DNA from: Chrysochromulina tobinii | Lineage: Eukaryota | Direction of reading: 5' to 3' | Assembly: GCA_001275005.1 (NCBI GenBank) | Contig: JWZX01002769.1 | Location: 1-51,570 of the forward strand | DNA length: 51,570 nt | Part shown: positions 1 through 51,570 of the stretch, in pieces | Position numbering within the stretch: the stretch's first letter is position 1 | How the letters are laid out: every line of letters begins with the position of its first letter | The notes under the pieces: generated by a model | Database searches by the model: none | What the model was told of the DNA's origin: nothing | The model's input: only the letters and a program-made list of their open reading frames with translations | Program-made: the position numbers and the translations under genes

Positions 1-1
1 C

Positions 2-3000
2 GGGGGGGGCGCCCCGCGCCTCGGCCGCCGCCGCCGCGCTCTCCGCCATGGCCGCCGCCGCCTCTGCCTCGAAGGCTTGCTGGATCGCCATGTGGGCCGC
101 CTCCGCGTGGTCGGCCGCCTCGGCCATGGCCGCCTCCATCAGCCCGTCCGCCATGGCCGCCGCCGTCTGCGCCGCCACCACCTCGGCCGCCGTCTGCGCC
201 GCGGCGGCCGTTGTGCTCGAGAGCGCCTCCGCGAGCGCCGCCAGCTGCCCGCGCGCGGCGGCCGCCTCGGCCTTGGCCTGCGCCGAGCGCACCTCCGCGG
301 CCTCGCGCTGCGAGATCGCAATCTCGGTGTTCTCGGTCGCCCAGTGCAGCGCGCCCTTGAGCTCCATGAGCTCCGCCGATCTCGCAAGCTGCACCTGCCG
401 TGTCACCGCCGCCTCCTCTCGGGCCAGCGCCGCCTCCTTGTGCGCCGCCATCGCCTCGCGCTGCGAGGTCGCGAGCTCGAGCTGTGCCACCTCCACCGAC
501 GTCTCCGCGCGCTGCATCGCCTCGAAGGCCTCGACGCGCGCCGCCTCGAGCGCCGCTTCGGCTTGCTCGAGCACCTCGTCCGCCCAGGCCTTGGCCTTGG
601 CCTTGATGGCGCGGACGGCCTTGACGGCCGTCGCCTTGACCGGTGCTCGAGACGGCGCTTTGACCGGTGGCGCCGCGGCTTCGACTGTGAATTCACAGAC
701 GCGTGCCGCCGCCTCCTTGGTGACCGCATCGGCAATCTCGAGCGCAATCTGCGCCTTGGCCACGGCGAGGTCGCGCTCGAGCTCCGCACAGCGCGTCTCG
801 AGGGCGTAGGCCGCATCCGCCTCAGCCATTGCCTCCTCCTCGGCGGCGTCGAGGGCAAGCGCCGCGGCCGCTTGCACCTCGGCGACCGCCACGGCCTTCT
901 CAGCCTCGGCGACCTCGCGGACGGCATGCTGACGGTCGACAGCGGCGGCGACCGTTCGCCCCACCGCCGCCGCGACGGCTGCCTCGCGCTCCGTCGCCGA
1001 GCGCTCGAGCGCCGTATCGAGCGCCGCGTGCAGCTGCGAGAGCTCGTGCGCGTGGGCCGCGCTAAGCTGCGCAATGTGCTCCTCGTGGCTGGCCTGAGCT
1101 TGGGCGAGAGCCTCGGTCCACTCCTCCGTCTCGCGCCGCACCACTGTGACCGCCTCCTCGCGCGCGTCCATGAGCTCCTCATCGAGCGTCGCCCGCGCCG
1201 CCTGCGCCTCGGCCCGCGCCGACTCGGCCTCGGCCTGCGCCGCCTCGAGCGCGGCCTGCGCCGCCTCGAGCTCGGCCCGCAAGCTCAGCGCCTCGGCCCG
1301 CGCGGCCTGCGCCTCCTCGCGCGCGGCCTCCACCTCGGCCCACGCTTCCTCCGCCTGGGCCTGCGCCAGGGTCACGTCGAGGGCCATCTGCGCGAGGGTC
1401 ACGTCGGCGCCCAGCCGAGGCTCGTCAGCACGCCCACGTTCAAGTTCGGCGAGCAGCGCCAGTCCCGCGCGGTCGCTGCGCCCCACGACGCTCATGTGCC
1501 CGTGCAGCTCGGCCGCCTCGGCTCGCGCCGCCTCGACCTCGACACGCGAGATCATCGCCTCCTCTTGCTCATCCTTCGGAGGGCACGACTCCTCAGCTGG
1601 CATCTGCTTGCCGCGCGCAGGCACGGCGCCCGCCACGGCGCTCGCCGTCTTGGCACACGCCTCGTACTCGGCCCTGTCCACCGCCGCCACGTCCGCCCAC
1701 GCCCCGGCCACCTCCTCCGCCTCGCCCGCCAACCGAGCGCCGTCTCGAGCGATCATTTGCACGCGCTCGAACGTACCGAGCGCCGTCTCGAGCGATTGCA
1801 CCTGGGCAGCGAGCTCTGCGGCCGCCTCGACCGCCCGCCGCTCCATGGCATGTGCCTCCCGTGCGTCGGCCTCCGCCTCGGCCTGCGCGTCCTCCGCCGC
1901 GTCTGCGGCCGCCTGCGCCTGCGCGAGCGCCGCGAGCGCTGCCGTGACGAACTCGGTGGCCTCGGACACTTCCTTCTCCGCTTCCCACTCGGCCTCGACC
2001 GCCGCCGCGTGCGCCTCCGCCGCGTTCGCCTCTGCCTCTTCACGCGAAATCTCGGCCTCGAGCATCGCATCCATCGCATCGTCCCACGCAATCTCCGCCT
2101 CCTCCGCCTTGAGCTCGGCCTCGATCTCGGCGCACTCGCGCTCGTGCAAGAGCATCGCCTGCAGCTCCTTGAGCTCCGCCGAGTGCTCCTCCGCCTCGAG
2201 CGCCGTCTCGAGCATGGCTTCCTTGCTCGCCACGAGCGCCGTCTCGAGCGCCACCACTTTCGACTCCGCCGCGGCGAGCGCCGTGCCGAGCACCGTGCTG
2301 AGCGCCTGCGCGCTCTCGATCACCTCGAGTGTGCCCACGAGCGCCTCGGCCTTCTCTTCCGTGCTTGCCAGCTTGTCGGAGAGCTCTGTGGCGCGCGAAG
2401 AGGCCTTCGCCTCCGCCTGCGATTCATCAACCTGCTGCTGCGACTCGTCAACCTGCTGCTGCAGCGCGCACACCGCCTCGTACAGCGCCTCGGCTCTAGC
2501 CTCGGACTTGGCAAGCGCCTCGAGCGCCTTCTTGAGCGCCTCCGCCTGCGCCGCGGCGCTCGACTGCCGGTCCGAGAGGGCAAGCGCGGTCGCGCGGGAA
2601 GTGGCCGCCGCCTCGTCGCGCGCTTCGTCAGCCTCTAGACGCGCCGCCTCGATCACCTGACGAGCCACCTGAGCCTCCTGCCGCGCCCGTTGAGCCTCTT
2701 GCTGCGACTGTTGAGCCTCTTGCTGCGACTGTTGAGCCTCTTGCTGCGACTGTTGAGCCTCTTGCTGCGCCACCTTGACTGCATGCTCTGCGGCAAGCTT
2801 GACTGCATGCATTGCGGCCGTGGCCGCCGCCGTTTCTTGCTTGGCTGCCGCCGCCTCCTCCTGGGCCGCCGTCAAGGCCTGCTGCTGCGCCGCCGCCTCC
2901 TGCATGGCCGCTGCCGCCTCTTTCTTGGCCGCCATCAAGGCCTGCTGCGCCGCCGCCGCCTCCTGCATGGCCTCTGCCGCCTCCTCCTGTGCCGCCGTCG

Positions 3001-6000
3001 CCTTGGCCTCCGCCTCGGATGTGCTTTCCTTGGCCGCGCTCGCGTCGGCCTTGGCTGCATCGGCCGCCGCCCAAGCGGCCTCCAGCTCGGCCTTCGCAAT
3101 CTCAGCCTCCGTCATGGCGAGTGTCATGGCCTGCTGCGCCTCCACCGCCTCTTGCTTGGCGAGTGTCATGGCCTGCTGCGCCTCCACCGCCTCTTGCTTG
3201 GCGACTGTCATGGCCTGCTGCGCCTCCACCGCCTCTTGCTTGGCCGCTACCGCCTCCTTCTGCGCCGCCGCCGCCTCCTGCATGGCCGCTGCCGCCTCTT
3301 TCTTGGCCGCCGTCAAGGCCTGCTGTGCCGCCGCCGCCTCCTGCATGACCTCTGCCGCCTCCTCCTGTGCCGCCGTCGCCTTGGCCTCCGCCTCGGATGT
3401 GCTTTTCTTGGCCGCGCTCGGCCGCCGCCTTCGATGCATCGGCCGCCGCCCAAGCGGCCTCCAGCTCGGCCTTCGCAATCTCAGCCTCCGCCATGGCAGC
3501 CGAGGCTGCGGCCTTTTGGCCCGCGAGTGCCTCGCGAGCTTCAGCCACCTCGAGTTCGACCAGCGTGCGCACCGCCGCCGCTCCATGGGTCGCTTCGTCG
3601 ATCATCGACGCGGCATGCACCTGTGCACACGAGAGCGCCGCCTCGGCCTGCGCACGCGCGGCCTCGGCGACCGTTACGGCCTTGGCATGGGATTGCACCT
3701 GGGCAGCGAGCTCTGCGGCCGCCTCGACCGCCCGCCGCTCCATGGCATGTGCCTCCCGTGCGTCGGCCTCCGCCTCGGCCTGCGCTTCCTCCGCCGCGTC
3801 TGCGGCCGCCTGCGCCCTCGCCTGCGCTGACTCCGCCTCGATCACCGCCGCCTCCGCCTCCGCCCGCGCCGCGTCTGCCGCGCTCGCCACCTCCACCGCC
3901 TCCGCCCGCGCCGCCTCTGCCCGACAAACCGCCAACTCCGCCTCCTCCCGTGCCTCATCCGCCTCGCTGGCGGCCGCCTCGGCCTCGTACTGGACCTCGG
4001 CGAGCATCATGATCGCCTCCGACATGTTCCCATTCAAGACGCTAATGTAAGCGTTCGCCTGGCTGAGCGCCATCTGCGAGGCATGCACCTGCTCCCACGC
4101 CTCCGCCGTCGACTCGCGCGCGGCGACCGCCTCGGCCGCCGCCTCGGCCGCCTCTCGCAGCGCCGCGAGCTTCGACGCCTCCGCGCCGCGCGCCCTATCG
4201 ACCGCCAGCGCCGCTCGAGCGTTGGCCTCGTACAGGGGCGCAGCGAGCACCTCCCTCTCGGCCGCGCGGGCGGCCTCGACAGCCAATCTCGTATGCTCGG
4301 CGGCAATCTCGCTCAGCTTGGCGAGCTGCTGGGCCGCGAGGTCCTGGGCACACTGCTGTGCCTGAGCGATGGCGTCCGACCTTGCCGCCTCCGCCTCCTC
4401 GCGCGCCGCCGCCATCTCGTTGGCAGCCTCCGTTGCCGTCAAGTCGGCTTTCGCTCGCATCTCCTCCAGCCTCACCTCCATGGCAAGCCGAGCGGCCTCC
4501 ATCTCGGCCGCCTTGGCCGCGAGCTCCGCCGTCACGAGTCTGGCCTCCTCTTCAGCCGCCGCCTTCGCCTCGAGTGCCGCCGCGCGCTCCGAGAGGGCGA
4601 GCGCCGTCGCGCGCACCGTCGCCGCCGCCTCGGCCTCAGCTGCCTCGGCGATCGCCTGCGCGCTCGCCTGCGCCGCCTTGGCAAGCTCCGCCTCCGTCCT
4701 CGCCGCCTCCGCCTCACGACGAGCCTCCGTCGCCGCGGCCAACGCCGAGGCGAGTGCAGCGGCTGCCTCGGCGGCCGCGGCCGCCTCGGCGGCCTTCGCG
4801 CCCTCGAGCAGCGAGGTCGCGCGGGCCTGCGCCGCCTGTGCAGTCGCCTCGGCAGCGGCCGCCTCGGCAGCGACCGCACGCGCCTCCGCTCCACTCTGTT
4901 TCGCCTCCGCCTCGGCCACGTGGCGCCGCGCCGTCTCGAGCGCGACCGTCGCCTCCTCCGCGCGCGCCTCGGCGGAGCACTGCATGCGCGTGGCCGCCTC
5001 GACCGCCGCCCATGCCGCGTCGCGCTCCTGCTCCGCCGCCGCCACCTCCGCCTTGGCTGCCTCGTCGGCGCTTTCCATGGCGCGCGCGGCGGCGGCCGCC
5101 TCCGCCTTCGCCGCCGCCACTTCGTTTCGGACCTCCTCGAGCATCTCCTCAGCGGCGACCTGCGCCTGCGCCGCGCGTGCCTCGCGCTCCTGCGCCGCGC
5201 CGAGCGCCGCGCGCGCCGCCTCGAGCTCCTTTTCGAGCGCGGCGATCACAGCGAGCTGCTCGAACTGGGCGTCTGGCGAGGGTTGAGAGGGTGCGCTGAG
5301 GCTGAGGCCGAGTTGCACGGGTGGCGGCGCCGCTTGATCGGCTGCGGCGGCCTCGGCTGCGGCGGGAGTGGGCGCGCCGTCTCGAGCGCCGGCCCGCGAG
5401 GCGGCCTCCGCGGTCGCTGCGGCCACGATGCTCGCCGTGGCAGCCTCGGCAAGCCGTCTCTGCTGCTCCTCGAGCTGGGCCGCGGTCATCGAGAGACGCG
5501 CCTCGGCACGGCGGCGCTCCTCCTTCTCATGCCGGTAGCGCACCTCGCTCTCAAACAGCTCCGCGTGGCACGCGACCAGCTCGTCCTCAACGGTCGTCCG
5601 CGGCGCGTGAGTTTGGTACAGTGCGTGCGAAGACGAGGGCGGCGGCGCGCGCGGCTCGGCTGGTGCCGCCGCCGCGTTCGTGAGCGGCGTCGCGGGCGGG
5701 CGCGTGGACGGAGTCGATTGCAGGCTGGCCGGCGGTGCCGCCTTCACCGTGCCATTCATGGGCTTGCTCGTTGGCTTGCCGCCGGGCGCAACGGCCGGTT
5801 TGGGATTCGGATGGGCCGCGAGGCGCGCAAAGTGGGCCACGAGCGCAGGCGGCTTGGCCTTCACCTTGGCCTCGCCGAGGCTCTTGCCGAGCGCGGCGGG
5901 GTCGGCGGGAGCCGGCACGTCGGCCGAGGGTGCGGCCACAGGCACGCGCTTCGGTTTGCTCAGCTTGCCGGCGGCGGCGGTGCCGAAGGCATAGACAGGG

Positions 6001-6515
6001 CTGAACGGGCCGCGCTTGATCGGCTCCTTGCACGGACTGAACTCGAGCACCGTGCCCTGCCGAGCGCGGGCCGCCGCAGCTGCGGCGGCGGCCGTGGCTG
6101 CCGCGCTCGATGAGTTCATCGAGTCTACCTCGTCCGACTTGGACGAGTGGTCGGGCGGGCTGATGTCAAAGATGACACCGCGCCGTGGCTGAGCGGCGGC
6201 GGCGGCGGCCGCCCTATCGGTCTGGGCGGCGGGTGCGGGCGTGGCCAGCTGCGCGGGGGGCACGGACGCGGGCGCCGGAGCCGCAGAGGGCGCGGCGTCG
6301 GCGTACTCGAGCTGCTTGGACGTCGTGTCCGCCGCCTTGGGCGTGGGCGCGACGAGGAGGCTCGGCTTGTTCGGCTTCGCATCCGCCGTGGGCCGGGCGG
6401 GGGTGTTCTTGTCGAGGGTTCCGAGCGCCTTGCGCGCCCGCGGCGTCGGGATGGCCGAGACGAGGGCCCCCGTGGGACCGTCGAGCACGTCGGGGTGGCC
6501 TGCTGGACCACGCAT
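2..6515 (-). CDS. Giant Ala/Glu-rich coiled-coil protein (>2100 aa, runs off the window start) with an apparent 1-nt frameshift near 3420
   Basis: ORF 3102-6581; first ATG at 6515 (the listed start is TTG). After ...ADASKAAA the AE-rich pattern continues in the adjacent frame. No stop-terminated ORF is listed in that frame below 4034 although it contains Met codons, so it appears open to base 2. The N-terminus is disordered, Pro/Ser-rich and contains RKALGTLDKN. Confidence 0.75.
2689..2769. repeat. 21-bp coding tandem repeat, about 4 copies (QQEAQQS heptad on the minus strand)
   Basis: gttgagcctcttgctgcgact repeated at 2689, 2710, 2731 and 2752. Confidence 0.9.
3123..3244. repeat. 42-bp coding tandem repeat, 3 copies (AKQEAVEAQQAMTL/V, two heptads)
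   Basis: gtcatggcctgctgcgcctccaccgcctcttgcttggc at 3123, 3165 and 3207. Confidence 0.9.
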
Positions 6516-6584
6516 ATGCCTGAGAACTGGGCCGCGAGAAACTGCGTTTGAAGATGGAAGGCGCGAGCTGGACCTGTTCAATGG

Positions 6585-6617
6585 TCAAGTCAAGTCAAGT
6601 CAAGTCAAGTCAAGTCA
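6585..6617. repeat. (TCAAG)n pentamer array, about 6.6 units
   Basis: Read directly; lies about 70 bp upstream of the giant gene's ATG. Confidence 0.95.
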
Positions 6618-6694
6618 CGAGCACCTCGGTCGAGGCGCCTATGTCTCCCCTCTTCCTCTCCCCCAATCCCCCAACTTATGTTTGACGCCACGGT

Positions 6695-6751
6695 CGATCT
6701 CGAGCCGATTTCCTCTTCGGCGTAAGAGTGGCGCTTATCGGCTCGAGATCG
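6695..6751. repeat. 15-bp perfect inverted repeat with a 27-nt spacer (hairpin/cruciform)
   Basis: cgatctcgagccgat (6695-6709) and atcggctcgagatcg (6737-6751). Confidence 0.85.
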
Positions 6752-7175
6752 GCCCGTTACTTCTCACCTACTTGTTCTCCGAGGGCACGTATGTCAGCAC
6801 CTATGACGTGTCACCTCTAGATGGACCCCCCTCCGCCATCTCCGCCCACTCCCGTCCTCCACTGCTGGCTTCCGGAGCACATTCGATAGGCTTCCGTATG
6901 GTTGTCTGTTGTTTATGTATAGACTTGACTTCAATAGCAATACAACGCGCAACTTTGAACCACCCCAATCAAAGGAAACGCATTCACTATGGAAGGAGGT
7001 GTGGCCGACACAACCCGTTGTAGCACAGGCCGTTAATCGACGTAACAAGCTGTTCAACTCAACGCGCTTTCTCCAGACCCCAAGCACAGGCGAGCCCTGT
7101 GAATAAACTGTGACGTGATCTGTGTACATATGTTTATGTATTGCGAGCGAGAACAGTATCGTGCACATGAAACAT

Positions 7176-10100
7176 TTATTTCGGCGCGAGCCATCTCTCT
7201 TTTGCCTGCTGCACCAGCCGCAACCCTTTGAGCGCGACAAACTTTTCATGGTAGGCGCCAGACCAAATGGCGCGGTCGCCCATGGCCTCGAGGACGCTGT
7301 GGCAAAAGTCGCTCTTCGAGATCAGGCCATCGCCATCGCGGTCGAGGACGCGGAAGAAGCAGAGCATCTCGTCGGTGTCGTCGTTCTTCGCCTGAAGCAC
7401 GAGCCGCTCGTGCTTCCATTGTCGGCATGCGTCACGCCAGCGCGCCCACACGACTTGCTCGAGTCGCTCGAGAAAGTGGTGGAGCGCGAAGCGGTGCTTG
7501 GACAGCATGATCTTCTCGGCCTGCGCGAGCGCTTCGTCTGTCTCCTCGTCCTCAGTCTTCTCCCTGGCCATGCGCCACGCCTCGGTTGCCGCCTCCGCTT
7601 CTGCTCTCTCCTGGGCAAGTTTCGCCTCGGCCGCCGCCTCCGCGTCCGCCTTCAGCTTCTCGTCCGCAAGCCGAGGTGGCGCATCGCCAGAAGGCGAGAA
7701 GGGACAGGATCTCGCTGCCGCCTCCCGCGCCTCCGCCTTCGCCTCCGCCTTCTCCTTGGCGATGCGCTCGCGCTCGACGCGCTCGCGTTCCGCCTTCTCG
7801 GCGGCCTGCTTTTGCTGGTAATGGCTCAGTGCAAATGGGAACACAAGCTTGTGGTAGTAATAGTCGCCCGAGTTGCGCTCCTCCGCCGTCCAACGCCGCT
7901 CGTCAGACGACACTGGCGTCATGGCCTGGAGCGCTAGGTCGAACTGGCAGAAGCTCAGCTTGCCGCCATCCTGGTCGAGGGCGCTTCGGAACTTGAGGAA
8001 CTCGTCGGACGCTGTGGTCTTGTCGAGCGCCTTCTCGAGCAGGCTCACGTTGGCCTTCATCGCCGCAAGCAGCACTGCGACCTTGCGCTCCGCCACCGCC
8101 TTGGCCAGTGGGGAATCGTACGCGGGCCAAGCATGCCGGAGCATCGGCAGCGGGGGGGGCGGGGGTGGCGCCGGCCTTGGCGGCGGCCACGGCGACACTA
8201 CCCCCGGCGACGGCGCGCGCGCAGGCCTCGGGGCAACGAGCACCGCGTTAAGGATACGTTCGAGAGCATCGACATACGCTTGGATGGGTGCGTGTATCGG
8301 AGGATGGGGTGCCTGGTTCGGCGTGGCGCGCCATGCCGCCTCGGCCTGTGCAGCGCCGAAGGCATGGGTGACGATGGCGTCCGTCATCTCAAACGTAACG
8401 TCCACGAACGAGTCGAGCGGGAGTTGGCCGTGCGCATTCACCTGCCCACAGCTGCGCAGGATGTGCCACAGCATGACGCCATCGTCCCAAGCACGCAAGC
8501 CCAACCCATAACGAGGCATCAGCGCCTTCGTTGCACCCGGGCTCCATCGGATGATCGGATCCGCGATCGAGATCGAAGCGGCGGCGGCTCTCTCCTCGTA
8601 GGAGGCGCTGTAGTCCGCCCCGGCGCCGCCGGCGCCGCCCACGTCGGCGCCGCCCATGTCCTCGGCAGCGCGGTCGGCGCTCCGGCGCTCCGGCCAATGA
8701 CCATCGAGATACCTCACATAGCGCGGCGGCGCAAAGCAAAAGGGGAAGGTCGCCATACTCTCACCGACGGCCGTCGCATTCAAGACGTTCTCGCGCACAA
8801 GGCTCAGGTACAAATCGAGGAACGAGGCCCTTTGCAGGGAGCCCGCGATCGCATTTCGCAACGGGCGCCGTGCCGCACTGCCACCCCGGAGGCCGTCGTG
8901 GTTGCACGACGAGCGGCGCCCTCCGGCGTCGCCGCCTTCGCTTCCAGCAGCAGCTACTCTGCGTGCAACGGCTCCAGCTGCCCCACTGTCGGCACTGTCC
9001 CCCTTAGTTGCCTGTGCACTCTCGGCACCCATCTCGGGGTAGCAACGTGTTCGGCAGGTCGCCTCGTATAGTTGGCGGGCGTGGCGCTGGATGAGGTCAC
9101 AATTGCGATACGCTTCGAGCCTCGACCGACGGTGGACCGCACAGCGCTCGTACCTGATGAGGGAGGCCATCAGTCGCAATCAGTGAATGTCGACACGAAA
9201 ACCATGCAATCATCGGCGGCGTGGATCGCGCAGAGCTCGTACAACTTGGGGTTCGGGTGAGGGTAAGGGTTTTGGGCGCTCCGTACTCTTTGCGGTTCGC
9301 GCGGATCGTCTTCTCGCAGTCGGCGATGAGGTTATCGCACCCGGCGGTCCGATTGAGCGCCTTGGTGGACTTTGCCTTCGCAACCACGTCATCGAGGGGA
9401 TTCTCGCTCATCACGGGCTGTGCCGTGAGCCGCATCAGCACATTGTCTTCGTGCCTTAGCTGCGTGTGCTCTGAACCTGTCTCGACCTCCAGCACGGGCA
9501 CGCTCGTGGCAGCCGGCGGGTGGGCGGAACCCAAAGCCGGAGCAGAGGCCGGATTGGAGTATGGAGACTGGGCGGCGGCGGCGGCCGGGGTCTGAGTCTG
9601 CGTGGGCGAGCGAGCGGCGGGCGGGCGAGCGGCGGGCTCGAAAGAGAATGCAGGCTCCTCGCGCATCAACACGCCGCGACCGCGTATGTAGTCCACATGG
9701 GCCTCGCTTGATGCGGCTAGATGCACATCGGTGCGGCAGCGCGGGGTGCTCTGTCGAAGCTGTGGACCCGCCCACCACAGCGCATCTGACGGCGAGCCAG
9801 GTGGCAGACCCCTTGGTGGGGTACGATGGCGCGGTGGGGTCTCTCGAAGGTCACTCAGCGCAGCAGCGTAGACGCTCACAGGCAAGAAGCGGCCACTCCT
9901 TGGGGAGAGGTCCTCGCGCTCAAACCAGTCGGCACGCGGAGAACCGCGGTTGCGAGGCGAGTGAAAGCCCGCCGGGCCACAGGACGCGTGGCGCACGAGC
10001 TGTGGAGATGGGCTTGCGGCTGGCACATCCGGAGGGCTCGCGGCTCGCACTCGTCCCTTCCGAATCATCGCCTCCTGTGGAGATGGGGAGCGGGTCATGG

Positions 10101-10509
10101 GCTTCGACGCACGTGCCGCACGCTCGATCTGTGGGCTGCCACTGGCTGCGGATGTCGGTCGCAAGGCCTTGCGCACGATCAGCGGGCTGCCAACTGTCGC
10201 CAAATGCAGCACTTGAGGGCTGGCTGGAGGCACTATGCTCAAGTGGGGTTTGCTGGTGGATAGTTGCAGCACTGGAGGGCTGCTCGCGCCCTTCTGACTC
10301 CTGAGTGCAGGCTGGCTGGCAGCACGACGCAACGCAGCCGTCAATGTGGGGGCTGTCCTCGGTCGGTGCGGAGATCTGAGCTCCACAGCCATGCTCTTCG
10401 GTAAGGAGCCGATCCTGAGCGCCATCATGTCTTCCGCGATGGTCCTCTTCATGTCATCCGCGATGGCCCACATGTCTTTGAGGCGCAACTGCGGCGAGGT
10501 CGACGCCAT
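7176..10509 (-). CDS. About 1066-aa protein with a disordered N-terminus, coiled coil and C-terminal EF-hand; 2 exons (10509-9287, 9153-7176)
   Basis: ORFs 9097-10611 and 7176-9179 join in frame across a GT-AG intron (...ANRKE|YERCAVH...). Canonical EF-hand FRVLDRDGDGLISKSDF. Confidence 0.7.
9154..9286 (-). other. Predicted 133-nt GT-AG intron of the exon-duplication type, containing degenerate telomere-like hexamers
   Basis: Donor GA|GTACGG; acceptor CTGATTGCGACTGATGGCCTCCCTCATCAG|G; contains a 19/22 copy of the downstream exon start; removal restores the frame. Confidence 0.7.
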
Positions 10510-10837
10510 TGGGACACAAGCTGTAACCGGGGGTTTCACAGCCAAGTTCAGTAAGTTAGCGTTTCGTCGGACGCCGTTGTGGTTGTTTCTCACAACCCAC
10601 ACCACCACCACTCACATGTCCCAAACACATTTCCCGCTCGACGCTGGTTAACGGATGGCAGAGAAAGATGCAATGTACACGCAAACTCGCAGCGCGTTGG
10701 GCGCAAGCGAGCGCGCTCCCGGGGCACCCTCCGCTCACTGAAGGTCGAGCTGCGGTCTAGTCTGGGCGGCGCGTTCGCTCCGGGCGGCACTAAGGTGCGC
10801 CGCACGCGTGCTCGCGGAGCCCATGGTCTCGCAACGC

Positions 10838-12493
10838 TCAGCTCACATAATCCATAGTGGCATGATCCTTGAGCCGCAGCACCTCGTTCCAGTCCTTTTT
10901 GCGCCGCCGTGCCAGCAGCATGATGAGTCGCGCGAGGATCCACGGGAAGTAGTAGTCGAGGGCGCGGGTGGGGCGCGCCTCGTCCGCCGGGAGCGCGATG
11001 TGGTCCACCACGCCCGCGGGCAGCATCGACACCGCTGGATCCATGGCCTTCTTCGCCTCCACACGCAGCTCGACGAGGACCTTCATCTCGGCAGGCGAGA
11101 GCAGCAGCAGCTTGTAGAGCGTGTACGCAGAGCGCGCATCGGCCACGCCCTCCTCGTAGCAGCGCATCGTGACGTACATGTAGTACACGAACGCCGCCGG
11201 TCTCCAGGACCAGTAGTACACGCTCGCCATCAGGTTGCCCGCCACGAACACCATGCCAACGAGACCGCAGATCATCATTTTCATCTCAGCGACGGAGTCA
11301 TTCCAGCGAGGGCCCTTGCTCAGCAGGAAGCGCTCACGCCGCTTGAGGTACTTCCACACGGGCGAGAAGAGCAGCAGCCCGGGCGCCGCGAGCGCCAAGC
11401 ACGCCGCGCACAGCACCGCCCGCTGCGCCATGCCGGTGACACACCAGTACCACGGCAGCGCCTGGCCATGCTGTGCCGCTCGGCGCACGCGCTCGCATTT
11501 GATGCCCTTGGCGTCGAGCGCCTGCTGGTAGGTTTGCAGCGCCGCGCGCAGCTTCGCCGCCACCGCAGCCTCCGCGGCAGTCGGCGGCGTCGGCGGATCG
11601 ATGGGCAAAGAGCCTTCGGGGGCAGGCACACCCAGCTTGAGCACGTGCACCCAGCCACGCACGAGCGTGAGGTACTGCCCGAGCGACAGGTCAGTGCCTA
11701 CGGGCGAGTGCAGCCGCGCGGCGGTGATCGCGAGATTGAGCACGTCCCACGTGGGCGCGTTGATCGTGCTCTTGTCCAGCGCGTGCGAGATCTCGATGGT
11801 GATTTGCTTGGCGAGCGTGAACGTGTCGACCTTGCCGTCGGCTGTCGTGTGCTTGCGGATGAGGTTCGCATCGACCTTGACCGGCGGCATGTAGCGCATG
11901 CAAAGGTCGGAGCGGAACTTTTCGCGGTGCGTGTAGATGAGCCCGACTGGCACCAAGTGCACGCAGAAGTCGGGGTCGCCTGCCTCATTCGAGAGCATGA
12001 CCGCCTCCAGCGCGAGGCGCGCGAGGCCGGTCTTGAACGGCTGCTCCATGTACGGGAGGAAGCGCGAGACGCCCTCGGGCGCGAAGCCGACGCAGTCGCC
12101 CTGGCGAAGCGCGCCGATCACGCGGCTGAACATCTCGACGTTCATCTGCTTGGCCTTCTCGCCATGCTCGCCCGGCCGGTAGACGGGAACGGCTCCCGAG
12201 TTGCGGATGAAATACTTGAAGATGGGTGTGCTCCAGAGGGAGTCCTTGGCGCAGAAGCGCACCATACGCGGCGTCTTGCGAATGAGCACCGCCGGATCCG
12301 CCAGCCCGTTGCCGTGGTTGAAGCACACGATGCACGGCACGCCATTCGGCGGCACGTTCTCGAGGCCGTGCACCTCGGTGGTCGAGTAGAAGCCCGCGGC
12401 GGCTAAGCGGAACCACTCGCGAATGAAGCTGTAGAGCAGCGGCGTCTCGCCGGGCAGCGGCGGCGAGCAGTGCTGAGTGGATGCGTCGGTCAT
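10838..12493 (-). CDS. Glycerol-3-phosphate acyltransferase, PlsC superfamily, fungal SCT1/GPT2-like (551 aa)
   Basis: Acyltransferase motifs NHGNGLADP (HX5D spacing as in fungal Gat1/Gat2), FCAKDSL, VPVYR and FAPEGVS; C-terminal hydrophobic helices. Confidence 0.85.
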   Translation of the reverse strand: MTDASTQHCSPPLPGETPLLYSFIREWFRLAAAGFYSTTEVHGLENVPPNGVPCIVCFNHGNGLADPAVLIRKTPRMVRFCAKDSLWSTPIFKYFIRNSGAVPVYRPGEHGEKAKQMNVEMFSRVIGALRQGDCVGFAPEGVSRFLPYMEQPFKTGLARLALEAVMLSNEAGDPDFCVHLVPVGLIYTHREKFRSDLCMRYMPPVKVDANLIRKHTTADGKVDTFTLAKQITIEISHALDKSTINAPTWDVLNLAITAARLHSPVGTDLSLGQYLTLVRGWVHVLKLGVPAPEGSLPIDPPTPPTAAEAAVAAKLRAALQTYQQALDAKGIKCERVRRAAQHGQALPWYWCVTGMAQRAVLCAACLALAAPGLLLFSPVWKYLKRRERFLLSKGPRWNDSVAEMKMMICGLVGMVFVAGNLMASVYYWSWRPAAFVYYMYVTMRCYEEGVADARSAYTLYKLLLLSPAEMKVLVELRVEAKKAMDPAVSMLPAGVVDHIALPADEARPTRALDYYFPWILARLIMLLARRRKKDWNEVLRLKDHATMDYVS

Positions 12494-12807
12494 GGTGTTC
12501 GCGGGTCAAAATCCTCCACGCGGCGGCGGCGGCGGCACCACCGCGTCGCAATTAGAGGAGAAGACCCTCTGCGTGTGGCGACGATCCTGTGATTCGTCAT
12601 TTAATGCGAGCTGTGAAAACGCGCGCGTGAAACGCACACCCAGTCGAGTATTTGAGACATGTACACACGAGTCCAAAGACAGCGGCCCCAGAAGACCTTA
12701 TTGACCTCTTCTGAATCGGTTTCTTACTAATTACTTGCCAATGTGCTCCGGAAGCCAGCTGGGGAGCGTCAAGAAGAGGGAGAGACAAAACTTGACGGGA
12801 AGTAGGA

Positions 12808-13782
12808 ATGGCGCTAAGCTCTCCTCGAAAATTTCGCACCACACGTACCCGGTATCCCTCCCTTATGCGCTTTCCGATGGGCGATGTTCTCCGTCTGCTC
12901 CGCGTGAGCCGCCCTTACTACTACCTCGTTACTTTGTGGCTCTACCTGATGCCAACCGGACAGTACGCAGAGCTCTTTAGCCGCGTTCCCTTTTGGCTGG
13001 GCTTCAGCTACTGCACCGTCCCGCTCAATGCGCTGTGCTACCTCATGAATGATCTCTCTGACGTCAAGGTTGACAAGCAAAACATGCGCAAGGGCGGCGC
13101 GCTGCTGGGCGCGAAGGAGAGCGAGGCCAACCTACGCACACTCGTACCCACGGCCGCGATGCTGCAATTGCCATTTTTGCTGAGCTTTGCTGCACTTTGC
13201 GGCTTGCGGCTCATCCTGCCTTGGTTTTCGGCGGTGGTGGCCGTCAATTGGGCCTACAACTTTGGGCCGCGGCTGAGCGCGTACTACGCGCCACTCGACC
13301 TTATATGCCCATGTGGCTACATCCTAGTCATACCGCTCTCATGCTGGCTCAATGTTTTGCCCTACCCGCCCGGGCGCTCGTGGGTGCACGCAGTGGTCCT
13401 TGTCGTGCGCACTCAACTATGGATCCAAACGTTTGACATCGAGCCGGACCGCGCGGCTGGACGTCGCAACACAGCCGTGCGCCTCGGCCTGCGCGGCTCG
13501 CAGTTTGGCCTCCTTGCGCTCCTGCTCGCCGAGAATGCTTTTGTGCACACGCACTTTGCGCACTCATGGCCTTTGCGGTCATTTTCGCTCGGTTCACTGG
13601 GGTTGCTCGGCGCGCAGGCGCTGCTTGGAGGCGGTCGCGCCAGCGCAGTGCCCAGCATTCACTCGACTCCGCCGCCGCCGTCGTCGCTCTCGCCGGCAAG
13701 CGTCCAAGCCGTCTTCCTCATCCTTGGGCTCGGCGGCGTCGGGCTCATGGTGAGGGTGTGGCTCGACGCGGCCTTTCTGTGA
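12808..13782 (+). CDS. UbiA-family prenyltransferase resembling lycopene elongases (CrtEb/LyeJ type); start may be 12808, 12865 or 12877
   Basis: N-terminal SRP motif, first Asp-rich motif NDLSDVKVDKQNMRKGG, second motif DIEPDRAAGRRNTAVRLG, multiple TM segments; intronless. Confidence 0.8.
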   Translation: MALSSPRKFRTTRTRYPSLMRFPMGDVLRLLRVSRPYYYLVTLWLYLMPTGQYAELFSRVPFWLGFSYCTVPLNALCYLMNDLSDVKVDKQNMRKGGALLGAKESEANLRTLVPTAAMLQLPFLLSFAALCGLRLILPWFSAVVAVNWAYNFGPRLSAYYAPLDLICPCGYILVIPLSCWLNVLPYPPGRSWVHAVVLVVRTQLWIQTFDIEPDRAAGRRNTAVRLGLRGSQFGLLALLLAENAFVHTHFAHSWPLRSFSLGSLGLLGAQALLGGGRASAVPSIHSTPPPPSSLSPASVQAVFLILGLGGVGLMVRVWLDAAFL

Positions 13783-13819
13783 GAGGGTCAACACTATTTT
13801 AAGTCAAAACATCCAGGCT

Positions 13820-13880
13820 TTGCTGGGAGTCAAGTCAAGTCTTGACTTGACTTGACTTGACTTGACTTGACTTGCTGGGA
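13820..13880. mobile_element. (TCAAG)n/(TTGAC)n insertion with an internal inversion, flanked by the 9-bp direct repeat TTGCTGGGA
   Basis: TTGCTGGGA (13820-13828), GTCAAGTCAAGTC, (TTGAC)6, TTGCTGGGA (13872-13880). Confidence 0.7.
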
Positions 13881-13905
13881 ATTGCTGACCTTTTTGCGGT
13901 CGATA

Positions 13906-14802
13906 ATGCAATCACTCTTCCTTGCTGTCTTGCTCTCCCTAGCGCCGCCGATTCTGCTCGTGGACAACGGCTCGCGTCGGCCCGCGTCCGTGCTCGCACT
14001 GCGTGAGGTGGCCGCGTCACTTTCAACTCTGCTCGACGGTCGCGATGTGCGGCCGGCTAGCCTCGGCTTCTCGGACGAGGTGGACGCCGCTGCACTCGGT
14101 GGCGTGCCTGCGCGAACCCTGCGCACCGAGCTCGCATCGCTCGTGTCGAGCGGCGCACCCGGAGCCATCGTCGCACCGCTCTTCCTCGGGCCAAGCGGCG
14201 GCCTGCGCCGAGGCATTGCGGCGTGCCAGGAAGAATGGGCAGGCACCGCATCGTTCGATCTACGAGTGGGTGCCTGCCTCGTGGACGAGAGCGAGCCCGC
14301 CGATGACCGCGTCGGCCGCGCGCTCACGGCGAAGGTGCTGCAGCTGGCACGCCGGGCGCGGCTGCGCTTTCCTCTCAAGGTGCTCGTCGTCGATCACGGC
14401 ACGCCCTCGCGACCTGTGCACGAGGTGCGCGAGCGGCTTGCAGGCGAGGTGCGCGAGCTCCTCGGCCCGCGTGCGCTCACGGTTCGCGGCGCCTCGATGG
14501 AGCGGCGCGACGAGCCGGCCTATGACTTCAACGAGCCGCTCCTCGAGCGTGCGCTCGCGATGGCTCCGTACGATGAGGGCGACGTGGTGCTGGCCATGGC
14601 CTTCTTACTGCCCGGCCGCCACGCTGGCGATGGCGGCGATGTGGCGCAGATTGTGGAGCGCGCGCAGGCGACCGCGACCGAGGGAAAGGCGCCGTTGACA
14701 GTGCACACGACGTCGCTGCTAGCAATGCACCCGCTGGTGCTTTCTGTGCTAGTGGACCGTGTCAGAGCCGCCGAGGCGCAGCAGCCGTCTCTGGTGGCGT
14801 AG
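13906..14802 (+). CDS. CbiX/SirB-like sirohydrochlorin chelatase-family protein (two-domain, bacterial-type)
   Basis: ILLVDNGSRRP, PLFLGPS, VVDHGTP, ASMERR, YDFNEPLLE and AFLLPGRHAG resemble the long CbiX-like family; short hydrophobic N-terminus MQSLFLAVLLSLA; intronless. Confidence 0.75.
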   Translation: MQSLFLAVLLSLAPPILLVDNGSRRPASVLALREVAASLSTLLDGRDVRPASLGFSDEVDAAALGGVPARTLRTELASLVSSGAPGAIVAPLFLGPSGGLRRGIAACQEEWAGTASFDLRVGACLVDESEPADDRVGRALTAKVLQLARRARLRFPLKVLVVDHGTPSRPVHEVRERLAGEVRELLGPRALTVRGASMERRDEPAYDFNEPLLERALAMAPYDEGDVVLAMAFLLPGRHAGDGGDVAQIVERAQATATEGKAPLTVHTTSLLAMHPLVLSVLVDRVRAAEAQQPSLVA

Positions 14803-15144
14803 CCTCAAGCCTGGGCGCAGAGCCAGAGGGCGTACACAGTATATGGGTACCTCTGTAGCAGCTTCGCGTATCGCGAAGGAGTGGGCAAACATTAGGAAAT
14901 GTCTCATAAAAATAGCAACGACCCGCCTCCGAGGCGTCGCGTATTGCGTAATGTGGTACACGGTATTACCGTCGTTACGCGTCCGTGGTCCGACGTATCC
15001 GGCGCGGCGTCCTCCATCACCCCACCCAATTCAGAAGGTCACGCGACGCACCGTCTCGATGCTCATCGTAGACATACTAGACGCCGATCACGCCGCCGCT
15101 CCAGCCAGCAGTGCCGCCGCCGCCTCGCATTCGCAATCGCGCTC

Positions 15145-17220
15145 TCAAAGCAGCGGTGGGTCCCTGTGGCTCTCATTCATGGTCCCCTTGCCCGAATGGA
15201 GCAGGGACCTGAGGAATCTCCTGAGTGAGTGAGTGAGTGACCTGAAGCCGTCCTCGACGTTTAAGAACCCGTGCCACGTGAGCATGAAGGCCGCGGCCAC
15301 GATCAGGGCGAGCCCGCCCACTGCGAGCAAGGCGCGCGGCGGACCACCGCATGCCTGATGCACATTAGTCCGCTGCCTGCAACAGCACGAGTAGCCGACG
15401 CTGCCATCATTGACTGCCCGTCCAGAAATTCCATCCTTCGCCTCCCAAGGGCACGAATACTCGCGAGTCCATTCGCAACTCTCCACGGTGCAGTAATCAG
15501 AGCAAGAGCGGGGCGGTGGCGGCGCGGGCGGCGGCAGCCCGGGCGATGGCCCCCCGGGCGGCCTGGGCGGCCTGGGCGGCGGCGCGGGCGGCGGCGATTT
15601 CAACGGGGGCGTAGGCGGCGGGGGCATCGCGGGCGGCGCGATCGGCGGCGCGAGCGGCGGCGGCATCACGGGCGGCGTGGGCGGCGATGTGGGCGGCGTG
15701 GGCGGCGGCGACGGCGCCGGTGGCATCTCAGGCGGCGCGGGCGGCGGCAGCCGGAGCGTAAGGAACCCCTCCCACTCGCTCTTGCTAAAGCCGCTCGGCA
15801 GCACGCGCACGCGTGGGTCGTCGCGCAGCAGCTGGTACACGTGCTCGTTGGACGTTTCAAAGCTCTGCTCGAGGGCCGTGGCGTCGTCAGGGTCAATGTC
15901 CTCCCCGAGCGGCGGGTGGCTATGTGAACCGATCCGTGGGGCTGGCGGCGGCTCCGTGACGTGGCGCGAGTTACAGCTCGACCCCGCTAGCCAGTTCCCA
16001 TCCACTCGAAGCCCTTGACTGCGCCGCCTCACTAAGCACGTGAGCTCGACGCGCGTGGCGAGCTCGTGCCGACTGTACAGGGGCAGCGGGATGACGTGAA
16101 GCTCGCCGACCGCTCTGAGCCACTCGTCGAGCTGCGCGCCGTATCGGCCCCACGCGAAGAGGGCTCCGCCAAAGTCGTTATACGGTGTGGGCGCCGTCAT
16201 AGTCGTGATGGGCGCGCCGTCGAACCCGTCGACGAGGGCGCGCGCGAGTCGCGCCGCGTCCGCGTCACGCCTCACCAGGTCGCGGAAGCTAATGTCGCGG
16301 CTCTGGATGTGCCTCACCGTCGCTCCGATCAGCGCGCTGTTCTGATGGTCGATGAAGGACCGAAAATGGTAGAGCGCCGATTGGGAGCGGCCAATGGGTT
16401 CGCATAAGCTCGCCACGATCGTGGTCCGTGCGAGGCGCTCGGGCCCATAGAGACGTGCAAGGGACTCGGCCGCGCCACTGGTGTGCAGGTAGTCAGGCGT
16501 GGCGTCGAGCGTCAGCGCCGCCTCGGCGCAGCTCGGAAACGACTTGGCGTACCGGCCGAGGCCTTGTGATCTCCGGACCTCGAGATCGAAAAAGTGGTGC
16601 TCCTTATCGTCGATGTATTCAGTGTCATCCTTCCACGCCAATCCCGGAGAGAAGCCATGGTCGGCAAAGAGCTCATGTGCAATCGAAGTGGTTGCGCACT
16701 TTTGAGCACCAATGATGAACAGTGCGGGCAAGCGCCGACCTTCGTGGCAGAAGAGGTCGTGCGTGGAGCCCTCGCTGAGCAGCGGACCACCGCATGTCTG
16801 GGAAAGTTTCGTCCGCTGCTCGCAGCAGCACGAGTAGCCAATGCTGTGATCTCTCGATGCCCACCCAAAACGTCCTGCCCTCGGCTCCCAAGGGCACGCG
16901 TACTCCTTTGTCCAGTCGCAACTCTCGGCCCTGCAGTACTCAGCGCAAGGGTGAAAGGTTGGCAGCGGCGTGAAGCCAAAGCCCTCGGCATGCAGCGGAC
17001 CACCGCATTCCTGATACACGTTAGTCCGCTGCTTGCAGCAACACGAGTAGCCGACGCTGCCATCATTGACTGCCCGTCCAGTAGTTCCATTCTTCGCCAC
17101 CCAAGGGCACGTATAGTCGCGAGTCCATTCGCAATCCTGGACGGCGCAGTACTCAGAGCAATGGTTGAACGTTCCCGCAGAGCCTTGCGCCACGAGGATG
17201 GCAAACCAGGCCTTTCTCAT
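15145..17220 (-). CDS. Membrane-anchored sulfotransferase (heparan-sulfate-sulfotransferase-like fold) with three 8-Cys repeats and a Pro-rich stalk
   Basis: Signal-like MRKAWFAILVAQGSAG; 5'-PSB-like IIGAQKCATTSI, KEHHFFD, DATPDY, 3'-PB-like LCEPIGRSQS; C-terminal TM ALLAVGGLALIVAAAFMLTW. Confidence 0.8.
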   Translation of the reverse strand: MRKAWFAILVAQGSAGTFNHCSEYCAVQDCEWTRDYTCPWVAKNGTTGRAVNDGSVGYSCCCKQRTNVYQECGGPLHAEGFGFTPLPTFHPCAEYCRAESCDWTKEYACPWEPRAGRFGWASRDHSIGYSCCCEQRTKLSQTCGGPLLSEGSTHDLFCHEGRRLPALFIIGAQKCATTSIAHELFADHGFSPGLAWKDDTEYIDDKEHHFFDLEVRRSQGLGRYAKSFPSCAEAALTLDATPDYLHTSGAAESLARLYGPERLARTTIVASLCEPIGRSQSALYHFRSFIDHQNSALIGATVRHIQSRDISFRDLVRRDADAARLARALVDGFDGAPITTMTAPTPYNDFGGALFAWGRYGAQLDEWLRAVGELHVIPLPLYSRHELATRVELTCLVRRRSQGLRVDGNWLAGSSCNSRHVTEPPPAPRIGSHSHPPLGEDIDPDDATALEQSFETSNEHVYQLLRDDPRVRVLPSGFSKSEWEGFLTLRLPPPAPPEMPPAPSPPPTPPTSPPTPPVMPPPLAPPIAPPAMPPPPTPPLKSPPPAPPPRPPRPPGGPSPGLPPPAPPPPRSCSDYCTVESCEWTREYSCPWEAKDGISGRAVNDGSVGYSCCCRQRTNVHQACGGPPRALLAVGGLALIVAAAFMLTWHGFLNVEDGFRSLTHSLRRFLRSLLHSGKGTMNESHRDPPLL

Positions 17221-17363
17221 GCGAAACACTGATGACGGAAAAGCCGAAAGTGTGAACAACACGTCGCGCCAGTGTGAATGCATCGTTCACAAGGTACGAC
17301 ATTACATGTGATCCGTTTGCGGAAACCACAAATCCTCACCTACGAAAAATTCCGCAAGGAGGG

Positions 17364-17964
17364 ATGTTGCAACCGGCACTAACACCCTCGTCACCTTCCC
17401 GCACCCGAGCGAAAACGCCAATGAGATCGCGTCCTCCATCCGCCTCTCCGGCACGCAAGGAGGCATCGCCAAAGCCATCGGCCAAAAAGGCCGCGGCCGA
17501 GGCTGACGAGGCCACACCGGCTTCAGAGCCAGGGCCTTCAAATCGAATTGAATTCTACGATGTGGAGCCCGACATTGTGGAACCGCCTCGGCCAGATGCA
17601 CCGTACCTTCAATACCTGGCTGCTCACGCCAAATATATCGAGGCTGTTAGTGTACAGCCGAGATATGATCATGACGATGTACATGACGTGACCACCTCTA
17701 TTTTGGCTGCAGACTTCCTGTTGCCCAAGATATTGCATCCCGGTGAGGAAGACGAGGCCAGAAAGGCGGCAGAGGAGGCAGCCGAGGCGGTGGCAGCGGC
17801 CGAGGCGGCCCTCCGAGCGGCGCGAGAGAAGTTAGCTCGAGCAGAAAAGGAAGCTGAAGAGAAGGCCGCGGAAGCAAAGGCTGCAGAGGAGGCGGCAACA
17901 GCGGCGGAGAAGACAGCCATCGCCAAGGGATATGCAAATGCTGCGGAGATGACGAAAGCGGAGG

Positions 17965-17998
<34 letters not shown>

Positions 17999-18488
17999 GG
18001 CGGAGACGAAGGCCGCGGCGAAGGCGGCGGCGGAGGCGGAGGCGGCGGCCACGGCGGAGGCGAAGGCCGCGGCGAAGGCGGCGGCGGAGGCGACGGCACT
18101 GGCCGAAAAGGCGGCGAAGAAGCCGGGCATGCTGGGCTCTTTTGTTGGCAGTGCGGTCTCGGCGGTGCTCGATAGCGTCGACACAGCTGTCTGGAGCGTG
18201 ACGGCGGCGCAACAAGCCGCCGCGGATGCTGCGGCAGCCACCGCGGCAGCAGCCAAGGCGGTACAAGAGCAGAGCGTTGCTGCCGCGAGTCAGGCTGCCG
18301 AATTGGCGAAAGTGGCCCAAAGTCAGGCAGCGGCTTTGGCGGCCATGCCCGGCGAACTCGTCAAAGACTTGCAAGATGGCTATCAAGAGGCCCTTGAGGA
18401 ACGTGCGAAGAGGAAACCAAGCAGCAACAACTTACTTCCCAGTACCAGTGAGGAGCCAGATTCACGGCGACGGTCAAGTGTGAAGTGA
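17364..18488 (+). CDS. Hypothetical Ala/Glu/Lys-rich coiled-coil protein
   Basis: Long ORF with coding-like composition; first ATG at 17364; divergent from the sulfotransferase with ATGs about 143 bp apart. Confidence 0.6.
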
Positions 18489-19148
18489 ATCTTGATCGCA
18501 ACGTCGCATGTTTCTCACATCAAGAATCAAATCTCGAAAACAGTCAACTTCTCAGATTTGTGTTCCTGTGTTTCCATTGTTCGTGATCTTAACTGTGACC
18601 GAACACGACATTTTACTTATTAGCGATTCGCGTAAAGCGATGTAACTCTTCCCGGTAATAGTGCTGTGTGCTGAACGGAATATCAGGATCGGGGAAGGGC
18701 CACGGAATCGAATCAGCAGATGTACCTCACGGGTGTGGGGCCCATGGGCTCCGATCGTGTAGCCCCATGCCAGGCCCAGCCCTTCTCAAGAGCGCCTCAT
18801 CAGCCGCCGATTGCCATCGTCCGAATCGTCACACTTGTCAAATGTCATGCTCGCGACGACACACCCATCACTGCTAGCCCCAGCGACGCTGCGCGATGGC
18901 TGCCCTACTTAGCTTGCTCGCACGAGTACAGCCCTCATCAGCTTGCTCATCAGCACGAGTACAGCCCTCATCAGCTTGCTCGGCTCGCACGATTCTCGTG
19001 GCGGCACGAGCATGTCGTGGCATCGAGGGAGCATCATACTCCGCTTCACAGCGATCGTCTCCTCTCGACACTCGAGCCGCCCCGTGCGCGGTACGAGTAC
19101 GTGCGAACGCATCTCTCTCCCAACGAGTTCACCCAACGAGCGCCGCTC

Positions 19149-21306
19149 TCAGCGCACGTAGTCGTAGCCACGCTTGAGGAGCTCGTGGAGCCCATGCGCC
19201 GTGCTCGTCCCGTAGACGCGCACCTGCAGATTGAGGCGCACATACGGCGCCATCATCGCCTGCAAGCTCGGGCTCGCCTCACAGGCCTTCGCATCCACCC
19301 CAGCAACGCGGTGCGGCACGAGCCCTCCGTTGAAGAGAAGCGCGTCGCCCGAGTCTATCTCGACCCGCACCGTGTCCTCTTGGGCTTTGGCACGCGCCCG
19401 GCGCAACGCGCTCGGCGCGGCCGTAGGCAGGTACTCGAAGATGGCCTTGGCGCCTACGGAGATGGAGCATACCCAACCTTCATCCCCCGCGAGGTCGGTG
19501 TGCCACTTGAAGCTGTCTGAGCCGCGGTAGCCAATGGCGAGCACTGAACGGAAATTCGGTCGGCGAGGCCACAGTAGCCGCCTGCTATCCTCCTCCGCTT
19601 GGCGTACGAGCGCCACAAGCGGATCCTCATCAATGCCGATCTCACGGTGCTCCTTGACCCTCTCAAGAAGCGGCCTTCTTGACCGCTTCTTGACCGCCGC
19701 CGCCGCCGGCGCCAAGGATCCGTTGCCGCTCGACGAGCTGCTTGCGCCGGCGCCGCCCGCTAGCCCAACTAGCCCGGCGGTCCCTGCTGCCGTCTCGCCG
19801 GTCGGCGCAGTCGGCGCTGCTGCGCCGTCATCAACCGCGCGCTCAGCCGCAGCGGCGCCGCCCGCTTCCGCCGAGCTAGTTGCGGGCGCCGTTGCGGGCG
19901 CCGTGGTGGGCGCCGTTTTGGGCGCGGCCGCTCGCTCCCGAGGCTGACCCGCGCGGGGTTTCGGCACCAAGCCGTGCTTGAGCGCCCATGCCGGGGCATC
20001 GGCAATCGGCACCTCCCCGAGTGCCTCCTCCTCCCCCTCATCGTCGTCGTCGTCTTCACTGCTGACGCCTTCTTCCAAGACCGAGTTTACCGGCATTCCT
20101 CGATGGCGGCAGTCCTCGATGTGCTCGCGCATGGCCTGAAAGATCGCATCTGCAAGGCAGAGCACCGCCATCGGCGGCGGCTGCTCCTGATCTGTCTTCG
20201 CGCGCTTGAGTCCAGCTTTTCGGCTCTCGGTGCCGATGGGCGGCTGTGCGTGGCATGGGCGTGGGCGGAGGGAAGGGGCGGCGCGATCGCGTGAGCGCAC
20301 GAAGACCGAGCAAAGGCGGTACGCACATGTGCACACATATGCACACACGTACACATGCACGCCCACGCACGCGCATGCACGCGCATGCACGCGCACGCAC
20401 GCGCATGCACGCGCACGCACGCACGCGCGGTACGCCATGCGCTTAAGCACGCCCGCACGCACCTCGTAATAGTTGTAGTGAAGGAGGATGTCCGGTGCTC
20501 CGGGCGTCTTGGTGTACCACGTGTTCGCGCCCTGGTTCAATTCGCCCTCGACGGCGCGGTAATCGAAGCCGCCGCACATGACTGCGTCCCATAGCCGTTG
20601 CTGCGCCTGAGTGTGTTCTCGCAAACGACGAGGCGTGAGTTAGGCAGTCGGCAAGAGACGAGGCGGGCCCACTGTGACGCGCACGGGTGAGCGTAGTGAG
20701 AGGGCGGCGCGAGGCAGTCCGTGCAGCTGGCCGGGCGGCCAGGTCCGTCGGCGACGCGCACTCTCGTACCTCGGGCGTAACCACATTCTTGATCTTGACT
20801 ACACCGCACGGCAGCAGCTCGATCGCACCGTCCGAAATCGTGACGAGCGGAGGCGGAGGCGCGCCGTCCACGCTGCGGTCGGAGCCCGCCGCGGATCCCG
20901 CCGCCTCGCCGCCACTGCTGCTGCTGCTGCTGCTGACCGTGCTCGCGATGGACGTGAGCACACTGCTGGCTTCAGTGGCCACCTCGTCGGCATCGGGGTC
21001 AGCAGCCTTTGCCGGTTGCGCTTTGCGAAACGTCGCGGCTTTGGGTTTGGCTGCAGCCTTTGCAGCGAGAGCTGGCTTCGGCTTCGCCGCCGCCGCCCCC
21101 CCTGTGGCGGCAGCCTTCTTATCGCCACCCAATCGCAACCAAAACTCCTCTGCGAGGTCGTGCCACTTGACATCTCCATCATCGTATGTGATCTGGAAGA
21201 TGCGCCGCCCCTCCTCTCGGTTTACGGCGGTGATGACGCCTTTGAACCATCGCTTCTCTCCCGTCCAGTACACGCGCAGTCGCGAGCCCTTCACCACATC
21301 GTCCAT
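19149..21306 (-). CDS. Tudor-domain plus AlkB-like 2OG-Fe(II) dioxygenase fusion; exons 21306-20770, 20606-20463, 20243-19149
   Basis: Tudor-like GSRLRVYWTGEKRWFKGVI...ITYDDGD; AlkB-type WHTD...SISVG...SGDALLFNG...H...RLNLQVR; GT-AG introns 20769-20607 (needed for frame) and 20462-20244 (in frame, microsatellite-filled). Confidence 0.75.
20319..20429. repeat. About 110-bp alternating purine/pyrimidine tract (GCAC/GCAT units) inside predicted intron 2
   Basis: gtacgcacatgtgcacacatatgcacacacgtacacatgcacg...gcacgcgcatgcacgcgcacgcacgcacgcgcg. Confidence 0.85.
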
Positions 21307-21528
21307 GCGAGTCTTTTTTGCGGGTGCAGCATTGAAGAGTCACGCGTCCTCTGGCCTGAATTGTGAACGTGTTTCGAGACCGCAAAACTTGGAATCGGTC
21401 TAACTGTGCGGATGGGATCTGAGCCTGAGGTTAAACTTGCGTGCGTGCACTCGTCGCGGCCGCTCATGACCTTGAACTTGAACTTGCGAAACGGCCCCGG
21501 GCGACGAGCCACCCTCTCCGAGTGTGAC

Positions 21529-22422
21529 ATGGACGGAGAGCTCGCACGCCTCGTATCAAAGGCCAAGGGCGAGCACAGTTTGGCGGCTGGCTTTGCCCAC
21601 TCGAAACCATGCAAAGTGCCAGTCGGATCTCCAGCTGACGCAAAGAGGGGTGCGCAAAAGCGCAAGGCGGTGGCAGCACCCTCTGCTACAGAGGGCGTCA
21701 AGCGTGCGAAGCCTTCATATCGGCCGATCAGCAATAGAAGCAGCAGCGACGGTGGCCACGCTGGACGGCCGCCGCCACCCAGTTTTGCCGAACGCGACGC
21801 CTTCATGTCGGCCTCAGCCGCTCGCGTACACACTGCGGCTGAGCCTAGGCTGCCACCACCGACACCCAAAGCGTCTGCGAAGCAAGAGACGAAGGATCAG
21901 CAGCAGGAGTTTAGGAACATGGCGCTCAGCGTTGAGATGTTTGGTGCGAACAAGCTCGAGGGCTTGTCCAAAAAAGACCAGAAGGCTCGAGAGCGCGCGC
22001 GGCTTGGCCTCCAGCCCGAACGGGACCACAAGAGGCCGTACAAGCAGCTTGTGGAGCTGCGCAAAAAGCAGCGCACGCAGGACGAGGCCGCGGCCGCGCT
22101 GGCCAAAGAGACGGGCATGACAGGGCGCAAGCAGAGTGCCGAGCTCACCGTCGAGGGTCCCAAGCGCGACAAGTGGGGCGACGGTGTCATCCTCAAAGGC
22201 GGCATGCTGCACGTGGACACGAAGCAGATTCGCAATGTGCGGTTCCACGCTGGCAAGGGAGAGGGAGGAGGCAAGGGTAGAGGCAAGGGCGGAGGCAAGG
22301 GCGGAGGCAAGGGCGGAGGCAAGGGCGGAGGCAAGGGCGGCGGCAAGGGCGGCGGCAAGGGCCGCGGAGGCAAAGGGCGCGGAGGCGGCCGAGGTGGAGG
22401 CGGACGTGGCAAGGGCATGTGA
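21529..22422 (+). CDS. DUF4602/C1orf131/Faf1-like nucleolar ribosome-biogenesis protein with a GGKG-repeat tail
   Basis: SVEMFGANKLEGLSKKDQKARERARLGLQPERDHKRPYKQL and ILKGGMLHV resemble this family; 12-bp GGCAAGGGCGGA coding repeats at about 22250-22415. Confidence 0.6.
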   Translation: MDGELARLVSKAKGEHSLAAGFAHSKPCKVPVGSPADAKRGAQKRKAVAAPSATEGVKRAKPSYRPISNRSSSDGGHAGRPPPPSFAERDAFMSASAARVHTAAEPRLPPPTPKASAKQETKDQQQEFRNMALSVEMFGANKLEGLSKKDQKARERARLGLQPERDHKRPYKQLVELRKKQRTQDEAAAALAKETGMTGRKQSAELTVEGPKRDKWGDGVILKGGMLHVDTKQIRNVRFHAGKGEGGGKGRGKGGGKGGGKGGGKGGGKGGGKGGGKGRGGKGRGGGRGGGGRGKGM

Positions 22423-22595
22423 CCTACCGCAGAAGCGCAGAACTACCGGACGCGAGATTGAGGCTAAGTATGGAACTTACCGTGACGGCGCTCGTCGTGT
22501 TAACGTTCACACCATATTAAGCAAAAGAGCACACTATCCCAGCACACTATGGAGAGGGCCTCCGCGCGTCGCTCGGGCGCCTCCTCCAGTGGACG

Positions 22596-24016
22596 ATGTC
22601 CGATTCGCTACGGTCAGTTTGGACACTGACATTGATATCCCTCACATGCGCACCCCACCCGCCCGCATCGCCGCCGCAGCACCCGCCGCTTGACCCGCCA
22701 CCATTACCGCCGTCCGAACTTCCACCTCTGGAATCCTCTGAGTTCGATCGCCATTTGCGTCATGTGCACCCGCCGGCGCCATCGCCTCCGTGGGCAGCTT
22801 CAGATGTTGGCCGCCGAGAAGAAGGCCGAGGCGTACTCTTGCAGAGCAAGCTCGCCGAATTCTTGCGAGAGAAGTGCGAAGTGCTTCACGGGGGCAACAA
22901 ATTCGCCATGCGTACCGCGCTGAGTGAGATCGCATTGCTGGCACTCGAATCGACCATTTCGACAGGCAGCCGGACGTCGTGGCTCAGCTCTGTCCATCCA
23001 GTCGCGTTCCGCAAGGCGTGCGTTGCGGGTGCTGCGCGCTCGGCCAACGGTCGTGGCTCAGCGGTGGAAGCGATTGCTGCGCTTGTGTCCGCAGACGATG
23101 CTGAGAGTGATGCCGAGACTACCGTCCTTGCACTGCAGGCACTCGAAGCCATCGCTATTGACGAGCCGACTACGGATGTGGACAATGACCATGCATTGGC
23201 CATCTGCGCAACTGGCGTGGTACAACACGTCGTTCGGCTCCTCTCATCTTCAGATGCAGCGCTGCACACACGCGCTGCCGCGGCGGCCGCGGCGCTCGTG
23301 GAGAATGCCTACGCCGCACGCATGTTCCTTGGGGCGGGCGTCGTGAGCCCACTACTTGTGCTCGTACGCCACGGCGGCGATGAGGCGCGCCAGGCGGCCA
23401 TGAGTGCGCTACGTATGCTGTCCATCGACCGCGACGCGCGTCAAGCCATCGCCGGCAAGGCCATGGACTTGCTGGGCAGGGTTCTCGAGGTGGATCCATT
23501 CGCGCGAGAGGCGGCCGCGGAGCTGATTGCATGCTGATCGCAACTGATTGCCACCCTCATCAGGTGGATCCATTCGCGCGAGAGGCGGCCGCGGAGCTGC
23601 GAGCGACGCTCGAGGAGCCGCTAGGGGCTGCGGTGGACTCCAAGGGGCACGCCCGCCTCGCGCGCGATTCGCGCGTCTCGCAAAGTAAGCTGTGGGCAAA
23701 GGCGCAGCGCAACCCGCAACCCGAGAGGCAGCGCGCAGGCGCTCGCTTTCGCCAAGGCTCCCGTGTCCTCTGCAACATGGGCAATGGCATTGCCAAGGCA
23801 GGAGCAGTCGTCGCGCTTGATGTCATCGAGGATGGTCAGTCGTACAAGTACAAGGTGGCTCTCGACGATGGGACAGGAGCCCTCGTTCCCCAAGACACGG
23901 ACCAGTTCGTTCGGCCCGAGAAGAGCATGCACGTGCCGCCGCGGGGACATAACCAGGCGGCGACAGCCGGCCTCGACGCATCGCGGCTGCTGTCGCAGCG
24001 GCAGATTCCCCTTTAA
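22596..24016 (+). CDS. Armadillo-repeat protein with a small C-terminal beta domain; exons 22596-23489 and 23564-24016 (start uncertain)
   Basis: ARM-like GVVQHVVRLLSSSD and AGVVSPLLVLVRHGGDEARQAAMSAL; ORFs 22596-23537 and 23531-24016 join in frame via a 74-nt intron. Confidence 0.7.
23490..23563 (+). other. Predicted 74-nt GT-AG intron whose first 36 nt exactly duplicate the downstream exon
   Basis: 23490-23525 is identical to 23564-23599; the remainder is ATTGCATGCTGATCGCAACTGATTGCCACCCTCATCAG; phase 0, restores the frame. Confidence 0.85.
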
Positions 24017-24153
24017 CAAGCGGACGGCTCCTGGTATCTATCATAGACAGTGCACTCTTCCCATAGATGGTGTTTTGACACATCTCGTCTGCGAGATTGC
24101 GAACTTGCTGTTTGCGTGAGAGCACAAGGCCACATTGACATTGTGTGGGGCCG

Positions 24154-24989
24154 ATGATGCGCCGAGCTGTGCCTTTACTCGCATGGTCCGCGGTGAGCTG
24201 CTCCGGGCTGCACGTCGCAGCTCGCGCACCGCACGTAGCAGCTCGCGCACCGTTTATTCGCCGGGCGGTGTTTCTCTCGACCTCGCGAGGGTTCAATCCC
24301 GACAAGTACTTTACGATGGAGCGACCCGTGGAGACGCGTGATTATATCATGCAGCAGACGATGATCCGAGTCAAAGATCCGGAGGTGTCGCTTAAGTTCT
24401 ACTGCGAGGTTCTCGGCTTCAATCTGGTCATGTATCGCGACTTTCCACAGTACGAGTTTACGGTTTTCTTCGTCGCACAGGTCGACCCCGCATTAATTCC
24501 AAAGAACCCGGAGGATCAATGGCGCTTTTGCATGCAGACGCCCGGATGCATTGAGCTGACTCACAACTACGGCACGGAGGCGGTTCCGGGGCGTGTGTAT
24601 AACACCGGCAACAGTGACATGACCGGCTCGCAGGACGGCCAAAAAGTCAAGGGCGGATTCGGGCACCTGGGAATCACCGTGCCTGACGTCTGTAAGTGGA
24701 GCGCTTGTGCCCGGTTCGTTTGGCATCTCCTCCGCGTCTCTAAAGCTGACACGTCTCTGGTACGACTCGCGTCCTTTCGGCAGACGCGGCGTGCGAACGC
24801 TTCAAGGCACTCGGCTGCGAGTTCACCAAATCGCCCAACTCTGGTGGCATGAAGGGCCTCGCGTTCATCAAAGACCCCGACGGCTATCTGGTGGAGGTGC
24901 TGCCTCAGGGTCCGATGATCACCAAACCGGTAGACTGCAACGGTGTCACTGTGGACGGCGGACCTGGGTACAAGGACAACTCCAAGTGA
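24154..24989 (+). CDS. GLO1: Lactoylglutathione lyase (glyoxalase I) with a putative organelle-targeting presequence; exons 24154-24691 and 24784-24989
   Basis: [21 protein letters not shown] and [19 protein letters not shown]...[15 protein letters not shown]; canonical 92-nt GTAAGT...GCTGAC...CAG intron at 24692-24783. Confidence 0.92.
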
Positions 24990-25640
24990 TGCGACATGGC
25001 GACTCTTCTGTTGTCGGCATCTCCAGTCCGAGTCACCGGCATCAGACACTGCGGATCTTTGATCTCTCGCCCTGGACCGACATTTGTCTCCAAAAGCCTG
25101 ACACGATCTTCCAGATCGGGATTACCGTGCACCGGTCCTCGCGCGGCGGACGAGACACCATAGACCATTCGATCGATCATATTAGATATCCGTAGTAGGT
25201 TTTCTTTGTCTATTTTGTGACCTCCCGGTCCACCCGCCGGCCACGTGGCGGATTTACGATTAAAATTTACTTATTTGTTATTACTAGCGAGAGCCGAGAC
25301 CGCCCGCCCGATGCCATGTATGATGTAAAGCTATCTCGAAAACCGCTCTCGACTGAGGCGCCTCGCCCCCTGAGTACAGCTGGGTTTCACGTCTACGAAC
25401 CCACTCAATGTCCCGTGACCCGTCCCTGCGGGCTACAACCATGGTTCATGCTCGACACGCCGATCAGCTGAGAACTGTGACACGGCGCCGCCCGCTCTGA
25501 CACTTTCTAATCGAAAGAGCAGCGAGAATCTGATTTCCCACGGCAATACATAACTTTTCGCATTCCGGCCCTGTGGCCATCAGGCACCCTGGCTGACCCA
25601 TTCGAGGGCCTCCGCCAAACTACAAGCAAGTCCTTGTTGG

Positions 25641-28600
25641 CTACTGCAACCCAAAGCCCGTGGCATTGTGGATGGCGATGGTGAGCCGATCGCGCAGCTT
25701 TGCGCGCGACTGGTACGCAGGCATGGAGAGCATGTTAAAGCATGTATGCGAGGTTGGCAGATCCATCGCATCGGGACCCGCCCGCTGCAGCACGAACTGG
25801 AGCTTGCCCAAACCGCCGACGGGCGCGCGGTCGCAACCAGTCGCAAAGAGCAGTAGGGCGCGCTTGTCGCTGATGTTCATTGAGTGCACCACCTCCCAAA
25901 AGAACTTGATCGTGGGATCGTTCGGATGGAACCCGTCGCAGTAGCGGGCATTCGCCTCGAGGGCCTGGAAGTCCAGGTGCGGCGTGCCACACACAAGCTC
26001 CTCGAGCTCAGAAGGCGTTAGGAAGGAGAAGGCCACGCCGTCGCAGAGGAGCAGGAAGCCCTTCTGGAAGGCCTCGAACTGGCTTCGGATGGAGTCGATG
26101 AGCCACCATGCGGCGTACCGCTCCACATACTCGTGACGATTCGAGTTGGTCACGGGCTTCTCAGAGCCATTGGGCACGAGCTCAGTGACCTGCAGGGCGC
26201 CGAGGGCGTTGGTCGTGACGCTGAAGTCGGCGCAGAAAGCACTCTCGACGTCGCCGTCGTAAGCGAGCAGCGCGGAGAGGCCACGGCACAGGTCGGGCTG
26301 GATCTGGGGCAGATGCGCAAAGCCCACGGGCTCGTTGAAGACGCGCTGCCAGAGCACGGGTGGAAAGTGGAGGTCGAGGATGACGCCGTTGTAGACAGCG
26401 AGACCGAGCACAAGTCCAACGAGGAAGAACTCCGCCTCGTCGACCGACGCGCGCGAGAACCAAAAGACGCGCGGCTCGTCGAGCCATTCGAACATGCCGT
26501 AGTCCACGTTGAACAACTGGTGCATGAGCTCTTGGAAGAACTCCTTGCGGACCCCTCCTTCATCGATGGCCGGCTCCCCTTCAAAGACGACCCGAAGCGG
26601 CCGCAGCAGTGAGCGGCGACTCTGGTGCGCGAGTGCATCGAGGGCGTCGTCGACCAGGAAGGCACGCCGCACGCGAAGGATGAGGAATGGTGAGGCAGGG
26701 TCGGGAGGCGGGGGAGGCGGTGGCGGCGCGTCTGCCCGCGGTCCGGAGCTGGCGGCAGGCGCCGTGACCCGTGCAGAGAAATTGGAGCGCAGGCGCCGGC
26801 TCTTTGGTGGCAGTGCGAGGTCGTCCACGTCCTGCAGCCGACGCACCCCAGCCCGAAGCATCGCCACTTGCTGATGCACCTGCTGCTGCATCTGAATTGC
26901 GGCCTCGATGTGCAGGAGCTGTGCCTTCGCCTGCGCAGTAAGGATCCAAGGCTCGGAACAGAAGGACCAGCGCGATCGCCAGTCAGGCCCACCCCGCTCG
27001 CACGGCCCATGTTGCATCCACGTGAGATAGTCATGCTGCAAGTCCAAGTGCTCTGAGAGGAACGGTGAGTAGAACTCCGCATCAGCGATGCCGCCGCTCA
27101 GACCTGTGCGTTCGGTGCCACCAGTGCAAAGGTCAGCGCTCACGTCGCCTCCCGTAGCGCCGGCGGCACGCTGGCGAATGAGGAGGTTGGCCTCGCGCGC
27201 GAGGCCGAGCAGCCGCGTCAAGTGGACCACTGGTTCGAGCGCCGAGGGCTCGCTGGCTAGCTGGCGCAACTTGAGTGCCCTTTCGAGTGCCTCGCGCGTC
27301 GGCCGCACGATGCGCGCCGCAAAGATGTCGGTGGGCGTGCCGGTGAGAATCTGGGCGAGATGGGAGCGCTGCTCGGCGCTGAGCCCCTCGTCGATGATCT
27401 TCGCGAGCGCATGCAGCTGCGCCGCCTCCGACTCGTGCGAGAGGAGCGGGTTCTGCAGCAGTACCACGAGGGGTGTGAGCAGGTGCCACGCCCGATGAGG
27501 CGCCGACAACGAGAGCGACCCGAACGACGAGCCACTCCGCTGCAACGGGGGTGGCTTCTTGGTCTCGTCGTGCAGCGCGGTGCTCACCGTAGCAATGAGC
27601 TTCTTCATCGAGTCCTTGAGCGCGGCCAGCACAGTGGGTGCTGCCGCAAAGGTCTTGAGTAGCAGCACGTACACCTGCTCGAGGGTCGCGCCGTGCAAGC
27701 ACGGATGTGCACCGCTCTGATCGGCGAATGAGGCGTTCACGAGAGCCGGCGAGCTGAAGACGGCCCCAACGAGCGCGGCGAGCGCCGTCCAGTCAGCGGA
27801 GGCAGTGAGCAAATTCACCATATCCGGGGCTAGACGGGCGGGCTGGCGGGCGAGGGGGATGGCAACCTCAGCCGAGCAAGGAGCACGTAGCAACACGGCG
27901 GACGAGTGGCCACCCGCCACGACCGAGTGCACTCCGTTGTTGCCGGTCAAGTTGCGCTCTGGCAGCGCGGGAAGCGGCACGAGCTGCGGTGATCGCGCAT
28001 CCACCGTGCTGCCGAGCCCGAGCTGCCCGCTGTGTGCTTGGCCCCACGCGAGCACTCGCCCGTCAGCAAGTACGGCAAGCGAGTGGGAGCGCCCCGCCGA
28101 AAGGCCAACCACTGAGGCAGGCGTGCCCTGTGGACAGAGGAGCTCAACCGGTGTGAACGAGTCTGTCGGCGAGCCTCCCGAGCCGCCGGCGCCCCATCCA
28201 AGCAGACGTGTGCCACCGTCACGGCTCTCCAGCGAAAGCGTGTGCGCGCCACCCGCGGCAATCATCATCACGCCACGACGTAGCGTAGGTAGCGGTCGCG
28301 GCACGGTCACCACCGGCTGGCCTCCGAGCGACGCCTGTGGGAGGCCGAGCGCACCGTTGCGACCCCAGCCCCAGCCAAGCACAGCACCTCCAAAGGTTAG
28401 GGCAACCGAATGGCGCTCGCCCGCGGCCACCTGACAAATAGGTGCCGCGACGAGCGCACGGATGAGGGCGGGCGAGCTCACGCTCTCCATGTCGCCGTGG
28501 CCGAGCGCGCCGAAGCGGCCATTCCCACACGAGTGCACTGCGGCACTCAGGTCGAGGATGAGCATGTGCGCCTCGCCACAAGCGACCATTGAGATGTCGC

Positions 28601-29048
28601 CGACGCTGCTCTTCACGAGCTTGGGTTTGCGCACGTCCAGCAGCGCTTCGGGGCCGTGACCACACTGGCCATGGTCGTTGGCACCGAAGGTCGCAAGCTG
28701 GCCGCATGCAGTGACGACCGCCGTGAAGGCGCCACCACAGCTCACTTGCACGGCCTGGTACTTGGCCGCCAGGCTCTCAAGTCGCTGTGGTGTCTTGAGC
28801 ACAGCGGGCGCGCTGACGCCGCACTGACCGTTGCCGTTGTCGCCCACAGTGAACACACCTCCGTCTGCCATCAGCCACGCCGCATGACATGTCCCGAAGG
28901 CAACTGACCGGACGTGTGTGCCGGCAGAGAGCGCGGGAATCGGCCGCGGCGATAAGATCGTCTCATCATGTTCCAGTGCGCCCTCGGTGGTAGAGGAGAG
29001 CGCAAGCTGGGCCGAATCGTTGTCCCCGAAGACAAGCACGCCCACCAT
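25641..29048 (-). CDS. HERC-type E3 ubiquitin ligase (RCC1 repeats plus HECT domain), intronless
   Basis: RCC1 repeats (VSCGGAFT, VACGEAH, VAAGERHS); HECT motifs FEGEPAIDEGGVRKEFF, FATGCDR and catalytic PTSHTCFN. First ATG at 29048 (the ORF extends to GTG 29234). Confidence 0.92.
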   Translation of the reverse strand: MVGVLVFGDNDSAQLALSSTTEGALEHDETILSPRPIPALSAGTHVRSVAFGTCHAAWLMADGGVFTVGDNGNGQCGVSAPAVLKTPQRLESLAAKYQAVQVSCGGAFTAVVTACGQLATFGANDHGQCGHGPEALLDVRKPKLVKSSVGDISMVACGEAHMLILDLSAAVHSCGNGRFGALGHGDMESVSSPALIRALVAAPICQVAAGERHSVALTFGGAVLGWGWGRNGALGLPQASLGGQPVVTVPRPLPTLRRGVMMIAAGGAHTLSLESRDGGTRLLGWGAGGSGGSPTDSFTPVELLCPQGTPASVVGLSAGRSHSLAVLADGRVLAWGQAHSGQLGLGSTVDARSPQLVPLPALPERNLTGNNGVHSVVAGGHSSAVLLRAPCSAEVAIPLARQPARLAPDMVNLLTASADWTALAALVGAVFSSPALVNASFADQSGAHPCLHGATLEQVYVLLLKTFAAAPTVLAALKDSMKKLIATVSTALHDETKKPPPLQRSGSSFGSLSLSAPHRAWHLLTPLVVLLQNPLLSHESEAAQLHALAKIIDEGLSAEQRSHLAQILTGTPTDIFAARIVRPTREALERALKLRQLASEPSALEPVVHLTRLLGLAREANLLIRQRAAGATGGDVSADLCTGGTERTGLSGGIADAEFYSPFLSEHLDLQHDYLTWMQHGPCERGGPDWRSRWSFCSEPWILTAQAKAQLLHIEAAIQMQQQVHQQVAMLRAGVRRLQDVDDLALPPKSRRLRSNFSARVTAPAASSGPRADAPPPPPPPPDPASPFLILRVRRAFLVDDALDALAHQSRRSLLRPLRVVFEGEPAIDEGGVRKEFFQELMHQLFNVDYGMFEWLDEPRVFWFSRASVDEAEFFLVGLVLGLAVYNGVILDLHFPPVLWQRVFNEPVGFAHLPQIQPDLCRGLSALLAYDGDVESAFCADFSVTTNALGALQVTELVPNGSEKPVTNSNRHEYVERYAAWWLIDSIRSQFEAFQKGFLLLCDGVAFSFLTPSELEELVCGTPHLDFQALEANARYCDGFHPNDPTIKFFWEVVHSMNISDKRALLLFATGCDRAPVGGLGKLQFVLQRAGPDAMDLPTSHTCFNMLSMPAYQSRAKLRDRLTIAIHNATGFGLQ

Positions 29049-29567
29049 CTCCAGCTCAGTTTTGGTGATCACGTCGTCAGGAGTTCGAGGCGTCTCCTTG
29101 TGATTCGGGGACTTCTTCTTCTTGATCACCTTCTTCGCTCGCGTAGGCGTTTCGGTGTTGGGATTGTCGGCGGCGAGGAGGAAGCGTCTGGAAGGACAGA
29201 CGATAACTTCTGGTCGGGTCCGCGGCCCTTCCACAGGTCAGTTTCGTCGCGGTCTCGCACGCTCAACATCCCTCAAAGGACGGCTCCGCACACCACGGTC
29301 AACACAAGTGCTGACTGTACTCGCTCGCTCACAGGCTACGCAATTACGCTAGTAACGTAGTACCGGTACCGGGTCTAGATCGTTCTCTCCCAGCACACAT
29401 TGCCAGCACACAGCTCAGTGGTCCCTGGTGCTTTGCTGCCTTATACTACAGGGCGGGACTGTGATTGGCAATCAGGTGGGTGGTGGGGTGCATCGTGACA
29501 TGTCGTGAGCGTCGGTGGAATCTTTATTACATAGGTTCGCACCCTGCACGTGGCGTGCGCCCGTACG

Positions 29568-29652
29568 TGTGCGCCCGTGTGTCCCGTGTGTGTCCCGGCT
29601 CCCCCCGGTGTCTTTTAACACCTTGTCCCGGCTTTCCCCCCGGGTCTTTCTA
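29568..29652 (+). mobile_element. 3'-end copy of the dispersed SINE-like repeat, plus an adjacent degenerate second 3' end
   Basis: gtgtcccgtgtgtgtcccggctccccccggtgtctttta, as at 38312-38349, followed by gtcccggctttccccccgggtcttt; TACCGGTA at 29361. Confidence 0.65.
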
Positions 29653-29744
29653 AAGTTCTGTGCATGTTTTGAAGGTCAAGTTTTGGCACGGAGTTTTGTT
29701 TGGCTGCTCGTCGGGAATCGATCGGACCAGGCTGTACTTCGGCC

Positions 29745-31735
29745 ATGGCGACGCCGGAGCTTCTGAAGGTCCCGGCGACGTTGTCCAATGTCGACCCCAA
29801 CATCAGCTGCTTGAGGTTCACCGTGTCCGAAATTCTGCCATGCGTTCCGCTGCCGCCTCGTGCCATGTGGCCTCCGTATGGCTTCGATGCCGAGCGCGAT
29901 TCTGAGCTGAGGGCAGCCGCAGCCCTAGAGGCACGCCTGGAACAGGATGCTGCCGAGGCGGTCATGCGCGCGGAGCGAGACGAAAAGCGACGGCAGAAGG
30001 AGGAGGAGGAGGCGGCTCGAGCAGCTGAGCTCTTGGCCGCGGCTCAAGCAGAGCTAGCGTCTCGGCAGCGTGAGATGCAGAAACCGAAGCTGTGGACGGC
30101 CGCGAATGCGGAGCCGTCGGTAGCACCCACGCCGATGGCCAATAAGGCACTGGCGGCGAAGGCCGTGACGCCCGAAAAGACAGGCAGCAACGGCAGCAAG
30201 GGAGGCAACAGCAGCAGTGGTGGTGGCGGCAGAAGTAGCCCACCACCGACCGGCGATGACAGCAGCTTTCATGACAGCAGCAGCAGTGGATCGGCGGCGG
30301 CGGCGAGCCCGACGTCGGCCATCTCGGCGTTTTTGGCGCATTTCGGCTGGACCGGCCGAGCGGCGAGCGGTAAGTCCGGCCGAGAGCAGGGCCGAGAGCA
30401 GGCGTTGGTGAACTCGCTCGAGGCGCTTCTGGCACGAGAGGAGGCGGAGGCGGCGGCGGAGCGTGGCGCACCCGAGGAGTATGATGCGCGCGTCGAGCAG
30501 GAGGAGCTCGCGTGGAGAGAGAGAGAGAGCAAGGCCGTCGCCAAGGCTGCCGAGCGCCGCCGCGCTGCCGAGAAGGCGGCGGCCGACAAGGCGGCGGCAG
30601 AGCGGGCAGAGAAGAACAGGATTCAGGCGGCGGCCGAGGCGGCGGTTAGGGTGAAGGCGGCGGAGGCGGAGGCGGCGAAGCGCAAGCTTGAGGAAGAAAC
30701 GGCCGCGGCCGCTACGGCCAAAATGTGGGCCGATAAAGCGGCCGCGGAAACGGAGGCAAAGGCGAAGGCGAAGGCTGAGGCGCTTGCGCTCGCACACGCG
30801 GCCGCAGCGAAGCAGAAGGAAGCGGATGCGAAGGCAGCGGCGGAGGCGGCAGAGCGGAGGGAGAAGCTGAAGGCCGAGGCGCTCGCCATGGCGCTGGCGG
30901 CGGCGGAGAAGAGGAAGGCGGAGGAGGAGAAGGCGGCGGCGGAGGCAGCCGAGAAGGCGCGTCTCGACCTCTGATGACCTCTGATGATCTCTGATGACCA
31001 CTGATGACCCATAATTGCCTCCCTCATCAGGCGCGTCTCGAAGCGGAACGCCTGGCGAAGGAGAAGGCTGAGGCCGATAGAGTCGCCGCTGAGAACGCGA
31101 AGAGAGCCGCCGAGAAGGCGGAGGCGGAGCGGAGGGAGGCCAACAGGCTGGCAGCGATCCGAGCCGAGGCGGAGCGAATCGCTGCCGAGGAGGCGGAGGC
31201 CAAGCGGGTCGAGCAGGCGCGACTGGCAGCCGAGGAGGCGGCGGCCGAGGCGGAGAGGCTCGCAGCAGAGGCAGCCGAAGCGGCCCGTCTGGAGGCCGAG
31301 AGGCTCGAGCAGGAGCGAATCAAGGCCGAGGCGGTTGCGGCCGAAGCGGCACGTCTGGAGGCCGAGAGGCGCGAGAAGGAGCGTCTCGCTGCCGAGAGGG
31401 CCGCGGCGATGGCGGCCAAGATCGAGGCAGCGGCGATGGCAGCACGGCTGAGGGCTGAGGCAGAGTCCTCTTTCGATTCTTCGGCCAAGGATGCCTCAGC
31501 GCCTAGCATGGCGTCCATCATGGCGCCTGGATGGGCGAGGGAGGTCGACCGTTGGAGTGACCGCACAGCCACCAGCAAGCGCGACTCCCTCGCAGGAAGC
31601 ATCTCGAGGCGAAGGATGGAGCGCTCGGCGAGGCGCGCTGGCGTGGGCACGGTGACCCCTTCGAGGACGCCCACGCCAAATAGTTCTGATCAGATGCGGG
31701 CTCGCGCAGATTCGGCAGATTCGGGGGAAACGTAG
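29745..31735 (+). CDS. Hypothetical Ala/Glu/Lys/Arg-rich coiled-coil protein; exons 29745-30956 and 31031-31735
   Basis: ORFs 29700-30974 and 31004-31735 join in frame (...[13 protein letters not shown]...). Confidence 0.7.
30957..31030 (+). other. Predicted 74-nt GC-AG intron of the exon-duplication type
   Basis: AAG|GCGCGTCTCGA (equals exon 31031-31041), then four CTGATGAY 10-mer units and CCTCCCTCATCAG; phase 0. Confidence 0.8.
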
Positions 31736-32098
31736 CGCGACTTAGATACCGCTCCCCTGGATGTGTTACTATAGAGGCGACCTCCCGCGCCACACCGGTC
31801 ACCGCCTTGTCACCGCCGCGCGCGCCGGTAGCGGTACCGAGGACCGAACCACACTCCACAGTGCACAGAGCGTCTGAGCCGCGCACAGACGCTGTTATCT
31901 GTGGTGTTGCTCAGAGATGACAATCGACATGCGATTAACATACGATGTCATGCCGCATTTCGTACGGTTCATGATCCATTCGTATCCTCGGCAGGTCAGA
32001 CCCTCAACTCTCAGAATGTCCCTGGCCCTCTTGCTACCTTCGACGTTTCTTTCATGTTTGTTCGTGTTCGAACGCAATCAACGCAATCAACGGTTCAC

Positions 32099-34714
32099 AT
32101 GAGGCGAGTCGTCCTTGGAGTCTCCTCTCGCAACGCCACTGCATCTCCACGAGGCCTCAGTAGAGCGTTCACCTCCGCTGAATGTCGGCGAGGGTTCAGT
32201 GGAACGCCTCTCAACTCGACCGAGTATCGCACGCAAGTACTGGAGTTGACACTTGGCATCATCAAGGCGGCTGGCCGTCCTTTTCGACGGCGTCAAGCAT
32301 TTCGAAGGGGCGAAGTGCTCAAAGATCTTGCAGATCTCGATTCCGACTTGCAACGAGCTACCATGCTTTTTGACAACGGCACACGCAGTGGGTTTGAGCT
32401 CCACGACCGGCAGACAGTCTCGATGCTTGCACGCGCATACTGTGTGCCGCATGCGGTGTGGGAACGTCGCGAGCTGCCTCGCGCATTGCAACTGTTTGAG
32501 ACGATGCTGCAGCAGCCCGCCGACGGAGTTCCGCTGAGCCACAGGTGGACATGCGAGGCAGTCAAGTGCGAGCTAGTGGCGCGTTACGGCGATGCAAACA
32601 GCGGAGTCGCACGAGCGTGCATCGAGCATCGGCAGCCACATGAGCAACGTGTCGACCTCAACACGGAGTCCGTGCTCGCCATCGCCGACAGCGCGGTGCA
32701 GGCGGCGGACGCCCCGTCGCACCTCGAGCGCGCCGTGCAGCTCTACTTGTACGTCGCGCACGCGGCTGTCCGCAGTGGCCAGGCCTTGGAGCACGGCGAT
32801 CTCGACGAGCAGCTCGGGGTTTATCTCGCGGCGCTCACGCGTCTCTTTGGTGCGTGCTCGGCCGCGCGGCAGCTGCCGCAGCACACGATGCTCCTGCTAC
32901 CGGCGCTTGTTGGCTCCACCGGCGCCGCGCCGGGCACTTCGAGTCTCGACGCCGTCGCGCACCGCGCCCAGGACGGCGCCGCCTCGAGCAGCGCTGCCGT
33001 GGGCGGCCTTGTGGACGCCGTCCTGGGCGCTACGGTCGACGAGCGCACCCGCCTAGTCCAGCGGCGACGCAGCGCGCTCAATGCTCTGATCCACGCGTGT
33101 GGCCGAGCCGGTGAGGTGGAGTCTGATTGCGTCTGATTGCATGCAAGTGCTCACCACGGCGCCATCCCATCTCCCCACAGGTGAGGTGGAGTCTGATTGC
33201 GTCTGATTGCATGCCAGTGCTCACCACGGCACCCTCTCCTCCCCACAGGTGAGGTGGAGGCGGCGTGGCATGCCCATCGGGCGGGGGTCACCGCGGGGCT
33301 ACCGGTCGATAAGTATACCGTGACGGCGCTGGTGGCGGCTACCGGTCGCACTCGGGACCGTGCGCGGATTCTGGCGGCGCTGGCAGTGGGGATAGACGCT
33401 CAGCTCCCGGTGCGCACCGATCCGTTTGTGATGACATCTGTACTCAAAGCCCTCATGCTTGCAGGGGAGCATGAGGCGGCGATCGATACGTATGAGCGCG
33501 CTCTCGTGGAGGGCATGCGCCCCACCCCGGCCGTGACGAATGCTCTCAGCCTCGTCTATGCCGGTGCGGGCGACATCGAGCGCGCGACGGCTCTCTTTGA
33601 GACAGCGCGCGAGCGCGGCGCGGCGGGCGGCGCGGCGAGCGGCGCCCAAGACAACGCGAGCGGTGCCCAAGACAACGCGAGCGGCGCCGAGGGTCCCGAT
33701 GGCGTTGCCTTGGGCGAGGCTGCGGATAGCGCCTTGTCGAGCACCGATCCGTCGCGCGGGCGCGACGCGGACACCGCCGTGTGCACGCTGCTCCACGCGT
33801 GCGTGCGCGCGGGCGCGCCCTCGCGAGCACTCGCCACGTACGAGATTCTCGCAGCGAGCGGTTACGTGCCCTCGGGGAGTAGTCCACATGCCGTGCTGCT
33901 GGCCGCGGCCGCGGATGCTGCCGCGGCAGACGGTGCGGCGCACTACGCCGAGGAGCGCCGCAGCGCGACCCTGTCGCTCCATCGCCTCTTTGACGAAGCG
34001 ATCGCATCCGGCGTGCCCGCCGACTCTCGACTTCTGAGCGCTCTCGTGGGCGCCTTTGCGCGCATCGGCGACATCCCGGCAGCGCTGCGGGCGGCACGGC
34101 GCGCCGATGAGCTCGGCGTGCGGCCCGACCTGCAGCTGTTGCGAGCGGTACTGCAGGCCTACCTGCGCGCGCCGTCGGCACAGCGCGATGCGCTGGACTG
34201 GGTTACCTGCGCGGCCGCAGCGCACAGCATCAGCTTGCGTGACGTGGTCGACCTCTTGGTACGTGCGTACCTTGGCAGCGCGACGCCCCGCACCTCCGCG
34301 AGCCCCCCGCAACGATCTCCCCTCGATCTCCCCTCATCGCCCCGGACCTCCGCGAGCCCCCCGAGCACGCCGCCCCCCGTCAGCCATCAGCCGTCGCCAA
34401 CGCACCTCGATGCTGCCCTTGAGCTCTTCGAGCGTTCACGGCGGCATGAGTGGCCACTGGCCGAGCAAACGTACCGGTCACTCCTCAGTGCTTGCTCGCG
34501 GCTCAACAGGCTTCCCGAGGCGATCGTGCTGCTAGAGCACATGGAGAACAAGGGGCACGCTCCCGGCCTCGCGGCACTCGACGACGTCATGCTCGCCAGC
34601 CATCGCGCAGGCGACATCGACGACCAGACTTTGGCACTCTGGTTGGCCGGCTCGGCCGAGGAAACTCAGCTCCTTCCCGAGGACCGCCGCGGTCGCTCTC
34701 ACAGTCGCAGCTAG
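32099..34714 (+). CDS. Pentatricopeptide-repeat (PPR) protein, probably organelle-targeted; exons 32099-33110 and 33249-34714
   Basis: PPR-like units ALNALIHACGRAGEVEAA, VTNALSLVYAGAGDIERATALFE and TYRSLLSACSRLNRLPEAIVLLEHM; Arg/Ser-rich N-terminus. Confidence 0.82.
33111..33248 (+). other. Two abutting near-identical GT-AG intron units (33111-33180, 70 nt; 33181-33248, 68 nt) with no exon between them
   Basis: GTGAGGTGGAG at 33111, 33181 and 33249; each unit has (GTCTGATTGC)2, ATGCMAGTGCTCACCACGGC and CTCCCCACAG; removing all 138 nt restores the frame. Confidence 0.85.
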
Positions 34715-34955
34715 CGAAAGTCGCTGCCAGGGCTTCGCTGGATCGTCCTTGGACGGATGCAGTGACGCACCGCACAGTCCACGTTCGGGTCGGACCTATG
34801 ATGTACGTGCGTGCGTGCGGTCCGGCGTGCATGGGCCATGGCGCGCTCTCGCACTCGCTCCGTAACGCGACGCGTAAGCCCTGCCGGGCTGGGCATCCGC
34901 ACATGTAGATGTTAAATAGGAAGAATGCATTCGGTTTTACGTTGCTCAAGAACAT

Positions 34956-35774
34956 CTACCCTTTTCGTGCCACACCAGAGTGAACTTTACCCTGCTCATC
35001 CGGCCACGTGCTCGCCTTGCGCCGGAGCGCCTCCACGTCCTTCTTGGCCACCTCCTGCAACCCACCCGGGGTCAAGTCTCCGAGCTCAAAGGGACCAAAC
35101 GCCACTCGGATCAAGGCCAGCGTACTGAAGCCAAAATGGCTCCACACTCGCCTGATCTCGCGATTCTTGCCCTCGGTGAGCGTCATGCGCAGCCATCGCC
35201 TCCCTCTGGCAGCACTACCATCGCCGTGCACGGGCTCGACTTGCATCGGCCTCAGCTTGGTTCCGTCGGCGAGAGTGAGGCCTGCACTGAGCTCGGCCAG
35301 CATGTCTGTGCTCACGTGCCGCTCGCCGGTTTGGATGAGGCAGTTGTACGCTCTCTCGATGGACGACGAAGGCAGCTCGAGCGAGCGCGCCAGAGAGCCG
35401 AGCGTCGTTAGGAGCAAAAGGCCTTCAGATTCTGCATCGAGTCGACCGACCGAGATGACGCGCGGCAAGTGTCGAGGCAGCTGACCGAACACAGTGGGCC
35501 TCCCATGCGGGTCACTGTGCGTGGTCACGAGCCCTCGAGGTTTGTGGTATCGCCACAGGCGCACGCCGCCCTCTATTTCCTCAATCGCCGGTCCAATCTC
35601 AATGCCGTCCAATGTGATCTGATGGGCCTCTCTCTCAACGCGCAGCGCTGGCGTGCGGCACACCGCCCCATCCACAGCCACGCGACCACTCAAAACAGCG
35701 TGCTCGGCGAGCCTGCGTGAGAGCGCCGACGAGGCGGCGATGACGCGAACGATTGGCTTTCCGAGACGCGGCAT
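34956..35774 (-). CDS. RsuA/RluB-family rRNA pseudouridine synthase (S4 domain plus catalytic domain)
   Basis: SRRLAE...GRVAVDG (S4), YHKPRGLVTT, catalytic VGRLDAESEGLLLLT, LTEGKNREIRR. Confidence 0.9.
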   Translation of the reverse strand: MPRLGKPIVRVIAASSALSRRLAEHAVLSGRVAVDGAVCRTPALRVEREAHQITLDGIEIGPAIEEIEGGVRLWRYHKPRGLVTTHSDPHGRPTVFGQLPRHLPRVISVGRLDAESEGLLLLTTLGSLARSLELPSSSIERAYNCLIQTGERHVSTDMLAELSAGLTLADGTKLRPMQVEPVHGDGSAARGRRWLRMTLTEGKNREIRRVWSHFGFSTLALIRVAFGPFELGDLTPGGLQEVAKKDVEALRRKASTWPDEQGKVHSGVARKG

Positions 35775-35795
35775 TTCGGGCGCCTCGTGCCACAA

Positions 35796-35817
35796 AGTCA
35801 AGTCAAGTCAAGTCAAG
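35796..35817. repeat. (TCAAG)4 array just upstream of the pseudouridine synthase
   Basis: agtcaagtcaagtcaagtcaag read directly. Confidence 0.9.
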
Positions 35818-36013
35818 GCGCCCCCGACACTCATTTTGTGGACTGGCATGTATGTTTTACAGACGAGACGCAGTGAAAATACACACGAGAAAAGACTGCC
35901 AGAGCGGAGAGCGCAACTGGTACCGGTACTTGAATGCGTTGGGACTTTTGGGAGCGACCACCAGGTGCCTCTCCGATCGTCTATCCAGAGGCAGCATACT
36001 ACATACGTCAGCC

Positions 36014-36546
36014 TCACGCGGCGACCAGGGTGTTGAGAGCAGCGACCACATCGCCTTTGTGCTCACGCAGTGTCCTCTCTGCCACGTCCTTATCGAGCTC
36101 CATCTCCGTCGCAATCATGACCACGTCGGCCTGCAATGGGAGGGCACGCTCACAGTCATATCCTTGTTCGCGGCGCGAGCGCGCCCGTGTATCAGGTCGC
36201 GAGTGCGGTGTGCAGGCGTGTGCCGGAGAGGGTGAGCGCGCCGAACCTGGTCAATGACCACTGCAGCCAACTCGCGCTCGCGCTCGCGCTCCGCCGCCCG
36301 ATCCACCTCGTCTGCTGCAGTGATACTCGCGAGGGCCTTAGAGGCCTTCGCGGAGTCCAGCTCTTTCTGCTCCACAAAGTCTGTCACCTTGGAGACGTCC
36401 GCACCATCTCTCTTGTTGCCCTGCTCCACTTCCTCCTCGTCATCGTCCGCCTCGCCATCGACCATGGCGTCCGCCGCCGGCCCTGCTGCTGCACCCGCCG
36501 CCGGCTCGGCTTTCGGCGAATCACCTCCCTTCTTTTTGGGCGCCAT
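36014..36546 (-). CDS. HYPK: Huntingtin-interacting protein K homolog; exons 36546-36247 and 36130-36014
   Basis: KVTDFVEQKEL, ERERELAAVVIDQ|ADVVMIATEMELDKDVAERTLREHKGDVVAAL (UBA-like C-terminus); 116-nt GT-AG intron at 36246-36131. Confidence 0.88.
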
Positions 36547-37181
36547 GCAGTGGAGTGGCCCGCGCGATGCTCCCGCGCGACAGACACGTCTTCTATCGAC
36601 CTCACGTCAAGGCACGTCAAGTCCTCATTGGTTATGTTTCAGATTCATGAACACTTCTGACTTTTTTTTCGCGGCATAATGCGCCCGGCGCAATACAACT
36701 GTGATGCGTCCGGCGCTGATCACTCTTCCGAAGGCTCGCGGATGTGCCCCTTTAGTTTCTTACGCTCCCCCTCCGCACGGACTACGCGCGCGGCGGAAGG
36801 CGGAACGAGCAGCCGCTAGATTTTATTCGACGAAATCAATGTACATTGCACCGTATATGTATATACGTGAATGGTACCTACATTGTATCCGGGTCCACCG
36901 ACGACGCGAACCACCTGGCGCAGCGCGCGCGCGCACCTCTCGCGTGTCACAACACACGTCGGCCGTGGTCGGCCACGAGGAAGAGGTCAATCCCGTGTGT
37001 TGTGACATGCGATTGACCTCTTCCTCGTGCAGTGAGTGCTCGAGGAGGGCATGGCTCTTGGGAGCACATGCTTTGGAGACGCTACCGGAGACGCTGCCGA
37101 ACAGTTGGACACAGGGCACCAGCCCCGGGCTCGGTGGACTCAGTGGACTCAGCTCGGCTGAGCGGGACAGGCTGCTGAGGC

Positions 37182-38009
37182 TCAGCCGCATGCGAATAAG
37201 GTGGAGAGGATGTTGGCCGCGTCCACCTTCTTCTTACGCGAATGCTCAGCCTCGAACTGCGCCGCGGCAACAGAGGCGGAGGCGGCGGCGATGGAGGCGG
37301 CGGCAATGGAAGCGGCGTGCGCGGCGGCGAGCCTCTGCCTCTGCTCAGCCTCGAACTGCGCCGCGGCGGCAGCGGCGGAGGCGGCGGCGACGGAAGCGGC
37401 AGCGACTGAGGCAGCATGCGCAGCGGCGTGCGCCGGGTCGAAGAGTGCCAAGCTCTCCCGCGCGGTAGCGTTCGGCGCCCCCCCACATGGAACCGCATGC
37501 GATACCGCTGGCGGGGCCGCCTCAAGAGGCGGCGGCGGCGGCGGTGCTAGCGCTGCGAAGGCGTGCTTGGCTTGCTCCACCGCCCGGCGCGCCTCCGCCT
37601 CATGGTACATCCGCCTCCTCGTGCGCTCCAGGTCCCGATGCGCCTCCGCCAGCTCCTCGCGGATCAAATGGAGCTCGATCTCGGAACTCATGAAGTTGTC
37701 GTCCACGAGCGCCGTGGGCTGGGCTGACAGCAGCATCGGCTCCACGCCGGGGGTCGTCGGCGCGGTTGGTTTGGCGCTAATGACGGCAGCTGCAGAGATC
37801 ATCGAAAGAGCGGTGACGGGCGCGGGTGCGGCCGTTGTGGCGGCTACTATGCGCGGCATCGCCCGTGCGCACACCACCTTGCCCGCCTTGGCCTTCTTAT
37901 CAATGGGTCGGTGGAGGTGGGAGGATTGATGACTCTTGGTATCCGGAGACAGTGATGTGGTGCGTGTCCGAGTCGTTACGTCGGAGTCAGAGTCCGACGA
38001 TGTCGACAT
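37182..38009 (-). CDS. Hypothetical low-complexity protein with a short coiled coil and internal repeat
   Basis: ATG at 38009; ELHLIREELAEAHRDLERTRR coiled coil; duplicated AAHAASxAAAS...AQFEAE; ends KKKVDAANILSTLFACG. Confidence 0.55.
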   Translation of the reverse strand: MSTSSDSDSDVTTRTRTTSLSPDTKSHQSSHLHRPIDKKAKAGKVVCARAMPRIVAATTAAPAPVTALSMISAAAVISAKPTAPTTPGVEPMLLSAQPTALVDDNFMSSEIELHLIREELAEAHRDLERTRRRMYHEAEARRAVEQAKHAFAALAPPPPPPLEAAPPAVSHAVPCGGAPNATARESLALFDPAHAAAHAASVAAASVAAASAAAAAAQFEAEQRQRLAAAHAASIAAASIAAASASVAAAQFEAEHSRKKKVDAANILSTLFACG

Positions 38010-38220
38010 CTTCTCCAGAGTGACCTGAGCGAAGCGAGCGCGCGCGCGCACGGTGGCTATTCTCGTGGGGGGCCAGGGCGCGCTCCTGTAGCGCGCGTCT
38101 CAAAATAACCTCGGCTTCTTTTCTAAGTTTGTCCGCAAGTTTCAACTTCCACGCACTTGGAGTACATGTATCATCTGCGTCAGTCTGCTGTTTATGCCCC
38201 TTCTTTAGTTGCTTCCGAGG

Positions 38221-38359
38221 TACCGGTATTGTGTGTTGTTGGAACTGGGTTTGGATGGATGTGAGGTTCGTCTGTGTGGTCTGTGTGCCTTTGTGCGTCC
38301 GCGTGTCCCGTGTGTCCCGTGTGTGTCCCGGCTCCCCCCGGTGTCTTTTTACCGGTATT
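38221..38359 (+). mobile_element. SINE-like element (~119 bp) with the 10-bp target-site duplication TACCGGTATT
   Basis: TACCGGTATT at 38221-38230 and 38350-38359; the body aligns by eye with the reverse complement of 49445-49556. Confidence 0.8.
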
Positions 38360-38380
38360 CATACTTTTGTCGTGGAGGGG

Positions 38381-38860
38381 ATGAGGCTCCTCTACTTGCT
38401 GCTCATCATCAGCGTCGACCAAATTGTTTCTCATCAGCGTCGACGCTCGCAGCATCGCATTCGCGAAGAGCGCGGCTCGAAGATAGCCTTTGGAGTCTTC
38501 ATGGGATGCGGGGCGTACTTTGGCTCTGGACAGCTTTACACGACGTGGCAGCCAGGAGGCATGGCGTATCGTCCGATTCGTCGCCAACTGCTGTCTCCTA
38601 ATCAAAGAGCTGCAGCATCGTTTGCCGGCGCAGCATTCGGGATCACCGCGGCTCGGCAGCTGCTTGCGTCGCATGGAAACGGCGAACGGTTTGCCTTGTG
38701 GGTCGGACGAGGGCCTGTGGCCCTGCAAGATTTGGTCGATGATGCGCTTCTCCGGCTGAAGGCGAAGCGTCTGGAGCTTGAGCGTCAACGGCGCGAAGCC
38801 GAGCGAAAGGCGTGGCTACGCGAAAACACGCGCAGGGCTACGATCGTTCGGCCGCAATGA
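38381..38860 (+). CDS. Small hypothetical protein with a signal-like N-terminus and possible TM segments
   Basis: ATG at 38381, MRLLYLLLIISV; C-terminal charged helix; no recognised family. Confidence 0.45.
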   Translation: MRLLYLLLIISVDQIVSHQRRRSQHRIREERGSKIAFGVFMGCGAYFGSGQLYTTWQPGGMAYRPIRRQLLSPNQRAAASFAGAAFGITAARQLLASHGNGERFALWVGRGPVALQDLVDDALLRLKAKRLELERQRREAERKAWLRENTRRATIVRPQ

Positions 38861-39268
38861 GAACGTAGGGTAGGTACACTCGGAGGGATTAACGACCCGA
38901 CCACCACCGCGATCACGACACGCGGGGGAGGCAGGCGGGAGAGCTTCACTTGCCGGCGCGCAGGGATAGTTGTGTACATGTAGACTCTGGCCTGGCCCGG
39001 GGCGCGACGCCGAGCGAAACGCGTGGCTACGCGAAAACACGCGCAGGGGCGCTGCGCGTCGCGGCTCTGAAGTCTGAACGTGATCGTTCGCCCGCGCCAT
39101 GCAACTTTAACGCGAACGTGCGTACAACAGGAACAGCGTAACTTCTCACGTATGAGGTCTATGCCACCCGGGCCGCACCCGAACGTCGTATAGTGTCCTA
39201 TGGTTCCTCGGCGTATGCGGGCTAGTCTTGAGTCTACCCTCTCTACAAGTGTTTAGCCCATCAACCCA

Positions 39269-40204
39269 TCAATGGGGTTCAAGCGGGGCCGAAGCCCGAG
39301 CAGGCGCGCGATGAGACTCATGAAGCTCCGGGTGAGACTCCAGATCCAGCTCACCCGCTGGCGCTGCGACTGCGGCTGGTGGTGGCGGCGGCTCGCCGTC
39401 TTCGTGCGCTCCCGCAAACCACTGCAGGGCTTGGTTGGTCGCCTCCTCCGCGTCGCGCAGAATGTGCCCTTCCCAGCCAGCGCTCCGCAGCACGACGCTC
39501 GCGAGCCGATCGGCCGGCACGCCGCGCTCGCGCAGCCGGCCTATAAAGCCCTCGGCGCATGCCCGCGGCACGTGGGTGTCGCTCTCGGCGAGGATGAAGA
39601 GGATTCTCGTCGGGTGCTCCACGTAACTGCTCAGGCGGTTGCACGGCGCATGGAGCTGGTAGAGCTCGTCGCCGGCCGCACTCTCTCCCAGCACGTTGGC
39701 TGTCGAGCCGGGACGCAGCCAGTCGGGCGTCGACCGCTCGCACACAATGGCCCGCAGGCGGCGCTCGCTCACGATGCTCGCGAGGAAAATGTCGCCGCCC
39801 ATGGACGAGCCGTACGCATAGATCGGCAGCACTCGGCCTGCCGTCCCAAACGTGAGCAGCGCAAAGTCAACGAGCCGCGGGACCGTGGCCGCCGTGCGAT
39901 GGATGACAGGCCAAAAGTGTTGCTTCTGCGATAGGGCCCAGCCCGCGCGGTTTGACAGCTCGGACGAACAATCGCGCCGCTCGCCCTCGTTGTAGTGGTC
40001 GGCCAAGACACAAGCGTACCCGTGCTCCTCAAAGATCTGCGTGCGCTTCGAGGCGGCAAGTTTCTCCTTTGTCGACCCGAGGCCAGCCAGGAAGAGGACG
40101 ACTCCAGTGCGAGCAGGCAGCTCCATCGGCGCACTGTGAAGCACGGGTCCCGCGCCATCGACGACGGCGCGTGCGTACGAGCGCTCGCCAATCGTGAACA
40201 TCAT
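39269..40204 (-). CDS. Alpha/beta-fold hydrolase (esterase-like)
   Basis: LFLAGLG oxyanion region, YGSSMGG nucleophile elbow, AESDTHVP (Asp), EGHI (His). Confidence 0.8.
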   Translation of the reverse strand: MMFTIGERSYARAVVDGAGPVLHSAPMELPARTGVVLFLAGLGSTKEKLAASKRTQIFEEHGYACVLADHYNEGERRDCSSELSNRAGWALSQKQHFWPVIHRTAATVPRLVDFALLTFGTAGRVLPIYAYGSSMGGDIFLASIVSERRLRAIVCERSTPDWLRPGSTANVLGESAAGDELYQLHAPCNRLSSYVEHPTRILFILAESDTHVPRACAEGFIGRLRERGVPADRLASVVLRSAGWEGHILRDAEEATNQALQWFAGAHEDGEPPPPPAAVAAPAGELDLESHPELHESHRAPARASAPLEPH

Positions 40205-40406
40205 GAAAGTCTCGGAGTCGAGTCAAGGGTGTGGCCGTGGGGCATGCGGACAGAGGTTTTCGGCGCGTGTGAGCCACAATATGACAACAAGGGATTCTAA
40301 AGACGCACACGTTCCGCCTCCGCTTAACCTGTTCGTGTGTGAAAAACAGTGTCTGTCGCACTTTGCTCTGGTCGACTTCTAAACGGCCCAGGGCCGCGAC
40401 GCCTCT

Positions 40407-40456
40407 AGTAGCGAGGCGCGGGCGGGTCGTTCAGTAGCGAGGCGCGGGCGGGTCGT
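40407..40456 (+). repeat. 24-bp direct repeat (26-bp period) immediately upstream of the KAP3 ATG
   Basis: agtagcgaggcgcgggcgggtcgt at 40407 and 40433. Confidence 0.85.
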
Positions 40457-40464
40457 GTGCGACC

Positions 40465-43095
40465 ATGGAGTCGGAGGCGCGTTACATGCGCCGCAAGGTC
40501 AAGGCGGGCCTTATCGAGGCTGATCATGAAGAGTGCGCCATTGTGGTGCACTACGAGGTCGAGGCGACCGTGCTCGGTGAGCTCGGTGAGCCCATCGTGG
40601 CAGAGCGGCAGGAAAACACGAAGCGAATCAAGCTGAAGACGCTCTCCGAGAACACCAACATCCCACGGCTCGCCGAGGAGATCCTTGAGAAGTGCAAGCT
40701 CATCCACGCGTCCAAGCTCTCGCAGGTCGAGCAGCTCCTGCAGGAGCTGGTCGCCGAGCAAGGCCGCAAGGATCGCGGCGGGTCCTCCGCGGCCGCCGGG
40801 GGCAAGAAGCGCGGTAAGGGTGAGAAGAAGGCGGGCAAGAGCGCCGACGGCGACGCCGAAGAGAAACCGAGCCTAGATAAGCTCGATCAGTATATGGAGG
40901 CGATGTACGAAGAGCCGGAGGCAGCGACCAAGGCGACGTACAACATCCTGCAGCTCGCGCGCACGGCAGAGAACCTGGAGCCGCTGCTCGAGAACGAAGC
41001 GCTGCTCGGGCTGCTCGCCCGGCTACTGCAGGAGGAGGGTCCCAAGTCGATGGACCTCTCGGTCAACATCCTGTACATCCTGTACTCGTTCTCCAACTTT
41101 TCGCAGTTCCACCAGCTGCTCTCGCAGGCGCGCGTGGGCGCCAACGTACTCGAGGTGGTCGAGCGCGAGGCAAAGCGGTCGCGCCTGCGCGAGCTCGAGC
41201 AGGCCAAGGCCGAGAAGGAGGGCCGGCCTGTGCACGCCGACCCGCTCGAGGAGAAGAAGGATCGGCTCAAGATCCGCAAGCAGGAGAAGCTGCTCTACGT
41301 CTGCTTCCACGTGCTGCTGAATCTGGCGGAGGAGCCCGAGGTGGAGCGCAAGATGACAAAGCGCGGGATCGTCGGGCTGCTCACGGCGATGCTCGGGCGC
41401 AAGCAGAACACCGAGCTGCTCGTGCTCTCGCTCCTCTTCCTGATGAAGCTCGCCATCTTCAAGGAGAACCTGCCCTCGTTGAGGGAGAAGCCTTCGAAGG
41501 CTGAGAAGGGCGCCCTGCCGGCGCTCATCATGGCGCTCACGGCCTTCGTGCCGCACCAGCAGGAGGCGCTGCTCGCGACGGCGCTGCGGCTGCTCTTCAA
41601 CCTCTCCTTCGACCAGCAGCTGCGCGCCGCGATCGTCTCGAGTCAGGCTGGGCTGCTCCCCAAGCTCGCGACGCTGCTGCGCTCGACCAAGGGGCGGAAC
41701 CAACAGCCTCTCGTGCTCCGGCTGCTCTACAACCTCTCGGCCGAGCCGTACGCGCGCAAGGCCATCGGGGAGACCGAGGCGCCCAAGCAGATCGTGAAGC
41801 AGGTGCTCGCATGCGGCGAGCCGCAGCTGCCCCTCGAGCTCGCTGCGCTCGCGATCAACGTAGCGGCGGACGAGGCCTCGGCAAAGGCCATGGCAGCCGA
41901 CGGGACTCCCATTCAGCAGCTCGTCGACCGGCTGTACCAGAGCCGCGATCCGCACCTGATCAAGTTCCTGCGCAACCTGGTGCTACACCCGGGCGTGGGC
42001 GCGCACCTGCTTCCCTTCCTCGCCGATCTCATCGCCCTCGCGCAGCAGGTCGACGCGCCTGAGACACTCGTAGAGCTGCTGGGCATCGTCGGCTCGTTGC
42101 CGCTGCACGAGGTGCGTGAGTTCCCGGAGCTGGCTCGTCGGTACTCGTTGCTCGACTTCCTCGCGCGCTACCTCACGCCTGGCTTCACCGACGACGATGT
42201 GCTGCTCGAGGTGGTCGTCGTCATCGGGCAAGCGGCGATGCACCCGCGCATCGCCGCGCAGCTCGCCCAATCCCGCATCCTCACCTCCCTCTACACGCTC
42301 ATCACCGAGAAGCAGGAGGATGACGAGATCGTGCTCCAGATCCTGTACGCTTTCTTCCACCTGCTGCAGGCGCCCGAGCCGCGCTACGCGCTGCTCCAGC
42401 AGACGCAGCTCGTCATCTACCTGCTCGACCTTCTCCTTGACAAGTGCGAGGCAGTGCGCCGGATGGCCAACCTGTGCCTTGACGTGGTCATCGAGACGGA
42501 CGAGACGTGGGCACCGCAGATTCGGCAGCGCAAGTTCCAGATGCACAACAAGGAGTGGCTCGAGGTCGTCGACGAGGACGAGGCCGAGGAGTACCAGGAC
42601 GCCGTCGCTCTCAACAATGCGATGGCCTCGCTCCACATGAACCAGCCGCTCGACGCGGCGGCGCTCGACGATGCCGGATACGCGGACGAGGCTGGCTACG
42701 GCGGCGCGTATGGCGACTCGGGCCTCGACGGCGCCGACTTCGGCGCGGGCGGCGACGGCTACGGCGCCGATGCCGTGGGTGCACGTGGGGGGTACAGCGC
42801 GTACGGCGGCGCCGACCCATACGGGAGCGAGTACGGTGCAGGGCTCGAGGCCTATGGGCAGGACACCGATCAGGATACCGATCTCTACGGTGACGGGCTG
42901 GGCCGCGACCCTCATTTGGGCCGCGACCCGTCCCTTGCGCACGGGTCGGCCGCGCTACACAACGCGGCGTCGTCGCATTTGGGCACGGGAGTATTAGACG
43001 GCTACGCGGACGGCGACGACGTCGGGGATGACGACTATGACTTTGACCAGGACGACGACGACGGCCAGTACGAATACGGCCGAGGGCAGTACTGA
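40465..43095 (+). CDS. KIFAP3: Kinesin-associated protein 3 (KAP3/FLA3), kinesin-2 accessory subunit, 876 aa, intronless
   Basis: AIVVHYEVEATVLGELGEP, KQEKLLYVCFHVLLNLAE, KQEDDEIVLQI and KFQMHNKEWLE; Gly/Tyr/Asp-rich tail. Confidence 0.95.
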   Translation: MESEARYMRRKVKAGLIEADHEECAIVVHYEVEATVLGELGEPIVAERQENTKRIKLKTLSENTNIPRLAEEILEKCKLIHASKLSQVEQLLQELVAEQGRKDRGGSSAAAGGKKRGKGEKKAGKSADGDAEEKPSLDKLDQYMEAMYEEPEAATKATYNILQLARTAENLEPLLENEALLGLLARLLQEEGPKSMDLSVNILYILYSFSNFSQFHQLLSQARVGANVLEVVEREAKRSRLRELEQAKAEKEGRPVHADPLEEKKDRLKIRKQEKLLYVCFHVLLNLAEEPEVERKMTKRGIVGLLTAMLGRKQNTELLVLSLLFLMKLAIFKENLPSLREKPSKAEKGALPALIMALTAFVPHQQEALLATALRLLFNLSFDQQLRAAIVSSQAGLLPKLATLLRSTKGRNQQPLVLRLLYNLSAEPYARKAIGETEAPKQIVKQVLACGEPQLPLELAALAINVAADEASAKAMAADGTPIQQLVDRLYQSRDPHLIKFLRNLVLHPGVGAHLLPFLADLIALAQQVDAPETLVELLGIVGSLPLHEVREFPELARRYSLLDFLARYLTPGFTDDDVLLEVVVVIGQAAMHPRIAAQLAQSRILTSLYTLITEKQEDDEIVLQILYAFFHLLQAPEPRYALLQQTQLVIYLLDLLLDKCEAVRRMANLCLDVVIETDETWAPQIRQRKFQMHNKEWLEVVDEDEAEEYQDAVALNNAMASLHMNQPLDAAALDDAGYADEAGYGGAYGDSGLDGADFGAGGDGYGADAVGARGGYSAYGGADPYGSEYGAGLEAYGQDTDQDTDLYGDGLGRDPHLGRDPSLAHGSAALHNAASSHLGTGVLDGYADGDDVGDDDYDFDQDDDDGQYEYGRGQY

Positions 43096-43560
43096 ACGCC
43101 TGGGCGAGGATCTGCCCGCGCACCCGTCGCAGAGTGTGCGTGCGATGAGAGTATGAGGGGTGTCCGGACTCTGGTCTCTGCACGTTCCCAACATTCCGGT
43201 ATACGGCCGTTTGCGCGTGGGGAGCGTGCGCGTGAGATAGGCAGAGGGGCTCGGCGATCCGCCGCCGTCTGATTGATGTCTGTTCTGACTTTCGTATGTG
43301 GCTGGCTCTCCGGCGGCCGGGCCGTGTGGGTGCATGTATTGGAAGTTTAAAGACACAACTGTAAATGTCCTCTGCAACTAAACTCGGCCTGTGTCCTGTG
43401 TCGGAGGGGATGCGGGGTTGAAACGATAAAGTCGTGTTAACGTTCACGCATCTAAACTAAAACTTGGATCGTGTCCGCGGGTGCGGCGGCGGTGGCGGCG
43501 GCCGCCCGCCCGGCGTGGTCCTCCCTCCGAGCTCGCCGCAAGTCTTTCCAGGGGCCGTGG

Positions 43561-44385
43561 ATGTGGTGGAGCGCCCTTAGTCTTGCATATCTGCTCGCGG
43601 GTCCGTCGAGGTACGATGCCCTGTCGCGGCACGCGCCCCTGCGGTGCACAGCCGTCTCGCCGTTAACCATCAGCACGGCAAACTTTTGGGACTTCAGCAC
43701 CGAGTGCAGAGTTGGGCTGCCAACCACAACGCACGTGTGCGAGGTCGCCACGCTGCTCGTCGAATGCTTCTACACCGGCGGAGAGGAACTGCCACGAGCT
43801 GCCGACGGCTTTATGAGTATCGAACCTAGAGATGTTTGTGATGCGTTGCCTGCACACTTGGACGAGGCTCCTGGGCCAGTGAAGGAGCGTTGGCGACTCG
43901 CGGCCAAGGGCCTGCAATGGAGGCTTGGAGGGCGGTTGGAGGAACCTGTTCTCGACGTCTCGATGGAGACCTCGCTTATGCTCGTGCTGCAGGATCGTGC
44001 TACCCAGCGCATGGTCGCGTGTGCGGAGCTCTCCTTGCGGCCTGTCGATGGAAAGCTGCCGAGTGAGTTTGCGTGCCCGCCCCTCTTCATGCTGCACAGC
44101 GAGGCGAAGCTTGGCGCCTACCTGAGCAACCTCTGCGTCGCAGCGACGCACCGTCGGCGAGGCCTGGCGAAGCGGCTGCTGGCCACTTGTGAAGACGTTG
44201 TGCGCAACAACTGGTCGTTGCCGGCGTTGTATTTGCACGTCGATTTGAAGAACACCGCGGCGGCGGAGATGTATCGGGCGTGCGGCTACGAGCAGCTGCC
44301 CGACTACGATCAATACTGCAGGCCGCCTGCTCCTGAGCAGGCTGATCGCGTGCTCAATCGTTATCATCAGAAGGTCTTGGTTTGA
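43561..44385 (+). CDS. GNAT-family N-acetyltransferase, possibly plastid-targeted
   Basis: YLSNLCVAATHRRRGLAKRLL (acetyl-CoA motif A), LYLHVDLKNTAAAEMYRACGY; signal plus transit-like N-terminus. Confidence 0.85.
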   Translation: MWWSALSLAYLLAGPSRYDALSRHAPLRCTAVSPLTISTANFWDFSTECRVGLPTTTHVCEVATLLVECFYTGGEELPRAADGFMSIEPRDVCDALPAHLDEAPGPVKERWRLAAKGLQWRLGGRLEEPVLDVSMETSLMLVLQDRATQRMVACAELSLRPVDGKLPSEFACPPLFMLHSEAKLGAYLSNLCVAATHRRRGLAKRLLATCEDVVRNNWSLPALYLHVDLKNTAAAEMYRACGYEQLPDYDQYCRPPAPEQADRVLNRYHQKVLV

Positions 44386-44646
44386 AGCCAATGTAACATA
44401 CTCCGAAGCACTTTTAATTAAATAATACGGCTTTTGTGTGCGGCTGCCCGCTGAGTGGCGCTTCACCGCACCGCGATTTTTCTCAGTCGTGAATTTATCA
44501 TGAATGTCTTTGAGAAGAAAATATGTTTGTGGGGGAAATTTTGTGTCATTTCGTGTCATGTTATTATGAATGAAAGGTGTTGTACTTTTTTGAGAGTTGT
44601 GTTTTTGTGAAGTGTTGTGAATCAATTTTTCGAAATGTGATTGCGA

Positions 44647-46563
44647 ATGGCAGCTTCCGCTCTCAACCTTGCGGTCTTCTGCATGCAGACGGCGCCATAC
44701 CCACTGCCATATCCGCATTCGCCGCAATTACACGACAAAAGTTCGAGGCTGTACGTCGTCGCCACGGACGCCATCAACGACCGAGCTGACGTTGTGACCG
44801 TCGCGACGCTCGCGGGGTGGCTCGCTCGGGAACGTGTGCCTGAGATTTTCACGGTGCAGAAGGCCATCGATGATCCTGAGGACTCTAACGCCTTCTGGTT
44901 GCGCCAGTTGGCTGGCGAGTACGGCACCATCAACACAACGTTCTTGGCCGATAGCGGTGCTCTTCTCGCTCACTTTGCGCCGCGGATGAGCGGTTACGTT
45001 CGCTTCGACCTCGACAGCAAATTCGGGTCCGCCAATGCAGCCATAACCCGCTGCAGCGCCGGCAACGGCCTGGTCGCCGCTGGGACCGCCGCTACGGCCG
45101 CACTGCTAGAGTCGCTCGGCGTCCCGTTGCAGCACGACTCGACGAAGGAGACTGCCAGCGCCGCCTTCGAGGCGTCGAAGGCGACGCTGTCCGATCGCCT
45201 CGCCACCTTTGCGCCAAATGACGGCAGCAAGGCGCACTGCATGGCCGGGTACGCGGTCTTCAGCCGGAGCCCGGTCATCGAGTTCCCTGCGTCGGGCGAC
45301 GCGGCGAGCGTCGCGGTCATCGCTCGACTCAATGCTTCTACGCACGCAGGGGTGGCGATGGGTTGGCACAGCGGCGATGAGTTTGAGTATGTAAAGGCGC
45401 TCAGCCGGGGCGGCGCGTGGGCGCACGCGAGCGACTGGTCGCAGGACCTGTACGCGCTCTCCAACCTCGCCGCGCACTCGAATGCGCTCGCACGCCTTCG
45501 AACGACGCCGCCGAGAGGTCTACCGCTTTCGGCTGCGACGCACGCACACGAGTCGAGCGCCATGCCGGGCGCCGGCCGCTCGGAGCGCCATGCCGAGCGC
45601 CGGCCGGTTCAGGCGGCTCACACCGTCGCATTCGTCATGAGCGACGGCGACAACCTGTGCTGGCTCCAAGGCGACTGGCGCAAGGCGTCGTGGTATGGTT
45701 CGCCCGATCGCGGCGAAGTGCCCATCGGTTGGACGTTTGCACCGGCCGCGGCCGAACTAATCCCCACAGTGCTTGAATGGGCACGGCGGGGCGCCACCGT
45801 GAATGACTCGTTCATCGCAGGGCCGAGCGGCGCGGGGTACTACTTCCCAGACGCCGTCCCGATCGACCGGCGTGACGCGTTCAAGCAGGCGACGGGACAG
45901 CTCATGGAACTGAGTGGCATGGATCTCCTCAACGTCATTGGCGCGGCGCCGGCGGCGGAGGCACTCGAACCGTTGCTGGCCTCAGCGGCGGTGCGTGCCC
46001 TCTTCTTTTGGACCTACGGCGCGGGCTACTCAGGCATGCGCGGCAACGTAGCGTGGCTCGGCGGGAAGCTGGTCGTCGGGGGGCGTGTCTCGCTCTGGGG
46101 CGAGTCAACCGACGTCTCAAGTACCATGGTCGGGCCGGAGGCGCTTGTGCGTGTGCTGAGCAGCCTGCCCAAGGACCCCACTCATCCAAATAGCTACTCA
46201 CTCATCCCGGTGCATGCGTGGTCACACAACACAAGCTCGGTGCGCCACGTGGCGGAGGCTCTCGAGGCACTCGGGGGGTTCGACGTGGTCTCGCCCTCGG
46301 AACTCGTCGAGCGGCTGACGGCGTTCACGCCCCACACCTCGATGTGCCCGATGCCGCGTGGATCGTGGTCGCAGGTGTGCCTCGACTGTACCCTTTCGGG
46401 CAACGGCACGTGCGTTCTCGACTGTAATAACTGCGGGGGCAAGCGCGCGGCGTGTGATCTGAGCGTCTGCTCTGACGCCCTTACCATCGACTCACACATG
46501 AGGTTTGTTTGCGAGGATGGCACGCTGTGCCCTGCAGGTAGGGAGCCCATCGGCGGCATGTGA
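44647..46563 (+). CDS. GxGYxYP-family putative glycoside hydrolase with a C-terminal Cys-rich module
   Basis: AFVMSDGDN, WYGSPDRGEVPIGWT, FIAGPSGAGYYFPD and YSLIPVHAWS; intronless. Confidence 0.82.
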   Translation: MAASALNLAVFCMQTAPYPLPYPHSPQLHDKSSRLYVVATDAINDRADVVTVATLAGWLARERVPEIFTVQKAIDDPEDSNAFWLRQLAGEYGTINTTFLADSGALLAHFAPRMSGYVRFDLDSKFGSANAAITRCSAGNGLVAAGTAATAALLESLGVPLQHDSTKETASAAFEASKATLSDRLATFAPNDGSKAHCMAGYAVFSRSPVIEFPASGDAASVAVIARLNASTHAGVAMGWHSGDEFEYVKALSRGGAWAHASDWSQDLYALSNLAAHSNALARLRTTPPRGLPLSAATHAHESSAMPGAGRSERHAERRPVQAAHTVAFVMSDGDNLCWLQGDWRKASWYGSPDRGEVPIGWTFAPAAAELIPTVLEWARRGATVNDSFIAGPSGAGYYFPDAVPIDRRDAFKQATGQLMELSGMDLLNVIGAAPAAEALEPLLASAAVRALFFWTYGAGYSGMRGNVAWLGGKLVVGGRVSLWGESTDVSSTMVGPEALVRVLSSLPKDPTHPNSYSLIPVHAWSHNTSSVRHVAEALEALGGFDVVSPSELVERLTAFTPHTSMCPMPRGSWSQVCLDCTLSGNGTCVLDCNNCGGKRAACDLSVCSDALTIDSHMRFVCEDGTLCPAGREPIGGM

Positions 46564-47180
46564 TTCGTGCTTGCGTGCCTCCGATCGCGGCTCGGTGAAG
46601 TCCCTGGCCCGCCCCTCCGCCCTGGGTAGGAGCATAAATGGCACGGCAGTGCACCGGGTGTGCCGCGTTGAAAGTCGAACCGTAACGCCTGCGGCCTGGC
46701 CGCACCACCGGCGCACCCGCACGCGCGAGGTGACGCAGCGCGCGCACCTGTCGTCACCCGGCCGGGCTAACCCTTCACGCGCCTTCAGAGGCCGAGGACG
46801 TGAGCGCATGTGTGCACGGGTTTTCGGGGGACGAGTGATAGGATATCGTGCTTTCTGCAAACAATATGTACAAGCCCCGCCGGGCCGACCCCTCGCACAG
46901 CGCGCGCTCCTCAACACACGTGTTCGGCCTCGACTTTTCTCTTGTCAGCGGCCGCGCACTCGCTCTCTGTCTCTGGCACCAGGCGTCACTCGCTCTTTGG
47001 CACCAGGCACGTCGTCGGGGTTTTCTCCTGCCCTGTCCTCTCAGTCAGGCCATGGCTGCCGCTCCTCCGCTGTCCTCGCACACCGCCTCCACATCGCTTA
47101 CGCATCGCCGAGCAAAGTCTGCGCGAAAAACATCGCCTAGACTGCGCTGGTCTGCGAGGTCCCGCACTCCGCCGCGCGTC

Positions 47181-47834
47181 TCAGCACGTGGCGACGCGTG
47201 GCAGGCCGACCGCACACATGCGTTTGCGCGGCTCGTCTCTGGGAGCGTCAGCCTCCAGCTCGAGCACGCTGAGAGAGCACGCAAGCGCGACCACGTTGGC
47301 GTAGCCGCTGCGGCAGCGCTTGCGCCAGTCGCAGCGCAGTGCCGCCAGGATGTCGAGAGCGTCCGTCGACACACCCGACGAGGCCTGCTGCAGAACATCA
47401 AGTTCCGAAGTTACGGCGCTTAGGTCGTCTTCAAGGCGAAGGACCTCATCGTCCAAGGCGGAGCTCTCCGCGCGCTCGGCCTCGAGCACCTGCATGTTGT
47501 GTGGCCATCACAAGTCAGAGCTGCAGTGGGCGAACATGGGAAAGCGGGACAGAGATGCACGTGCGAGGCTCGGCGAGGGCAAAGAGACTTTGGCAGGTGG
47601 ATGCAGTGGGCGCACCTCGGAGACTTGCCGTGCGCTCCCGGCGGACTGCAGCGTCTTCGCCACGATCTGACTCACATCCTCACCCATCCGATCGATAGTC
47701 TCACGCTGGTGCTCGAGTCGGCGGCTCGACTCAGCAGCTGAGCGGTCGAGGGCCTCGATGGCGGCGGCTGAGCGTGCGTGCTCCTCCTTCATGCGCGAGA
47801 GGAGCTGGAGCAGACCGCCGGAGTCGAGCTCCAT
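47181..47834 (-). CDS. Hypothetical coiled-coil protein; exons 47834-47616 and 47489-47181
   Basis: GAG|GTGCGC donor, CTGAC branch-like site, ATGCAG|GTG acceptor (126-nt intron) join two heptad-rich ORFs in frame. Confidence 0.5.
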
Positions 47835-48213
47835 CGAGAAGCGCGAAGAGAATCCAATTTTCCTGATGGCTACACCCGAATCAGAGTTACCGATGCGAAA
47901 TAACCAAACCAAATTGCCGTCGGTGTCCCCCCCCAAATTAAACAGAAAACGTTGATATCGGCGATCGGAGATGCCGCTGCCTCTATTTCTAGCCGTTGGG
48001 CCACTCGAGAGGCGTCTTCGAACTTCAACTTGCTCACACATGTGCTCATGACTTGCCGCTGTTGTCAGTTCACAACTCAGTTCTCGCGTGTTGGGTTATG
48101 CTTATGGGTAGCTATACTCACCGGAGGGCCCAACAGCAACACAGAACTCTACAAGCGAACCTATTGATAAACTATAGATCCCACCCTACTGAGCAGAATC
48201 ATGGTACATGGAC

Positions 48214-49395
48214 CTAGATGCGCCGGCCATTGCGTCGACCTAGGTCCTGAACATCTCCAGGTGCAGCGCCAGGCACCAGATTGTCCGGGTAGTGCATCCG
48301 TGCCCCAACTGGCTTGCCGCACACCTCCACCTCAAACGTGTACAACGGCTGGTCTGTCTCGAGACGCGCGCACGCACGCACGACGACGCGCTTGCCCGCC
48401 TCGACTTGCAGCTCCTCCGAGAGCAGCATGAACACGTTCGGCCAGTGCGAGCCGGGCTGCGCGCTCGACACGTCCGGCACGGACGCGTCCGCGTCGGTCA
48501 TGAACACCTCCACGTGCAGTGCCAAGCCACGGAGCGCGCCTGGGCGCTCGAGTACGAACTCGAGAGTGACATCGTGCACGCCCTCGGGTGCCGCGGCATC
48601 GAACCGAAGGTCCTCGAATGTTTGCGGCGCGGCGAGCAGCACGTCGCGGGGCAGTGAGGGCAGCTTCAGAACCGTGGCACCAGGCGCCGCTAGCATCGGG
48701 AAAGGAAGCGAGGCGAAGTAGTGCGCGCCAGGGAACTCGGCTGGAGCGAGCAACGTGCGCGCACGCACCGGTATCGACACGATCGCTGGCGCGACGGCTG
48801 CACTCTCAGCGGCTGATTCGGAGTCGCCAGCAGATGCGTCGGTGGCCGCTGTGGCGGTGGCTGACGACAGGACTCTAGTGGTTGTTGCCAGGTGCCGCTT
48901 CGCAGCGTCTCGCACTGCCACCACCACACCCTCCGCACCCGCAATCTCGCCGAGGATCTCGTGCAGCAGCAAGTCTACGCGGCGCGGCAGCTGCACGTCG
49001 GTCGAGTAGCCCTGAAGCACCGTCACACGATCCGAGAGCTGAAGGTCAGCCACTGTCTGGACCGCGGCAGCATACGCCTGCGCGTTCGCCTCAATCGCGT
49101 ACACGTGGGCCGCGCCAGCTCGTGCTGCCATGACCGCCAGCAGCCCCAGCGCGCCCGTTCCAATGTCGAGACAGACGCGGCCAGAAGCGACCGCTTTGAT
49201 GGCCTGCTCGTAGGCGCACGTGCGGGCGTGGTCGTCACGCATCCGTGCGTACGTCTCGTCTGTGTAGCGTTCGCACAGTGAGCGTGGATCTGGGCCGAGC
49301 GACATTTGTGGGCGATGGCAGATAGTTCTCGAGGCGGCCCGCGTCGTTAGGAGAGCGGGCAGGAGCTGTTGGACACGTGTGAGCCATTTTGCCAT
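48214..49395 (-). CDS. Protein arginine methyltransferase-like SAM-dependent methyltransferase (single catalytic module)
   Basis: MRDDHARTCAYEQAI, LDIGTGALG, VYAIE, double-E loop HEILGEIAGAEG, THW-like SHWPN. Confidence 0.82.
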   Translation of the reverse strand: MAKWLTRVQQLLPALLTTRAASRTICHRPQMSLGPDPRSLCERYTDETYARMRDDHARTCAYEQAIKAVASGRVCLDIGTGALGLLAVMAARAGAAHVYAIEANAQAYAAAVQTVADLQLSDRVTVLQGYSTDVQLPRRVDLLLHEILGEIAGAEGVVVAVRDAAKRHLATTTRVLSSATATAATDASAGDSESAAESAAVAPAIVSIPVRARTLLAPAEFPGAHYFASLPFPMLAAPGATVLKLPSLPRDVLLAAPQTFEDLRFDAAAPEGVHDVTLEFVLERPGALRGLALHVEVFMTDADASVPDVSSAQPGSHWPNVFMLLSEELQVEAGKRVVVRACARLETDQPLYTFEVEVCGKPVGARMHYPDNLVPGAAPGDVQDLGRRNGRRI

Positions 49396-49403
49396 CCACA
49401 CGT

Positions 49404-49690
49404 TATGGTTTACCGGTACATTGTATTGACTTGACTTGACTTGTAAAAAGACACCGCGGGGGGAGCCGGGACTCACACGGGACACGCGGACGCACAAAGG
49501 AACACGGACCGCACAGACGAACCTCACAACCATCCAAACCCACCAACAACACACACCCCGCACGTCAGCGCGACGACCGAAGCCGCGGCCGACTCAACAG
49601 CCGCAGGCCCGGTGGGAGCCGACCGCACGCCGCGGCCGACTCAGAAGAGGCCGCCCCCAGCGAACCCGACCCTGCTATGGTTACCGGTAC
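49404..49690 (-). mobile_element. Longer SINE-like copy (~255 bp) with a (CAAGT)3 tail, flanked by the ~15-bp direct repeat TATGGTT(T)ACCGGTAC
   Basis: tatggtttaccggtac at 49404 and tatggttaccggtac at 49676; the 3' ~115 bp match 38231-38349. Confidence 0.75.
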
Positions 49691-49786
49691 CGGTAAAAAG
49701 ACACCGGTAGTCAAGTCAAGTCAAGTCAAGACACCAATCGCAAGACACACTGCACACACGGGACACACACGGGACACGTACCGGTA
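49688..49786 (-). mobile_element. Degenerate related repeat copy interrupted by (TCAAG)4 and bounded by TACCGGTA sites
   Basis: Reverse strand reads taccggta-cgtgtcccgtgtgtgtcccg...(TTGAC)n...ccggtgtcttttt-accggta; AAGACACC flanks the pentamer array. Confidence 0.6.
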
Positions 49787-49898
49787 CAGCGGTTTTACTG
49801 TCGAACGGAACCACCGTGAAAGCAATACAGGTCTCTCAACCCGTTCACACTTCTATACCGTCACATACATCAAATATTCAAGTAAAGCGGATGTACTC

Positions 49899-51448
49899 TC
49901 AAAATGGTCTGTAGAAATAGCGACCGCCCTCACCTCCATCGAAGCAGTCCTTCATCGAGTGGCAGGAGCTCAGATTGGCTCGCGGGCTGCGGTCGAGGTG
50001 TTCAAGCGTGCCGCAGGGCAACTCCTCGCAGTACCGATTGTCCTCGCGCCGCCGGTGAAGCAGCCCATACACGCGCGGCACGGTGCGGTTGTGCGGCTCG
50101 ACCCACAGGCGTGGCACGCCCGCGGCGGTCCGTGTGGCATGCAGCCGATAGCGCAACGGCAGCAGGGCGTAGCCGAGGTTCCAGCGCCATTGCCGCTGTA
50201 GCGGCGCCTCGCACTCGCGCGGCGTATCCACCTGATGAGAAAAGGAAATCAGCGTGCAATCAGAATGTAATCAGAATGCAATCAGAATGCAATCAGAATG
50301 CAATCAAGAATGCAATCAGCGCCGCGCCGGCCACGCTCGCACTCGCACTGGCGCGGCGTCACCACCTTGCGCCGATGGCTCTGCTTGGGGCTCGGCTCGC
50401 AGGTACGGTGTGGGTGGAGGCACGAGGTGTGGAGGCGTGCGCCCACACGGCTCGAAGGCGGGTGGAATTTAGGCCACGGCAGGTGCAGCAGCGTGCTGAT
50501 GGCCGTCGAGACGCGCGGCTGATGTGGTGGCGAGCGCTGAGACTGTCGCCTGTGCTGTGGCAGCGGCTGCTGCGACGGTGGCGGCTGCTCCTGCCGCTGC
50601 TGCTGCGGCGGCGGCGGCGGCTCCTGCTGCGGCTGCTCCGGCTGCTGCTCTGGTGGCCAGCTCCCAGGCACCAGTGGCCGCGTCTCGAGGCATCGCGCCA
50701 CAAAGTATCCATGCTGCCCATCGCATGAGCCCGCGTACGTCCAGTTCGACGGGTCGAAGCCCAAGATGTACTGCCGAGGCAAATCACACGCTGCTGCATG
50801 CTGTGCAAGCGCGCGTGAGCGAATGTCGAGGCCGCCGCTTGCGAACGGCGCGAGCAGCGGCCAGCCGCCGACTGCTCGCTCGGCTTGTCGCGCACAGCTG
50901 GCCGGCGCAGGCGAGCTCAGGTGGTCGTCGATGTCGCCGCACCACTTGGCGCGCCCGTCGCTGTGGAAGATCGCCCACCCAAAGTGGCCGTACCACAGCC
51001 ACGGACTATGTGTGCGCGCACCGTCACGCTCACGCTCACGCCGAGCAAGCCGATGCGCGCCCATGAGCTCGGCGAGCACGCGTGAGTCGTGGATGATTGA
51101 GTCGTCCTCAATCTTGCCAATGAAGCGTGCATTTGGGAAGATTTGCAACGCTTGCCGGAACCACTCGGCCGTTTTACAAAAGCACGAGAATTGAAAGCCC
51201 ATGCGCAACTTGTCGCGATTCGCAGCTGTCGCGTTCTCGTAGAAGAAGTCGGTGCACGCCACCACCAGGAATCGTGGGTCAGCCGCGTGCTCCTGCCGAG
51301 TGGTCACATACCGCCACTCGATGCCCTGTGGCCGCGCGCTGCGCCGACGAAAGGGCGGGATCCATTTGGTGACGACCACGCCGAGCGCGAGCCATAATGT
51401 GTGGCTCGTAGCACGCGATGTGGATACGCCATCGGACGCGCTGTGCAT
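49899..51448 (-). CDS. GT31 (galactosyltransferase)-like protein; exons 51448-50366 and 50231-49899 (5' end uncertain)
   Basis: KTAEWFRQA...FIGKIEDDS (DxD-type) and PFASGGL; the two ORFs join in frame (HRRK|VDTPRECE). Confidence 0.55.
50232..50365 (-). other. Predicted 134-nt GT-AG intron of the exon-duplication type with (CTGATTGCATT)n
   Basis: The intron start matches the downstream exon start at 21/24; about 6 CTGATTGCA-type units; acceptor TTTTCTCATCAG; phase 0. Confidence 0.8.
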
Positions 51449-51570
51449 TTGCAAAAGTGCTCGGTAGGACGCGCGCGCTCGTCCGTCCGAAGGAAATGCT
51501 TAATACAAGCTTAGGCGAATCGAATGCGGCCCGCTCGGCCGCTTAGTCGGATCGAATGCTCGGCCGTGAC

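Follow-up and report, generated by a model that had tools for sequence, protein, structure and literature searches.

A twin intron with a zero-length exon in a PPR-protein gene of Chrysochromulina tobinii and a candidate family of intron-making modules

The window, i.e., the whole stretch of 51,570 nucleotides of Chrysochromulina tobinii DNA that was analyzed (contig JWZX01002769.1), carries on its forward strand a gene whose product is, by homology, a PPR protein. Exon 1 lies at 32099..33110 (start codon inferred, intron phase 1) and exon 2 at 33249..34714, up to the stop codon. The intervening 138 nt form a twin intron, comprising two complete GT...AG units that abut at CAG|GTGAG. Unit 1 (33111..33180, 70 nt) and unit 2 (33181..33248, 68 nt) lie on the forward strand, and the junction between them (33178..33185) constitutes a zero-length exon. 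An earlier sequence-only reading had described two complete, non-identical units joined in this manner, and this is borne out; the heads share the same 34 nt, beyond which there is a single A/C difference and then unlike pyrimidine tails. The span that it gave, 33111..33259, contains both units, but its end takes in a third copy of an 11-nt exon sequence, the twin itself ending at 33248.

The layout is repeat, module, repeat, module, repeat. A 12-nt repeat occurs at 33110..33121, where it gives the outer GT donor, at 33180..33191, where it gives the inner donor, and at 33248..33259, where it is the original exon sequence. The first 11 nt of exon 2 (33249-33259) are the first 11 nt of each unit, and the identity is 12 nt with the preceding G. 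Each unit contains two CTGATTGC-type repeats joined to a 3′ splice module of a first type. In unit 1 the two 10-nt copies lie at 33121..33140, a repeat also found in four other introns of the window, and the module of conserved core, pyrimidine tract and CAG lies at 33139..33180, with a putative branch A 28 nt before its end, at 33153. The module of unit 2 occupies 33209-33248, with a putative branch A at 33223. The branch motif is 26-28 nt from the AG in each case, and both units keep donor, branch motif and acceptor. The inner acceptor therefore has its own branch motif and pyrimidine tract and directly adjoins a donor (YAG|GT), as expected of a zero-length exon. A search of the twin region against Rfam gave five weak matches, all far under cut-off, and its folding was no better than that of shuffles (z -0.36). 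A hammerhead or a snoRNA box would be a conceivable reading of the CTGATGA repeat.

Removal of both units opens a frame of 825 aa in the window sequence, and stops remain in frame if just one of the two is removed, as had been proposed. A homologue matches PPR_2 across the twin junction, the fragment alone scoring below Pfam's cut-off, and the junction accordingly appears from the alignment to sit inside a PPR-like motif, again in agreement with the initial description. Homologues at 58% and 52% identity are uninterrupted across the twin site. This would fit gain of the intron after the split from those lineages, provided that the proteins derive from DNA contigs. The inner site is not conserved across the lineages compared, these two homologues having no interruption and one strain (P0006, see below) having a single unit. 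RNA contigs over the gene start at 32093-32103. Within exon 2 (33635-33688) there is a 21-nt coding repeat whose copy number differs among strain proteins.

The removal of the twin was studied by aligning RNA contigs from four of six runs (X13-X16), assembled from 31-mers at a depth of 3-20. A polyA contig from X14, one of the four runs, skips exactly 138 nt with GT..AG ends, joining the outer exon ends; the skip could stem from an intronless allele. Contigs from X13 and X15 align up to 33248 and then have 13 and 12 unaligned letters, respectively; although the joint itself is not displayed, these ends fit the spliced form. X16 has no listed piece at the joint. The unit-2-first intermediate (a 68-nt skip, with nine diagnostic 31-mers) was absent from all four shallow contig sets, and the unit-1-first intermediate (a 70-nt skip) has zero diagnostic 31-mers and is hence invisible in these contigs. 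With such depth and few or no diagnostic 31-mers, the lack of a single-unit skip in the four runs says little.

The exons of X14 differ from the window at seven listed places. A further X14 contig of 100 nt (record 11) covers 33121-33220 with one difference and spans the inner junction. The tail-to-head junction is thus present in a second sample, where DNA, pre-mRNA or a circle are all compatible with it. A 70-nt cycle of unit 1 would differ from the genome within 33121-33220 at one place, 33215, and we infer that this is the contig's single difference. As proof of a circle of unit 1 the contig was rejected, because the same 31-mers come from unspliced RNA or DNA. Some RNA joints return into the module across 30-33 intervening letters; these were likewise rejected as proof of twins or circles, since a target copy of at least 31 nt would close a loop in the 31-mer graph. 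The spliced X14 contig also skips 70 nt at 32957-33026 in exon 1. This segment has GC..GG ends and a 4-nt repeat, its loss shifts the frame, and it folds as a long hairpin (z -2.9). Given the strong hairpin and the lack of splice ends this is likely a reverse-transcription jump, with a strain deletion as the alternative.

The design of the twin is not confined to this gene. A scan for acceptors with an upstream GT or GC copy of the exon start gave eight matches in the window, two of which are the twin, against 0, 0, 0, 0 and 1 in five shuffles. Two of the eight (22941-23138 and 15685-15572) were discarded, as removal shortens the frame. Four related introns of the same design are predicted, with a second type of module made of CTGATTGC-like repeats ending CATCAG. 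Two are on the forward strand, at 23490..23563 (74 nt, with a 36-nt exon copy) and at 30957..31030 (a GC-AG intron of 74 nt with an 11-nt copy, or 13 with AG). The other two are on the reverse strand, at 9154..9242 (89 nt, a degenerate 22-nt copy, with a weak gain of frame) and at 50232..50365 (134 nt, a degenerate 24-nt copy and a longer repeat array).

We then searched metagenome sequence with a 17-nt module motif, which matched at least 136 stretches, possibly from several strains or species. Among the matches listed there were 161 occurrences, from which we set aside 33 where our rule recognized no acceptor and 11 that were duplicates or without context, and retained 117. From these comparisons the twin units would belong to a large family, in which a copy of the exon start is followed by a branch/acceptor module of about 40-50 nt. 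The start of the downstream exon is copied upstream of the module in 82 of the 117 (among the matches listed), compared with 3 of 115 control stretches. For 85 acceptor-anchored copies among the matches listed, 69 start with GT and 10 with GC, and 79 of the 85 introns measure 64-95 nt, a range set in part by the search window. The exon copy is 8-44 nt long with a median of 23 and no single peak (in a stricter set of 78 from 99 among the matches listed); two values of 70 in the set of 78 are at the upper measuring limit and are likely twins. Terminal inverted repeats were not found, at most 6 of 10 end bases being complementary in 78 of 78 among the matches listed. Nor, among these matches, did we find a long flank common to different loci, a longer shared source or an autonomous element. 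Similarity does not reach both ends of the intron, as the 5′ part is a local exon copy and the shared consensus starts about 5 nt before the search motif.

Exons that follow a module begin with GT or GC in 92 of 117 cases among the matches listed, which means that a donor is re-created where the exons are joined. Where a gene has a further intron downstream, this donor could permit re-splicing and exon skipping. Four loci (L038, L051, L096 and L025) have compound introns, whose CTGATTGC-type array has a copy of the exon-intron junction on either side. GT is not the start of this copy, a hint that the donor is fixed by selection and not by targeting.

In intron gain by tandem genomic duplication the duplicated exon sequence supplies a splice site, and likewise in the module family. 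The family differs in that a foreign module between the copies supplies branch and acceptor. The mechanism is named in PMC8469720. The many dispersed, similar intron-forming copies (at least 136 stretches, with 117 unique copies with an acceptor among the matches listed) are what is expected of introners. As in the introners of Symbiodinium and Polarella (classes 4/5 and 6/8/10), which carry the acceptor and obtain the donor from target duplication, one splice site is on the element, a GT or GC donor lies at the 5′ end of the duplication, the mRNA is seamless and exons start with the donor dinucleotide (10.1101/2020.10.14.339549; PMC9860276). Those elements, however, have fixed duplications of 4 or 8 nt, with inverted repeats in Symbiodinium, whereas here the duplications are of 8-44 nt, inverted repeats are absent and the copies have only their 3′ half in common. 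The introners described in marine Chrysochromulina, probably of the same algal group, are also short and without inverted repeats, but their polarity is the opposite, in that the donor is on the element and the acceptor comes from a 4-bp duplication (PMC9860276).

The family acts like an introner family, yet lacks three defining features of the DNA-transposon type. Its variable target duplication, with one fixed and one ragged end, resembles that of non-LTR elements or SINEs; non-LTR introners make up about 5% of classified cases (PMC12130899). The supplement of that study gives zero introner families for Chrysochromulina tobinii. The published pipeline needs similarity near both intron ends, and would likely miss the module family; more generally, without similar ends and a fixed short duplication the family is likely to go unseen in published scans. 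We found no description of it in the literature searched on intron gain and introners, which was mostly outside subscription journals. Further background may be found in PMC11282704, PMC10228655, PMC4815162 and PMC4580454.

Twins like that of the PPR gene are a regular by-product of the family, a genome-wide context that had been missed in the sequence-only reading. Among the matches listed, 56 pairs of modules lie within 150 nt of each other. Ten are zero-exon twins, in eight loci; the first module lacks an acceptor in 25 pairs and the second in eight, seven pairs enclose an exon of 20-80 nt and six are ambiguous. Two more twins, at L066 and L117, were found by eye. L028 and L064, which agree at 812 of 817 flanking bases, have the intron doubled and single, respectively, though collapse by the assembler in L064 is possible. 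In both L028 and L085 the head of the second unit has the exon's variant base and continues like the first unit, which would be the mark expected of an exchange inside the repeat. At L095 and L117 unlike units are joined, and these look like re-insertions. Judged from the sequences, duplication and re-insertion thus both appear to occur in the family.

Higher-order arrangements were also observed. L061 (0-480) contains at least two full units of 84 nt and three of 86 nt in zero-exon stacks, with a 20-nt exon between; L092, identical to it at 257 of 275 positions, has one 84-nt unit and no 86-nt unit. Six loci (L084, L090, L094, L097, L046 and L006) have arrays of the module core, 45-60 nt, without an acceptor and joined via short shared ends. 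Evidently duplication out of splice register occurs too.

How did the twin arise, and how is it removed? The reading that we prefer, at a probability of about 0.55, is that the 138 nt are two tandem short introns, made by local duplication of a young 70-nt intron and removed in two steps at least part of the time. Initially a branch/acceptor module of about 40-50 nt would have been inserted with duplication of its exon target, the upstream copy giving the GT donor. The anatomy of copy and module is plainly visible; the insertion itself may have been templated and begun at a staggered nick, which fits the varying copy length and the missing inverted repeats. Our first guess would be target-primed reverse transcription of an intron-derived RNA, and our second templated break repair. 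Slippage or unequal exchange between the 12-nt repeats might then have produced a second unit in register, an event that necessarily creates AG|GT and an exon of zero length. The tails could afterwards have diverged, or been converted by other copies of the family.

The single-unit form required by this scheme has a counterpart. P0006, whose exon 2 is 96% identical, is a read-through in which exon 1 is followed by a lone 70-nt unit and then by exon 2; this unit has a tail of the unit 1 type together with the C of unit 2. The evidence is a single protein of a single contig, in which an identical twin might have been collapsed. P0002-P0005 are closer than P0006 and have a unit-2-type tail beside exon 2, where single and twin forms are indistinguishable. 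Both units of the twin have the same 11-nt copy and spacer, whereas in independent insertions of the family the length of the copy differs widely. Of 4186 random pairs of family tails, 33% are at least as alike as the tails of the twin; this unlikeness counts against a plain recent duplication, and conversion or exchange between two alleles must be added. The simplest order is a single 70-nt intron, in-register doubling and then a change of tail, and we consider that the twin quite probably arose by duplication. The sequence-only reading had left the choice between tandem duplication and re-insertion open; here the former is the better supported (by P0006, by L028 with L064 and by L028 with L085), and the latter is suggested by other loci of the family.

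On the re-insertion reading unit 1 would have entered later and independently, at the unit 2 donor, as a 34-nt target copy plus a module from another member of the family. It has the attraction that a single event accounts for the identical 34-nt heads, the consensus A of unit 1 and the unlike tails. The consensus base is A in 135, G in 3 and C in 0 of 138 copies among the matches listed (a count biased by the search pattern), a 34-nt copy falls within the family range, and L095 and L117 are examples of twins with unlike units. Re-insertion covers the window in one step, but leaves P0006 unexplained, because neither an older unit nor a collapsed twin yields a tail of unit 1 with the C of unit 2 without further change; we regard it as unlikely. 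It is more improbable by far that two alleles of one intron were placed in tandem by the assembler. A single-unit form and two types of tail do exist among strains, and 12 DNA runs, which may be the source of the window, contain all sampled words. Yet the shared flank is 12 nt, below the usual k and probably too short for a 31-mer assembler to chain alleles, and the X14 contig, from a run whose exons differ from those of the window, covers the tail-to-head junction. The collapse of alleles raised with the original description is thus not supported.

The position of the twin within a PPR motif, where any retained unit would truncate the protein, might suggest a selected device, such as regulated retention, an NMD switch or a small-RNA host, and a second strain may have the twin too. 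Set against this are the variation of copy number at other loci, the existence of the single-unit strain, and the Rfam and folding results given above, and such a role seems very doubtful indeed. As the mRNA is identical whichever path of removal is taken, the twin is likely neutral. The duplication reading, with the twin a neutral, in-register copy of a young intron, is the most likely.

On this duplication reading either unit could be excised first, the remainder being a normal single intron of family length; the net loss of 138 nt is what the X14 contig displays. At 68-70 nt the units compare with the 64-95 nt of 79 of 85 family introns among the matches listed, which is on the side of two steps. 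Alternatively, with the same origin, the 138 nt may leave in one piece, from outer donor to outer acceptor, the inner AG|GT being idle. The outer junction alone was seen in the RNA contigs, and conventional lariats outnumber recursive ones in human introns of less than 1,000 nt (PMC10156609). The window has its predicted 134-nt intron, and family introns of 133, 161 and 178 nt are predicted without an inner YAG|GY, three of the four tested; that of 156 nt has one. The 133-nt intron, at L019, has two modules and lies in a DEAH-helicase-like frame. Together with the 25 of 56 pairs (among the matches listed) in which the first module has no acceptor, these frames suggest that one-step removal seems possible, and a length of 138 nt would not force two steps. 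However, splicing would have to pass over an inner donor that is perfect (CAG|GTGAG) and an inner branch and acceptor that are complete, each unit already has the usual length, and the contig data are unable to reveal the unit-1-first intermediate. Removal in one piece only is in our view rather doubtful. We lean with some caution toward stepwise removal as a substantial share of the flux; recursive splicing of the twin is plausible, and it works like a candidate recursive site.

The sequence-only reading had placed recursive sites mainly in very long animal introns, and this view needs widening. The 336-nt intron of S. pombe SPNCRNA.445 has a documented zero-length exon (10.1101/226894), and recursive lariats are found in human introns of less than 1,000 nt, human recursive sites spanning a broad range of sizes (PMC10156609). 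As in SPNCRNA.445 and at animal recursive sites, the 3′ splice site of the twin stands directly against a 5′ splice site, with full removal in RNA. In those cases use of the inner site is proved by spliceosome or lariat data, whereas the twin is known from sequence and its outer junction. The S. pombe case is moreover conserved around a snoRNA (10.1101/226894), while here there are 138 nt, units that are copies of each other and a copy number that varies among strains. The twin also resembles fungal stwintrons, in which two short U2 introns make one intervening sequence and which form families of copies, but in stwintrons a splice signal of one intron is split by the other, the two steps are obligatory and ordered, and there are no site duplications (PMC8469720). 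The units of the twin are intact and abutting, with no splice signal split.

Because zero-length exons in short introns are already known, the twin alone is of modest significance, and the intron-making family is the more novel part. The interest of the twin lies in what it can tell of the birth of introns. Where one intron exists as single and doubled alleles, removal of 138 nt in one step and removal in stages can be compared directly. A broader reading, which we put forward tentatively and at somewhat below even odds, is of a genome-wide intron factory unlike the described introners. A module of about 45 nt, inserted together with an exon-target copy that is long and of variable length, would make introns with a locus-specific 5′ half and a donor ready after every acceptor; the repeats would double introns in register into zero-exon stacks of two or three, segregating among strains and ratcheted out unit by unit. 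If this is true, there is a natural allelic series of 0, 1, 2 and 3 units with which to test the birth and definition of short introns.

Other repeats were noted in the same sequences. Runs of a 5-nt repeat of the (GACTT)n type occur in the window at 13830-13885, 6584-6617, 35795-35817 and 49709-49730, and in L022 at 70-330; at 13841 and in L022 the run lies between short direct repeats, as though simple repeats too were inserted with a target duplication. A third dispersed repeat of 50-80 nt, GTGTGTCCC-rich and ending GGTGTCTTTT, is present in three copies that are up to 90% alike, at 38237-38314, 49474-49551 and 29568-29616.
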